From Octopus vulgaris (lineage: Eukaryota), in NCBI GenBank assembly GCA_951406725.2, contig OX597821.1, positions 40,982,001-41,046,000 of the forward strand: a DNA stretch of 64,000 bases. The letters run 5' to 3'. Under the pieces are notes generated by a model. The model saw nothing but the letters and a program-made list of their open reading frames with translations. It made no database searches and was not told where the DNA came from. A program made the translations under genes and the position numbers. This document shows, one piece after another, positions 1-64,000 of this stretch. Every line of letters begins with the position of its first letter. Position 1 is the stretch's first letter.

Positions 1-205
1 ATCAATAATGTCTGGCAGAAGGTTTTTATCTTTTCTAGTTTTTCTTTCTTTTCTTCTTTTTCCTTACTATAGATGGAAATGTTCTCGTATTTTTTATATT
101 CCGGTAAATACAGGAATTCTATATGACCTGCAAGGAACACCAACTGAATTTCGTTTATGAGTAAATAATAACAAATGTTGTATGTATAGAAGATTACCCT
201 CCCAA

Positions 206-239
206 GTACATACATGCATGCATACATACATACATTCAT

Positions 240-284
<45 letters not shown>

Positions 285-462
285 CTTATATATATATATA
301 TATATATATATAAGTATATATATGTATGTATACATTTATATATAGGTATATGTATATATGTGAGTGTGTGTGTGTATATATATACATATATATATATATA
401 TGCATACATATATACACATATCTATATGCATACATATACATATATATATGTGTGTGTGTATG

Positions 463-500
<38 letters not shown>

Positions 501-542
501 AAGACGTATATACTGCATGTTTGTGTGCATGTGTGTGTGTGC

Positions 543-587
<45 letters not shown>

Positions 588-603
588 TGTGCATGTGTGT
601 GTG
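206..603. repeat. Compound microsatellite (TACA)n/(CA)n/(TA)n/(TG)n
   Basis: Directly visible; explains the overlapping HT/YI/CV-repeat ORFs. Confidence 0.97.
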
Positions 604-1429
604 AAAGAAAAAGCAAGAGAAACAAGGTCTATCTGGTAGCAGCAGCAACTCACAACCTGCCTAAATCAAAACACGAAGCTAATGCTTTACTGAAAAACCA
701 TTGAAAATTTACTCCGACACTCCAAAACCCTTCAAAACAGTTGACCGACATTCAAATACTTCGCCCTATGAACCACCTCTCTCTACCTGTCATCTCACCT
801 ATTCCCACAATTCTCTTCTACCTGCAAAATAACAGAATCAGAAATACATCATCTTTATCCTTGTAATGTCATCAGGTACCAGAAAAAGTGAACACTTAGA
901 AATTACTTAACTTTTTTTCTTCTTTTTGCTGCCATCTCTTCTCAACTTCTTTATATTTTGTTTATGGCAGCGACTTGATATGTATTTATTTACCCCATTA
1001 TAGGGTTTCCCATTTAAGCTTACACTCCCAGTACGTTTCATTATGTACCCCTATATTTATATAGGTGTATGTATACTTTAGTTAGTTCACCCTTCAACCT
1101 ACAGCCACCATTTTCTTTCTACTTTCTCAAACACCATTTCTCATATTCATCATTTTTCTCTGTCACTTACCTTCTGTTTTCTTCTTTCTTCATATCCTTT
1201 TTGTATTTATATGCACATGTAAACATTACATGTTTCTATGAGTGTGAGAGAGTGTGTGTATATATATATATAAACGCTACACCAAGAGCAAACACTGAAT
1301 CAGATCTACCTATCTACATGCCTGCAATACACTACCAACTCATAATATCTCATGGTTGTTCTACCTCACTTTGGACCCTATGTTGTGGTACCTAGCCAAT
1401 TCTGATGTCTTGCATGTTGATCTGCCTAG

Positions 1430-2132
1430 ATTCTTGCTAACTACATGGTTCTGGGTTCAGTCCGGCTGTGTGGCACCTAGGGCAAGTGTCTTCTACTATA
1501 GCCTCGGGCCAACCAAAGCCTTGTGAATGGATTTGGTAGACGGAAACTGAAAGAAACCCATTGTATATATATATGTATGTATACAATGGGTTTCTTTCAG
1601 TTTCTGTCTAAAAGGCGGCGAGCTGGCAGAAACGTTAGCACGCCGGGCAAAATGCGTAACCGTATTTCGTCTGCCGTTACGTTCTAGGTTCAAATTCCGC
1701 TGAGGTCGACTTTGCCTTTCATCCTTTCGGGGTCGATAGATTAAGTACCAGTTATGCACTGGGGTCGATGTAATCGATTTAATCCATTTGTGTGTCCTTG
1801 TTTGTCCCCTCTGTGTTTAGGCCTTTGTGGGTAGTAAAGAAATATATATATATGTATGTATGTATATAGTGCTTGCGTGTGTGTGTGTGTGTGTGTGTCT
1901 GTGTGTGTCTCTGTGTGTCTGTGTGTGTGTGTTTGTTTGTGTCTGTGTTTGCCCCACCATCACTACTGATGCTGCTGTGTTTACGTCCCCACAACTTAGC
2001 AATTCAGCAAAAGAGACCAATAGAATAAGTACTAAGACCAATAGAATAAGTCCTGAGGTCGATTTGTTCAACTATAGGCAGTGCTCCAGCATGGCCACAG
2101 TCAAATGACTGAAACAAGTAAAAGAATCAAAG
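1430..2132 (+). mobile_element. tRNA-derived SINE family A, interrupted by a family B SINE
   Basis: GGTTCAGTCC B-box-like head, ggcaagtgtcttctactatagcc body and ...tgactgaaacaagtaaaaga tail shared with many copies in the window. Confidence 0.85.
1612..1843 (+). mobile_element. tRNA-derived SINE family B, full length, nested in SINE A
   Basis: aaggcggcgagctggcagaa head, GGTTCAAATTCC B-box, gcctttcatcctttcggggtcgat core, ...gggtagtaaagaaata tail. Confidence 0.9.
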
Positions 2133-2184
2133 AATATATACACACACGTGTATACGTATATATCATCAACATCATCATCATTCC

Positions 2185-2706
2185 ATTATCATTTAACATC
2201 CATTTTCTCTGCTGGCATGGGTTGGACATTTTAACAGGAACTGGCCAGCTAAAGAGCTGCCCGGTCTCCATGTTTGTTTGGCACGGCTTCTATAGCTGGA
2301 TGCCCTTCCTAATGCCAACCTCTTTACAGAGTGGACTGAGTGGTCCTATGCAACACCATCTTAGTATGAGAGCTTTTTACGTGATACCAGCACCCACAAG
2401 CCCTCAAGGTTAAGAACACACAACAGAAAAGGGATGCAGGGGCAATGTCTGTATGCAAGGAGAATCCCGATTTTACTTAGCTTGATGTGTCTTCTCAAAC
2501 ACAGCAAACCACCCGGGGTCACCTCTGTCATCTGCTCTGAAGATCCTTTCTCACTACTTCATTCCACATCTTTCTGGGTCTAACCTTTCCATGTGTTCCC
2601 TCAACAATTAGAGATTGGCTCCTCTTCATGCAACTGTCTTCATTCATATACATTATATGGCCATACCAGTACAATCTTCTCTCTTACACACTGCATCTGA
2701 TGCCTC
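2185..2706 (-). mobile_element. RTE-clade LINE 3' fragment
   Basis: Reverse complement matches the ORF end and ggaagggcatccagct...gttaaatgatgatg tail of the copies at 23306 and 38632. Confidence 0.8.
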
Positions 2707-2714
2707 ATATATAG

Positions 2715-3136
2715 AGGCGCAGGAGTAGCTGTGTGGTAAGTAGCTTGCTTACCAACCACATGGTTCTGAGTTCAATCCCACTGCGTGGCACCTTGGGCAA
2801 GTGTCTTCTTCTATAGCCTCGGGCTTACCAAAGCTTTGTGGGTGGATTTGGTTGATGGAAACTGAAAGAAGCCCATCGTATATGTATATATATATATGTG
2901 TATGTGTGTGTGTGTCTGTGTGTGTATATGTGTGTGTGTGTCTGTGTTTGTTCCCCCACATTCGCTTGACAACCAATGCTGGTGTCTTTACGTCCCCGTC
3001 ACTTAACGATTCGGCAAGAGACCCCGATAGAATAAGTACTAGATTTACAAAGAATAAGTCCTGGAGTCCATTTGCTCAACTAAAGGTAGTGCTCCAGCAT
3101 GGCCACAATCGAATGACTGAAACAATTAAAAGAATA
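2715..3136 (+). mobile_element. SINE family A, full length
   Basis: aggcgcaggagt head with A/B-box-like motifs, internal (TA)/(TG) tract, family tail. Confidence 0.9.
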
Positions 3137-3538
3137 AAAAAAATAGCTTTGAATGAAAAGAGGTTGCTCTTTCACAGGGATGTATTTCATCCGAATGTAC
3201 ACCAGTTTATCTCCATATTGATTAATTTTCCTGGAATTTGTTAATTTGTGTTCATATTAATGCTTATCAATGGTTCTTCTTTGACATTAGCGCTTAACAC
3301 TTACAAAGTTCCAGTTGTTGTTATAGATATTTTCATCTAACCAATATAGGAGAACAGAATTTAATGATGTAAAGTATAGAAGCCATCTTATCATGGCTAA
3401 CCACATTGGAGAGGGGGTGTTACTGTAGCTTTATAACCCCAAGAGATTGTCGTCTCTAGCTGGCTTTAGACACAATATCAGTGTCCTTGGAGTATTTGCA
3501 AAGAGAGGCCATCCCTTCCTCACAAGCCTGAGTGATAC

Positions 3539-3579
3539 GCTCGAACTAGTTTCAGGATTGTTGTCCCTCATCAACGGGC
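3539..3579 (-). ncRNA. Minimal type I hammerhead-like motif with variant core, probably a Penelope-type relic
   Basis: Minus strand reads gcccg-TTGATGA-ggga caacaa tcct-GAAAC-TA-GTT-cgagc: stem I with one mismatch, stem II, palindromic stem III (ACTAGT), core C3 changed to U. Confidence 0.6.
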
Positions 3580-4098
3580 GGTAACCACCAGGTCGCGATG
3601 AAGGTGAAGGCTGCTTTGCAAATATATATAAGTTTTTCTAGTGGCGTCTGCCACTGATGTCGAAAAACAAACAGTAAGCATAATTAAATCTCATAACAAA
3701 GAAAATGGAGAGTGTGAACACACAAAATTAATTTATTTAGATAATAGTTAATTTCATGTCATCTACGCACGTTTCAATTCCCACTTTCATTCATATTTTA
3801 CAATTAAAATTGCATTATGAATTTAAAAGGTATCTAAATAAATAAATTAACAGTCATATTAAATAAATGAGGGATAGAGAGCTTATTATACTCATAAGAA
3901 AAGAGAATATATGTGTGTATATGTCTGTGTGTATGAGTATGTGTGTGTGTGTGTGCAGTGTGTGTGTGTGTGCAGGTAAATGTGTGTGTGTGTGTGTGTG
4001 CAGGTAAATGTGTGTGTGTATGCATGCACGCATGTGTGTGTGTGTGCATGTTTGTATGTATATATGTACATATTTATATTTTATAGATTTTAAATAAT

Positions 4099-4304
4099 AG
4101 GTGCAGGAGTAGCTGTGTGGTAAGTTCAGTTCCACTGCATGATACCTTGAGCAAGTGTCTTCTATTATAGCCTTTGGGCTGACCAAAGCCTTGTGAGTGA
4201 ATTTGGTAGACAGAAAGACTGAAAGAAGCCCATCATATACGTGTGTGTGTGTTTGTCACCCCCAACATCACTTGACAACTGATGTTGATGTGTTTATGTC
4301 CCCA

Positions 4305-4308
<4 letters not shown>
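4099..4308 (+). mobile_element. SINE family A, partial
   Basis: Similarity to 2715-3136. Confidence 0.8.
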
Positions 4309-4370
<62 letters not shown>

Positions 4371-4493
4371 TAGGTAACTAGGTAGGTAGATAGGTAGATA
4401 GGTAGGTTGGTAGGTAGGTAAATAGGTAGGTAGGTTGTTGGTAGGTAGGTAGGTAGGTAGGTAGGTAGGTAGGCAAGTAGGCAGGCAGGTAGT

Positions 4494-4571
<78 letters not shown>
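4309..4571. repeat. (TA)n(GA)n(TAGG)n(TAGA)n microsatellite
   Basis: Directly visible. Confidence 0.97.
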
Positions 4572-4850
4572 TGTATAGCATTTGCATGCACCATCAGTAG
4601 AGTGATTAAGTTGAATTTCTCTTCACATATTCTTCTAAAGCCTCTTGAAAAAGCATGAACATCACAGGTCTTCTCTGGCCATGAAAGCAATAAATACTGG
4701 CTTTTGTATGTAGGTAAATGGAACTAATATGTGAAGCTTATGCAGCATAAGATTAATGATGACGAGAATAGCATTTTCTGTTTAGATAATGAAAGAAATT
4801 ACTACACCACAAATAGATAGGTCAAAGTAGGAAAATAAATAGCTTTTCTA

Positions 4851-5060
4851 AGATTATTATAATTATGTTTCTTATAATTATGATTATTATAATTATTATA
4901 GATTATAATTATTATAGATTATAATTATTATAATTATCATAATTATTATAGATTATTATAATTATGATTATTATAATTATTATATATATAATTATTATAA
5001 TTATAATTATTATAATTATTATAGATTATAATTATTATAATTATAGATTATTATAATTAT
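4851..5060. repeat. Degenerate AT-rich (ATAATTATT/ATAGATT) minisatellite
   Basis: Directly visible. Confidence 0.9.
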
Positions 5061-5079
5061 GCAGAACTGTCTATTGCTA

Positions 5080-5262
5080 GTGTCATGAAAACAGGTACCC
5101 AGACACACTGTAAAGTATCTGGCATTAGATGGGGCATCCAATGATAGAAGCTGACAATAGGGCCTGACTGTTCAGTGGCTCATCGGATCCAGTCAAACCA
5201 TCCAACTCATCCCAGAATGGAAAATGAATGTTAAATGATGATGATGATGATGATGATGATAA
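5080..5262 (+). mobile_element. RTE LINE 3' tail fragment
   Basis: ggcatcca...ccaactcatcccagaatggaaa...gttaaatgatgatg. Confidence 0.7.
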
Positions 5263-6466
5263 TGATAACTCATGTACTTTTAGTTCAGGTACTTAGGTAT
5301 CTTAATATGTCTAGTATATCTCATGAAATATTACTTATTGGAATAAAGTAGTTAGAACTGCTCCAAGATGCCCTAAGAAGTTAAGGAAATGAAGCAGGAA
5401 GATTAGATGAAATTATAAAGAACACGCCAGCACGTATCAACAAATTAATGTTGCACCTTTAAATTAGAATTGGATTTGACCGATGTGTTGCTGAATGCAT
5501 GCACCTACTGAAATACACATTAGCAACTTAGCCTCTTGTAGAGATTAGCAAAGTGACATTTTATTTAAATTTTTTTTTTGTAAGACATTGCTTTGAAAAT
5601 TTAATTAATTCCAAAACATTACAACTGACCCTGCACTTGTGGATTTCCAAGATAACTTTTCAGTTAGGAATTAGTTTATTTCCATTCACTAATGTATAAG
5701 GAAAGCTTGCTAAATGCTATTTTCTAATCTCTTTGGTGGAACACATCTTTCACTCTGATAGACATTTTTTTTTTCAATCATTTTTTTTTTGTTTTTTATT
5801 ATTTTACCTATTTTTTTTCTGCCGTACTTTATTTCTTATTTCTTTACCATCACTTATAATTGATGGGGAAAAATCGCAAAAGATTTTCTTGTACTAAAAC
5901 CTCTGCAATCTCATGCTGAAATTTAATCACTAGAAAAGGATGTTGTAAAGTAAACAAACCCAAAAGGCTAAATAAAATTATAAAACAAAACATATTATGA
6001 TAGAACCATAACATGCACATTAAAACAAAAAAAAAACAGAACAAATTAATGACAGATTCAAAGCAAAAACCTTTAACAATACCAGGAAATTCTCAATGCA
6101 TTATCTTAGTAATAAATTTGCTAATATGAGGATTCAAATAATGTACGCTCAAACCGAGAGAGAAAAAAAAAAGCTGATAAACATATAGAATGGTTTTCTT
6201 TAGGCATCAAAACAGAATGACTGAAAACATATATGTTGATATTATATCACTTTAAAACAAACATTTGATTATAATAATCCATTTGTGAAAAACTGTTTCT
6301 ATGTATATGCATGCCTGTATATGTGTGTGTGTGTGTGTGTATTCATGTGCTTTTGTTTGTGTGTATGTGTGTGTGTATACATGCATATCTAAGGTGATAT
6401 TTAAGTCATAAGAAATATTCTGACACATATATTTGGTATTGTTAATCCTTGTTTAGTCTCTCTCTT

Positions 6467-6514
<48 letters not shown>

Positions 6515-7164
6515 AATGTATCTATGTACCTTTCTATTTATCTATCCATCTACCCTCGCTCTCTACATATATAATCTACCCACCTGTCTACCTATCTATC
6601 CATCTATCTATTTCTTTGTCTTATATACAAAGTGTTTACATATAATTATACATAACACACACACACACATACACACACCAGTAATATTATACCCAATCTC
6701 ATATCAAGTACTTTAACCCTGACAGAAAAAAGTTAAAGAATCTTCACAAGTTGGGAATATGTTGAATATCATAACATAATGACAAACTGTGTCTTGAAAA
6801 GTGAGAGAGAGAGAGAGAGAGAGAGACATAGATGGTAAAATTGGAATAGAAGGGAAGAGCTAGAAACAGCCAACAGAACAGATGTAGATACAATAAGTCA
6901 ACGCGTACATAGAAATAAATCCCGTGTGTTTGTATGAATTCATGAATGAAGATGGGTTGCAAGGAGATTGCAAGCTTCTCACACTACAGCATGGCCCGTG
7001 GCTACCTTTAACAGAGTCCATTCTGTTATAAGCATTTAGATCAGGTTGCTGGTATGAGAATATCGCATTCTCTACCTCTCACAAGTCTTGGAGACAGTAA
7101 CAAAGGCAAAAGGGCTGACCTTATACTTCTGGTTCAGGCATAAAAAATGAAAATGATACCAAAA

Positions 7165-7500
7165 GTGCAATGCAGGTTCAATTCCTATCTGTCTGTTTAT
7201 AATTTATCAATTTGTTGTTCTTTCTTTCTCATATATATATATATATATATATATAAAACCATCCGAGCATCCGAGCGTGCAATGCAGGTTCAATTCCTAT
7301 CTGTCTGTTTATAATTTATCAATTTGTTGTTCTTTCTTTCTCATTATATATATATATATATATATATAAAACCATCCGAGCATCCGAGTGTGCAATGCAG
7401 GTTCAATTCCTATCTGTCTGTTTATAATTTATCAATTTGTTGTTCTTTCTTTCTCATTATATATATATATATATATATATATAAAACCATCCGAGCATCC
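7165..7500. repeat. Three tandem copies of a 112-113 bp unit containing a (TA)n tract
   Basis: gtgcaatgcaggttcaattcctatctg starts at 7165, 7277 and 7390. Confidence 0.95.
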
Positions 7501-7922
7501 AGAGCAACAAACTGGCTTCTGTGTCGGTGGCACATAAAAAGCACAATTCGAGCATGATTGTTACCTGCGATGCCTTACTGCCACTTGTGCTGGTGGTACG
7601 TGAAAACAACATTTGAGTGAGATCATTGCCATTGCCACTGGACTGGCTCCTGTGTACGTGGCACATAAAAGACATTTTAGTGTGGCCATTGCTGGTACCG
7701 TCTCACTGGCCCTCATTCCGGTGGAACGTAAAAGCACCCACTACACTCTCAGAATGGTTGGTGTTAGGAAGGGCATCCAGCTGTAGAAACTCTGCCAGAT
7801 CAGATTGGAGCCTGGTGCAGCCATCTGGTTTGCCAGACATCAGTCAAATCGTCCAACCCATGCTAGCACGGAAAGCGGACGTTAAATGATGAAGATGATG
7901 ATGATGATGATGATGATGATGA
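7483..7922 (+). mobile_element. RTE LINE 3' UTR with internal ~60 bp repeats and (GAT)n tail
   Basis: Same tail as the RTE ORF-bearing copies at 23306-24092 and 38632-39517. Confidence 0.85.
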
Positions 7923-7925
7923 ATG

Positions 7926-7957
<32 letters not shown>

Positions 7958-8406
7958 TTAATAAGGGTGAGAGAATTAGATACTAATTTAATAGTATATT
8001 TATTCCACACCAAGTGGCCTAGTGCTACGAGAAACCTGGATTATTATAATATTTTATAACATATTATAATATTTTCACAAAATAAATATAAGAGAGTGGT
8101 CACTATATTGATCACTCTAGCACCAGTTAATCCAAAAGGTTTCAACCACGAAAAATACATGTTTCCCATGAAAGCCAGTACGACTGTTAGCTCACACGGA
8201 CAGGGCAAATAAAAAATAACAAAAATAACAAAAACATTAATTATAATTATGCTGCATTTATTTCTAAATGCTGTATTTGTTTTCCGTGAGAGTTTGGCGC
8301 GCTGTTGGTTGGGGCATTTGAATTATAACGTCCGATGTAATCAATTGAACCGCACGCGTATTTATCGTTATGGTAAAATCTGGCGTGTGATTGAGTGGAT
8401 TTCATC

Positions 8407-8500
8407 CAGATAGTCTTGGCTGAAGAGCTACAAATGGATTATTGTAAGTAATATTACATTTAATTCATTAATAGCGAAACAATTGTCCCAAAATAATCTG
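8407..8500 (+). ncRNA. Type I hammerhead ribozyme, copy 1
   Basis: Stem I cagat..ttgg/ccaa..atctg; core CTGAAGA 8420-8426; stem II gcta...tagc 8427-8475; GAAA 8476-8479; stem III AC-AATT-GT; GTC triplet with predicted cleavage after 8487. Confidence 0.88.
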
Positions 8501-8940
8501 TATTTTTGTTATTTTTTATTTGCCCTGTCCGTGTGAGCTAACTGTCGTACTGGCTTTCATGGGAAACATGTATTTTTCGTGGTTGAAACCTTTTGGATTA
8601 ACTGGTGCTAGAGTGATCAATATAGTGACCACTCTCTTATATTTATTTTGTGAAAATATTATAATATGTTATAAAATATTATAATAATCCAGGTTTCTCG
8701 TAGCACTAGGCCACTTGGTGTGGAATAAATATACTATTAAATTAGTATCTAATTCTCTCACCCTTATTAATTAATTATAATTATGCTGCATTTATTTCTA
8801 AATGCTGTATTTGTTTTCCGTGAGAGTTTGGCGCGCTGTTGGTTGGGGCATTTGAATTATAACGTCCGATGTAATCAATTGAACCGCACGCGTATTTATC
8901 GTTATGGTAAAATCTGGTGTGTGATTGAGTGGATTTCATC

Positions 8941-9034
8941 CAGATAGTCTTGGCTGAAGAGCTACAAATGGATTATTGTAAGTAATATTACATTTAATTC
9001 ATTAATAGCGAAACAATTGTCCCAAAATAATCTG
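8941..9034 (+). ncRNA. Type I hammerhead ribozyme, copy 2
   Basis: Same sequence as 8407-8500, offset +534. Confidence 0.88.
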
Positions 9035-9474
9035 TATTTTTGTTATTTTTTATTTGCCCTGTCCGTGTGAGCTAACAGTCGTACTGGCTTTCATGGGAAA
9101 CATGTATTTTTCGTGGTTGAAACCTTTTGGATTAACTGGTGCTAGAGTGATCAATATAGTGACCACTCTCTTATATTTATTTTGTGAAAATATTATAATA
9201 TGTTATAAAATATTATAATAATCCAGGTTTCTCGTAGCACTAGGCCACTTGGTGTGGAATAAATATACTATTAAATTAGTATCTAATTCTCTCACCCTTA
9301 TTAATTAATTATAATTATGCTGCATTTATTTCTAAATGCTGTATTTGTTTTCCGTGAGAGTTTGGCGCGCTGTTGGTTGGGGCATTTGAATTATAACGTC
9401 CGATGTAATCAATTGAACCGCACGCGTATTTATCGTTATGGTAAAATCTGGTGTGTGATTGAGTGGATTTCATC

Positions 9475-9568
9475 CAGATAGTCTTGGCTGAAGAGCTACA
9501 AATGGATTATTGTAAGTAATATTACATTTAATTCATTAATAGCGAAACAATTGTCCCAAAATAATCTG
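9475..9568 (+). ncRNA. Type I hammerhead ribozyme, copy 3
   Basis: Same sequence as 8407-8500, offset +1068. Confidence 0.88.
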
Positions 9569-10008
9569 TATTTTTGTTATTTTTTATTTGCCCTGTCCGT
9601 GTGAGCTAACAGTCGTACTGGCTTTCATGGGAAACATGTATTTTTCGTGGTTGAAACCTTTTGGATTAACTGGTGCTAGAGTGATCAATATAGTGACCAC
9701 TCTCTTATATTTATTTTGTGAAAATATTATAATATGTTATAAAATATTATAATAATCCAGGTTTCTCGTAGCACTAGGCCACTTGGTGTGGAATAAATAT
9801 ACTATTAAATTAGTATCTAATTCTCTCACCCTTATTAATTAATTATAATTATGCTGCATTTATTTCTAAATGCTGTATTTGTTTTCCGTGAGAGTTTGGC
9901 GCGCTGTTGGTTGGGGCATTTGAATTATAACGTCCGATGTAATCAATTGAACCGCACGCGTATTTATCGTTATGGTAAAATCTGGCGTGTGATTGAGTGG
10001 ATTTCATC

Positions 10009-10102
10009 CAGATAGTCTTGGCTGAAGAGCTACAAATGGATTATTGTAAGTAATATTACATTTAATTCATTAATAGCGAAACAATTGTCCCAAAATAATC
10101 TG
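10009..10102 (+). ncRNA. Type I hammerhead ribozyme, copy 4
   Basis: Same sequence as 8407-8500, offset +1602. Confidence 0.88.
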
Positions 10103-10245
10103 TATTTTTGTTATTTTTTATTTGCCCTGTCCGTGTGAGCTAACAGTCGTACTGGCTTTCATGGGAAACATGTATTTTTCGTGGTTGAAACCTTTTGGAT
10201 TAACTGTTGCTAGAGTGATCAATATAGTGACCACTCTCTTATATT

Positions 10246-10281
<36 letters not shown>

Positions 10282-10285
<4 letters not shown>

Positions 10286-10504
10286 AGAAAATGGAGAAAA
10301 CTTCAGATCAACAAACAAATCAATTGGACCACATCTGCAGCTTAGTTAATATGTAAAACATGACAACATTTATGTGACATAACAATTCTTACAGCCGTTT
10401 CTGCTTCCGATACCAGTCAGTATCGGAAGCAGAATAATAATAAGCTGTAGATGTGGTCCAATTGATTTGTTTGTTGATCTGATTTTTTTCTCCATTTTCT
10501 CATT
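10282..10504. repeat. Fold-back (inverted repeat) element, probable Penelope pseudo-LTR relic
   Basis: About 63 bp outer arms (10282-10344 and 10441-10504), inner 15 bp hairpin ttctgcttccgatac/gtatcggaagcagaa, minus-strand GAAACGGCTGTA. Confidence 0.7.
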
Positions 10505-10780
10505 ATTTATGTTTGATTCCTGATAAACTTTTGTCTATTCTGTTGTTACCTGTACACTACTGAGCATAGTTTGCCTGCATACCCATGTACAGAGATGGGG
10601 GTGCGGGAACGCATGTGGGGTGGGGTTGGTGGTGGTTGGGGGTGGGTGGAGGAGGTATCGATGAAGAGAGAAGGTAGGAGTGAAGAGAGGAAGTAGGTGT
10701 CAGATGAAGAGAGGAGTGTGTGTATATACATAAATATTATGTATATGTATGTATGTGTGCGTGTGTGTATGTGTGTATAC

Positions 10781-10824
<44 letters not shown>

Positions 10825-10880
10825 GGGTAAACAGGTAGATTAGGTATACACACACATACGTATATATATAAATATATATA

Positions 10881-11271
10881 CTCTTTTACTCTTTTACTTG
10901 TTTCAGTCATTTTGACTGCGACCATGCTGGAGCACCGCCTTTAGTCGAGCAAATCGACCCCGGGATTTATTCTTTGTAAGCTCAGTACTTATTCTATCGG
11001 TCTCTTTTGCCAAACCGCTAAGTGACGGGGACGTAAACACGTCAGCATCGGTTGTCAAGCAATGCTAGGGGGACAAACACAGACGCACACACATACATAT
11101 ATATATACATATATACGACAGGCTTCTTTCAGTTTCCGTCTACCAAATCCACTCACAAGGCATTGGTCGGCCCGGGGCTATAGCAGAAGACACTTGCCCA
11201 AGATGCCACGCAGTGGGACTGAACCCGGAACCATGTGGTTGGTTAGCAAGCTACTTACCACACAGCCACTC
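10881..11271 (-). mobile_element. SINE family A, full length
   Basis: Reverse complement of the family sequence. Confidence 0.9.
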
Positions 11272-11279
11272 ATATATAA

Positions 11280-11612
11280 ATGATAAAAAAGAAACTGGAG
11301 AGTTTTAACAGAACTCTCAATTTATTAACATTTTTCTCATTTTATACAAGCCTACAATTGTTTCCATATCTACGCTCACTTACATTACAAATTTATAATT
11401 CAAAATTGCATTATGAAAATTAAAAGGTAGATATTTTTTCAGATTGAAAATTACCTCATAATTTTCATAATGGAATTTTCATAATGCATTTCAATTTATA
11501 AATTTATAACCTGAATGAGGGTAGATAAGGAAACAATTGTAGACCTGTATAAATTGACAAAATGTTAATAAATTGATAGTTCTCTGTTAAAACTCTCATT
11601 TTTTCTTCATCA
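11280..11612. repeat. Diverged fold-back with decayed hammerhead, Penelope-type relic
   Basis: Arms include ctacaattgtttcc/ggaaacaattgtag; minus strand reads CTGAAAA-a-atatctac...gtagatat-g-GAAAC-AATT-GTA. Confidence 0.65.
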
Positions 11613-11835
11613 TATACTACAATAAATTATGCCCATATATATTGAAGTGAAACAAGCACCTATATAAAGAATACCCAAACTCTGTAATGTATTTAATATT
11701 GGTGCCTATTAAATAATAAATACTAATACTACCATGAAATGCAGGACAGGGGAAAGTTTCCCCAATATATTGGGTGAAACCAGAGAAGCTTGAATGTAAA
11801 CATCCCTTTAAAGAGGAATCTATATCCTCACAATA

Positions 11836-11890
<55 letters not shown>

Positions 11891-12166
11891 GAAGAAGAAG
11901 AAGAAGAAGATGAAGAAGAAGACGAAGAATAAGAAGAAGAAAAAGAAAAAGAAAATGGCGATTGTGAGGCTAATAAGTGTTTATTATCAACAACAAATCA
12001 AACATTACACCTTACAGCTGTTTCATTCCTTCATGACACCATCCCTTCATAAGGCTAACATAACCTCTAAACGAATTTTATATATACATATATATATATA
12101 TGTATATATGTATGTATGTATGTATCTGTATTTATATACATATATATATTTATATATATATATATA

Positions 12167-12350
12167 CCGGAGTAAACACATAAATGTGAAACAAGGTGGA
12201 AAAAAGAGTACTCAAATACCAGTGGTAGAGTAATATGCTTTATTTAAAGCAGCAGAAAATTCAACAAAACCTGTTACTCTGGTGAAAGGCAACGGGAAAC
12301 TCAGAGTAACAGGTTTTGTTGAATTTTCTGCTGCTTTAAATAAAGTATAT
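12167..12350. repeat. Fold-back element with a perfect 44 bp inverted repeat, between (TA)n tracts
   Basis: 12238-12281 is the exact reverse complement of 12302-12345; GAAACTCAGAGTA lies at the loop edge. Confidence 0.85.
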
Positions 12351-12436
12351 ATATATATATATTTAAAAAAAACATTATCGGTAAACTTATACACTACTTG
12401 ATAAAATTATTAATTATTAATTAATTAATTAATTAA

Positions 12437-12575
<139 letters not shown>

Positions 12576-14548
12576 AAATGCTGTAACTTTCAGTGCTGGA
12601 TCCAAAACAATGAACTACCAATACACAAAGTAGGACTTGGTATGGACTTATAAACCTCCAATATACTCATTAGCATATTATGGCTGCAAAACGAAATACA
12701 GTTTCCCTTCCAGTAATTAATGTGTACCAATTGCCAGGAATGGGCTTAGTATGTAAATTGGTCTCTCCAATAGGTGTTACACTGTATAATCTTAGTGGCT
12801 ATACAAGCAAGGTATTTGTGGCCAGTTAATAGGTTGGATGTGGTGCTGAGGAGGAACAAGAAGTCCTGAAATGTGTATATACAGCAAATGGTGAACTAAA
12901 GTTAGAGGTACAGGCTGTGAGTAAGTGGTTTGTCAGGGGGAAAGGTATGTATGTATGTATGTATATATGTATGTATGTATGTATGTGTATGTATGTGTGT
13001 ATGTATGTATGTGTGTATGTGTGTATGTATGTATGTGTGTATGTATGTATGTATGTATGTATGTGTGTGTGTGTGTGTATAGATAGATAGATAGATAGAT
13101 AGATGAGTAAATGAGAAAGCTTTACATTATCATTTGCCCTTCTAGGAAGATCCTCAAATCTCAAATAAGTTAAGTTTACACAGTATTATATAGAAATGGT
13201 CAGTGAAAAAATAAAAAAATCAGAAGGCAAATTGAAAGTCATGGCAGAAATGCTTTTGATCAAAGGCTTTCTCAATTATGTTTGACCTAGGTCTAAAAGT
13301 CTGCAATAATGATATTCTTATATTTCTGAGATGTTTCCATATTATTAAGATATTAAACAAAACATATGGAACAAAGCAGAAATGGTCACAAACATGACCT
13401 GACCAAAAGAGATTTCGAGTGGCTCTCCCCCTCTCTCTCTTCTTTTCTAGATATTCTTGAACAATGTTAATGAGGACTACCTCACCAGTACCATTACCAT
13501 GATTACTACCACCCCACCCCCATAACAACAACAATACAAACACTAATACTTCATCATTAACTATTTGTTTCCATATTCTTAAATGTAATTCCGCTAAACA
13601 AAATCTCTGAAGATGTTTGTTTACCAAATTCCATATTTCTGCCTTAGTTCCTGACAAATTTATTGAGTAAATTATGATAGCATCTAAGAATATATTGATT
13701 AAACTATCACAGCATTGTTAAATGATGACCAATCAATGGAATTGTTAAATGGTTATATAGATTAGAATTAGAATATAAAAGTTCTTCTAATGAACAGCTG
13801 CGTTTTTAACTAGAATAAACAATGTGCCAAATCTAATTCCTGACAAACAGAACCAATTCTTTAGATGAATAATACAAAAACTGTGTGGGAGAATATAGAA
13901 GGAAATATATTAATACTTTCAAACAAATTCTTGATTTATATTAATGTATTTTTCTGTTTCTTTTGTGTCACAATTCAAAGAGAGGTGTTTATTTGCAAGA
14001 TTTGACACAAAATTATGCTGTAACACACACACACACGCATGCACACACACACACACATACACACACACAACACACACACACACAGATCAATGTAAAACAC
14101 TCATATTCACATGAATATATGCATAATTAAAACTGTATGTTTATATATGTATGCAAACATGTGTAAATATCTATGAGCATACACATATATGCAAACAAAC
14201 ACATATGAAGAAACATACATCTATAAACGCACGCACACACACACACACACACACACACAGACATTTTATTTCACACTGAAAATTTCAACTCCTATGAAAC
14301 AGAAAATTCAGTAAATATAAAACTTACCTATAATCTCATTGGTCATATCCTTTTAAATGTTAATCATATATATACATACAGATGTACATACATATGTGTG
14401 TGTATATACATATATACTGACGTATATTTGCCATTTAAATATGGCTAACCCCTAAGGGTGGATGCTACTGTAGTTTGTAGCCCCAGGAGGAAACCTCCTC
14501 CAGCTGGCTATAGACACACTTTCATTTTTTTATAACTCGCTCTGAGAT

Positions 14549-14580
<32 letters not shown>

Positions 14581-14662
14581 TATATAATGTATGTATGTAT
14601 GTATGAGTGAGTGGACAACCGAAATAAAAGGGCACTCAATACATTTAGGAAGAGTTACATGC

Positions 14663-14836
14663 ATTATTTAAAACAGTTTGATTTGGTTCCTCACTACTAC
14701 AAGTTTCGCATGCACACACACACACACTCTTTCAAGCTTTGGATTGCTGAATCAAAAGCCTGAAAGAGTCACACTTCCATTAGGGGCCTACGAAACTTGA
14801 AGTAGCATGGAACCAAATCACAATGTTTTAAATAAT
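14663..14836. repeat. Diverged fold-back relic
   Basis: tgatttggttcc..ctactacaagtttcg versus cgaaacttgaagtag..ggaaccaaatca, with an inner hairpin. Confidence 0.65.
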
Positions 14837-14917
14837 ATATATACACACACACACAAATACATATATAGGCATATACATACATACATACATACATACATAC
14901 ATACATACATACATACA

Positions 14918-15509
14918 TGACGGTCGTCCACTCATGACCGAGGAAGACCATTGCCGACCTTCAGGAACATTGTGCACTCTAGGACTAACTTATATTTTGC
15001 ATTTGCAGCTCCGTTGGTGGCTAATGAGCCCTGCTCTTGACAAGCATACACGACTGCAAACATTGCAGACCAAGCTTTCCCCATTCACTATACGAGCCGT
15101 GCACTTTCGCGCAGCTCGCTTAAGTTCTTCATGCTGGATACGTGCTCTCTCAAAAGTGTCGACCCCTCCTTAACCTGCTTCCTCCATCTGGGGCGATGAC
15201 AGGCATTGTTCTCCCAGTCAGTGTCCTGCATATCAAAGGCCTTTAACGAGGACTTGACACAGTCCTTAAATCGCAGCCTTGGTTTCTGCCGGAGTCTCCT
15301 TCCATTCACAAGTTCTCCATAGAGCATCTGCTTACGAATCCTTCTATCCTCCATTCTAATAAGGTATCCAGTCCAATGCAACCAGTGCTTGTGTACCATC
15401 GCCTCAATACTCAAGATATCAACTGTCCTCAGGATCTGTGTGTCTGGAATTTATGAGGTCCAGCCAACATTGAGAATGTGTCTGAGACATCTCTGATGAA
15501 AACGTTCAA
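14918..15509 (-). pseudogene. RTE (BovB-like) LINE 3' end, decayed ORF
   Basis: Minus-strand ERFHQRCLRHILNVGW...HWTGYLIRMEDRRIRKQMLYGEL...KPRLRFKDCVKSSLK, typical of the RTE C-terminus. Confidence 0.9.
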
Positions 15510-15766
15510 TTCAAAGGTTTCCCAGTCTATTATTCGTGACCTCCTTTATGCAGATGACTGTGACTTAGTCACTCATACAGTGGATGACATGCAAATACTC
15601 ATGAATTGCATTTCTGCTTCTTGCAGGGCATTTGGACTCAGCATTAGCCTGGACAAGACTGTTGTAATGTTCTAGCCTGCACCAGGAAATCCATTTATAG
15701 AACAAGCTATCCTGGTTGAAGGAACAATTCTGAAGGTAGTAGACAAGTTTGTCTACCTGGGCAGCA
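15510..15766 (+). pseudogene. RTE LINE reverse transcriptase fragment, inverted relative to the adjacent 3' part
   Basis: IIRDLLYADDC...FGLSISLDKTVVM...KFVYLGS with an in-frame stop. Confidence 0.9.
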
Positions 15767-15848
15767 CATACATACATACATACATATATAAATACATACA
15801 TACACACACATACATACATGCCTATATATACAGATATATATATGTAGG

Positions 15849-16955
15849 CAGGGTGTGTAAAGTATTTGAGGACATACCTTTTTTGGGGTCATTGCTGCAT
15901 TTTTTGCTAACTCTGTATAATCTTTGTTTCAGAAAATAATAATTGCAGACCCTCAACTAATTCAAGAAATGAAGAGGCATGCTGTTATTGTGGTTATAAA
16001 GGCTGGGCATAGCAATTTAGAAATATTTCGATTTTAAAAGTTGCCAGATCTTTCATCTACAAAGTTTGTAAGGAGCTAGAGACTGACAATGGAAATATAT
16101 CACTAATAACCAAGCATAAAAAGCATTCTAAATACTCTGAGATCATCAGGACACCTGAATTTATCCAGCAAGTTCATCAGATCATTAATTACAATCCCAG
16201 AAAGTCCATGAGGTCAAATGCAAAAGATCTCCATGTGTCAAAAGGAACAGTCAGAAATGTTGTCCACTGATGGGGAAAGGTCAATTTGTCAGAAAAAGCA
16301 AAAGAAAATCACTACATCAGATCTAAGAGGCTCTTAAATAAACTGAAAAATCCAGCAGAAGAAGATTTAATTTGGTTTTTCTCAAATGGGAAAAACTTCA
16401 ATCAAGATCAAAATGTTAACAGAAGAAATACCAGATGATTATGTGCAGACCCTTCTGAAGTTCCAAGTGTAATGCATACAAAAGTTCCTGAAACTGTCAT
16501 GGTTTTAGGTGTTGTCAGCAATGAAGGACGTGTGATGCCACCTTACTTCTTTCCACATGGCCTTAGAGTTAACTCTGCTGTCTAAATTGAGGTCCTGGAA
16601 ATAATTGTTAAGCCTTGGATAGACAGTGTATGCAGTGAAGGCCATATGTGTTTCAGTAAGACTCTGCACTATCACACATGGCCCTAGTAACACAGGAATG
16701 GATGGTTGAACATTTGCATGATCTCCATAACCCCTAACATTTGACCTCCTAATTCCCCAGATCTCAATCCATTGGACTATTACATGTGGAGCATTGTTGA
16801 GAGAGAGGTCGATGAACACGCCCATAACATCAAAGATTCTTTGAAAGCTGCCATAGTCAGAGTAATGTCCACAATGAACCAGGACCACTTGATTCGAGCA
16901 TGTAGATTATTTAGATCTCATATACAAGCAGTTGTTGAAGCTGAAGGTGGCTTTT
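15849..16955 (+). mobile_element. Decayed Tc1/mariner superfamily transposon, DD37D (maT) type
   Basis: CAGGGTG start; motifs WFFS(N)(G)KNF, FQ*DSA and PPNSPDLNPLDYYMW; 37 residues between the second and third D after correcting one frameshift; right TIR not seen. Confidence 0.85.
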
Positions 16956-17530
16956 CCACATGCTCCACATTTTTCTCACACCTTTTCCCCATAAACATAT
17001 TTTTTCAAGTTGTTTGTATTTATTTCTTAATCTTGAGCTGCTATAATTAGGCTCTCTGTTTCTCTTTTCTAATTGCTCATTTTTCAGACAAGTGCAGGTT
17101 TTTGTTTTTATACATCCTCAGTGGCTTTCCAAAACTTTCCAAAGGTTTCTCATCAATGTTTAACTTGCTCACTTTGAATTTCATTCTTGTCTTTTTCTCC
17201 TATTCCATACTTGACTACCTGTTCTTTACTTATTGTCTTTATTAATTCCTCTGTGCCGTTCTGTAAATATTATGGAAGTCTTTTGCCTTCCATTTGTACA
17301 CACTCTTCCACAGCAATTAAGCCTCTCTTCAAGTACAACCGGTTGACATCAGCTTTTAGATGGTGGGCTCTTTCATCTGCCTCTATGATCCAAGTTCAAA
17401 TGCTGCTGAGGTCAACTTTGCCTCTCATCCTTTCGAGGTCGATGAAATAAGTTCCAGTTGTATACTGGGATCAATGTAATCAGCTAATCCCCTCCACCAA
17501 AATTTCAGCCCTTGTGCCTATATTAGAAAG

Positions 17531-17610
<80 letters not shown>

Positions 17611-17612
17611 CA

Positions 17613-17888
17613 TTGCATTTGCACAGCTTCTAATGCTGGAGGTGTACTAGTGTCAGCTGTTCACTACCAGTGAACTAAGGTAACACCTCTTATTTTTCGA
17701 GCACCTTCCAGAGCACTCGAGCAGTTCCAAGCAGTGCTGTTCTCTGCAAGTGCTCCACCCTTATTGCAGCCCTTATTTGTTCTACATACTTCTCAAGATT
17801 TTTCCTCACTGTTCCCAGGGCTCCAACAATGATTGGTACTACTACCATATTTTTCATCGACCACAACCGCTTAACTTCCCAAGCTAAG
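17613..17888 (-). mobile_element. Dong/R4-like non-LTR retrotransposon 3' fragment in (TAA)n
   Basis: LAWEVKRLWSMK..VVPIIVGALGTV...LQRTALLGTARVL, the C-terminus typical of restriction-like-endonuclease elements of the R4/Dong clade. Confidence 0.8.
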
Positions 17889-18190
17889 CTTATTATTATT
17901 GTTATTATTATCATTATTATTGTTATTATTATTATTTTTTTTTTTATTGGCTTTGCACAGCTTCTAATGGCAGGATTGTTAGTTTGTAGGACAAAATTCT
18001 TAGTAGAATTTCTTCCAGCTTTTTACAATCCAAATTCAAATTGTGCCAAGGTCAACTTTGCTGTCAAACCCTTTTGGAATCAATAAAAGGAAATACCATT
18101 TGAGCTCTGTACCCAGTGTAACCAACGAAACCCTTCACACTAAAATTATTTGCCTGATGCCAAAATTAGAATCATCATCATTATTATTAT

Positions 18191-18615
18191 GAATGTTTTT
18201 TTCTTCTTTCTTCAAATTTTCTTCCATTTCTTGCCGAGTCTTTTCAATACACCTAGGGCTGAGAAGCTCATTGTATGCATTCCCAGATTACACATACAAA
18301 TTCACAGGTAAAATATGTATTTAAAAAAATTAATGAATAAATAAATTCATGAATGGATATTGTTTTCACAGCGATAATGCTCTTCTCAGTACATGAGTCA
18401 GTCCAGTTAACAATTTTTTGTCCTTCCTGTAGGGATGGTAAGCCTGGTATCACTTTCAAATAGGTCTCAGTACCTTTTTTTTATCATTCCTAGAGATCCT
18501 ACAATCACTGGTACTGTAGTCGCCTTGAGATGCCACATTTTTTTCAATTTCTATCAGCAAGTCTTTATATTTACTGATCTTTTCAAATTCTTTAGCCACT
18601 ATATTGTAATTGCAA
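18191..18615 (-). mobile_element. Dong/R4-like 3' fragment, second subfamily
   Basis: MWHLKATTVPVIVGSLGMIKKG on the minus strand; (TTA)n on both flanks. Confidence 0.75.
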
Positions 18616-18625
18616 AGAATAATAC

Positions 18626-18660
<35 letters not shown>

Positions 18661-19552
18661 GTCCATCCTGGAATAGGAAAAGGGAGTGTAAAAAGTCAAA
18701 ACAATGAAGAGCAGAAAAGTCCCGCCAGGGAAAAATGTGCAAAAGTTTGGTAAAAAGGTTCTCATGACTTAAGATGTCCAAAGAAGCTGTGAGAAGTGGT
18801 GAAGACCAACCTAAGAGTTTTCAGCTAACAGATCTGATGATATAAGATTGAGATAAGTGATAATGTATCCAGTTGTACCTATTCAATCTATGTAGGAAAT
18901 GTGGACATGAAATGATTTCATTAAGTCTAGTACAACATCGGCCCATATCAGTGGCTGAATGAAATGGAATATGGTAAATGTATGCTGGTTTTTACACTTT
19001 GAGGAATTAATTGAGGTCCAATTAAATGTTGTCTGGTTGGATTATTGTAATTTCATACGATGGAATAAAATTAATCGCATGTGATGAAATGAAATTAATT
19101 TTTTATGCGATACAATAAACTAAATTCACAACTAATTAATTTTAAATATTTTGCGCTGGGTAAAACAGAAAAAAAAAAACAGAAAAGAAGAAAAGAAAAT
19201 TAGTAACAAAAAATATGCTAAATTTTGTCATAAAATAAATTCACTCTTTTGAAATTAAGATTGGATTTCCACCAATTTCAATGAAATATTTGATTTTATT
19301 TCATCATATCATAATTGTTTAATGCCAACTTCATCTTCATATCAAATATGCAAATCAATTTTGACCAATTTATAAAGTGCTCATTACTTTATTTTCTTTG
19401 ATCATTAACCATTCAATTGATGGCTTAAAGCCACATAATGCATTAATGCCAAATATTTTATGCTTAATTCTGTTCACGGGTAAGGTTCATTATTGATTAT
19501 CTCCCTTGGATTCACATCGGAATAATCCTCATCCCGGTACTATTAATTATTA

Positions 19553-19819
19553 ATCATGGTTTCAAATTTTGGTCCTAGGCCAGTAAGTTCAGGGCAGGGG
19601 GTCAGTCAATTACATTGATCCCCACCAGAGTTCAACTGGTATTTATTTTATTGACCCTGAAAGTATGAAAGGCAAAATCAACCTCAGTGGAATTTGAACT
19701 CAGAATGTGAAGATGGACAAAATGCTACAAAGCATTCTACCCTGTGTGCTACTGATTCTGCCAGCTCTTCACCTTGATATAATAAAAATAATAATAATAA
19801 TAATAATAATAAAAATAAA

Positions 19820-19887
<68 letters not shown>

Positions 19888-19919
19888 CAATGATAATAAT
19901 AATATTAATGATAATAATG

Positions 19920-19972
<53 letters not shown>

Positions 19973-20443
19973 CCTTTCTACTAAAGGCCTGAAATTTGGT
20001 GGGAAGGGACTAGTTGATTACATTGACCCCCAGTGTTTCACAGGTACTTAATTCATTGACCTGAAAGGATGAAAGGCAGAGTCAAACTTGGTGGAATTTG
20101 AACCCAGAACATAAAGAGGGACAAAACACCACTAAGCATTTCATCCAACATGCTAATGATTCTTCCAGCTTCCCGCCTTAAAAATAATAATAATAATAAA
20201 AATAATAAAGATGATGATGATGATGATGATGATGATCTTTTCTACTCTAGGCACAAGAGCTGAAATTTTGGTACAGGGGCTTAACTGATTACACTGACCC
20301 AGTGCTTGATATTTAATTCATTGTCCTCAAAAGAGTAAAAGGCAAAGTCAACCTCTGTGGAATTTGAACTCAGAACACAAAGACTGATGAAATGTCATAA
20401 AGCATTTTGCCCCATGTGCTAATGATTCTGTCAGCTTACTGCC

Positions 20444-20445
<2 letters not shown>
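19553..20445 (-). mobile_element. Cluster of three family B SINEs separated by (TAA)n/(GAT)n
   Basis: gaaaggcaaagtcaacct...gaatttgaactcagaa recurs near 19670, 20075 and 20340. Confidence 0.85.
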
Positions 20446-20496
<51 letters not shown>

Positions 20497-20969
20497 TTGG
20501 TATAAAAGATGGGCTACAGCAAATATTCTGCTCAGTACCACAGATTTGCTTGTCAGTTGTTTGATCTTAACCAGTTGAGCATGTCCCTTAGTGGCTGACG
20601 ATATGTGCATCTCTGATCATGAGCAGAAGTAGTGGGGGAGCATCATAGCCATGTGTTGAGAGAAATTCTTTGGGGTTTGAATAATTCACCTCTGGGAACA
20701 TGGGTGTTTCATTCAACATCCTTAAACAACCCTTATTCAGGGACCTTTGGAGTGGGATGGGTTACTGAACCAGAAGAAAATTCTAACTGGGCCCCACCTG
20801 CAAGGTCATGTGCTGTTTATCTTGATATGAGATCACCATGTTGTGTGCATATGGTTGTGATGCATGTGCCTGGTGTACCCTTATCAGATGGGTAGTCATG
20901 ATGGGTATATTGGGCTTTGTATAATTGTACCCCAGTGTCGCTTTGATGGCATGCACTGCTCTCTCACTC
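20497..20969 (+). mobile_element. ~0.5 kb non-coding interspersed repeat embedded in (TAA)n
   Basis: Reverse-complement copies at 44126-44643 and 52210-52720; all end in ctctctcactc followed by (AAT/AAC)n. Confidence 0.85.
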
Positions 20970-20972
20970 AAT

Positions 20973-21049
<77 letters not shown>

Positions 21050-21051
21050 GG

Positions 21052-21270
21052 ACCCTTTCTACTATAGGTACAAGGCCTGAAATTTTGAGGGAGGGATAAG
21101 TTGATTATATCAACCTCAGTACACAACTGGTACTTTTTTAACTGACCCCGAAAGGATTAAAGGCAAAGTCAGCCTCGGCAGAATTTGATCTCAGGATGTA
21201 AAGACAGAGGTCAAAATGCTGCTGAGCATTTTGTCCAGCGTGCTAATGGTTCTGCCAACTGACCACCTGA
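21052..21270 (-). mobile_element. SINE family B
   Basis: Family similarity. Confidence 0.85.
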
Positions 21271-21518
21271 ATAAGTAATCATTAATAATGCGAGGAAACA
21301 AATCAACTCAAGCATTAACGAGTCGTATCAATCAATAAATCGATGTTGTTGCTGTTGTAGTTGTTTAGTTTGTGGTCAGTCTTAACTGAACAATCTATGG
21401 CCATTTAAGCCATGACCATCCCAGGTGACCCTGAGGGATGGTTTCTAGCAAGTCAAGCAAACGAATATATACTCCTTCATTGGTTCATCTTATAAATTAG
21501 ATTTATCATTTGGGTTTC

Positions 21519-21680
21519 TCACCACCACCACCACCACCACCATCACCATCACCATCACCATCATCATCATCATCATCATCGTCATCATCATCATCATCAT
21601 CATCGTCATCATCATCGTCATCATTGTCGTCGTCGTTGTCATCAACATCATCATCATCATTGTCATCATCATCGCCATCG

Positions 21681-21711
<31 letters not shown>

Positions 21712-21764
21712 CATCATCATCACCATCATCATCACCATCATCATCATCATCATCATCATCATCA
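21519..21764. repeat. (CAC)n/(CAT)n microsatellite, tail of an RTE fragment on the minus strand (to about 22020)
   Basis: Directly visible; followed by ttaacatccattttgggttggac. Confidence 0.9.
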
Positions 21765-22813
21765 TTTAACATCCATTTTGGGTTGGACAGGCTGCAATTG
21801 TCCGTTTTGGCACGGCTCCAATAGCTGGATATCCTTCTTAATGTCAACCATATTACAGAGTGAACTGGGTGATTTTATATGTCACCAGCACCCACAAGCC
21901 CATGAGACAAGGACCTCTCAGCTGAGAGAGAGAGTGGGTAGCATGGTTGTAAAGGACATGCCTGTATGTATGGATGGCCATGATTTCAATTAGTATGATC
22001 TGTCTTCTCAAGCACAGCAAACCACCACAATCAACAGTCTCTCTTCTCTTTTTCTCTCTTTTGCTCTTTCTGTCCATCCATCTGTCGTAATAAACATCTG
22101 TCAGCAACATGGCCATATGCTATTCTTGCAGTTTGGTCACAGATCAACTTTGATCAAACAAGTTTATGATTATAGGCAACCCAGCCATAAGCAAGCAATC
22201 ATTTTAGGGGAAATTTACAGCACAGGGCTCTTAAGCCAAACATACAACCCCACCTCATTACCACTACTTCCAGCTCATTTTTATTTAAAATAAGTTTATT
22301 ACTATTTCTGTAGAACGGAATATTTTTTTTGGTTTAAAATATTCTGCAAAACACATTTGCCAGCATGCTTTCAGAGTCAGAATCCCAACAGAACTGTACT
22401 GAACACCAATTCTGATGAGTCAAATCAGTGCTGTTTAGAGAATCTTTTGTTATCTCAACCATATATTAAAAGATGTGACCTGTCTCCACTTCACCTTGTC
22501 TATACACACCAAGCGTTTTTTTTCTTCATTTTTCTTTTTCTTTTTTGAATTTTTGCAAATGCTCATCCACACAGAGTCTAGTGATATAAACTGATACTGG
22601 AAGGTTTTGCAGCAATGTAAGCATTCAACCAAACATTGGCCTTCTCAAGAACTGTAGTCATTCATATGGGTAAGTTTGTCACCGTACTTGTTCTAGGTAC
22701 CTTCACTTCATATAACTATACATACCTGCATACATACATACATACATGCATACATACATACATGCATTTATGCATACTTATGGACATACATACAGACATT
22801 CATACATGTATGC

Positions 22814-23302
22814 ATTAATCAAGTGTCCAGTATTATATAGTCATTACAGCCAATCTTGCCAATCAGTTTTGCACTTAGGAGTGTTAGGTAACAGGCAGAT
22901 TATGTAACCCTGTGCTCGTCAGAGGTAGCCATTACAGAATGAAATATGGTGACTGCTCTCTATTGTTTGAAGTGAAAAGACACATTTCCCATAAACTCTT
23001 TTCCAGAAAACTCTTGCCAACTTGCAACAAAACCACTCCCAAGGATACCAAGGAACAAAGCTCTTAACTTTATCTCCTGCTTGATTTATTTTATCATGTT
23101 TTTCACAACAACCACAAACCAGACGTGTCAATTCACCTCCAACCATAAAGAGCTGTCTCCATATTTCATTCCATAAGAGCTACCTCTGAAGAGCGCAGGG
23201 TTACATAATCGAACTATTATCTAACACTGTTGAAACCCTAGTGCAAAGCTGATTCGTAAAATCAGCCTGAATGGATACATAATACTGTGGACTTTGATTA
23301 AT
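22814..23302. repeat. Diverged inverted repeat (~150 bp arms) with a hammerhead-like core in each arm
   Basis: gattatgtaaccctgtgctcgtcagaggtagc versus gctacctctgaagagcgcagggttacataatc; CTGACGA on the minus strand and CTGAAGA at 23186 on the plus strand. Confidence 0.75.
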
Positions 23303-23305
23303 ATA

Positions 23306-24092
23306 CCCACAGCCATGCTACATGGCAGTGAAACATGGGCTGTGACTGCTGAAGATATGCGTAAGCTTGCAAGAAATGAAGCTAAAATGCTCTGCTGGAT
23401 GTGTAATGACAGTGTGCATACACGACAGAGTATAAGTGGCCTGAGAGGAAAGTTGGACATAAGAGGCATTAGATATATTGTTCAAGAGAGACAACTGCTC
23501 TGGTATGGTCATGTGTTGTGTATGGATGAGGACGGCTGTGTGAAACAGTGTCACACCCTAGCAGTAAAGGGGACCTGTGGAAGGGGTAGACCTAGGAAGA
23601 TCTGGGATGAGGTGGTGAAGCATGACCTTCAAATGTTGTGCCGCACGGATGTGATGACAAGTGACCAAGTCCTTTGGAGATATGCTGTACTTGAGAAGAC
23701 CCAGCAAGCCAAGTGAGATATAACAGTGGCCTATGCCAGTGCAGCATAAACGGCCAATCATTGGGCAATAAACTGCGCTTGCAAAGACCTGTTGAGTCAA
23801 GTGAAATCACTGTCGTGGCTGATGACAGTACTGCCTAATTGGTACCCATGCCTGTGGCACATAAAAAGCACCATTCATTGCCAGTGCCGTCTGACTAGCC
23901 CTTGTGCCAGTGGCATGCAAAAAGCACCCACTACACGCTCAGAGTGGTTGGCATTAGGAAGAGCATCTAGCTGTAGAAACTTTGCCAGAGCAGATTGGAG
24001 CCTGGTGCAACATTCTGGCTTGCCAGCCCTCAGTCAAACTGTCCAACCCATGCCAGCATGGAAAGCAGACGTTAAACAACGATGATGATGAT
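23306..24092 (+). mobile_element. 5'-truncated RTE-clade LINE
   Basis: MLHGSETWAV...LLWYGHVLCMDE...RGRPRKIWDEVVKHDL, then 3' UTR and (GAT)n tail. Confidence 0.92.
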
Positions 24093-24193
24093 TGGTGGTG
24101 ACTCTACTGACAAACATACAAGTGTATTTTTCCTGACTCTTATACGGCTTACACACACACACACTCACACACACTCACATACACACACACACA

Positions 24194-24228
<35 letters not shown>

Positions 24229-24645
24229 TGTGGATGAGCATTTTCCTCACACATCCTGGCACGCAGATTCTAATGTTGTTGTAATATATATTGACCCTTT
24301 ATTCTGTTCCCTCTGGACAACAACTGTCTTTTTATAGGCCACAGTATTTGCTTCATGTTTCAGTCCACTCCACAAATCAAAAAATTGTTTCACATTCCTG
24401 TTATGCCATGTGCTTTGAGGGACATTTGGCAGCTATTTTCAGCAGACCATGTGACTTTTAGAGGTCGCTTCATCAGGTCATGAGTTTTATGATGAAGCAG
24501 CTGCTTCAGACCTTACAGGGCAACTCTGATTTTGCAGTAGAGCTGGAGCTGAATATTAAATCAACATGTTTTATTGTTTTATTGCCCTGGCTAAGTCCCA
24601 TTCACATGAAAAATGTGGTATTTTGCTGAGGACGATGACATTTTG

Positions 24646-24765
24646 GAGGAGGAGAAAGAAGAGGAGGAAGAGAAAGAAGAGGAGGAAGAGAAAGAAGAGA
24701 AGGAAGAGAAAGAAGAGGAGGAGGAGGAGGGAAGAAGAGGACGAGGAGGAAGAAGAGGCGGAGGT
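24646..24765. repeat. Purine-rich (GAG/GAA) repeat containing an 18 bp unit
   Basis: Directly visible. Confidence 0.9.
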
Positions 24766-24979
24766 GGATGGTAGATGTGCAAAATTTAAGAAACTACTCA
24801 CTCGTGCACATAAGCCCGTATATGCACAGAGTTAGAGATAATGTTCATGTGCGTGTGTGTATGTGTGGGTGTGAGTGTGGGTGTGTGCATGTGTGTATGC
24901 ACACATGTGTGTGTACCATAATTGCTTAATGCCAGTTCCATCTTGGTATAAAATCTGTAAATCAATTTTAATGTGTATG

Positions 24980-25009
24980 TACATATGAGTGCGTGTATGT
25001 GTGTGTGTT

Positions 25010-25041
<32 letters not shown>

Positions 25042-25172
25042 CATACACATATATAGGTAGATACATACATACATACATATTTACATGTGTACAGATAAAC
25101 GCACACATATATATATCACATATGCATGTATATATGTATATATATGTATATGCATGCATACATGTGTATGTG

Positions 25173-25219
<47 letters not shown>

Positions 25220-25222
25220 ATG

Positions 25223-25273
<51 letters not shown>

Positions 25274-25292
25274 GTATATACATACTTATATA
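24980..25292. repeat. Compound (TG)/(TA)/(TACA) microsatellite
   Basis: Directly visible. Confidence 0.95.
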
Positions 25293-25998
25293 ATATAAGT
25301 GTGCGCACAAACACATGCTATGTACATATATTATGTGTATCTGACAAGAAGATTTGACTGTGAAAGCAATTTCTTACTCTACTTATGTGGATGAACATAT
25401 AAGACACAGGCTTAAAGAGTAGATATCAGTGAAACCCTCTTTAATGATAATATTTCAACTATTATTACAAATTTTGCGTAGTTCAAGCTTTAGACATGAA
25501 AAAGATGTTTTAATGAAAATCAATATATATATATTTAAATATTAAGGGAACTAAGTCCTAAATATGTGAGATGTTGGCCAATTACAGATTGGAGAAATAT
25601 TAAGAATAAAAATGTAAAGAAAAGTTTGTGACAGTTAAAGAGATAGTTTAGACAATAAAGATGCATCGAAACACACTTTTACATTGATTGGTATTTTGAG
25701 GTGTGAGCAAGTGATCAAAGAATAATGCTGAGCCTGGGGTACATCAGATGAGCCCAGAAATTCTACTTCTGAGTCCAGATCAAAAGCTATTGTTATAATA
25801 GTGAAGCAAAGAGAACAATCAGCCAGAGTCTGTAGCTTATTAGAGATTCTGTGTAAGCTATTCAGTCAAATGGTCATATGGACGTGATGAATTTGTTGCT
25901 TTGAAACAAAATCTGCAGTTTCTTCACTAATTCATAGTAGATGTTCCCTTTTACTAGAATTGAAGAAAAACCATTCATATGTACTGTGTAGCTGAAAT

Positions 25999-26414
25999 CC
26001 TATTTCTTTACTACCCACAAGGGGCTAAACAGAGAAAGGACAAACAAGGACACACAAATGGATTAAGTCGATTATATCGACCTCAGTGCGTAACTGGTAC
26101 TTATTTAATCTACCCCGAAAGGATGAAAGGCAAAGTCGACCTCACCAGAATTTGAACTCAGAACGTAACGGCAGACAAAATACCTATTTCTTTACTACCC
26201 ACAAGGGGCTAAACACAGAGGGGACAAACAAGGACAGACAAATGGATTAAGTCGATTATATCGACCTCAGTGCGTAACTGTTACTTATTTAATCAACCCC
26301 GAAAGGATGAAAGGCAAAGTTGACCTCAGCAGAATTTGAACTCAGAACGTAACTGCAGACGAAATACTGCTAAGCGTTTCGCCTGGTGTGCTAACGTTTC
26401 TGCCAGCTCACCGC
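25999..26414 (-). mobile_element. SINE family B tandem partial dimer
   Basis: cctatttctttactacccacaagggg at 25999 and 26183 (184 bp period). Confidence 0.9.
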
Positions 26415-26721
26415 TGAAATCTGTAACATTTACATTTCTGTTGTGTAACTGGGAGTTGTACATTTTAGCTTGCCTTGTAGAATATACGTTATGTCTTTAA
26501 TTATTTTATTGAACGTATATACTGCATTGGATGTGTTGGTGACTGTGATACCATGGCATTTTGTAAACCTTGATTTTCTCTCTTTATGGAACTCATTTGA
26601 CTGGGAATTTTTTGAAGCTTGTAAAAGTGTTGCTGCCCTCTTCATTGGTCTAGTATCATGTTGCCATAGTAATTGTTTGGGGTGGAAGGAGAATGTGATA
26701 ATGAAGTGTGGGGGTGAGAAA

Positions 26722-26955
26722 AAAGGCTGCGAGCTGGCAGAAACGTTAGCACGCCAGGCGAAATGCATAGCCGTATTTCGTCTGCCGTTACGTTCTGAGT
26801 TCAAATTCCGTCGAGGTCGACTTTGCCTTTCATCCTTTCGGGGTCGATTAAATAAGTACCAGTTACGCACTGGAGTCGATGTAATCGACTTAATCCGTTT
26901 GTCTGTCCTTGTTTGTCCCCTCTGTGTTTAGCCCCTTGTGGGTAGTAAAGAAATA
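26722..26955 (+). mobile_element. SINE family B, full length, with diverged target-site duplication
   Basis: Family sequence; gaagtgtgggg...gaaaaaa on both sides. Confidence 0.9.
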
Positions 26956-27269
26956 GAAGTGTGGGGAAGGGAAAAAATGACAGAGAAGTGTTGCAGTTGA
27001 TTTGGTGAGGTATGTGAGTGTGTGTGTGTGTGTGTGTGCACGCAATAGTGTAGATTATATAGAAGGCAAAGGGAGTTGAGCAACAGTATAACATTTATTT
27101 AGTCCTAGAAGAATGAGAACTCATTGATTAAAAACAACCATTTTTATTGATGTTCCAAGAATACGGGACAAAGAAGTGATGATGGAATTCAGTCAGTCTG
27201 TTACATCTGCACCATCATTATCTGATGATTGAAATGTTCCACTAGTATTCCTTAACAGCAAGGAACTTT

Positions 27270-27455
27270 AGTGGAATATTTTACTGTTAAATACATCAGT
27301 ATATTTCGGTTTTGGTGTGCATTTTAGATGCCCATCAGAACAATCCTTCCTGTGAATATTATTGTAAATAGGTTTGGCAACTATGTCCCATCTCATGAAA
27401 GAGTAGGGTCTTATAAACATCTTGGGAGCAGCTACTGATGGTCTGAGCACTGCAT
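27270..27455 (-). pseudogene. Very decayed Dong/R4-like zinc-knuckle region
   Basis: TISSC/PKM.IRPYSFMRWDIVAKPIYNNIHRKDC resembles the HI.S.C...Y..RH..VA motif; needs a frameshift. Confidence 0.45.
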
Positions 27456-27667
27456 TCTACACAGATATAGGGCCCAAACAACATACTTATCTTTTTTGCT
27501 TGCGTGTATATTTGTATATATATGTATTAGGCTTGCATGGCTGCATGTATGTGTGTATACATTTGTGTGCATGCATGAATATATATATATATATATTTAT
27601 ATACGTATGTATCTGTATATTATGTGTGCTGTATGCATGCTTACTTGCATGTATATATATATGCATT

Positions 27668-27710
<43 letters not shown>

Positions 27711-27961
27711 CATGCATGTATGTTTGTATGTATGCATGTACGTTTATGTGTATTCTTGCTTTTTTGTTTCCGAATTTCTCACCAATATTGAAAGAGGCAG
27801 TTTCTTGCCTAGAAACAAGATTCTTTCATTGGAAGTTAGACAACATCAAACAGCATCAAACAGGGTAGTCTTGTATAGGTGTATGCATGCATACATGCAT
27901 GTATGTATGTATGCATGCATGCATGTATGTATGTATGCATTTATGTATGAGTGTATGAGTG

Positions 27962-28005
<44 letters not shown>

Positions 28006-28531
28006 TTATATATGTATGTATTATGTATTTATGTATGCATGTGTATGTCTAAATGAATGTATATGTATGTATTGTTATGATGTATATTTCTGTCTCTCTC
28101 TCTCTTTAAGCATGTGTGTGTGTATGTGTGTATATGCATTATGTATGAGCAAGCAGTATAAGCCTCAGAACAAATCTATTTGTACCACTCCTTGAAAACA
28201 TATTCAATCACAGCCACTTTAAATGGTGTAGACTCCATCTAGGCAGCACACGTTATAGCATAGATGCCACATTATACAGGATAAATTGACTTAGAGAACA
28301 ATGACCGGCCGACACAACAGCATCTGTTTTATTTGTGAATCTGTTGCTTTGATAGCAGTCAGGTGTATTGCAGACAGGCAGGAGTGGCTCCGGTGGAAGC
28401 ACAGCAGACAGAAGATCATGTCTGGGTTTTTGAAGAACAGGTTGCTTTCAACTTTTGTGACATATTAACAGCTTTGTAGTATTCAATATTTTGATAACAT
28501 AAAAAATTAAAATATGATAAAGTAGCCGTAT

Positions 28532-28910
28532 AGGCGTAGCTGTGGCTGTGTGGTAAGAAGTTTGCTTGCCAACCGCATGGCTCCAGGTTCAGTCCCACTG
28601 CGGGGTACCTTGAGCTTGTGTCCCCTACTGTAGCCTCAGGCTGATCAAAACCTTGTGAGTGGGTTTGGTAGACAGAAACTGAAAGAAACCAGCCATGTGT
28701 GTGTGTGTCTTTGTGCTTGTTTGTCCCCGCTACTTGACAACCGGTGTCTGTATGTTTACATCCCTGTCACTTAGTGGTTTAGCAAAAGAGAAAGATAAAA
28801 TAAGTACCAGGCTTTAAATATAAGTTCTGGGGGTGATTTATTCGACTAAAACACTTCAAGGCAAGGCTGCCCCAGCATGGCCACAGTCTAATGACTGAAA
28901 CAAGTAAAAT
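28532..28910 (+). mobile_element. SINE family A
   Basis: Family sequence. Confidence 0.88.
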
Positions 28911-31760
28911 ATCAAAGATATTTGAGTAATATAAATATCTTCTCCATCAATTTAATAACAGAGAATACATATCTTTATTTCTTTATTGCCCACAAGGGGC
29001 TAAACATAGAGGGGACAAACAAGGACAGACAAAAGGATTAAGTCGACTATATCAACCTCAGTGTGTAACTGGTACTTATTTAATCTGCCAGAAAATACAC
29101 ATTGCCATTTACATTGGTGAGATGTGGTGCGACTTCATCTGAAAATATCTTACCATTTGTAGAATCAGTGGCACCAACCAATGCTGGTGATATAAATGAA
29201 CTTAGCAATGTTTTAGCATCAATCCAATCATTGTATTCCTGTCCCCACCGTCTCCCACTCGCTTTTACCCTCTCACAAACTTTCCTACCCACTCACCCTA
29301 ACCCACTACACTCAGATGTTCTGTCCTGTAACTTGAGACTGCACCCTGACATATCTGTCCCCATCTCGCCTCCCTCTCCTCACCTGAGGTAGCCATGTCT
29401 CTTGTCTACTGCAAGACACCTGTTTCTATCCCTTTCTCATGCCCGAACCTCAGATCATTTAGCATAAAACCACCCCCACCCCCAACACTATCCCCCACTC
29501 AGTTGAGGGATCTTGTCTTGAAAATTACTCCATGATGTTGGTATCTTGTACAATGCACCCAGTACACTCTGTAAAGTGGTTGGCATCAGGAAGGGCGTCC
29601 AGTTGTAGAAACCATGCCAGAGCAGACAATGGAATATGGTGTGGCTCCTGATCTGCCGGTTCCTGTCAAACTGTCCAACTCAAGCCAACATGGAAGACGG
29701 ACGTTAAATGATGATGATGACACTGACATTTACAATGAATATTTTTAGTCAAGCTTTTTAATGAAGATATAGCATAATTTATTTTCTTGGTAAAATCCTC
29801 AACTCTTTCTGGTCTTGTATTCTTGGAACCTCAATAAAAACGGTTGTTCTGTCCACTGAGTTCTCATTTTCTTAGGGCTGAATAAATATTACACTGTTGC
29901 TGAATGTCCTTTACATTCTATGTAATCTCTCTCACTCTACACACACACCTCACCAAATTAATTGCAACATTTCTCTGTCATTATTTCCCACCCCTCACAC
30001 TTAATTGCTCTCACTCTCAATCTCCATGAGAACTATATTAAAAGTATGTGTCTTTGTAGGGTGCTCTGCTACTTGCACACGAGTTGGCTGTTCTGCTGAT
30101 TCGATGATCAACTGGGGCCCCTTGACATCATAACAAATGGAGAGCCAGTTTTATCTCTCTTTTCTGTTTTTTTTTTCTTTTTTATATACTTTCGCAAAGC
30201 AAACAGACATCACACATTCACATCTGCCATTCTTCAGATGCTACAGTTTAACTGTTGCAACTCTACTTATATCACCAAGAAATCTGGCTTGGCAAAGATA
30301 GATTTAAAGCAACACCTACCAAATCCACCACTGTCTTCCTTCTTATCAACAACACCAGAAAACAGCTTGTAGATGTTGTTAACATAACTGCAGATATTAT
30401 CACTGATGTTTCAGTAGATACTAGTATTGCTAATATTTTCTAACTCAAAATTAAATGTGCATCAATACTTTAGAGTCAAGAGTGTAATTGAATTTCAAGA
30501 AAAGAAAAACAGACAAATCAAAATGGTTTTAATATGTTACTTCACGGGTTGGTAGGATTTGCAATTTAAATGTAATTTTCCTGGTATCAGCCACTGAAGA
30601 AAATAGCATTCATGTTTTGAATTAGCATAACAGTTTTATGCAACAATTTTGCTTCAAATGTGTTTTATTTCTTCAACAGTTTTAACAAAAAAAAAAAAGA
30701 AAAGAAAATGTCCACCTACTTTTTACTGTTGGTTTAGAATAGATAAGTCAAAACGAGAATCGCTTTTACTATTTTCTTCAAACTTCAATTATTTTTCACT
30801 AATTAATCTTTTTGGAGTATCTGAATAATTATTTGTTTAAATTTGTTTTCTTCATGTAATTTTTTGAACATCTATTTGTAATTCCTTTACTGTTTGTACT
30901 AATAGTTAGTCAAGGAAACAAATTTGATTGAAAAATGCATCACTTAAAGTTTTAACTGCAATAAACTAATTCCACACACAATGGTAAACAGGAAATGGTA
31001 AATTACCAGACTGACTGAATATCTGATACTATTTATAAAGGTCCATCTACATTCTGAGATCAAATCCTGACAGAGCTGTTTTTGTTTTATATTTCTCTAG
31101 AGTCAGTGAGATAATGTAGTAGATAATGATTGAGACCAATGCAGTCCAATCAGGCCCACCTCCTATGACAGAGATTTGTTGTTGTTTTTCACATCTAGGT
31201 TAATTGCAATCAAGCATCTCTTTGGTCAAAGTCATTCTAGTTGTGACCATTCTGCTTTCATTTCAGGACTACTAATACATCCTTTTTGGGGTTTTTTAAG
31301 GTGGTAGAAGATGATTCAAGGAGATATTTGGTTGTTATTTCCAGCAGGTTGAATAAACATGAAAGGAAATCCTCGTTGACTTGTCAAAGTTTGTCAAAGA
31401 ACAGTTTGTTAATCTGGAAATCCAAATTGTAGTAAATGAAAAATCTTTGGCCAACAGGATCTGATACCAGGTTTTTACTCTCAATATGAGACAACTTGTT
31501 ATCCCTAATACTGTTTGGAAAAGTATGAAGGTCACAATATCCCCTTGATTCTGTTCTTATTGAAAACTATTTTTAAAACAGGATCAATTGAAAACCTGTT
31601 ATTTCCTTTGCGCTGTGTCTTTTTACATTTTGGATTTGGAATCTTTTTCAACTTCTTCAGCCACAGACTATAGATAGTCAGATGGTGTGGAATTCTCTTA
31701 AGGTAGATATCTTATTGAATAATTTTCCATTATTATATTTTAGGAGAAGAACACCTTTAA

Positions 31761-31981
31761 CCCTTTCGTTACTGCATTTATTTTGAGATGCTCTGTGTTT
31801 CTTTCAATTATTTTAAATATAATAAAGAATTTAGTAAAATAACTTAGTTATCATTAAACTATTGTTAGGAACATAAATTGTGACTAAAGTTTGGTGGAAG
31901 ATTTTAATTCAAAACTTATGAAAACAAGACATTTGTACTAGAGAACCAGAGCCGGTTTCAGCCAGGTTGGTAACGAAAGGG
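31761..31981. mobile_element. piggyBac-type MITE, 221 bp
   Basis: TTAA on both sides; TIRs ccctttcgttac/gtaacgaaaggg. Confidence 0.88.
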
Positions 31982-32859
31982 TTAAGTGACTTGAAGAAGT
32001 TTGCTGTTAGAAGCTATTTCCATTGGAAATAACTTGTCTTCAAGTGCTGCTGCCATCACAAACAAGAATGCTTTGTTGCTAGCTACTCTATGCTTATTAA
32101 AGCAACTAGGATATTTTTTTTTTTGCAACCATACGGATAAATAACATAATTTATCATATTTATATCATGCAAAAGTGAGATAATCAATCGTTCAACTTTT
32201 CCTAATCAGATGTATCCAGAAATATGTGATTAATCTGATTGATTCCAAAGAAAGGTCTTTCTAAGCCATAGCTATGATAGTATTTTAGTTCAACACAGCA
32301 GATCAATGAATTATTCATTAATTGTGTAGTAATCTTGATGTGTATAGCAGTAAGCTAAACTTGTATATCGTATCTGTTTACAACAAGGTGGACGATGCCA
32401 GCAAAAGTTAAGTAGCTTTGGCATGGATATGTGATACGAAAATGGAATGCAAATCATTGATTTTTAACTGGTTCATTGTTATCTTATTGATTATCCTTAG
32501 ATCTATTCACTGTAATATCTAAGCAGATATATCAATTTAGTTTAAATGGAGATTATTGATAGAGATTGCCATGACACCTCTCATTGTTATATTTTAAAAT
32601 ATATATATATATATATATATATAAAGATTAATAATTCCATCAAAATAATATTTGACATGAGCAGCTTAAACAAAATTGTGAGTTGCAAATACTTTAGAGC
32701 AAATGAAATATAAGTTGGTGCTGGAAGAGAGTTTAAGTTGCTCAGGATATTTAACTAAATATCAATATTTATCTATGGTTAGACACAATGGTGATTACAA
32801 GAAACTGTTAAAATTATCTGCAATAACAATGTAGAATTATTATTATTATTGTGATTATT

Positions 32860-32893
<34 letters not shown>

Positions 32894-33623
32894 CCACCAC
32901 CACCATCATCATCATCATCCTTATTATTGTTGTTGTTGTTGTTGTTGTTATTGTTATTGCTATTATTAGCAATAGAGATGGGTGAATAGCTGTCAGTATA
33001 TCAATGGGAAAGCACTTATCTGTGAAGTTAATGCTCTATTACACAGTATTGTACTGCAAGTGACGTATGATTTCGACTGCTTTGAGAAGTTTGGTGTGAT
33101 ATCAGATGGAGCCGATCAGAACAACCTCACATATGTCAGCAGGGTAGAACAGATATTAATCCATTGATACGGCTGGGTATGGTGATGAGGATGATAACAA
33201 CAACAACAACAAAGACAATGTAGAGAATGGTAAGAAAGCTGGTGGGAAGGAGAGAGTGTAAATAACAAATATGCCAATATAGATTCTCGGTTGACCAAAT
33301 TGATAGGATATCTCTATAAAACTTTCAAGGTTTGTATCTCATAACTAACAGTTTACTGTCAGTTACTGGGAGCACCTGCCTCTCACAGATACACAGGCTC
33401 TGGCAGTAAATAGTCATTATGGGTGGACACAGTAGGAAAGTCTTATAATCATTAATGTTTTGTTCATTTGCAGGGCTGTGTTTCAATCCTCCTTTTAGCT
33501 GCCTTTAACCATTAATAGAAGCACTCATATTGTTTAATCAGTTTTATCATTGTCCTAATCAAGTCATCTTACTATGAATTAATTACAACAAAGAACAATA
33601 TTGTTTGGGGTTATTATACAAAA

Positions 33624-33859
33624 TTAAAAGGCGGCGAGCTGGCAGAAACATTAGCGCGCTGGGCGAAAAGCTTAGCAGTATTTCGTCTGTCATTACATTC
33701 TGAGTTCAAATTCTGCTGAGGTCGACTTTGCCTTTCATCTTTCGGGGTCGATAAATTAAGTACCAGTTTTGCACTGGGGTCGATGTAATCTACTTAATCC
33801 CTTTGTCTGTCCTTGTTTGTCCCCTCTATGTTTAGCCCCTTGTGGGCAGTAAAGAAATA
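33624..33859 (+). mobile_element. SINE family B with 12 bp TSD
   Basis: tattatacaaaa at 33612-33623 and 33860-33871. Confidence 0.92.
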
Positions 33860-34674
33860 TATTATACAAAAGCAAACCATTATCTGAAATGGTAAAGAAA
33901 CAGAGTAAATTTCTCAAATTCTTCATTCAAATTTCCCTAAAAGAAAAGCAGACCTTTTTTGGTTGATAAAATAAATACAAATTAAACAGAACTGGAATAT
34001 AGAAACAACACTCATTCCTACATGTGTAAAAGAAAACAATATTTTGTAGTAGAATGCAATTGTGTCATGTAATGTAACTGATATGATTTCCTTTTAGACT
34101 CGCTCTTTGTATGAGAACCAACTTTCTTTGACCATTACCTGACCCTTATTAGTATCTAATCATAATTAGAATTTGACCATTATCTAATCGCTATTGTTAT
34201 GCTGCAAAAGGTAGTGAATTGCAGAGTTGTTTGAGACTTACTTCCTGGTATTTGTTCCAGCTCTTTATGTTCCGAAATCAAATCTCATCACGGCTGCCTT
34301 CATCATCAATCCTTTCAGGTGTCAATATGATAAAACAACCATCAACTTCTGGATTTGATGACATGGAGAGAACCCTCCCCTCAAAGTTGTTGACCTTGTA
34401 TCTAAATTACAAACCATTGTTAGTAGAGTGGCAGTGAGAGTTGCTGTGATTGTTGCTCTTATTCGTGCCTCTGCTGCAAAGCCTTTTTGTCCATTCCATT
34501 CCAATTTTAATCAGTCCAGGCACCAAAATCAGTGGCACTCCTGCTTCCACAAGCATTTAGGTGTCGTCATTGACAATGTCAGTCTGTTTTATGCTGATGA
34601 CAAAGCACAGCGCAAAACACACAACAGAATCTATTTTCGGTCCTTCTGCCTAAGTGGCCGCTTTGACATCTTTT

Positions 34675-35350
34675 ATCTTTTGTTGTTCACTTGTTTCAGT
34701 TACAAGACTGCTGCCATGCTGGAGCACTACCTTGAAGAATTTTGAGTTTATTGAATCAACCCTGGTACTTACTCTCTCTCTCTCACTCTCTCATTTTTAA
34801 GCCTGGCGATTATTCTATTGGTCCCTCTTGCCAAACCGCTAAGTCACAGGGATGTAAACACACTAACACTGGTTATCAAGCAGTAGTGAGAGACAAATAC
34901 AGGCACAGAGACATGCGTGCACACACACACACACACACACACATACACATACATGCATATACATATAAAGTAATCCCTCGACTATCGCAGGTGTTACGTT
35001 CCAAAACGTTCCGGCGATAGGGAGAAATCTGAAAAGTAGAAACAGTACGGTATATATATATCTAATTTATTATAAATGCAACACAACACCACAAAGGAAT
35101 CAACATAAGCATAAATAATAATAGGTGAACCATGATAAGTGAACCACGAGGGTGAACTGCGATAGGTGAACCACGGTATGGTGAAGGATTATTGTATATA
35201 TATACAATGGCCTTCTTTCAGTTTCCGTCTACTGAAGCCACTCACAGGGCTGACCAGTCCAAAGTTATAGTAGAAGACTATTGCCATGCAGTGGGACTGA
35301 ACCTAAAACCATGTGGCTGAGAAGCAAACTTCTTACCACACAACCATGCC
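34675..35350 (-). mobile_element. SINE family A interrupted by a MITE
   Basis: Family sequence on both sides of 34968-35194. Confidence 0.85.
34968..35194. mobile_element. pogo/Tigger-like MITE
   Basis: TA flanks; degenerate TIRs aagtaatccctcgactatcgcag / ccacggtatggtgaaggattattg; internal gtgaac repeats. Confidence 0.65.
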
Positions 35351-36670
35351 AGCATCATGTGAGTGGATTTAGTGAGTGGAAGCTGAAGGCAATCCATCAT
35401 GTATGTGTGTATGTTCACCCTGCCCCTCTCATCACTGCTTATTTATTCTGCTAGAAACAGTGGCCAAATCTCCCTCAGACAACACTCTTTTGTTCTGAAT
35501 AAAAAAGGAAGGACATTGCATTGGCTAACATTGTTTTAGTCCTGAAAAATAACCAAATGGTCATGGTTGGAATGGCTACAGCCATAGATTTTCTCAATCA
35601 AGGTTAACATGAAGCTAAACAACACCAAGTAGACAATGAGGTACCTTAGCGTAGACATGGCTACAGTACTTGATCCTATCCAATCCCCTACAAAAGGGAC
35701 TTCCAACTTAGGCCATATATTTGGAGGGAAGTGAACAGACGAATGCCTCTTATATTCTTATCAGTCTCAGAGAAATCAAAAGTATTGTTGATTTCATTGG
35801 AATTAGAACTCAGAAATCAGAAGCCATAACTAAATTTTGTGAGCTATTTTAGTCTGCTGGCCGCCATTCCTGACAGGCTAATGTCTTTAACCTTTCACAT
35901 AAAATAAAATATCCTCCAAACACTAAAGTGACTCCAGCTGTCTACAACATCTCTCACCTTATCTTGCACCGTGTCAGAGAAGACCATTATAGTCATTGTT
36001 CTTCTTACTATTCTTGTCTTTTTCCTCAGTTGATCATTCTCAAAATACACTTCAATAAGAAGCTAAGATCTTAAGCCTTTAATGTGTATTCTGATCTCAT
36101 CAAACTTCTTTGAAATAAGCCTCTCATTAATTTCAAATTTCTAAGCATACTTCTTTCTGGAGATAAAAGAAACAAATTGATTATTTTCTTCTTTAAAAAT
36201 GGTTGCTGTTATTTTAAGATACACTTACTTGCTCTACAGAGCAGATTTTAGTTTATAATATTTCTTTATATCAATTTGTAAGTCAAATATCTCCAATTAT
36301 TTATTTAATGAGAGATTATAGCAGAAGTTTCATTTTTGATACAAATCATATATTTACAACCTGACTTAATCTCTAATCTGAACCAGAAAATTACTTCAGT
36401 TTGTTACTTATAAAATTGCTAAATGTTTGAACATTAACAATAAATTTTATTCCTTTCTTTATATGCTTAAACATGTTGCAGTATGTCTATTCTATTTCCA
36501 AGAACAACCCCTCTGACCTTACTGAACCGCAGACCATCACACTCACTTCTATCATTCCAAAGGGACTTGAGGCAGCTACTAAAAACTACCACCTTTTCCA
36601 ACACCTTTGAATTACTTTTTCTATTTTTTTAACCATCTAAAGTCAGATCTACTTGAAATATACTCTTTTA

Positions 36671-37062
36671 CTAGCAATATCGCCCGGCGTTGCTTGGGTT
36701 TGTTTCGCCCCTTTAGAATTGGAATTTTTAAAAAGTAAGAATTTTGCATTATGCAACTTGTTATTCTCTTTAAGTCAACATTTTTCTGGTTGATATACAC
36801 CGGAAAATGTCGACACAGCAGTCAAAATATGGTAAAAAATAGGGATTTTCATAGAAAAAAAGCGCCTTTTTGATGTAAATAATTTTTTGTGTTAACATGG
36901 TCCGATTTTAATTTTTTCTTCTACGGAAGGAAGAGCAAGCCTTCTTCTATCATAATCTCAATTTTGGTCAACTTGCACCGCAAGGTCTCGGAGGAGATAG
37001 TGTTAGTTGAAGGATACCAAACCTGCCATACACAGACAACTTCAGCTTTATATATAGAGAGA
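36671..37062 (-). mobile_element. Non-autonomous Helitron
   Basis: Minus strand begins TC(tctctatatataaag), ends with a GC-rich imperfect hairpin cccaagcaacgccggg then CTAG, sits between A and T, no TSD. Confidence 0.8.
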
Positions 37063-37503
37063 TGTCACTCATCAAGGAACTCTGAAGACCCAGACATTTG
37101 CTGAAAATTTTGCTGTTGTCCTAAACATGAGTAACACTCTTGACCATGTCCAGCTGGGGAATCATTTGGTAAATTTGTCTGCCTAAGGGCTCCGTCTTTT
37201 GAGTTTTGGTAACTTCCTGCAGAGCTTATTGATGGAACTTTCACTCACCCATTTTTTCTAAGCTCTGCATGAAATAAACGCATTAGCAATACAAAACATT
37301 TTGGTCAAGAAATAATGTTAAATTTTTGTCCTTGTTTATGAAAAAAGATAAACAAGCAAACAAGTGATAGTCTTCAACATTAATATTCGAATTACATAAA
37401 AAAAAATGTGTATCTTTAATGTACTCATTCACTACTTTTTGTAGTTTATCAACCTTCATACACACACACACACTCACACACACACATGTATTATTCCAAT
37501 TCT

Positions 37504-37873
37504 AGAATATTGTTGAGAGTGACTTCACAGTTTCAACCAACTAAACCATCCAACAATGGCTAAGCTGGCTGAAACTTTGCAGTCACTGTCAACAACATTC
37601 TTTGAAGTAAAGATTTTTGCTAACATAACATGGCAGTCCTGGTTTAGGACGAATGTTGCTGTAATTTACCCCCTGGAGACATTGTCTCCAGCTGGTTATA
37701 CAACATGATCTGCGTCCTTATATTTTTGAAAAAGCGAATATAAAGACACAGATCATGTCCTATAGCCTGCTGGAGATGGTGTCTCTTGGGACTAAATTAC
37801 AGCAACATTCATCCTAAACCAGGACTGCCATGTTATGTTGGCAAACAATCTTTACTCCAAAGTACTGTTGCTG
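37504..37873. repeat. Double fold-back (zig-zag) relic of a pseudo-LTR-like repeat
   Basis: Hairpin 37504-37601 with GAAACTTTGCAGTC; second hairpin with ~135 bp arms (37589-37725 and 37737-37873); related pieces at about 3390-3490 and 14440-14520. Confidence 0.8.
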
Positions 37874-38337
37874 AATATCTCTTGTTGTAAGATTTAAAAA
37901 ATAGTGAATAAGAATAATAAATTTATACCCTAGAAAACTAGGGAATAACCCATCAGATTAATGTAAAATTGTTTTATTATAACTTAACTTAAAAACAAAC
38001 ATTAATATATATATTTGTGTATGTATATGTTATAACTTTCGTTTGAAGCAGCTTAAATAATGTAAACATTATTATGATTTTACTTAATGTGTGTGTATGG
38101 TTAGATGGTGTGGAAGTGTAGTACATCAAAGCTTTAAAGAGGTCTACCCTGGACAAAGTACCGCCATTTCTCAATGTTTAACCACATACATACATCAAAT
38201 ATGTCATATTAATAATGTTTAAATATATACAAATACATGCATACATACACACGGAATATGAATGTATGTGTCTGTATGTATATATGTATGTATGTGTGTG
38301 TGTGTATGTCATCAAATATTTAGATAGATATGTCTGT

Positions 38338-38420
38338 CTGATGAAGCATCATTACATATTTAAATGGATTTGATTATTCTTGAAAAACTTTGTTTAATTA
38401 AGGAAGCAGAAACAGCTGTA
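38338..38420 (+). ncRNA. Decayed type I hammerhead motif
   Basis: CTGATGA-agcatcatta...taaggaagca-GAAAC-AGCT-GTA; stem II has three mismatches and stem I is not evident. Confidence 0.55.
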
Positions 38421-38631
38421 AATTATGAGATGTGTCATTTGTTTGTATAAAATATTTAAATTAATTTGCATTTATAATTGTTCAATATATTGTTTTGTTT
38501 TCCATTTCTTATTTATATTTATATATTAATAAACTGTATGTTTATTTTCTCTTTATCTATTGGAATAACATTGTTATTGATACAGGTAATGTAAACCAGT
38601 AAATTCTTCAGATATTTAATATTCCTTAGGT

Positions 38632-39517
38632 GGAATGAAGCCAGTATTCCCCGTTGGATGTGTGATGTCAGTGGGCATACACCACAGAGTGTAAGCATCC
38701 TAAGAGAAAAGTTGGACTTAAGTAGCATCAGATGTGGTGTGCTAGAGAGACAACTGGGTTAGTAAGGTCATGTTTTGAAAATGGATGAGGACAGCTGTGT
38801 GAAAAAGTGTCACACTCTAGTGGTTGAGGGAACCTGCAGAAGAAATAGACCCAGGAAGACCTGGGATGAAGTGGTGAAGCATGAACTTCGAACATTGGGC
38901 CTCACTGAGGCAATGACTAGTGACCGAGACCTTTAGAGATATGATGTGCTTGAGAAGACCCAGCAAGCCAAGTGAGACCATAACGTGTGGCCTATGCCAG
39001 TAGTATATAACCAGCCCACATATCAGTACCCTTCATTCATTAGACAATAAACTTTGCTGGTGAAGACCTTTTGAGGCAAGTGAAATCAAAATCGCTGACA
39101 TGACCGATGACAGTACTGCCTGATTGGCACCTGTGCCAGTGAAACATTAAAAGCACCATCTGAGCATGATCGTTGCCAGGGCCATGGACTGGCTCCTGTG
39201 CTGGTGGCATGCAAAAAGCACCATTCGAGTATGATCATTGCCAGTGTCGTCTTACTGGCACCTGTGCCAGTGGCATGTGAAAAACAACATTCGAGTGTGG
39301 TCATTGCTAGTGCTGCCTGACTGGCCCTTGTGCAAGTGGCATGTAGAAAGCGCCCGCTACACTCTCGGAGCTGTTGGTGTTAGGAAGGGCACCCAGCGGT
39401 AGAAACTTTGCCAGATCAGACTGGAGCCCAGTGCAGCCTTCTGGCTCGCCAGTCCTCGGTCAAATCGTCCAACCCATGCCAGCATGGAAAGCAGACGTTA
39501 AATGACAATGATGATGA
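38632..39517 (+). mobile_element. 5'-truncated RTE-clade LINE, decayed
   Basis: Collinear with 23306-24092, with more copies of the 3' UTR repeat. Confidence 0.9.
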
Positions 39518-40039
39518 TATACATATACAGTCATATATATATATATATATATTATATGTATGCATATGATTGCATACATGTGTGTGTGTGTGTTATGGTC
39601 CTGATTGGGAAGAAAATCAGATTATTTCCAATGCAGTAAACCCAAGCTTGACGCTATCTACTCTCTTGAATTGGAGTCTCAACGAAAATCAAAATTCTGC
39701 TGGCGTAGAAAGTCCAAGAATCACACCAGTAAATCTAATGTGTGGTTGAAGAAAAAGGAGAAAATAGGAAATTGTGATTTAGAGAGCAGCTGGGAGTTCT
39801 TAGAAGACAACCTGTTGAGGGTAAGAGATAAACTCTGTGGCTAGTGCAAGGTCCCATTCAAGAAGAAGGGGACATTGTGATGTAGAATGAAATAAAGAGG
39901 AAGTAAAATGCCGGAGAAGATTGGGACAAAAAGTAGAAGTAAAGATTAACATCAGGCAATAAGAACAAAAATAAACATCAGGTTTACTTAACAAAGGAAG
40001 ACGCCAAAAGTTAGGGATTTTCTGATTTTCTGATACACG

Positions 40040-40480
40040 GGCATTAGGAGCATAAAGTATTTAGGACTGAAGAAGTATATGTGAGTGAAAATGAGACATC
40101 TTTAGAGTAAATTGTGTACAGAAAGATAATGGGAAAACTGGTGTTTCTGAGATCAAAAGACAAAGGGGCAGAGAAACGCTTTTACAAAAGCTAAATGAAA
40201 TAAATTGAGTGTTCCCCAAGTTGACCCTACAAAGATGCCAGCCATTGTAGTCGACAACTGTAAGGCAGGGCAAGTAGCCGATTTATCAGGAATCAAGAAT
40301 TGTACTAAGATGATTAAAATGTCAATTAGAAAGAGGCTTTACTCAATGACTAGTGTAGCAGCATCGTTGTCAACCACTACAAGGGCAAAGGAGAGGAAAT
40401 TAGGGAGGTGTCAATCTGGTGGATTGTTTGATAATTGATTAAGAAGAGGGTTGTCCAGGATGAAATGTAGTTTGGCTCTG
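40040..40480 (-). pseudogene. Possible very old Penelope-like reverse transcriptase fragment
   Basis: Weak motifs AGIFVG and QF...SHFHSHI in different frames. Confidence 0.3.
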
Positions 40481-40500
40481 AGCCAAGAAGAGCTACTACT

Positions 40501-40733
40501 TATTTCTTTACTACCCACAAGGGGATAAACACAGAGGGGACAAACAAGGACAGACAAACGGATTAAGTCGATTACATCGACCCCAGTGTGTAACTGGTAC
40601 TTAATTTATCGACCCCGAAAGGATGAAAGGCAAAGTCGACCTCGGTGGAATTTGAACTCAGAATATATCGACAGAAGAAATACGGCTATGCATTTTGCCC
40701 AGCGTGCTAACGTTTCTGCCAGCTCGCCGCCTT
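40501..40733 (-). mobile_element. SINE family B with perfect 15 bp TSD
   Basis: agaagagctactact at 40486-40500 and 40734-40748. Confidence 0.95.
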
Positions 40734-42619
40734 AGAAGAGCTACTACTGGTGTCATCTTTCTATTGACACAACTGCAGGCAGATTATTGAGCTAGATGTA
40801 ATTCTATACACCAGGCATTTATCAAGCTAGAAAACGCCTTTGGCAGGGTTTCACCTTCTGTAGTCTGGTCAGCCTGAGGAAGCTAGAGATATCTTACTTA
40901 ATGACGATTTATTGCAGCATTTAATAGCAAATCCTTTCTACATTAACATATTTTTCACAACTTAGAAAATATACAAACTGTAATTTAGCTCCCCAGCGGA
41001 TGTTTACATTGAGCTAAAGATTAGCAAGAAAGAAAATACCTACACTGAATCTATAGTTGCTCAATCCACATTCCAAGTCCAGGTTTATATCAGTAATTAT
41101 TGGGGTGCTGGGATATGTAACACAATGCCTAAATGCCTATCTTGAGAAATTAGGCTTCTAAACACCAGAAAGGAGAAAGCTGATTTGAAGACTACAGATC
41201 CAATCCATCACTGGAACTGTAAAGATCTGTAAAACTTTCCAGAAGTTTATCATTTAAATATATATGAGCATGTCTAGATATGCAACTATATGCATGAGAA
41301 TGCATACATAAAGCAACACATACAAATCTGTACATATGCATACATACAAAAATATCCTGTTGATGTTGTTGAAATTCCATTGGAAGTTTAACCCCAGGCA
41401 GATTCTCCACCAGTTGGTTTCCGATGCAATGTTCTCCATACTTTATATGCAATATATCGCTAGCAGGGAGAGTGAACCCTTACTAAATTCCATCAGCTAA
41501 AAGGATCGCAGAACTGGCCTAGTTTCAAGCTAATTGGCTCTTCATCAGCTGCATGCACCTGCACAATGGAATGACAGCTTAGATCCACTTCTGCCAGCGA
41601 TATAATTAAAGTGACCATTGATCACTGATTTGCGACAAGCAAAGTAGCAAGTTTAGTATCCATTACTGCTCTATCTCTTCTTGAGATTTTATAGCTTGCT
41701 ACTTTGTTTATAAATATTTAGTTGAAGAGAAGTAATTAAATTTTCCCTGTTAACATACCTACTGCATATGATAGCTTGGTACTCAGTGCACTGAGACAGT
41801 CGTTGGTAGGCCACTGGTATTAGGTAAAGTGTTAAACACTGATAATATACGAATTAGACTTCCTAGTTCTCTGTAGCTACTGGGTTCGTTGAGTACACAA
41901 ACAGACTGGTTGATCATTTTTCTGGGAATGGTTAAGTAACATTAGACACTTTTGATGAGAACCCAATAAGGATCAGAAATCAATTAAGGTTGTTTGTTAT
42001 TTTTTTACAGTCTATGGAGAATTAGTTAATTTTGCTTTGTTGTATATCTGTTGCATAGTCTGTGCAGACACACACACACACACATAACTATATGTATATG
42101 ATATATAATGTTCTTTCATTTACAACTAACTGAGTTAACTTATAAATATGTTTACATTTCTATCAAAGACATTTTTGTCCAAAGTGAGACATTGAATAAA
42201 TTCTCATTATAAATTAACACTGTTCTTATTTATAAGTGAAAGCAAAGCTGATTTTCTGTCCAATATCTTTTGTCAAAGTTCATGTTTGTAGTTTAATATT
42301 TGTCATAAATATCATATTTATAATCTTGACTTTTAGTTTCACTGGGAAAATATAAAAGCCATCTTGCTTGAGATGCATTATCTCAGATCCATTGGCAATA
42401 AATTGTGATATAACATAAACCAGAATTAAGTGGACAGGCTCAGAATAACATCTGAATATCTCTAAACAAAATCCTTACTGTGGGTAGTAAGAGGGTATCA
42501 TACTAGCTATAAACTCCAATTGGATGTTTCATTCCATCAGTGACCAGTTATGTACGTTATAGAATCGCTGAAGCAAACCAATCCAAGATTGATTAACTTA
42601 TCCAAGATTGATAAACAAG

Positions 42620-42652
<33 letters not shown>

Positions 42653-42999
42653 GTGTTTTACATCCAGTTTTTGAAGCTGGTATGGGTTGGATGTTTTTAG
42701 CTTTTTTCTTCTAAGGGAGTATTTTATGGTTGAATACACTCCGAGTCACTCACCCTATCAATCCTTTCCAATGACATACAGGAATGTATGAGGTGTTGAT
42801 ATTCTTGAACCAGAATACATCTGGTAAATTGTATATTACAAAAAGAAAAAAAATTAAGAAAATCACCATAGCAACAACATCAAATTCATGAATACTAACA
42901 TAAGATTTGCAATGCAAAATAAATGATGATTTGACAAATAGGGATGGTAAAATATAACAAAATAAAATAATAATAATAATGATGATGATGATGATAATT

Positions 43000-43955
43000 T
43001 AGCTGAAACTCATGTCAGATCAGAGGAAATATTAAGAATGACAAATAGTAGTAAAAAAAAATTAAAATAATAATATCAGTGATGTTAATAATAATAATGA
43101 AAGAAAGCAGTTGGAATCTCCCTATGCTCTGATTGATGATACATCTAGTGATGGTGTCACAATAAAATCCCTGATAATCCCTACCTCATATGAGTGATAA
43201 TGAAGAAACAAAAATATTTTGAATAACGGTGGTAAGGAAATTGAATACCTTGATGGTGACAGTGTTGCACCCAGTAGGCTCAGAGATACTGGTCCAACTC
43301 CAGCCTGTCGTTATCCAGCAAGGGACCAGCACACACGGCGTAGATGGAACAAACAGGTCAATGCTGTGGTCATGGAGTGTTACTACCTAAACAGCCCCAT
43401 AGACAAAAATCGTGTTCCTCTTAGGGGATACCAAAAACGTATGTATGATCAATGGAGAGGATTGTTTCAACTCACAGAACAGAGATTGTGTGATCAAGCT
43501 AGAGCAATAAGAAAAAACTGTTGGTTCACAGAAGTAGAGCTCAAAGTTACCAAAAGATGGGTATTGGGAAAACAGCAGTAGAGGAAACAATGAAAATACA
43601 GTTCTTATTGATAAAAGTAATCTCATAGGAGAAAACAGAGGTGAGATCTCTAATAAACCACAGGAAAGGAATAGTGATAGCTTGCTCAATGAGATACATA
43701 TAGAGAGTTTGGTAGAAGACAATAAAACTAATGGTGACATGATAGATGGGCAAAAGGCAACCTACGACAGAATAAAGGCATGGCTACAGAAGAACAATAG
43801 CGACGTTATTTGCAACCTTAAAAAGGTTAATCGGTGGAAATTGAACCAAGAAACGAAAAATGCAAATGAAATTCTGAAATACATCAGAACAAACAACATC
43901 ATAGAAACAAATAATTTAGTCAAGGCAGCAAGTATCATTGTAGCAGAAAATGTGG
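43000..43955 (+). pseudogene. Dong/R4-like retrotransposon N-terminal ORF fragment
   Basis: [19 protein letters not shown]...[10 protein letters not shown]...[23 protein letters not shown]; frameshifted; flanked by (AAT)/(ATC) repeats. Confidence 0.7.
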
Positions 43956-43993
43956 TCTTTTGTATTCGTGTTGTGTTTTGTATTATTATTTTT

Positions 43994-44034
<41 letters not shown>

Positions 44035-44075
44035 TATCATCATAATCATAATTATCATTGTCGTTGTTGTTGTTA

Positions 44076-44125
<50 letters not shown>

Positions 44126-44643
44126 GAGTGAGAGAGCAGTACATGCCATCAAAGTGACACTGAGGTAAAATATACGAAGCCCAATATACCCATCATGACT
44201 ATCCGTCTGATAAGGGTACACCAGGCACATGCATAACAACCATATGTGCGCAACAAGATAAACAGTGCAGTTAGAATTTTCTTCTGGTCGAGTAGCCCAT
44301 CCCACTCAAAAGGTCCCTGAATAAGGATTGTTTAAGGATGTTGAACGAACCACCCATGTTTCCAAAAGTGAATTAGCCAAACCTCTAAAAATTCCTTTCA
44401 GCATACGGCTATGATGCTCCCCCACTACTTCTGCTCATGATCAGAGATGCACATATCGTCAGCCAACAAGGGACATGCTCAACTGGTTAAGGTCAAACAA
44501 CTGACAAGCAAATCTGTGGTATTGAGCAGAATATTTGCTGTAGCCCATCTTTCATACCAAGACAAAACAATGTACATGATAACACTTCCAATCAGTTAAG
44601 ATCAGCAGCCATGAGAGCCACTGCCTGGTACTGCATCAGGGCA
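44126..44643 (-). mobile_element. (TAA)n-embedded ~0.5 kb repeat, longest copy
   Basis: Reverse complement of 20497-20969 plus about 80 bp extra at the 5' end. Confidence 0.85.
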
Positions 44644-44660
44644 TTTATTATTATTATTAT

Positions 44661-45040
44661 TCTATGTTTGACTTTTGCTTTATATTTGTACAAGTTGGCT
44701 CCAAGTCTCACCCAGAGACCTCAAGAGACAACAAGTTGTAAGTTCATATTAGTGTTATGCCTAGGGTGCCGTATATTTGGTTTTGTACTTAGTGTTGTAC
44801 TAGTGAATGTCTAAAAAACCATACAAAAATTATTTGTTTTAAAACTTGAGATTACATAGAAAGTATTTTGCATAGGATATGAGCAGTTCCCATGAGCACT
44901 ATCTTTTGAATTTCTTCCATTTTTGGGTTTCCTGGTATCTGAGTTAGGTAGGGCACCTATGACAACAGGTATTGTTTTAGTCTTCAGGTTCCACATTTTG
45001 CTGATTTCTATTTCAAGATCTTTATATTTGCTCAGTTTTT
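44661..45040 (-). mobile_element. Dong/R4-like 3' fragment, third subfamily
   Basis: KLSKYKDLEIEISKMWNLKTKTIPVVIGAL on the minus strand; (TTA)n flanks. Confidence 0.8.
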
Positions 45041-45052
45041 GGTAGGTTATAA

Positions 45053-45088
45053 TTATTATTTCTTCTTCTTCTTCTTCTTCTTCTTCTT

Positions 45089-45119
<31 letters not shown>

Positions 45120-45125
45120 TTCTTA

Positions 45126-45198
<73 letters not shown>

Positions 45199-45200
45199 CA

Positions 45201-45292
<92 letters not shown>
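45053..45292. repeat. (TTC)n(TTA)n microsatellite
   Basis: Directly visible. Confidence 0.97.
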
Positions 45293-45295
<3 letters not shown>

Positions 45296-45879
45296 CATAA
45301 GGAGGCTTAGCAACAGTCAAATTGTATTGAACAAAATTATCAAATCAGTGCAGAAGACAAAATTGAAATGCTTGATGTGTAAAGACTTGCAGTTATGTCC
45401 ACTTAATACTTGAAAATGGTGAAATTACAGTAAGCACTATAGTACAAATATATTCACAGAAACAAGGAATAACAAAGCAATAGCAATGGAATTGCCATGT
45501 TTTATGGTTTCTTCTATTAAACAAGGAAATTCTTGACTGGAATTACATTGTCAGTAAATGAAGTTTGTAACCCAGTTAAAGTTCCTGGTTAGAACCTGAA
45601 GCCAATTCTTTTCACTTTCATTACAAAATCTTTTGAAGAAAGACTTAATATCCCCAAATCCTAGTTTTCTATTGCAGATATAGGGCTTTATGTTTAATGA
45701 GCAGAAAATAATTTTTTTATTGGTGGAAGTAAGAGCAGATAGGTTTTAACGATGAAATTTACTGTAATTTGTATAATTTTGTTCCTCATATATTCTGCTT
45801 AATGGACTATAGCAGAACTGTGGCACTGGCTCCAACCCAGTGTTATACAGTCATTATATTTTTGATTCTATCTGAACCA

Positions 45880-46515
45880 TTTCTTTCTGCCATGGAGACA
45901 CAAACTCTTTCACCTCCTTTGTCATCCTGTCACTCATCTCTCCATTTCATCTCATTCATCTCTGACAATTCCTTCAATTTCCTTCACGTTATCCTCTCTG
46001 TCCAACCATTTCATCCCCACCTTTACTTCAAACCACCAACTCCCACCCCTACCTTGGTTTTTTTTCCTCCTCCCACCACGCCTACACCTAGCACACCACT
46101 CCCTATTCTAACTTCCTCTCTCTCTCCTCTGTCTCTGTAACCATAGTCATGACTTTGACACTCAGACTCACCACATGGCCAGTCTATTTACTCAATGCCA
46201 TTATTCACCCCCACCCTTATCAATTGTATATGTTTATCAAGTTTATTTTATTGTCATTCTGCTCTTCACCCCGTCCACCCTGCATCTGAAATCCAACATA
46301 CTACATCCTCGTTTCCCTCGACAACACTCCACCAAGCTCTCTCTCTCTCTCCAATGCACCAGCTTCCACTTCTTCTGACACCTTCAGTCTCATCCTATCA
46401 CACTTCGTTTCTACTCTCTTCCAATTGTTCTCTCACTTAAGCCTGACCACAACCTATACATCCACACTCACCTCAGCTGATGAGAATAGACAGTTAATTA
46501 GCAGTCATTCATGGA
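45880..46515 (+). pseudogene. Decayed Penelope-like element fragment
   Basis: SSCHSSLHFISFISDNSFNFLHVILS...LYFKP resembles the Penelope RT motif N.FHP.LKFT..IS.....FLD......YKPT; C-rich tail; CTGATGA plus hairpin near 46477. Confidence 0.5.
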
Positions 46516-46585
46516 CTGAACTCAAAATTAAACTGAAGCAAGAAAACAGGTGAAGTATCTTATGTGACGCTATAATATAAAACTA

Positions 46586-47143
46586 TTGGGTTGTCCGGAA
46601 AGTTCGTGCCAATTTATAGTAGCTTACCTTTCGACTTATTTTAGAACATGGTTCAGTCCATAAAACAGGATTTGACTACACCTCCATTTAGATCACAGTT
46701 TAAACCATATTTTCGCAGAAGAAGGTTTATGTTCCTGTGTTAATTCTGTAACCCTTTAAAATGGAAGATAAGAAAGTTCATTTTCGGCACTTGATGCTTT
46801 AGGAACCAGACAAAAATTGCCGCAGTTCAGTTGAGATGTGTTACCCCACCCTCCATATTCACCAGATATTGCTCCGTCAGATTTCCACTTATTTAGGTCT
46901 CTGCAGAATAGTCTAAATGGTAAAATTTCAATTCCTTGGATGACGTAAAAATATACCTTGATGAATTCTTTGCCATGAAACCACCTCAATTATGGGAAGA
47001 GGGTATTTTCAAGTAAAAGGAAAGATAGAGATGCATTGTGCAACAAAATGGTTCATATTTGGTTGATTAAAAATGTAATGGCAAGTATTTATTGACCTTT
47101 TTCTTTCCTTTAAAAATTGGCACGAACTTTCCGGAAAACCCAG
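46586..47143 (+). mobile_element. Internally deleted mariner, 558 bp
   Basis: TA flanks; ~30 bp TIRs ttgggttgtccggaaagttcgtgccaattt / aaattggcacgaactttccggaaaacccag; MEDKKVHFRHLML joined to VLPHPPYSPDIAPSDFHLFRSLQNSL. Confidence 0.93.
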
Positions 47144-47732
47144 TAACATAATACTCTTGGTCAGAACAGATCTGAGAATGATTGACACTCCAATGGATGT
47201 AGGGCAGATGAGGCCTTTCAGCTCTTTAGCTGCTCATCTAAGAGAAGATAACTCCATACAAATCCTGTCTCCTGATCCATGGTGCACTTGTTGCACCAGA
47301 TCAATACAATCTTGAAGGATGAGAAAGTGAGACTGGCTCTGCATAGACCATGCCTCCTATGATAATATTCACCATGGAGGTTGTTCAGCAAACCAAGACA
47401 CCAGCATCAACACCATCTTACTTCTTTCATAAGTCCAGTGATGTTGGCGAAGAGGCAATGTGGACAAGAAGCAAATGCCACTGGAATTCTTCAGCTTTTA
47501 CTCTGCACACAGCCATAGAATGATGTCCATTTTCCACTGACCTGCAGAACACTGAGCATCTGTGTATTGCTGAAATAATCTACAACAGCAAAATACTATT
47601 GGTAGCAACTGGAGCATGAGCTTAGCTCATCGTTCATCTTAACCACTGCAACTCATCTTCATTCTCTTCAAGAGAATATGGTTGCCTTCTTTTCCTTTAC
47701 CTGGAAATATGTTTAGTTTCTTAGATTAGAGA

Positions 47733-47948
47733 TTTTATTCTTTTATTTGTTTCAGTCATTTGATTGTGGCCATGCTGGAGCACTGCCTTTAGTTGAACAA
47801 ATCGACCCCAGAACTTCTTGTTTGTATGCCTAGTACTTATTCTATCAGGCTCTTTTACTGAACTGCTAAGTTATGGGGACATAAATACACCAACATCGGT
47901 TGTCAAGCAATGGTGGATGAACAAACATAAACACACAAATGCATACAT

Positions 47949-48036
<88 letters not shown>

Positions 48037-48188
48037 CAGGCTTCTTTCAGTTTCTGTCTACTAAATCCAGTTTGGTTGGCCCAAGGCTATAGTAGAAGAC
48101 ACTTGCCCAAGGTCCTACACAGTGGGACTGAACCTGGAACCATGTAATTGGGAAGCAAGCTTCTTACCACACAGCCACAACTGCACCT
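47733..48188 (-). mobile_element. SINE family A
   Basis: Family sequence. Confidence 0.88.
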
Positions 48189-48206
48189 GAAACAAATCAA
48201 GATTTC

Positions 48207-48268
<62 letters not shown>

Positions 48269-48277
48269 CATCATTAT

Positions 48278-48452
48278 TAAAAGCACCCACTACACTCACG
48301 GAGTGGTTGGCGTTAGGAAGGGCATCCAGCCGTAGAAACACTGCCAGATCTGACTGGGCCTGATGAAGCCTTCCAGCTTCACAGACCCCAGTTGAACCGT
48401 CCAACCCATGCTAGCATGGAAAACGGACGCTAAATGTTGATGATGATGATGA
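48278..48452 (+). mobile_element. RTE 3' tail fragment
   Basis: aaagcacccactacactc...ggaagggcatccag...gatgatg. Confidence 0.85.
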
Positions 48453-48508
48453 TTATTATTATTGTTGTTTTTGTTGTTGTTGTTGTTGTTATTATTGTTA
48501 TTATTATA

Positions 48509-48568
<60 letters not shown>

Positions 48569-48752
48569 GGCTGATAGATGAGAACTGATAGATGTGTAAG
48601 CATGCCAGGACAAGTGCTTTTCAGCATTTCATTCATCTTTAAGACCTGAGTTCAAATTCTGCTGAGGTCAACTTTGTTTTTCATCCTTTTGGGGTCAATA
48701 AAATAAGTACCAGAATTGCTGGACTTGTGCTAAAATTTGAAACCATAATTAT

Positions 48753-49036
48753 TTTTAATTATAACGCAAGTAAATGCTCAACATTAATGTTTCTATACTT
48801 CCACCTTTAAAGAATTTACCATAAAATTACAAAAATGATTGTTAGTAAAATCCAGATAAACATCCAGAAGCAATGAATTAAAACTTGAAGAAATTAATAA
48901 CTGTAATGAACTTTATGCAGTTTATTGTGTACACATTTACAGAAGACAAAACAACAACAATATCAATAACATCAACAACAAAAATTCTCAATTTGATAAT
49001 AAAATAAACTTGGTGAACATATAGAATAGAAAATTG
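48753..49036 (+). repeat. Copy 1 of a diverged ~280 bp direct duplication
   Basis: Collinear with 52739-53012. Confidence 0.85.
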
Positions 49037-50289
49037 TTTACAATTTCGATATTAAGTGAAAAATATGAATATGTTTAGATATTAGATAAAAATGATATTT
49101 ATGATTCATCAAACCTTTTGAAGTGAGAAAAAGTTCCAAATATTTTGCAATAATTGTAAATAAATGATTTGTTGTTGATAGCGATGGTATTGTTTTGAAA
49201 TTTATCAACAATAAAAATTTCTTAAAATGCAAGAATCAAGCAAAGTGTTTTCACAGTGACAAGCAAAACAGGAATCGGTGAACAGGATGGGAGGAAAAAT
49301 GAAATAACAGCAATGTTTTTAGTGAAGAAGAATAACAAAACAACCCGATGAAAAGGACAGGAAAATATAGTAATGAATATTCTGATATATAATAAAATAT
49401 AATATAAATTGTATGCGTATATATGTATGTATAAATATATATTTAGATAGATAAAAAGATAAATTGATAGATAGATAAATAGATAGATATATGTATATGT
49501 GTGTTTATATATATACACACGCACATATAATATATTCTTCTTTGTGCTATATTGAAGTGCTTCCTTGTTAAAAAGACTTAAAATTTGAATGGCTTTCATA
49601 TCACTAAAAATACTGATGCTTGCTTTTGATTACTGAGTAACCCCATTCAACTCTACTTAATCAAAACTCTGTTCTAGATGCAACGCACAGGAGCAATTTC
49701 TATATCAGATACCATGAATATTAGACTAATACTTTCTATATTAATATTGCGGCCTTCTTCGAGTGATTCCACTGCTGTTTCTGTGAATGCCCATGCTGGT
49801 TTTAGTTATTTATTTTCTCTTGATTGCACATCGTCTATTTACTGACAGCGTTGACAACACCAACCTCGCTGACATATTGTTGGTGTTGGGAAGGATTTGT
49901 GCAATACATGTGGAAGAAATTGATTCTGTTAAGTGTAATGTGAGGTACAAAATAGAGTTCTCTCCTGTGGCTGGAGAATAAAATATCAGTTTGCTTGATG
50001 TAAGATTAATCTGGCCTGTTGAATCCCAATGATAAAAGCAGAAAATATTCCACCAGTGACTCTGTTATCTAACAATAACATAATTATAACGACGATTGAC
50101 ATAGGATGATTTCCCTTAAAGATATTGGCATCTCTTCACATATCTGTCTTATCTAGGTGAGCTGCAAAAAGGGATTTCTTAATAAAGGCTATTAATTTAC
50201 TCAATTAGGGAATTACCAGGTGACAATCATGTTGTTCTCAAAGACATCACTGAAATATATATTTGTACAGGCATAACTTTAGGTGTGTG

Positions 50290-50610
50290 TGTTGTGGCTG
50301 TGTGGTAAATAAGCTTGTTTCCCAATCATGTAGTCTTTGGTTCAGTCTCGCTGTGGGCACATTGCTCAAGTGTCATCTATAATAGCACTGGGCTGACCAA
50401 AGCCTTGTGAATGCATTTGGCAGAAGAAAAATTAAAGAAGCCCTTTGTGTGTGTGTGTCTTTATGTTTTCCCCCACCACTACTGGAAAACTAGTGTTGGT
50501 TTGTTTATGTCCCTACAGCTTAGCAATTCAGTGAAAAATACTGATGCATTAAGAACGAAGGTCATAAAAATAAGTCCTGGTGCAATCAAATGAGTGAAAT
50601 GAGTAAAAGA
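50290..50610 (+). mobile_element. SINE family A, degenerate
   Basis: Family similarity. Confidence 0.75.
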
Positions 50611-50822
50611 TGAAGATAAATCAGGAATTGCTATTAAATTATGAGACTGGTTCACCAGAAGCACTTTATTATTTAACTTCAATGCATCGGACAAATTCTA
50701 AGATTAAAGATTTCTGGAACAAATCAAGATTAAGCACAGAGGTTGATGTAATCCACTTACCCCTCCCCCACCAAATTTCAGGCCATGTGCCTAAAGTAGA
50801 AAGGATTATCATTATTATTATT

Positions 50823-51097
50823 ATTGCCTTTGCACAGCTTCTAACACTGGAGATGTTCTATGGTGCCAGCTGTTCACTACCAGTGAACTAAGGTAACACC
50901 TCTTATTTTACAAACACCTTCTGGAATATTCAAGCGGTTCCAAGCAGTGCTGTTTTCTGCAAGTGCTCCACCCATATTGCAGCCCCTATTTGTTTCATGT
51001 ACTTCTCAAGATTTTTACTCACTGTTCCCAGGGTTCCAACAATTATTGGGTACTACTACCATCTTTTTCATTGACCACAACTGTTATTAATTATTAC

Positions 51098-51133
<36 letters not shown>

Positions 51134-51449
51134 CATTATTATTATTATTATTATTATTATAATTATTATTATTATTAGTATTATTATTATTGTCTTTGCA
51201 CAGCTTCTAATGCTGGAGATGTACTGCAGTGTCAGATGTTCGCTACCATTGAACTAAGGTAACACTTCTTATTTTTCGAGCACCTTCCGAAGTATTCAAG
51301 AGGTTCCAAGCAGTGCTGTTTCCTGCAAGTACTCTGCCCTCATTGCAGCCCCTATTTGTTCCATGTACTTCTCGAGATTTTTACTTACTGTTCCTAGGGC
51401 TCCAACAATTATTGATATTACTGCTACCTTTTTCAGCAACCACAACTGT
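50823..51449 (-). mobile_element. Two tandem Dong/R4-like 3' fragments separated by (TTA)n
   Basis: Both (50823-51083 and 51189-51449) match 17613-17888. Confidence 0.85.
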
Positions 51450-51464
51450 TATTATTATTATTAT

Positions 51465-52150
51465 TAGACAGGGACCTTCTCTTTGTGGCTAGTGACTTCA
51501 ATGGACATGTTGGACAACATACAGGGGCTTCCATGATGTCCATGGAGGCTACGGTTTTGGTTCCCGCAATGAGGAGGGAACCATTCTGCTGGATTTCTAT
51601 GATGCAAATGATCTTACGCTTTGCAATACTAACTTCAGGAAACCTGCCAGTCATCTAGTCACCTACCGTTCTGGCAGACACACTAGCCAAATTGACTACA
51701 TCCTCACTAGAAAAAGGGAAAGATGTCTGCTTATAAATGCCAAAACCTTCCCAGGTGAAGAATGTACCCCACAACATAGACTAGTAGTTAGCGACTTCAG
51801 GATCAAGGCTAAATGGATGCCCAGAAGACGACCAGCATGGAGGAGCAGGGTCTGGAAGCTTGTGCCGGTGGCACATGAAAGACAACATTCGAGCAAGGTC
51901 GTTGCTAGTACTGCTGAACTTTTGAGCGTGGCCATTACCAGTACCGCCTGACTGGCCCTCATTCCGGTGGCACATAAAAGCACCCACTACACTCTCAGAG
52001 TAGTTGGCGTTAGGAAGGGCATCCAGCTGTAGAAACTCTGCCAGATCAGATTTGAGCCTGCTGCAGCCTTGTGACTCACCAGTCCTCAGTCAAACCGCCC
52101 AACCCATGCCAGCATGGAAAGTGGACGTTAAACGATGATGATGATGATGA
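51465..52150 (+). mobile_element. RTE LINE AP-endonuclease fragment joined to 3' UTR
   Basis: SDFNGHVG...NTNFRKPASHLVTYRSG..TSQIDYIL...QHRLVVSDF...RVWKL, then directly the 3' UTR repeats from about 51862. Confidence 0.85.
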
Positions 52151-52209
52151 TTATTATTATTATTATTATTATTATCATCATCATCATCATCATCATCATT
52201 ATTGTTATT

Positions 52210-52720
52210 GAGTGAGAGAGCAATACCTGCCATCAAAATGAAGCAGGGGTACAAATGTACAAACCCCAATATTCCCATCATGACTACATATCTGATAAGG
52301 GGACACTAGGCCCTTGCATCACGGCCATAACATGCACCACATGGTGACCTCATATCAAGATAAATACTGCATGTCCTTGCAGGTGAGGCCCAGTTAGAAT
52401 TTTCTTCAAGCTGAGTAGCCTGTCTCACTCAGAGGTTCCCTGAATAAGGGTGTTTTAAGGATGATGAATGAATCACTGAAAGTGAATTATTTAAACCCCA
52501 AAGAATTTCTCTCAACACAGGATTATAGAGTTTGTTCCCTTATTACTCCTGTTCATATCAATTACCAAGGGACATGCCCTACTGGTTAACACCAAGCAGC
52601 AACTGACAAGTATTGAGCAGAATATTTGCTGTAGCCCATCTTTTACACCAAGACAAAACATATACATGCTAACACTTCCAATCAGTTAAGAACAGAAGCC
52701 ATGAGAGTCACTGCCTGGTA
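52210..52720 (-). mobile_element. (TAA)n-embedded ~0.5 kb repeat, older copy
   Basis: Collinear with 44126-44643. Confidence 0.8.
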
Positions 52721-52738
52721 TTGTTGTTGTTGTTGTAA

Positions 52739-53012
52739 TTTTAATTATAATGTAAGTAAATGTTCAACATTAACGACTCTATACTTTTCACCTCTAAAGA
52801 ATTTACTATAAAATTATAGAAATGATTGTTAGTAAAAGGCAGACAAACATCCAAAAGCATTGAATTAAAACTTGACGAAATTATAAGTTTTATGCAGTTT
52901 ATTGTGTACATATTTACAGAAGACCAAACAACAACAACACCAATAACATCAACAACAAAAATTCTCAATTTGACAACAAAATGTTTTTGGTAAACATATA
53001 CAATAGAAAACT
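52739..53012 (+). repeat. Copy 2 of the ~280 bp duplication
   Basis: Collinear with 48753-49036. Confidence 0.85.
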
Positions 53013-53399
53013 GAGTGGAGGCGCAATGGCCCAGTGGTTAGGGCAGCGGACACACGGTCATAGGATCGCGGTTTCGATTCCCACACCGGGCGTTGTGAGT
53101 GTTTATTGAGTGAAAACACCTAAAAGCTCCACGAGGCTCCGGCAGGGGATGGTGGTGATCCCTGCTGTACTCTATCACCACAACTTTCTCTCACTCTTAC
53201 TTCCTGTTTCTGTTGTACCTGTATTTCAAGGGGCCGGCCTCGTCACTCTCTGCGTCAGGCTGAATATCCCCGAGAACTACGTTAAGGGTGCACGTGTCTG
53301 TGGAGTGCTCAGCCACTTACACGTTAATTTCACAAACAGGCTGTTCCGTTGATTCGGATCAACCGGAACCCTCATCGTCGTAACCGACGGAGTGCTTCC
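53013..53399 (+). mobile_element. tRNA-derived SINE family C, full length, with 13 bp TSD
   Basis: A-box TGGCCCAGTGG, B-box GGTTTCGATTCC; acaatagaaaact at 53000-53012 and 53400-53412; older 3' fragments near 30020, 54400 and 56820. Confidence 0.92.
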
Positions 53400-53569
53400 A
53401 CAATAGAAAACTTAATTTGTTCTGGCTCATTACAGTCTGAAGTGAACTAGTGAATTAAACTATGCCTTTCATCCTTCTAAAGTCAAAAATGAAAGTACCA
53501 GTTAGATACTAGGGGTCAGTTGTATTGATTGTTTCCCTTCCTAAAATTTCAGGCTTATTTATATAATTC

Positions 53570-54201
53570 ATTCTTTTATTCTTTTACTTGTTTCAGTCAT
53601 TTGACTGTGGCCATGCTGGAGCACCACCTTTAGCCAAACAAATTGACCCCAGGACATATTCTTTGTAAGCCTAGTACTTATTTTATTGGTCTCTTTTGCC
53701 AAACTGTTAAGTTATGGGAATGTAAACACACCAACATCGGTTATCAAACGATGGTTGTCAAGCGATGGACAAATGCAGAGACCCAAGCATACACACAAAC
53801 ACACACACACACACATATATATATATAAAAATGACGGGCTTCTTTCAGTTTCTCTCTACCAAATCCACTCACAAGGATTTGGTCAGCCTGAGGCTACATT
53901 AGAAAATTAATTCATTCACCATGCTGGATTGCTGAAATCTACAAGTGTTTTTCATTCTCTCCCTGTTTATTTTCTCTTGTTCCTTTCTGCTGAAGAGCAT
54001 AAGCTCGAAACATAAAAGACTTTTTCATTTTCCTGAGTGTCAAACTAATACATTTGCTTGTTGTTCATACACCTATCTTCATCTTTTGGTTTTCTATAAA
54101 TCTCAACTATAGTAGAACACACCTACCCAAGGCGTCATGCAGTGGGACTGAACATGGAACCATGTGGTTGGGAAGCAAATTTCTTACCACACAGCCACAC
54201 C
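53570..54201 (-). mobile_element. SINE family A split by a ~200 bp insert
   Basis: Family sequence at 53570-53897 resumes at about 54107. Confidence 0.8.
53983..54018 (+). ncRNA. Minimal hammerhead-like motif (variant), Penelope-type
   Basis: cttt-CTGCTGAA-gagc ataa gctc-GAAAC-ATA-aaag: stems I and II pair, core is atypical. Confidence 0.45.
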
Positions 54202-55076
54202 TGAACCTATCCACACAGCCATGCCAGCACAGAAATAATAATTTATGAAGTACTGGGTAGGCAGTACATTGGCAGAACTGAGGAAAATGCTGATGGAATT
54301 TTATCATAGCTCTATACATTCTGAGTTCAAATTCAGCCTTAATCAGCTTTGTCATCTTTCCAGGATTGATAAAATAGGATTAATTAATTAGCCCTTCATT
54401 AGTTGTGACGAGGAATGTTCCAGTTGATCCAATTAGTGGAACAGCCTACTTGTGATATTAGCATGCAAATGGCTGAGTATTCCACAAATAAGCTTACTGT
54501 TAATGCAGTTGTCAAGGAGATTCACCATGACACAGAGCGTGACAAAGATTGGCCCCTTTTGAATTACAGGTACAACTCACTTTTGCCAGCTGAGGGGACA
54601 GAAGTAAAATGAATAGAGTGTCTTGGTCAAAAATGTAATGGACCACCAGGAATTGAACTCGTGACCTTATGATCATGAACAGAATATGCTAACCATGAAC
54701 ATATGTGCCTTCACAGCCCGGGTCTATACAGCCAATATAGCTTCCTGCTCCCTCTGGTCATGTGCCTTTGTCAAGAACTACCATTTTTTAAGTGCTTTCT
54801 AGGGAGTGAGTCAGTAGAAGCATTGGCTTTAACCGAAATCTTTACAGTCTTTTGTTACATTGCTTTATGTTCTGAGTTCCTGCTGCAATCAACTTTGCCA
54901 TTCCTTCTTCTGGAGTCAATAAATTAAGGACCAGCCAAGTATGGTGGGGGTTGATTTCTATAATACATTCTACAAGAGGAAGGAATTTAATTAACAAGAC
55001 TAGACTGAAATCTTTCTCACAAAGTTGTTCTTGTATCAATTTTAGAAAACTGTATATTTTTTTTATTGGCTTTAAG

Positions 55077-55305
55077 TAAGGCAGCAAGCCAGCAGAGTCA
55101 TTAGCACGCTGGATCAAATGCTTTGTGGTGTTTCGCCCATCACTATGTTCTGAGTTCAAATTCTGTTGAGGTGGTCAACTTTTGCCTTTCAATCTTTCGG
55201 GGTCGATAAATTAAATACCAGTGAAACACTGGGGTCGATGTTATCAACCTGTACCCTCCTCCTGCCAAATTTCAGGCTTTGTGTTTATAGTAGAAAAGAT
55301 TATTA
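55077..55305 (+). mobile_element. SINE family B, alternative 3' end
   Basis: Family core followed by aaatttcaggc...tagtagaaaagattatt. Confidence 0.85.
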
Positions 55306-55704
55306 GCTTTAATTATTTTGAGGTCAGTAAGATTATGGCAAAACATATAACAAGATCAATACACTCCCACTATATATCGATTCTTTACATTAATTGGCTG
55401 TCTGCTTAAGAAAACGTTTTATATCATCTCTGATAAAATTTGAACCTAGAACTGTTAAGTCTACAACGGGTTCCATTCAGTTGTTTGCCGCAATAGCACA
55501 ATAATTGGTTAATAAACTTAAAATAGTTTTTATCAGGACTTCAGACCATTAATTCTGTAGTAAAACACATCAACAATTATATGTCTGCTGCTAGATTGCA
55601 AAATCATGGGTTGCAGACAGGAGGAGAGATTCACCGATTTGTTGGCGGTGCACTGATCCTCGTTCCCATCAACATCGTCGACACCACCACCACCACCACC
55701 TTCA

Positions 55705-55770
<66 letters not shown>

Positions 55771-57894
55771 GTGACTACCCCAAAATCAAAACAAAGGAGG
55801 ATTTAATGCATTAATATAGAATTGCATGAAATGGTGTGACATATTGCTGTTTACTTTGCAAAACAAGTTTTATTTTACTGCTGCAAATGAGTTCTGACAT
55901 GTATTTTTTCAATCTTTCTATTCTATTACATTATAAAAGTAAGCAGAGAGCTGTGCTCTGTAGGAGCAGAGAGAAGCTGCTGCATATTAAACAATGTTGT
56001 TCTCACTGAATATTTTTGTTCTTAAAGCTGTCACTGTTGTTAGAGGAGGAATCTTTTCATTCTTCCTTTTAGTAGCAGAAATTCACTGCAGCAGCAGCAG
56101 ATGTAAGCTATTTCCTTCATTTTACGTAAATTTCAGAGATTCAGAGTGCTGTTATTCTTAGACCATTATTGGGATTGCTTTGACTTTTCGCCGATTGGAT
56201 TGTTAGCTTCTGTGAATATTCGGACTCAACAAAATTCAAAACAAACAATAAATAACAAAGCAAAATAAAAGCAAACCCACTTTTTGTAGTTACTTCCTAA
56301 CATTACTATTAGTTTGAATTTCCCCTGAGTCAGTCTAAGTTAGGAAAATGGATTAAACAGCGAAGCTTAGCTCGAAGAAAGAAAAACACAGAGACACAAA
56401 AATGAAGAACAAAAATGAAAATATTTGTTGTTTCTTTGATTGAAGAGTTCTATTTTATATTAGTTGATGGTTATTATATCAGAAAAATAAGTTTTATGAT
56501 ATTTTGTATTACTCTGTACAAAAACTTTGCCAAAGTTCAGTTCTTTTTTGTGTTAAATCTTAACTATGAGAATGTTTGCGTTCATGTACTTTGAAGATAG
56601 TCTGATACAGAATTAACATTTCATTCAATTTTTAATGTATTCTACTAAATAAAGCGTTTTTTTTTTTTTGCAATTAATGAATAAAATAAGAATTGAAGTT
56701 ATGTTATACTTAGATTTTAATTTATTGAAGTATTTTTCCTTGCGTGTCTTGCAGAGAAAATATTATTATAGTCATGTTTTTATACAACGCCAGGATAACC
56801 CTGATCAAAAAAACTGGCATGTCATTGGCTATGATGACAAGGGTTCCAGTTAATTCAACCAACAGCCTGCTCATTAATTTAGCATGTAAGTGGCTGAGTA
56901 CTCCACAGACTGGTCCTTCGAATTACAGGTGCAACTCATTTTTGCGACCAATTTGAAATAACGCATCTTACTCAAGACACATTACTCTGCTAGGAGTTGA
57001 ACTCTGAACCTAACGACCCTGTGCCAAATACTTTGATCACCAAGCTACACACCTTCGCCACTCTGATCAAGAAGACTAATAATCAAAAGCGTTCCACCCT
57101 TGACTCTCCCTTCCCTGTTTTTGCTATCTAGGACTATATTCTCCAAAATATTTTTTTGCTTTTGAAGCTGTTTGGGGTGTAATGTGAGTGAAATTTAATT
57201 GCTATTTCTAGCGGGTCAAGCAACCTTATCAGCTCATAAGAGTTACCTGTGTGTGTACAAGCATTTGCATATTTGTCCATAAGTATATTCCATCATCATG
57301 GTCACTCTTACAATAACTATTGCCCCAAGCTGCCTTGAGCTGGAAATGTACAGTGTAGTAGTGTCCTTCATCTTCTGTCAGCTCATGTGTGAACGAGGTC
57401 GCTTGTTTAAAAGTCTAAGGTAACCACCTTATCTGTAACTTTCCAACTACCACCATCACCCCCACACTAATCTAGTTCATTTTCATCACTAACTCAAAGC
57501 ATTTATTTTCAGCCCTGCATTCATTATATATCTATATTACATACGAAATTAAATATAACAAAACACATTGGCCACTGCCTTCCATACCAAACTCATTCCA
57601 CCAATTATTTATTCACTCACGTTGCTATAACTGCTGCCAAATATTACACCTTATGGCAGATCCTCTCAATTCCTGGCACCTTTCAAAGGCATCACTAACT
57701 TTATCGTTGTCAACTCAATCAGGAATTATCTAGACTAAGTCATCTTCCTTGAACTTTAGCTCTCATGTTCAGCTCTAAAATTAAACCCTTCAGCAAGTAG
57801 ACTAATCAGTGATCTCCATCACATTAGGGCAGTTCCTGTTCTTAGGTTTTCCGTTTCTTCTTCACCATGTGTAATTATATATACTGTGCAGGAA

Positions 57895-58121
57895 TTACTC
57901 TTTACTCTTTTTACTCTTTTATTCTTTGTTTTGGTCATTTGACTGCAGCCATGCTGGAGCACCACCTTTAGTCGAACAAATCAACTCCAGCACTTAGTCT
58001 TTGTAAGCCTACTACTTATTCTATCGGTCTCTTTTGCCAAACTGCTAAGTTATAGTGATATAAACACACCAGCATTGGTTGCCAAGTGATGGTGGGGGAC
58101 AAACACAGAGACACATGAATG

Positions 58122-58163
<42 letters not shown>

Positions 58164-58797
58164 ATGGGCTTCTTTCAGTTTCTGTCTACCAAATCTACTC
58201 GCAAGTCTTGGGTCGGCCCGAGGCTATAGCAGAAGACACTTGTTCAAGGTGCCATGTAGTGGGACTGAACCCGGAACCATATAGTTGATAAGCAAGCTAC
58301 TTACCACACAGCCATTCCTGTGAGGAATTCTCCAGTTTATCCAGTGTAGCCAATTGTTTCAATTAATTAAAGGTAATTTGTGACATTCATCCATTTCTTA
58401 ATCCTTTATCCTTTATTTGTTACTTGCTTCAGTCATTGGACTGCAGCCATGCTGGGACACAGCCTTCAAGAATTTTGGTCAAATGAATCAAACCCCATGC
58501 TTATTATTATCATCTCATTTTGAAGCCTGGTACTTATTTTATTGGTCTCTTTTGCTGAACTGCCAAGTTATAAGGACATAAACGCACTGTCACCAGTTGT
58601 CAAGCATTGGCAGGGGACAAACATAGACACACTTAAAAGTGTACATTCTTTTAGTTCCTGTCCATTAAATCCAATCACAAGGCTTTGGTCAAACTGAAGC
58701 TACAGTAGAAAACACTTGCCCAAGGTGCCACACAGTGGGACTGAACCTGGAACCATGTGGTTGCGAAGCAAACTTTATACCACACAGTCATGCCTGT
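57895..58797 (-). mobile_element. Two tandem family A SINEs
   Basis: 57895-58320 and 58410-58797. Confidence 0.85.
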
Positions 58798-60227
58798 GTG
58801 AAAAAAATGGTTTGCTTCACAACCATGTTTTTATCTGGTTCAGTTTTCCCACATGGTGCTTTCAACAAGTGTCTTTCACAATAGCCCTGAGCCATCTAAG
58901 AAGACCCAATAAATGAATTTTTACATGGATAGTGAGTAGAAACCTAAAGCCCTCGCCAGTAAGCAAAACAAGATTATATCGATATGATCATTTGAAATGA
59001 ACAACCTGTTATGTTTATATGTTTATTTCACTCTGTATCTATCTTCTCGTATATCTTTCTCTCTTCTTTACAATCTGATATCTCTCTGTCCCACATTTCA
59101 AGCTTTACTTACTTCCACATATCTCTCTGTCTCTCTCTGTCTCTCTTTCTCAGTCCCTCTTCCTACACCTTCACGACATTTCCTATTAAAAGGATATTCC
59201 CTAACTTTTAATCTACCACACAACTTCTCCCAGGCTATGATTCATAGACCCGCCTTTCAAATTTTCTTCAAATTCTTTTCATGATGAAAAGAACATAGCA
59301 ACATTTTGAAATCTCTTTAACCAAAAAGGTTTTTCTTTATTTTGATAATGAATGATATATTTCCTTTTCCCCATATAAAAATATATTATAAATATTACAT
59401 ATGTGTGTGTGCATATATATATACATATATATAGACACACACACACACACAAACACACACAGAGACATATATATGATATATATGTATGTACAGAAACACA
59501 CACACACATACACATATCTGATATATATATATATATATATATATATGCATATATATGAAATATATATAAGTATATAACTTCAAACATATATATATATATA
59601 CATACATACATATATATATATATAATACACACACAAATATAATAATTGTGCATATATAATATACACAAATATACATATATACATTTATGTGCACGTGTGT
59701 ATATCTGTGTGTGTGTGTGTGAGACAGAGAGATATACATACTTACATACATGCATGTATGTGTGTATGTATATATGTAACATGTGTGTGTTTCCTTTGAT
59801 GAAAATAAAATTTACTCCTTTCTATCTTACACAACAGATGAGAACCAAGAAATATATTCAATATTTCTGAATTATTTTTTCTCTTCATAATTTGCATAAC
59901 TACATCTTTATGCTTTTGCCTTCCAATATTTCCAAAACTTAATTAGTGAAGAAATTACCCAAGAACTTCAATAATGCTTCGATAAGCTTGCTGTTTGGTT
60001 CTTTTTTAATTGTTTTGAGTTTGTTCTCAATTTTATTTATATTATATCGAAGAAGAATTTCTAAAATAAAAATCCGTCAAATATTTGAATTATTAAACAT
60101 ATATAGTTAGGCAACTAAGACACACACACACACACACACATTCATATATATACTTATATACATGTATATACACACACAAATACATACATATATACATATG
60201 TGATATATCTATATACGTGTATGCTTA

Positions 60228-60272
<45 letters not shown>

Positions 60273-60719
60273 CTATATATAATTGTATATGTATGCATAT
60301 ATTACCACAAAACTGGTAATTGACAGTTTTCTATATTTTTCTGAAATTCGAATTTTATATTTTCTTCCCCACCCACCCACCTTTTCTCTTTTCTTGATAT
60401 TTTGCATAATATGATTTAGATTGGGGTTTTAACAGTATGACAGTTGCTGCATGGCTAAGATAGAACTATGGGGTTTAAAAATAATGAAGAAGAAGAGAGA
60501 AATACTGGTGCTATAGTGAGAATATTGAATGGTTAATACATCAATAAGGAAAGTGCCAAAAATATTGATGAGAACTGTTGTGCTTCTTTGTGTCGAGGAA
60601 TGAAAGTTTCCTTGTAATTGAGCATACTCATGATATATTTGAATTTAGGGGTAGAAAATTTGAAGTCTACCCCTAATTACCCCAAAATTTTTTTAAAATG
60701 TAGACTGTACAAGTCTTGA

Positions 60720-60849
60720 GCCAACTCTACATGGTTCCGGGTTCAGTTCCATTGTGTAGCACCTTGGGTTACTGTCTTCTACTATAGCCTCAGGCCAGCC
60801 AAAGTCTTATGACTGGATTTAGTAGATGGAGCCTGAAAGAAGCCTGTCG

Positions 60850-60884
<35 letters not shown>

Positions 60885-61105
60885 CTATGTGTGTTACTTT
60901 GTATCTGTGTTTGTCCTCCAACACTGCTTGGAAACCAGTGTTGGTGTGTTTACATCCCTGAAACTCAGAGGTTTGGCACAAGAGACCAATAGAGTAAGCA
61001 CCAGGCTTTAAAAATAAGTCCTGGGGCTGATTCATATGACTGAAATTTCAAAGCAGTGCCCCAGCATGGCTGCAGTCAAAATGACAGAAAAAAGTAAAAG
61101 ATAAA
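60720..61105 (+). mobile_element. SINE family A
   Basis: Family sequence. Confidence 0.85.
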
Positions 61106-61137
61106 AGAAGACAATACATATATACATACATACATAC

Positions 61138-61203
<66 letters not shown>

Positions 61204-61204
61204 G

Positions 61205-61259
<55 letters not shown>

Positions 61260-61677
61260 ACACACACATATACATATATTTACACACACACACACACACA
61301 TGACATTTTCCATTAGCATCACTTCGGTGTATATTTTGTCTTATGCTGTCTCAAAGCTGAAAGGCCTTTATATGTATTCACATATTTATTTACATACCAA
61401 CTACGTGTAAATTTTCTATTAAGTCTTGTTCTTATTCTGTCATCGTTTATCATTTCTGTTTTTGTCACCATCCTTTACACCAACTCACTTATCCCAGCAA
61501 CATTTACCGTTGATGCTACAAACATAAAAAAAAAATCTTCCTCATAAAGGCACGAAATTGTGATGATTTTTGGCTGATAACTGATGAGGGAACGAACATT
61601 TCCATTTTTTTGTGTGTGATTTTTCTGTGTTCTTTTGTCATCTTTCTGTGCAATTTTTTAAAGCCAAATATGTGTGC

Positions 61678-61720
<43 letters not shown>

Positions 61721-62920
61721 CGTGTGTGTATGTGTGTGTGTGCGTGCATGTGTGCGTGCGTGCATCTGTAACGATCTTCCAAACAGTTTTCTTCAAGTAA
61801 ATTCACTCACAGAGTATTGTTCAACCCAGAGCCATAAAAGAAAACACTTGCCTTCAGTGCTGCCCAGTGGAACTGAACCTGAAATCTTGCAGTTTCAAAG
61901 CAAGCTTCTTAACCACACAGCCATATCTCAGAGCCTTCTTTGCCGTCTTTCCCCACCCACCCAGCATCGTCCAGGCATCTTCATTATCACATAGGCTGCA
62001 AAAATGTTGCTGAATAATTCTGATTAAGTTGTAAGTAAACATTTTCTAGTTTTATGATCAATCCTATTTCTGGATAAGTTTGTTATTGTACAGAATTGGA
62101 AATGTCTCACATCAAACCCCATAACAGACCCTAACACTCCACAACTCCCTCACTTGTTGATTTCTGTCCACTTATTGATCTGGGGCTGACCTTCTCTGCT
62201 CCCTTAATTACAAAGTTTTTTTTATTGAATTAAGAAAGTTTGTGTCAGTTACTTGTAGTTCCCCACACCCCAGCAATCTTCGTAGTCAATGGGATTATGT
62301 TGCTTGGAGCCCAATATGTAACACTGACCCTGTTGAGAACTTTGAAGCTATTTGTAGAACAACAGCAACATTGTGTCAGTAGATGAATGAAAGCCAAAAC
62401 TTCAAACATATTGAAATTGGAAATACAACAATGTATAACATCTTTCCCAAATCTTCCAGCCTATATCAAAGCCATGCTGTCATACCCTTCTGTCTTGTTC
62501 CTCAAACTATACAAGTCTCTGCTCCTTGCAGACAGCTGCAGTTGTTTCTTTTCCTCTCTCATTCTTTTCTTTGTTTTAGCCATAATGACGAAGGCCTTGT
62601 TGGAGCCCTGGTTGATTCCATCAGTTACACCCTTTACATATCAATGGTGGTCAAATAAAGTTTGTTCATTCAGTCATTTGTTTTACATTTGTTTTTTCAT
62701 GCCAGCATGAGTTAGGAGAATATATTATTGGAGCATTGTTTTACAGCCAGGGGCTATGCTTATTGTTAACCCTTGCCTGGTTTTTCAAGAAATGGCTCTC
62801 TTTGTATGTCTTTGATGACATAAAGCAAACAAATGATTTATTGGCAGAAATGTCACCACTTGTATATTTGTAGAATGTGAATTTTTATTAAGCAAAGAGA
62901 CAGGCATGTGCACACACACA

Positions 62921-62970
<50 letters not shown>

Positions 62971-64000
62971 TACACACACACACACACACAACACACATAA
63001 ATACTCTCTCACACATTCACACACACTCTCTCTCATACATACACACACAGATGCATACAAAGATATGAGCAGATGATGGGCTTCTTTCTGTTTCCACTAT
63101 CCACTTCCACTCAGCAAGTCAGCCTGAGATAATCCCAGTAGAAGACAGTTACCCAAAATGGTACACACATTGTAAGCACCAAAGCTCATCCATGCACCTA
63201 TATTTCAATTCTGATTTATTTTCAGCTTTGTCATTAACATCCTAAAGATTGCATGAACATCACAACTTCTGTTTTTCTCTGTATTTAAAAACCAGGGCAA
63301 ATAAAGACAGGATGCTGCCACGGTTAAAATTCTACATAATCTTAGTCCATGGTTTCACTTACATTTTCATATTTTTTATTTTATTTTTTGTCTTTATTTA
63401 TTTGCCACTGATTCTGTATAGTTCAGTTCCTGATATAGTGTGCTTGTCTTTTATTCACTCAGGTGGTTTAGTAAACATCAATCCACCATGTACCATAATC
63501 AATTCAATCAACTCTAAATTCTTCAATATAAATTTATGGCTTTGTGCCAATGTGAGAAATCATTATTTCCAAACTTCAATTTTAATCAACAATCTTAACA
63601 CATTTTAAAAGTTGTGTGTAAAATGTTAGGTTTGACTTGGAAATTCTTCCAGACAAGACAAAGATGCTGACAATTTATCTATCTTTATAATGGAATGGTC
63701 AGTTCTGATATTTCTCACAATACATTATCTACATTATATATTTTAGCTTTAAGTGAAAATATCATTCAGATTTTATATTCCTATGAAATAAATCATATAC
63801 ATATATATATATATATACATATCTACAACAACATAATAAATACAGGCATACGTATCAGATGAGATTATTAGATATACGATTACTACAACATAAATATTTA
63901 TGCATTGTGCCAGGTTAAATTATGTATCACATGGTTAGTTAAATGCATGACTATAAAGTAGATGATTTACAAATTCTATGAATTTTTCAGAATTTTTAAT

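Follow-up and report, generated by a model that had tools for sequence, protein, structure and literature searches.

A young, non-coding tandem repeat with predicted hammerhead ribozymes and an inverted arm in Octopus vulgaris: most likely a non-autonomous Penelope-like insertion

The window, a stretch of 64,000 nucleotides of Octopus vulgaris, has the character of AT-rich, microsatellite-laden animal DNA. Inside a (TA)n tract it carries an insert with 3.77 copies of a 534-bp unit, preceded head-to-head by an inverted arm (Table 1). The reverse complement of the arm matches the units as the earlier note had reported, with one mismatch in unit 1 (at 8543) and none in units 2 and 3 (9035-9313 and 9569-9847). 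In a BLAST self-search of the window the inverted match between the arm and unit 1 has an E value of 2e-141. No further copy of the 534-bp unit is found elsewhere in the window. The units differ at three positions in all, a T at 8918/9452 being present only in units 2 and 3, and for this reason the insertion is judged from its sequence to be young. Rolling replication of a single circle may or may not be the source of the array. Any target-site duplication would be masked by the (TA)n. The name tail is given to 8650-8779 by analogy.

Table 1. Features of the insert and of the predicted hammerhead (positions in the window).
Feature	Position	Strand	Remarks
Left (TA)n target tract	7926..7952	.	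final 4 bases (TATA) common to the arm
Inverted arm, 279 nt	7949..8227	-	corresponds to unit positions 8501-8779; without hammerhead, with the 130-nt tail
Filler, 8 nt	8228..8235	.	finishes a tandem copy of the arm's terminal 9 bases; putative slippage
Unit 1, 534 bp	8236..8769	+	10-nt overlap with the arm's start (8770-8779 equivalent)
Unit 2	8770..9303	+	same sequence as unit 3; differs twice from unit 1
Unit 3	9304..9837	+	identical to unit 2
Unit 4, partial	9838..10249	+	ends 160 nt past the predicted cut
Tail, ~130 nt	8650..8779	+	between both (TA)n junction positions; in arm and units 1-3, not in unit 4
Right (TA)n tract	10250..10280	.	common to the end of the older head-to-head stub 10281-10510
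Predicted type I hammerhead	8407..8500	+	repeats at 8941-9034, 9475-9568, 10009-10102
Stem I	8407-8419 / 8488-8500	+	11 of 13 positions pair
CUGAAGA core	8420-8426	+	
Stem II, 4 bp	8427-8430 / 8472-8475	+	41-nt structured loop
GAAA core	8476-8479	+	
Palindromic stem III, CAAUUG	8480-8485	+	
Predicted cut	after 8487 (GUC 8485-8487)	+	cleavage is a prediction from the motif

The unit is non-coding, with stops in all six frames and no Pfam family for three open stretches. No partner ORF is apparent among the 63 ORFs of the window. Searches of metagenome contigs and of viral contigs returned no related loci. The typical layout of Penelope insertions comprises a partial tandem, an adjacent inverted and 5'-truncated copy, a tail and a microsatellite target (PMC8557442, PMC3846280). 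The locus has a partial direct tandem with an inverted 5'-truncated copy, a tail at one end and (TA)n on both sides. The Penelope-like origin proposed earlier is supported by this layout, by the (TA)n target and by a type I hammerhead with palindromic stem III. The likeness to the endonuclease-bearing Penelope-like elements (PLEs; Penelope/Poseidon, Neptune, Naiad) extends to the pLTR arrangement, the optional tail at one end and the lack of a visible target duplication (PMC8557442, PMC3846280), and the palindromic helix III is shared with PLE hammerheads (PMC4209133). On the other hand, the repeat differs from these elements in having no RT or GIY-YIG ORF, in a tail of ~130 nt against the 30-40 bp reported, and in a hammerhead with a 41-nt loop II that is missed by Rfam.

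The second group to which the repeat can be compared are the non-LTR retrozymes, non-coding tandem units with a type I hammerhead (PMC7229834) that were recently argued to derive from Penelope ends (bioRxiv 10.64898/2026.07.22.740005). All four units carry the motif, tandem joints are present, coding capacity is absent and the repeat is multicopy. As in metazoan non-LTR retrozymes, the tandem is non-coding and of low GC, each unit has one type I hammerhead, the copy number is high and the repeat occurs in presumed-RNA runs. The unit of 534 bp lies above the 150-450 bp first reported (PMC7229834) and within the 51-972 bp of a later survey (bioRxiv 10.64898/2026.07.22.740005). The retrozyme class is assigned here from sequence, circular RNA and cleavage belonging to the description of the known retrozymes. 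Inverted arms are a feature of this locus for which the available text of two retrozyme reports gives no description (PMC7229834, bioRxiv 10.64898/2026.07.22.740005). The locus is most likely a non-coding, hammerhead-bearing, non-autonomous Penelope-like element, alias a non-LTR retrozyme.

A tandem array of the retrozyme type is tied at one locus to the marks of Penelope (inverted arm, tail and TA target), and their joint presence supports the view that animal retrozymes are moved by enzymes of the Penelope type. The layout of a ribozyme repeat with an inverted end is already known, and the single locus is an ordinary example of it. What is new here is the abundance and tandem form of the family, the recurrent (TA)n junction positions and an editing-like signal. 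In one annotated octopus genome, 6.83% is reported to consist of Penelope-like elements (PMC13282606); a motif search of the supplement of that report returned no sequences of the unit.

The hammerhead had been predicted by the earlier note, and the motif is indeed complete in four of four units, with the CUGANGA and GAAA core, stems I-III and a NUH cut site of the type I class. It stands as a motif-level prediction: in the window no Rfam match reaches the gathering score, and the 32 weak matches in 7000-12600 include no hammerhead family. The miRNA-family matches in this interval are far under the cut-offs and reflect hairpins. A strict descriptor, hand-written after the motif had been seen, has four matches in the window, all in these units, and none in 20,000 mononucleotide shuffles of the unit. 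The next potential pair beyond stem I, C8406-U8501, fails. In local folding, the hammerhead-compatible structure has -21.2 kcal/mol against a minimum of -22.5 kcal/mol. The pairing probability of stem I is 0.8-0.9 in the single unit, 0.1 in a fragment of 111 nt and 0.01 in a dimer fold with a span limit of 150 nt, where a different hairpin covers 8501. According to these models, the formation of stem I depends on context.

The commonest family variant inside the motif (8958 A>C, 57% and 73% of the depth in two DNA runs) falls at the free N of CUGANGA. Among the 38 listed family differences none affects another core base, stem II or stem III, and one of low share lies in stem I (9027). This pattern is a weak sign that the core is under constraint. 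Palindromic stem III is typical of the metazoan Penelope hammerheads, which are thought to act as dimers and have low activity in vitro (PMC4209133), and eight of nine frog hammerhead dimers gave no cleavage in vitro (bioRxiv 10.64898/2026.07.22.740005). Inside loop II of the hammerhead (8434-8449) each unit also has an ATG and, after it, GTAAGT, a perfect splice-donor-like sequence. No joint that skips from this donor (after 8443) is present in the contigs of the runs X6 or X2.

The family was followed in the contigs of public runs. Half or more of the sequence words of the unit are present in 20 of 24 listed runs (9 studies, three organism labels), and the contigs of four runs were aligned to one unit, 8850-9383. 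Contigs matching the unit number 2270 and 444 in two DNA runs, with many variants, and 24 and 32 in two presumed-RNA runs, X6 and X2 being taken as RNA by guess only; the summed contig depths do not give a copy number. The tandem joint from 9383 to 8850 is found in three of the four runs, and the joint of X2 that goes back in the unit is equally compatible with a circle or a tandem transcript. The family of the 534-bp unit is abundant and tandem. The run X1 is not counted as independent, as it holds a trace of the base private to units 2 and 3 and may share the focal locus. One X1 contig (9010-9290), in which the G of GAAA is joined to 9290 through nine other letters, is a copy from which the cut site and the bulk of the arm interval are missing. 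The loose ends at 9061 (three runs) and 8930 (one run) mark related families whose sequence departs from the unit after a shared part; these are candidates for the autonomous partner.

Among the 23 loose ends listed of 140, at least three run into (TA)n: 9313 in X6, 9183 in X2, and 9301 plus 8 nt in X6. The first two correspond to the unit positions of the left and right junctions of the insert. The X2 piece that ends at 9183 differs from the focal locus by nine letters and one gap in 153 and is probably another copy; the X6 end at 9313 could come from the focal locus itself. The unit has 15 TA-like clusters, and a match of both junction positions would arise by chance in ~1%. The recurrence of both (TA)n junction positions in public runs suggests two preferred, fixed start sites ~130 nt apart that define the tail. 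The same 23 loose ends show no pile-up at the cut or at the stem edge. The X1 end at 9032, near the stem edge, was set aside, for together with those at 9123 and 9268 it is a piece of one palindromic linker, which we take to be a library adapter.

The junctions of the insert lie 292 nt (left) and 160 nt (right) past the predicted cut, neither of them at the cut, and both sites fall in unpaired AU stretches of the predicted fold. The position at which the arm begins (8779 equivalent) and that at which the direct part begins (8770 equivalent) overlap by 10 nt, which by analogy is the twin priming geometry known from L1 (PMC2912911). The earlier proposal that the cDNA was primed at (TA)n is supported: the arm starts in the tract, as had been described, and overlaps it by a TATA of 4 nt, and X6 has a (TA)n loose end at the same unit position. 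As in 5'-inverted L1, the start of the inverted 5' segment abuts the 5' end of the direct part and a short target overlap is present (PMC2912911); the insert differs in having no poly(A) tail, in an internal site that seems fixed in the family (that of L1 is random) and in a template that would be a tandem or a circle. Pure random twin priming was dropped, since the start position of the arm recurs in X6. The green anole Poseidon element PAc likewise has two internal start sites and an AT-rich target (PMC11167929). PAc differs in being autonomous, in sites 30-40 nt apart and in starting without target homology (PMC11167929), whereas both junctions of the insert have a short TA overlap.

At the inner end, 13 bases (8488-8500) separate the predicted cut from the arm. 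Of the earlier description, the distance of 13 nt from the cut stands, the arm beginning one base outside stem I, and two details are refined: the hammerhead is a motif-level prediction, and the filler is not arbitrary. The filler ACAAAAAC yields a tandem copy of the last nine bases of the arm (TAACAAAAA at 8217 and 8226) plus a C, and because it re-copies the arm end the arm/filler junction is uncertain by ~2 nt. Such a filler points to slippage of the polymerase at a pause.

The reading favoured here, at slightly better than even, is dual-strand priming at two preferred sites together with a short cDNA that stalled at the folded ribozyme. A Penelope-type RT-endonuclease would mobilise the repeat in trans. 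Nicks in both strands of the (TA)n would leave two ends, each of which would prime cDNA within the RNA at one of two preferred AU-rich sites, 160 and 292 nt past the hammerhead cut. The right-hand cDNA would run for 3.77 units through four intact hammerheads, on a template that may be an uncut multimer or a re-ligated circle, and would end where the left-hand cDNA had begun. The left-hand cDNA, of 279 nt, would stall at the first base pair of stem I and slip back 9 nt, and the two cDNA ends would then be joined. The stop position would report a folded, possibly protein-bound, ribozyme, cut or uncut. Subsequently, transcripts through head-to-head copies would fold back and be edited by ADAR, a step for which the signal is at the family level. 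[quoted passage not shown] Against this reading count the single locus, the 9313 end of X6 that may stem from it, the low probability of stem I in the short fragment and in the dimer fold, the long tail, and the many helix ends of the predicted fold, at one or other of which a stop would not be rare; the reading is held just above the midpoint of confidence.

The earlier note had taken the arm end as indirect evidence of cleavage in vivo. This goes beyond the evidence: a stop at the outer edge of stem I is explained equally by a folded, uncut ribozyme, and with the cut and the edge 13 nt apart one locus cannot separate a cleaved end from a stall at the stem. It is unlikely that the template was a multimer with a hammerhead-cleaved 5' end, nearly to which the left cDNA ran. 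Once the flip is undone, the insert measures ~4.3 units and starts 13 nt past a cut, and a random end would fall 0-13 nt after the cut in 14 of 534 cases (2.6%), or within 15 nt on either side in 5.8%, both windows having been picked post hoc. Weak, dimer-dependent cleavage would spare the inner ribozymes (PMC4209133). However, the end coincides with the stem edge instead of the cut, and a released 3' product gives no reason to halt 13 nt early; four hammerheads were copied intact in the same insertion. Moreover, anole ribozyme mutants insert normally, and RNA-seq of that element gives no reads ending at the cut (PMC11167929).

Four neighbouring structures bear on the same point. The self-search of the window gave 15 inverted pairs, and besides the focal arm four head-to-head structures with a GAAA-palindrome-UA motif were picked. 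Their arm ends lie at about -25 and +45 nt from the predicted cut in the stub 10281-10510, at -94 and -94 in 11277-11616, at -7 and -27 in 12165-12350 and at -55 and -55 in 14626-14836. Seven of the eight arms extend past the predicted cut, which is suggestive, from sequence, against a cleavage stop and against the earlier inference; the stubs are older, carry decayed motifs and belong to different families, which BLAST does not relate to the focal unit.

The same scatter, from about -94 to +45, favours an insertion of the same type whose arm was simply truncated at random and ends near the ribozyme by chance. Inverted 5'-truncated copies are routine (PMC8557442), an inverted pLTR of a rotifer is 37 bp short (PMC3846280), and the models indicate that stem I may not form in the multimer. 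Random truncation is nevertheless fairly unlikely, as the end is base-exact at a landmark and the slippage filler suggests a pause.

A very unlikely course is self-priming, in which the first cDNA, or an antisense template, folded or jumped at 8501, was copied to 8779 and joined the (TA)n by overlap. For head-to-head Penelope structures that have palindromes at the junction, self-priming has been proposed (PMC3846280); the neighbours 10281-10510 and 14626-14836 have such palindromes, and the bottom strand of the filler resembles 8500-8509. The focal junction, however, has no palindrome and its spacer is 273 nt, the arm carries at 8543 the base of units 2-4 and not that of unit 1, and its outer (TA)n junction recurs in X6, as expected for a start site. 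An assembly artefact, namely a fold-back chimera, is extremely improbable. The contigs of the four runs provide no independent record that spans the junction, and no strand-changing joint is listed for them, contigs alone being unable to show its absence. Against a chimera, the palindrome is not centred, there is an 8-nt filler, (TA)n lies on both sides, private changes distinguish the units and the layout is the published one.

A very abundant young family permits the counting of arm ends relative to the cut and the stem edge. That arms pile up family-wide at the hammerhead, at either the stem I edge or the cut, and so record the state of the ribozyme during germ-line reverse transcription, is a tentative and rather doubtful expectation. 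If such a pile-up were true, the family, whose two fixed start sites would lie 130 nt from each other, would offer a natural readout of how Penelope hammerheads behave in vivo; a hard wall at 8488, if true, would show that cleaved RNA serves as template. The role of the hammerhead in Penelope-like elements has been called unclear (PMC8557442), and insertion in vitro can do without it (PMC11167929). A literature search covering few subscription journals returned no study in which the ends of inverted arms are mapped relative to the hammerhead cut.

Insertions of this kind are ready-made long double-stranded RNAs. The suggestion of a dsRNA of ~280 bp as an ADAR substrate is retained in part: the arm and unit 1 are predicted to fold with 278 of 279 pairs, and an editing-like signal exists at the family level, not specific to the locus. 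The two DNA runs, which come from other individuals, lack 14 of the 38 listed differences, and all 14 are A>G or T>C. They lie within 9074-9241, inside the arm interval, and none has a G on its 5' side (background, 12% of A). These sites derive from four X6 contigs, two of them with a depth under 5, and one site is also present in X2; their reads are not assignable to the focal locus. A>G is also frequent in the X6 loose ends at 9110 and 9268. A transcript through a head-to-head pair would be expected to give such changes on both strands of one interval, and the A>G/T>C-only pattern fits ADAR editing of a fold-back RNA at the family level. Its presence in X6 and X2 would also fit transcription of the family. 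Editing of inverted repeats is known, including that of Penelope in a lizard (PMC5625713). The confinement of the changes to the arm has a probability of ~0.09 by chance for four contigs. Changes found only downstream of the hammerhead would favour a cleaved template, as if the arms of the family usually lacked the hammerhead; they follow equally from 3'-anchored arms.

Several other repeats of the window were recorded. Together with the focal insert, the four head-to-head stubs form a group of five within 7 kb; opposite-strand hammerhead pairs 100-700 bp apart are described in a flatworm (PMC4209133). The stub 10281-10510 has a 15-bp palindrome at its centre and one arm with GAAA-CGGCTG-TA, a related motif being present at 38409, and a junction palindrome occurs in 14626-14836 as well. 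The old palindromic pair 11277-11616, with 75% arm identity, shares CAATTG of the focal stem III in both arms and has a relative at about 3680-3850. The stubs 12165-12350 and 14626-14836 are related, with a 7-nt stem III-like motif and, in one arm each, an extra tail of at most ~70 nt. An imperfect palindrome of 286 bp (83%) at 37589-37874 gave no hammerhead-like motif in the scans. At 25995-26956 a 184-bp tandem pair is followed by an inverted copy (93% alike), of the short interspersed repeat type. Three 113-bp tandem copies (97% alike), each with (TA)n, lie at 7165-7505, 400 bp to the left of the insertion. Decayed single hammerhead-like remnants are found at 12013-12060 (- strand) and 38334-38430 (+ strand), the latter with a long loop II and an ATG placed similarly to that of the focal hammerhead.

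Follow-up and report, generated by a model that had tools for sequence, protein, structure and literature searches.

Animal retrozymes make RNA circles, and it has been proposed that Penelope-like elements (PLEs) copy them, and do so from circles (PMC7229834; bioRxiv 10.64898/2026.07.22.740005). The metazoan non-LTR retrozymes of Cervera and de la Pena (2020, PMC7229834), for which circles and cleavage were demonstrated, are described there as non-coding tandems with a GC content below 50%, one type I hammerhead per unit, a strongly self-paired monomer and a target duplication of more than 4 bp, in genomes that also contain PLEs; units of the invertebrate members measure ~170-400 nt. Vertebrate retrozymes (Li, Clavereau, Pollet 2026, bioRxiv 10.64898/2026.07.22.740005) are tandem type I hammerhead units of 51-972 bp that are proposed to borrow the PLE enzyme. 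In the available text of that preprint the link to PLEs is co-occurrence and pLTR similarity, the mechanism is left open and no mollusc is named among the 35 genomes. PLEs themselves carry an inverted, 5'-truncated copy and a tail of 30-40 bp that is often present at one end only (Craig et al. 2021, PMC8557442). In vitro, AT-rich DNA is cut on both strands by the protein of the Anolis PLE Poseidon, which then extends each of them; two internal RNA start sites 3' of the hammerhead, 30-40 nt apart and with no difference seen between the strands, bound the tail of the element (Frangieh et al. 2024, PMC11167929).

Here, we describe a putative non-LTR retrozyme family, in our view a new one, from a stretch of 64,000 nucleotides of Octopus vulgaris DNA (the window), with unusually direct genomic evidence on its mobilisation. 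Our main reading, to which we give a probability of roughly 0.6, is that the family is a non-autonomous retrozyme that would be copied by the reverse transcriptase (RT)-endonuclease of a PLE from a single, probably circular, 534-nt RNA. The insertion record matters more than the ribozyme, as it ties a retrozyme to PLE-type two-ended priming: from hundreds of young insertions one can read where copying started, how the target was staggered, how far each run went and which template was used.

The complete element of the window occupies 7951-10249 and consists of two head-to-head arms, both with their 3' ends outward into (TA)n. The left target tract (7926-7950; TRF 7926-7952) is followed by an inverted arm on the minus strand (7951-8227) with unit positions 266-541, a 100% match to unit 266-534, whose outer end is fixed end A, ..CCCTTATTAATTAATTA and then the TA repeat. 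As read from the junction sequence, the inner ends of the arms are joined by an 8-base filler (8228-8235), a near copy of the adjoining A-rich letters. The main arm (8236-10249, plus strand) comprises three full 534-bp units and unit 1-412, and ends outward in fixed end B, ..CTCTCTTATATTTATT, again followed by the TA repeat of the right target tract (10250-10280; TRF 10240-10280). Every unit contains a 'tail' of ~128 nt from end B (unit 412-416) to end A (unit 541), for example 8648-8776 on the plus strand, as defined by the ends in 39 loci and by 67 A+B pairs. LTR-type ends are absent, the element ends adjoining (TA)n directly, as is a protein-coding frame. The original prediction, made from the letters of this stretch, had described a tandem array of 534-bp units with three variable sites and no meaningful ORF. 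All of this was borne out: the period is 534 from 8236, the lag-534 mismatches up to 9715 lie at 8384, 8543, 9452 and 9673 only (the variable unit columns are 149, 308 and 370), and no ORF of at least 100 aa overlaps the array. Its 3' end has to be moved from 10247 to 10249, and the element had been taken as single-armed, the inverted copy of unit 266-541 at 7951-8227 having been overlooked.

With consecutive type I hammerheads, no ORF, dispersed copies, a duplication of more than 4 bp and a highly self-paired monomer, the window family falls within the sequence-level definition of a non-LTR retrozyme as given in the texts of PMC7229834 and bioRxiv 10.64898/2026.07.22.740005. It shares with the metazoan retrozymes of PMC7229834 the sequence properties listed above, including the presence of PLEs in the same genome, but its unit is longer than those of the invertebrate members and its helix II far exceeds theirs in length; the text of that paper has no description of insertions with two arms and two fixed ends, and for the octopus family cleavage and circles are predictions. 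With the vertebrate retrozymes it has in common the tandem type I hammerhead units and the proposed borrowing of the PLE enzyme, whereas the link to PLEs is here one of insertion anatomy, and no parent pLTR was present among the PLE candidates compared. The hammerheads of newt and axolotl satellite 2 are similar in their short helix III, palindromic loop and expected better cutting as a dimer (PMC7229834, PMC4209133, as far as described there), but here the arrays are short, dispersed and two-armed and helix III has two pairs. Two other classes were considered and rejected: the LTR retrozymes of plants, whose LTRs contain a type III hammerhead and whose target duplication is 4 bp, given the type I topology and the 14-15 bp duplication here, and an autonomous PLE, as there is no RT plus GIY-YIG ORF in the array.

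The four type I hammerhead motifs, with CUGAAGA, GAAA and GUC^CCAA in each unit, are real. They lie on the plus strand at 8414-8493, 8948-9027, 9482-9561 and 10016-10095, with the CUGAAGA core starting at 8420, 8954, 9488 and 10022 and predicted cuts after 8487, 9021, 9555 and 10089; motifs 2 to 4 are identical to that of unit 1. The latter is built of helix I UUGG/CCAA, the core CUGAAGA..GAAA, a long helix II and a palindromic helix III, ACAAUUGU, in which two pairs are closed by AAUU, the eight letters forming the palindrome. The search with the Rfam type I hammerhead model gave a divided answer: RF00163 matched 8414-8493 with its positions 1-45 in full (26.6 bits, E 6.6e-5, in a 141-base stretch), but the score is below the gathering score of 34, due to a 37-base insertion in helix II, and RF00163 was absent from the matches at E<=1 when 4.5 kb were scanned. 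By core and helices the motif is thus hammerhead-like, but by score it is no Rfam member. The region 8405-8500 folds better than any of 200 shuffles (z -3.41). Its lowest-energy fold contains helices I and II but lacks the 2-bp helix III; the full hammerhead fold has -18.2 as compared to -20.8 kcal/mol, a cost of 2.6 kcal/mol. Hammerheads with a palindromic short helix III are described to cut better in pairs (PMC4209133). Altogether, ribozyme activity is a probable prediction, to be viewed against the one of nine Xenopus retrozyme dimers reported as cleaved (bioRxiv 10.64898/2026.07.22.740005).

Cleavage at these sites would release 534-nt monomers (8488-9021, 9022-9555 and 9556-10089, plus strand). 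The monomer 9022-9555 folds with -153.9 kcal/mol (z -6.26); as a circle the value is -147.2 kcal/mol (z -7.0), while 40 shuffles give -109.4 +/- 5.4 and the opposite strand, with -109.0, lies at the shuffle mean. It is the hammerhead strand alone whose fold is far more stable than that of shuffles. In the main family the 12 core positions are nearly invariant, free position 7 is A, C or G in 51, 24 and 12 loci, and two loci carry CCGA in the core; core invariance alone is not significant, since only 71 of the 534 columns vary in two or more loci. An independent test for pair-keeping changes, with three folds of single sequences, gave a null result (p 0.6, 1.0 and 0.49); recurring changes keep and break pairs 17/11 times versus 17/16 for single changes (p 0.6). 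In the consensus fold, which was fitted to the same alignment, 33 one-sided and 2 two-sided changes keep pairs and 21 break them.

An older sister family (L057:5955-6650, minus strand; L347-L356), with a period of about 538 and 2814 candidates, has 62% identity to the unit over 695 columns (E 3e-41) and possesses two ends and inverted arms of its own. In the 9 of 11 copies whose motif was read, helix I is swapped to ACUCCA/UGGAGU or ACCUCA/UGGGGU, CAAUUG is kept in 8/9 copies, the core is CCGA in 5/9, and helix II opens with a U-U mismatch (9 copies). Further type I hammerhead families are found in L200-L228: a short-helix group ends in (TA)n about 50 nt past the cut, several members having a CCGA core, and a second group has a helix II of 70-80 nt. 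The other hammerhead families from the Rfam genome search (59 matches from 73 scored candidates, 30 of which were compared) have nothing in common with the unit beyond AT-rich stretches. A likeness to a tRNA-type A/B box at unit 303-355, noticed by eye, is doubtful in view of T runs inside the unit and the loss of the A-box part in the sister family.

The window element belongs to a dispersed family. A search of the 2.8-Gb genome with the unit gave 843 candidates, 40 of which were scored and yielded 193 matches. Exact junctions with TA were found 834 times for end A and 390 times for end B, and the 27-base hammerhead stretch of the window has 173 exact copies, each with a reversed control of 0. 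We sampled 38 loci from the similarity list, a set biased to long young copies, and 80 of 100 listed end-A sites, a set biased to copies with end A. All of them belong to the family and are mostly 85-100% identical to the window unit. An attached ORF was seen in none of these 118 loci: a linked RT/GIY-YIG frame, for which the original prediction had suggested a search, is missing inside the array, and the PLE fragments present in 7/118 loci lie outside the arms. The fragment in L057, the one read in detail, was rejected as a parent, as microsatellites lie between it and the sister repeat. The concern that the array is an assembly artefact, or the motif a chance one, can draw on the near identity of the units and the Rfam score below the gathering threshold, but there are matches elsewhere in the genome, and other loci, in the hundreds, differ in their number of units, have alleles of their own and contain hammerheads with compensatory changes; its probability is negligible.

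The outer ends of the family insertions are at unit 541 (A) or 412-416 (B), and then the TA repeat follows. From 119 loci scored, 114 were kept; L177 and L179 are segmental duplicates of L073, L053 is at a contig end, L162 has too short an A arm and L163 is complex, and L031, L049, L164 and L168 were corrected by hand. The 114 loci comprise 71 with A+B, 2 with A and another end, 35 with A only, 6 with B only and none with A+A or B+B. Two-armed head-to-head loci account for 73/114, and 71 of these 73 have one end A and one end B, ~128 nt apart. Before cleaning, A+B was counted in 25/28 and 45/50 two-armed loci of the two sets. After cleaning, the set that was sampled without regard to ends has the A+B pairing in 27 of its 28 two-armed loci (p 1e-7 versus independent ends), and in the end-A-chosen set p is 2e-8. 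Most of 67 A+B pairs lie in pure TA, which is uninformative on duplication, but 12 have G or C in the flank: 7 of them exhibit an exact target duplication of 14-15 bp, 3 a partial or ambiguous one and 2 none. The clearest case is L033, an insertion outside a TA tract with a clean 14-bp duplication. Of 76 inner junctions, 42 show overlapping arms, 12 are flush and 22 contain extra letters between the arms. The mean arm run is 911 nt, which corresponds to about one stop per 911 nt; 29 of 75 end-A arms exceed 534 nt, and arms longer than 3 kb are present in both the 99% and the 96% subfamily.

This insertion anatomy is the tail plus inverted-copy anatomy of PLEs. Two fixed ends, inverted arms, 14-bp duplications and the (TA)n target link the retrozyme to PLE-type mobilisation, and we consider it highly probable that the family is mobilised by a PLE. 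The retrozyme identity and Penelope mobilisation put forward in the original prediction therefore gain support, even though only one of the two arms had been recognised there. Among PLEs, those of the Hydra clade, in which Craig et al. list a family from an octopus (PMC8557442), are similar in their (TA)n target, inverted 5' copy, one-end tail and hammerhead near the 3' end as described; the window family differs in having no ORF, no end sequence in common with them, whole-unit tandems in place of ORF plus pLTR, and a tail of ~128 nt instead of the 30-40 bp described for PLEs (PMC8557442). It has in common with Poseidon two internal RNA start sites 3' of the hammerhead that bound the tail, but here each insertion has one of each and the distance is ~128 nt. 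The family also has a bearing on the tail of PLE insertions and on the reason for its restriction to one end.

What was the template? Units diverge by 0.14% within arms, 0.16% between the arms of one locus, 0.15% within an insertion as a whole and 2.8% between loci, and the 63 multi-unit loci represent 44 sequence types. Fourteen alleles were found at a single locus each and there in every unit, 6 of the 14 in both arms. The predicted cut site is crossed in 318 of 325 arm passes, so the RNA template was continuous there, and the junctions at the cut site are seamless in nearly all units. If copying had begun anew at A or B once a cut 5' end was reached, the half of the unit with the hammerhead would be missing. 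This is not the case, and the template should have been a circle, an uncut multimer or monomers jumped end to end. The low divergence within insertions, together with arms that cross the cut site, favours a single monomer that was copied repeatedly as the best fit to the template data, and we hold it reasonably likely that a single circular monomer would be the main template. The rolling-circle explanation of the array offered by the original prediction would fit such a template, but head-to-tail arrays alone are no proof of it, since Chlamys elements without a hammerhead also make such arrays (PMC8557442).

These Chlamys arrays would agree with PLE-driven copying of an uncut linear read-through transcript of a source array, in which the hammerhead is a passenger or acts late. 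In line with such a template, the anole PLE mainly used uncut RNA in vitro and the hammerhead was dispensable, for the one PLE tested (PMC11167929); moreover, helix III has 2 bp only and is missing from the lowest-energy fold, and L229 and L230 are mosaic arrays. However, arrays copied in this way could only shrink, given the mean run of 911 nt, yet there are arms above 3 kb in both subfamilies, and a separate long and uniform source would have to be assumed for every one of the 44 internally uniform types that the 63 loci represent. Unit-specific variants, in addition, are not passed between loci, as only 3 of 86 within-locus minority alleles, each a C>T change, were found again at another locus, and the two arms do not mirror them in register. 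We therefore regard a linear read-through template as unlikely.

Returning to the single circular monomer, three loci do not fit easily. In L064, L164/L230 and L168/L229 (3/45 two-armed loci) minority alleles are present in both arms, out of register, and these mosaics argue against a simple circle; they would require either several templates, which may have been mixed, or an exchange between units once inserted. The long arrays of L229 and L230, with a total of 11-17 units, are composed as mosaics from a few alleles common to both arms, and L230 contains a repeated four-unit block.

Mosaics would be explained if cut linear monomers were used and the PLE enzyme, on reaching the 5' end of one, jumped to a 3' end, be it that of this monomer or of a different one, with no covalent circle. 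Arm ends that are slightly more frequent than expected immediately inside the cut site (unit 253-270; 13 versus 6.5 expected, p 0.015 uncorrected) and changes exactly at the predicted cut site in L064, in three places, and in L043 point in the same direction. The changed letters of L064, present in a single unit on either arm, are also those of the inner junction at which its arms meet. An apparent excess of ends at the cut site itself (unit 241-260; 14 versus 7.2) was discarded, as it came to 12 versus 7.0 (p 0.054) without segmental duplicates. Template jumping by R2/LINE enzymes usually adds or loses letters, whereas nearly all unit junctions are seamless here and stops at the bond are not raised (unit 250-256; 3 versus 2.5 expected), which makes jumping between linear monomers improbable.

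The preprint on vertebrate retrozymes favours, in its available text, a minisatellite-like model with unequal exchange (bioRxiv 10.64898/2026.07.22.740005). According to such a model single copies insert and then grow and are homogenised locally. Arrays indeed change after insertion, since L179 lost one unit with respect to its segmental duplicates L073 and L177; variants common to adjacent units in the window, L043, L044 and L183 and the four-unit block of L230 would also be in accordance. But unequal exchange needs an arm that already has more than one unit, hence a multi-unit or circular template; the proportion of end-A arms longer than 534 nt (29/75) and oppositely oriented arms that are as alike as the units within one arm speak against it, and we judge it very improbable as the origin of the arrays. 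No run recorded as RNA was listed for the unit's words. In run X1, presumed to be RNA although its type is unrecorded, the family is represented by a single 563-letter contig (the 533-letter unit plus 30, one haplotype, depth 52), which fits a circle and an array transcript equally and is given no weight here. Runs of four other organisms contain 0.32-0.44 of the unit's words.

For copying from a circular monomer by a PLE enzyme, the following sequence of events can be envisaged. Transcription would read through the array, and the hammerheads are predicted to cut at GUC^C, probably aided by pairing of two palindromic helix III loops; by analogy with coral, mussel and axolotl retrozymes, the monomer would then be ligated to a circle. 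A PLE protein would cut (TA)n with a stagger of ~14 bp, a duplication that is observed, the enzyme being supposed. One DNA end may prime at RNA site A and the other at B, ~128 nt away; the ends and their pairing are observed. Copies would run, as the arm lengths attest, for ~0.9 kb on average, across the cut site and round the template, with variable stops, and the inner ends would be joined, as observed mostly via a few common letters, to give the two-armed array. It is tempting to speculate that each insertion is the work of two RTs of one PLE dimer, starting at two sites on one circular RNA and completing, independently of each other, up to eight or more rounds, a picture to which we give slightly less than even odds. 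If true, this would be an actively spreading circular-RNA retroelement in which each insertion fixes the sequence of one circle, and target priming of the rolling-circle, two-ended kind could for the first time be read from an animal genome; the rule of one A and one B would also show that the two PLE start sites belong to two DNA ends. With two RNA sites and a (TA)n substrate named, the proposed life cycle can be tested directly in vitro.

The helper was sought among the PLEs of the genome. Its Hydra-type and Neptune-type PLEs both have the same long-plus-short end pairing and the (TA)n target. A Neptune-type family (L139-L155) has many open 781-aa RT+GIY-YIG frames that overlap an upstream 479-aa frame, a 504-bp pLTR, a 38-nt tail and a (TA)n target. 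Motif scans revealed no canonical hammerhead in its pLTR, and the best match of the pLTR to the unit had E 0.14. Having no sequence in common with the unit, this 781-aa family was rejected as the parent, and a hammerhead beside the Neptune-type copy L117 was found to belong to a separate Hydra-type insertion. Hydra-type PLEs (L281, L309-L346) are abundant, with 19821 endonuclease candidates, and were recognised by the RWK, DKT, CxCX5C, CxxC and CxH motifs given in section 11 of PMC8557442. The endonuclease of L281 has a GIY-YIG Pfam hit; L339:2251-5091 (minus strand) is an open frame of 947 aa without Pfam hit. In two-armed Hydra-type copies a long and a short end are about 100 nt apart in 9/12 rows (one locus twice), and the other three were read as long arms missed by the pattern; a tail of ~100 nt is three times the length described for PLEs. 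Their hammerheads have a long helix II, a palindromic helix III and helix I UUGG/CCAA or UUAG/CUAA. The 3' regions resemble the unit at the hammerhead only (69% over 88 columns, E 5e-4), and in helix II there is a weak likeness, matched by 10-66 of 500 shuffles, or none, with 274-327 of 500 shuffles doing as well. No autonomous PLE sharing 3' ends with the unit was found among the 150 of 6136 and 150 of 19821 candidates that were scored, far fewer of which were compared. As a first guess, a Hydra-type element has an even chance of being the helper; a Neptune-type element is a rather unlikely candidate, and another element more unlikely still. Naiad elements, a further group considered for this role, are described as having no canonical hammerheads and as leaving remnants in cephalopods.

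In the literature we found neither a cephalopod retrozyme nor a two-armed retrozyme insertion; the supplements of PMC7229834 and of the 2026 preprint may bear on this. The text and supplement of a recent octopus repeat annotation (PMC13282606) contain, in the parts available, no mention of hammerhead, ribozyme or retrozyme; in the repeat library behind it the family may be an unnamed entry.

Several other features accompany the element. Two inverted-repeat elements of MITE-like build follow at 10284-10502 (arms 10297-10344/10441-10488) and 11277-11616 (arms 11277-11406/11488-11616); miRNA and snoRNA hits near 10284-10502 were below threshold and stem from this unrelated inverted repeat. Five other transposon-like frames of the window had no Pfam hit, and 51496-51951 gave a weak endonuclease-reverse transcriptase match (PF14529, E 0.006). 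On the other side, three 113-bp tandem copies containing (TA)n are present at 7165-7505, and the 63-66 bp repeats at 7511-7880 come from an element of very high abundance, with deep coverage in all four sequencing runs compared.
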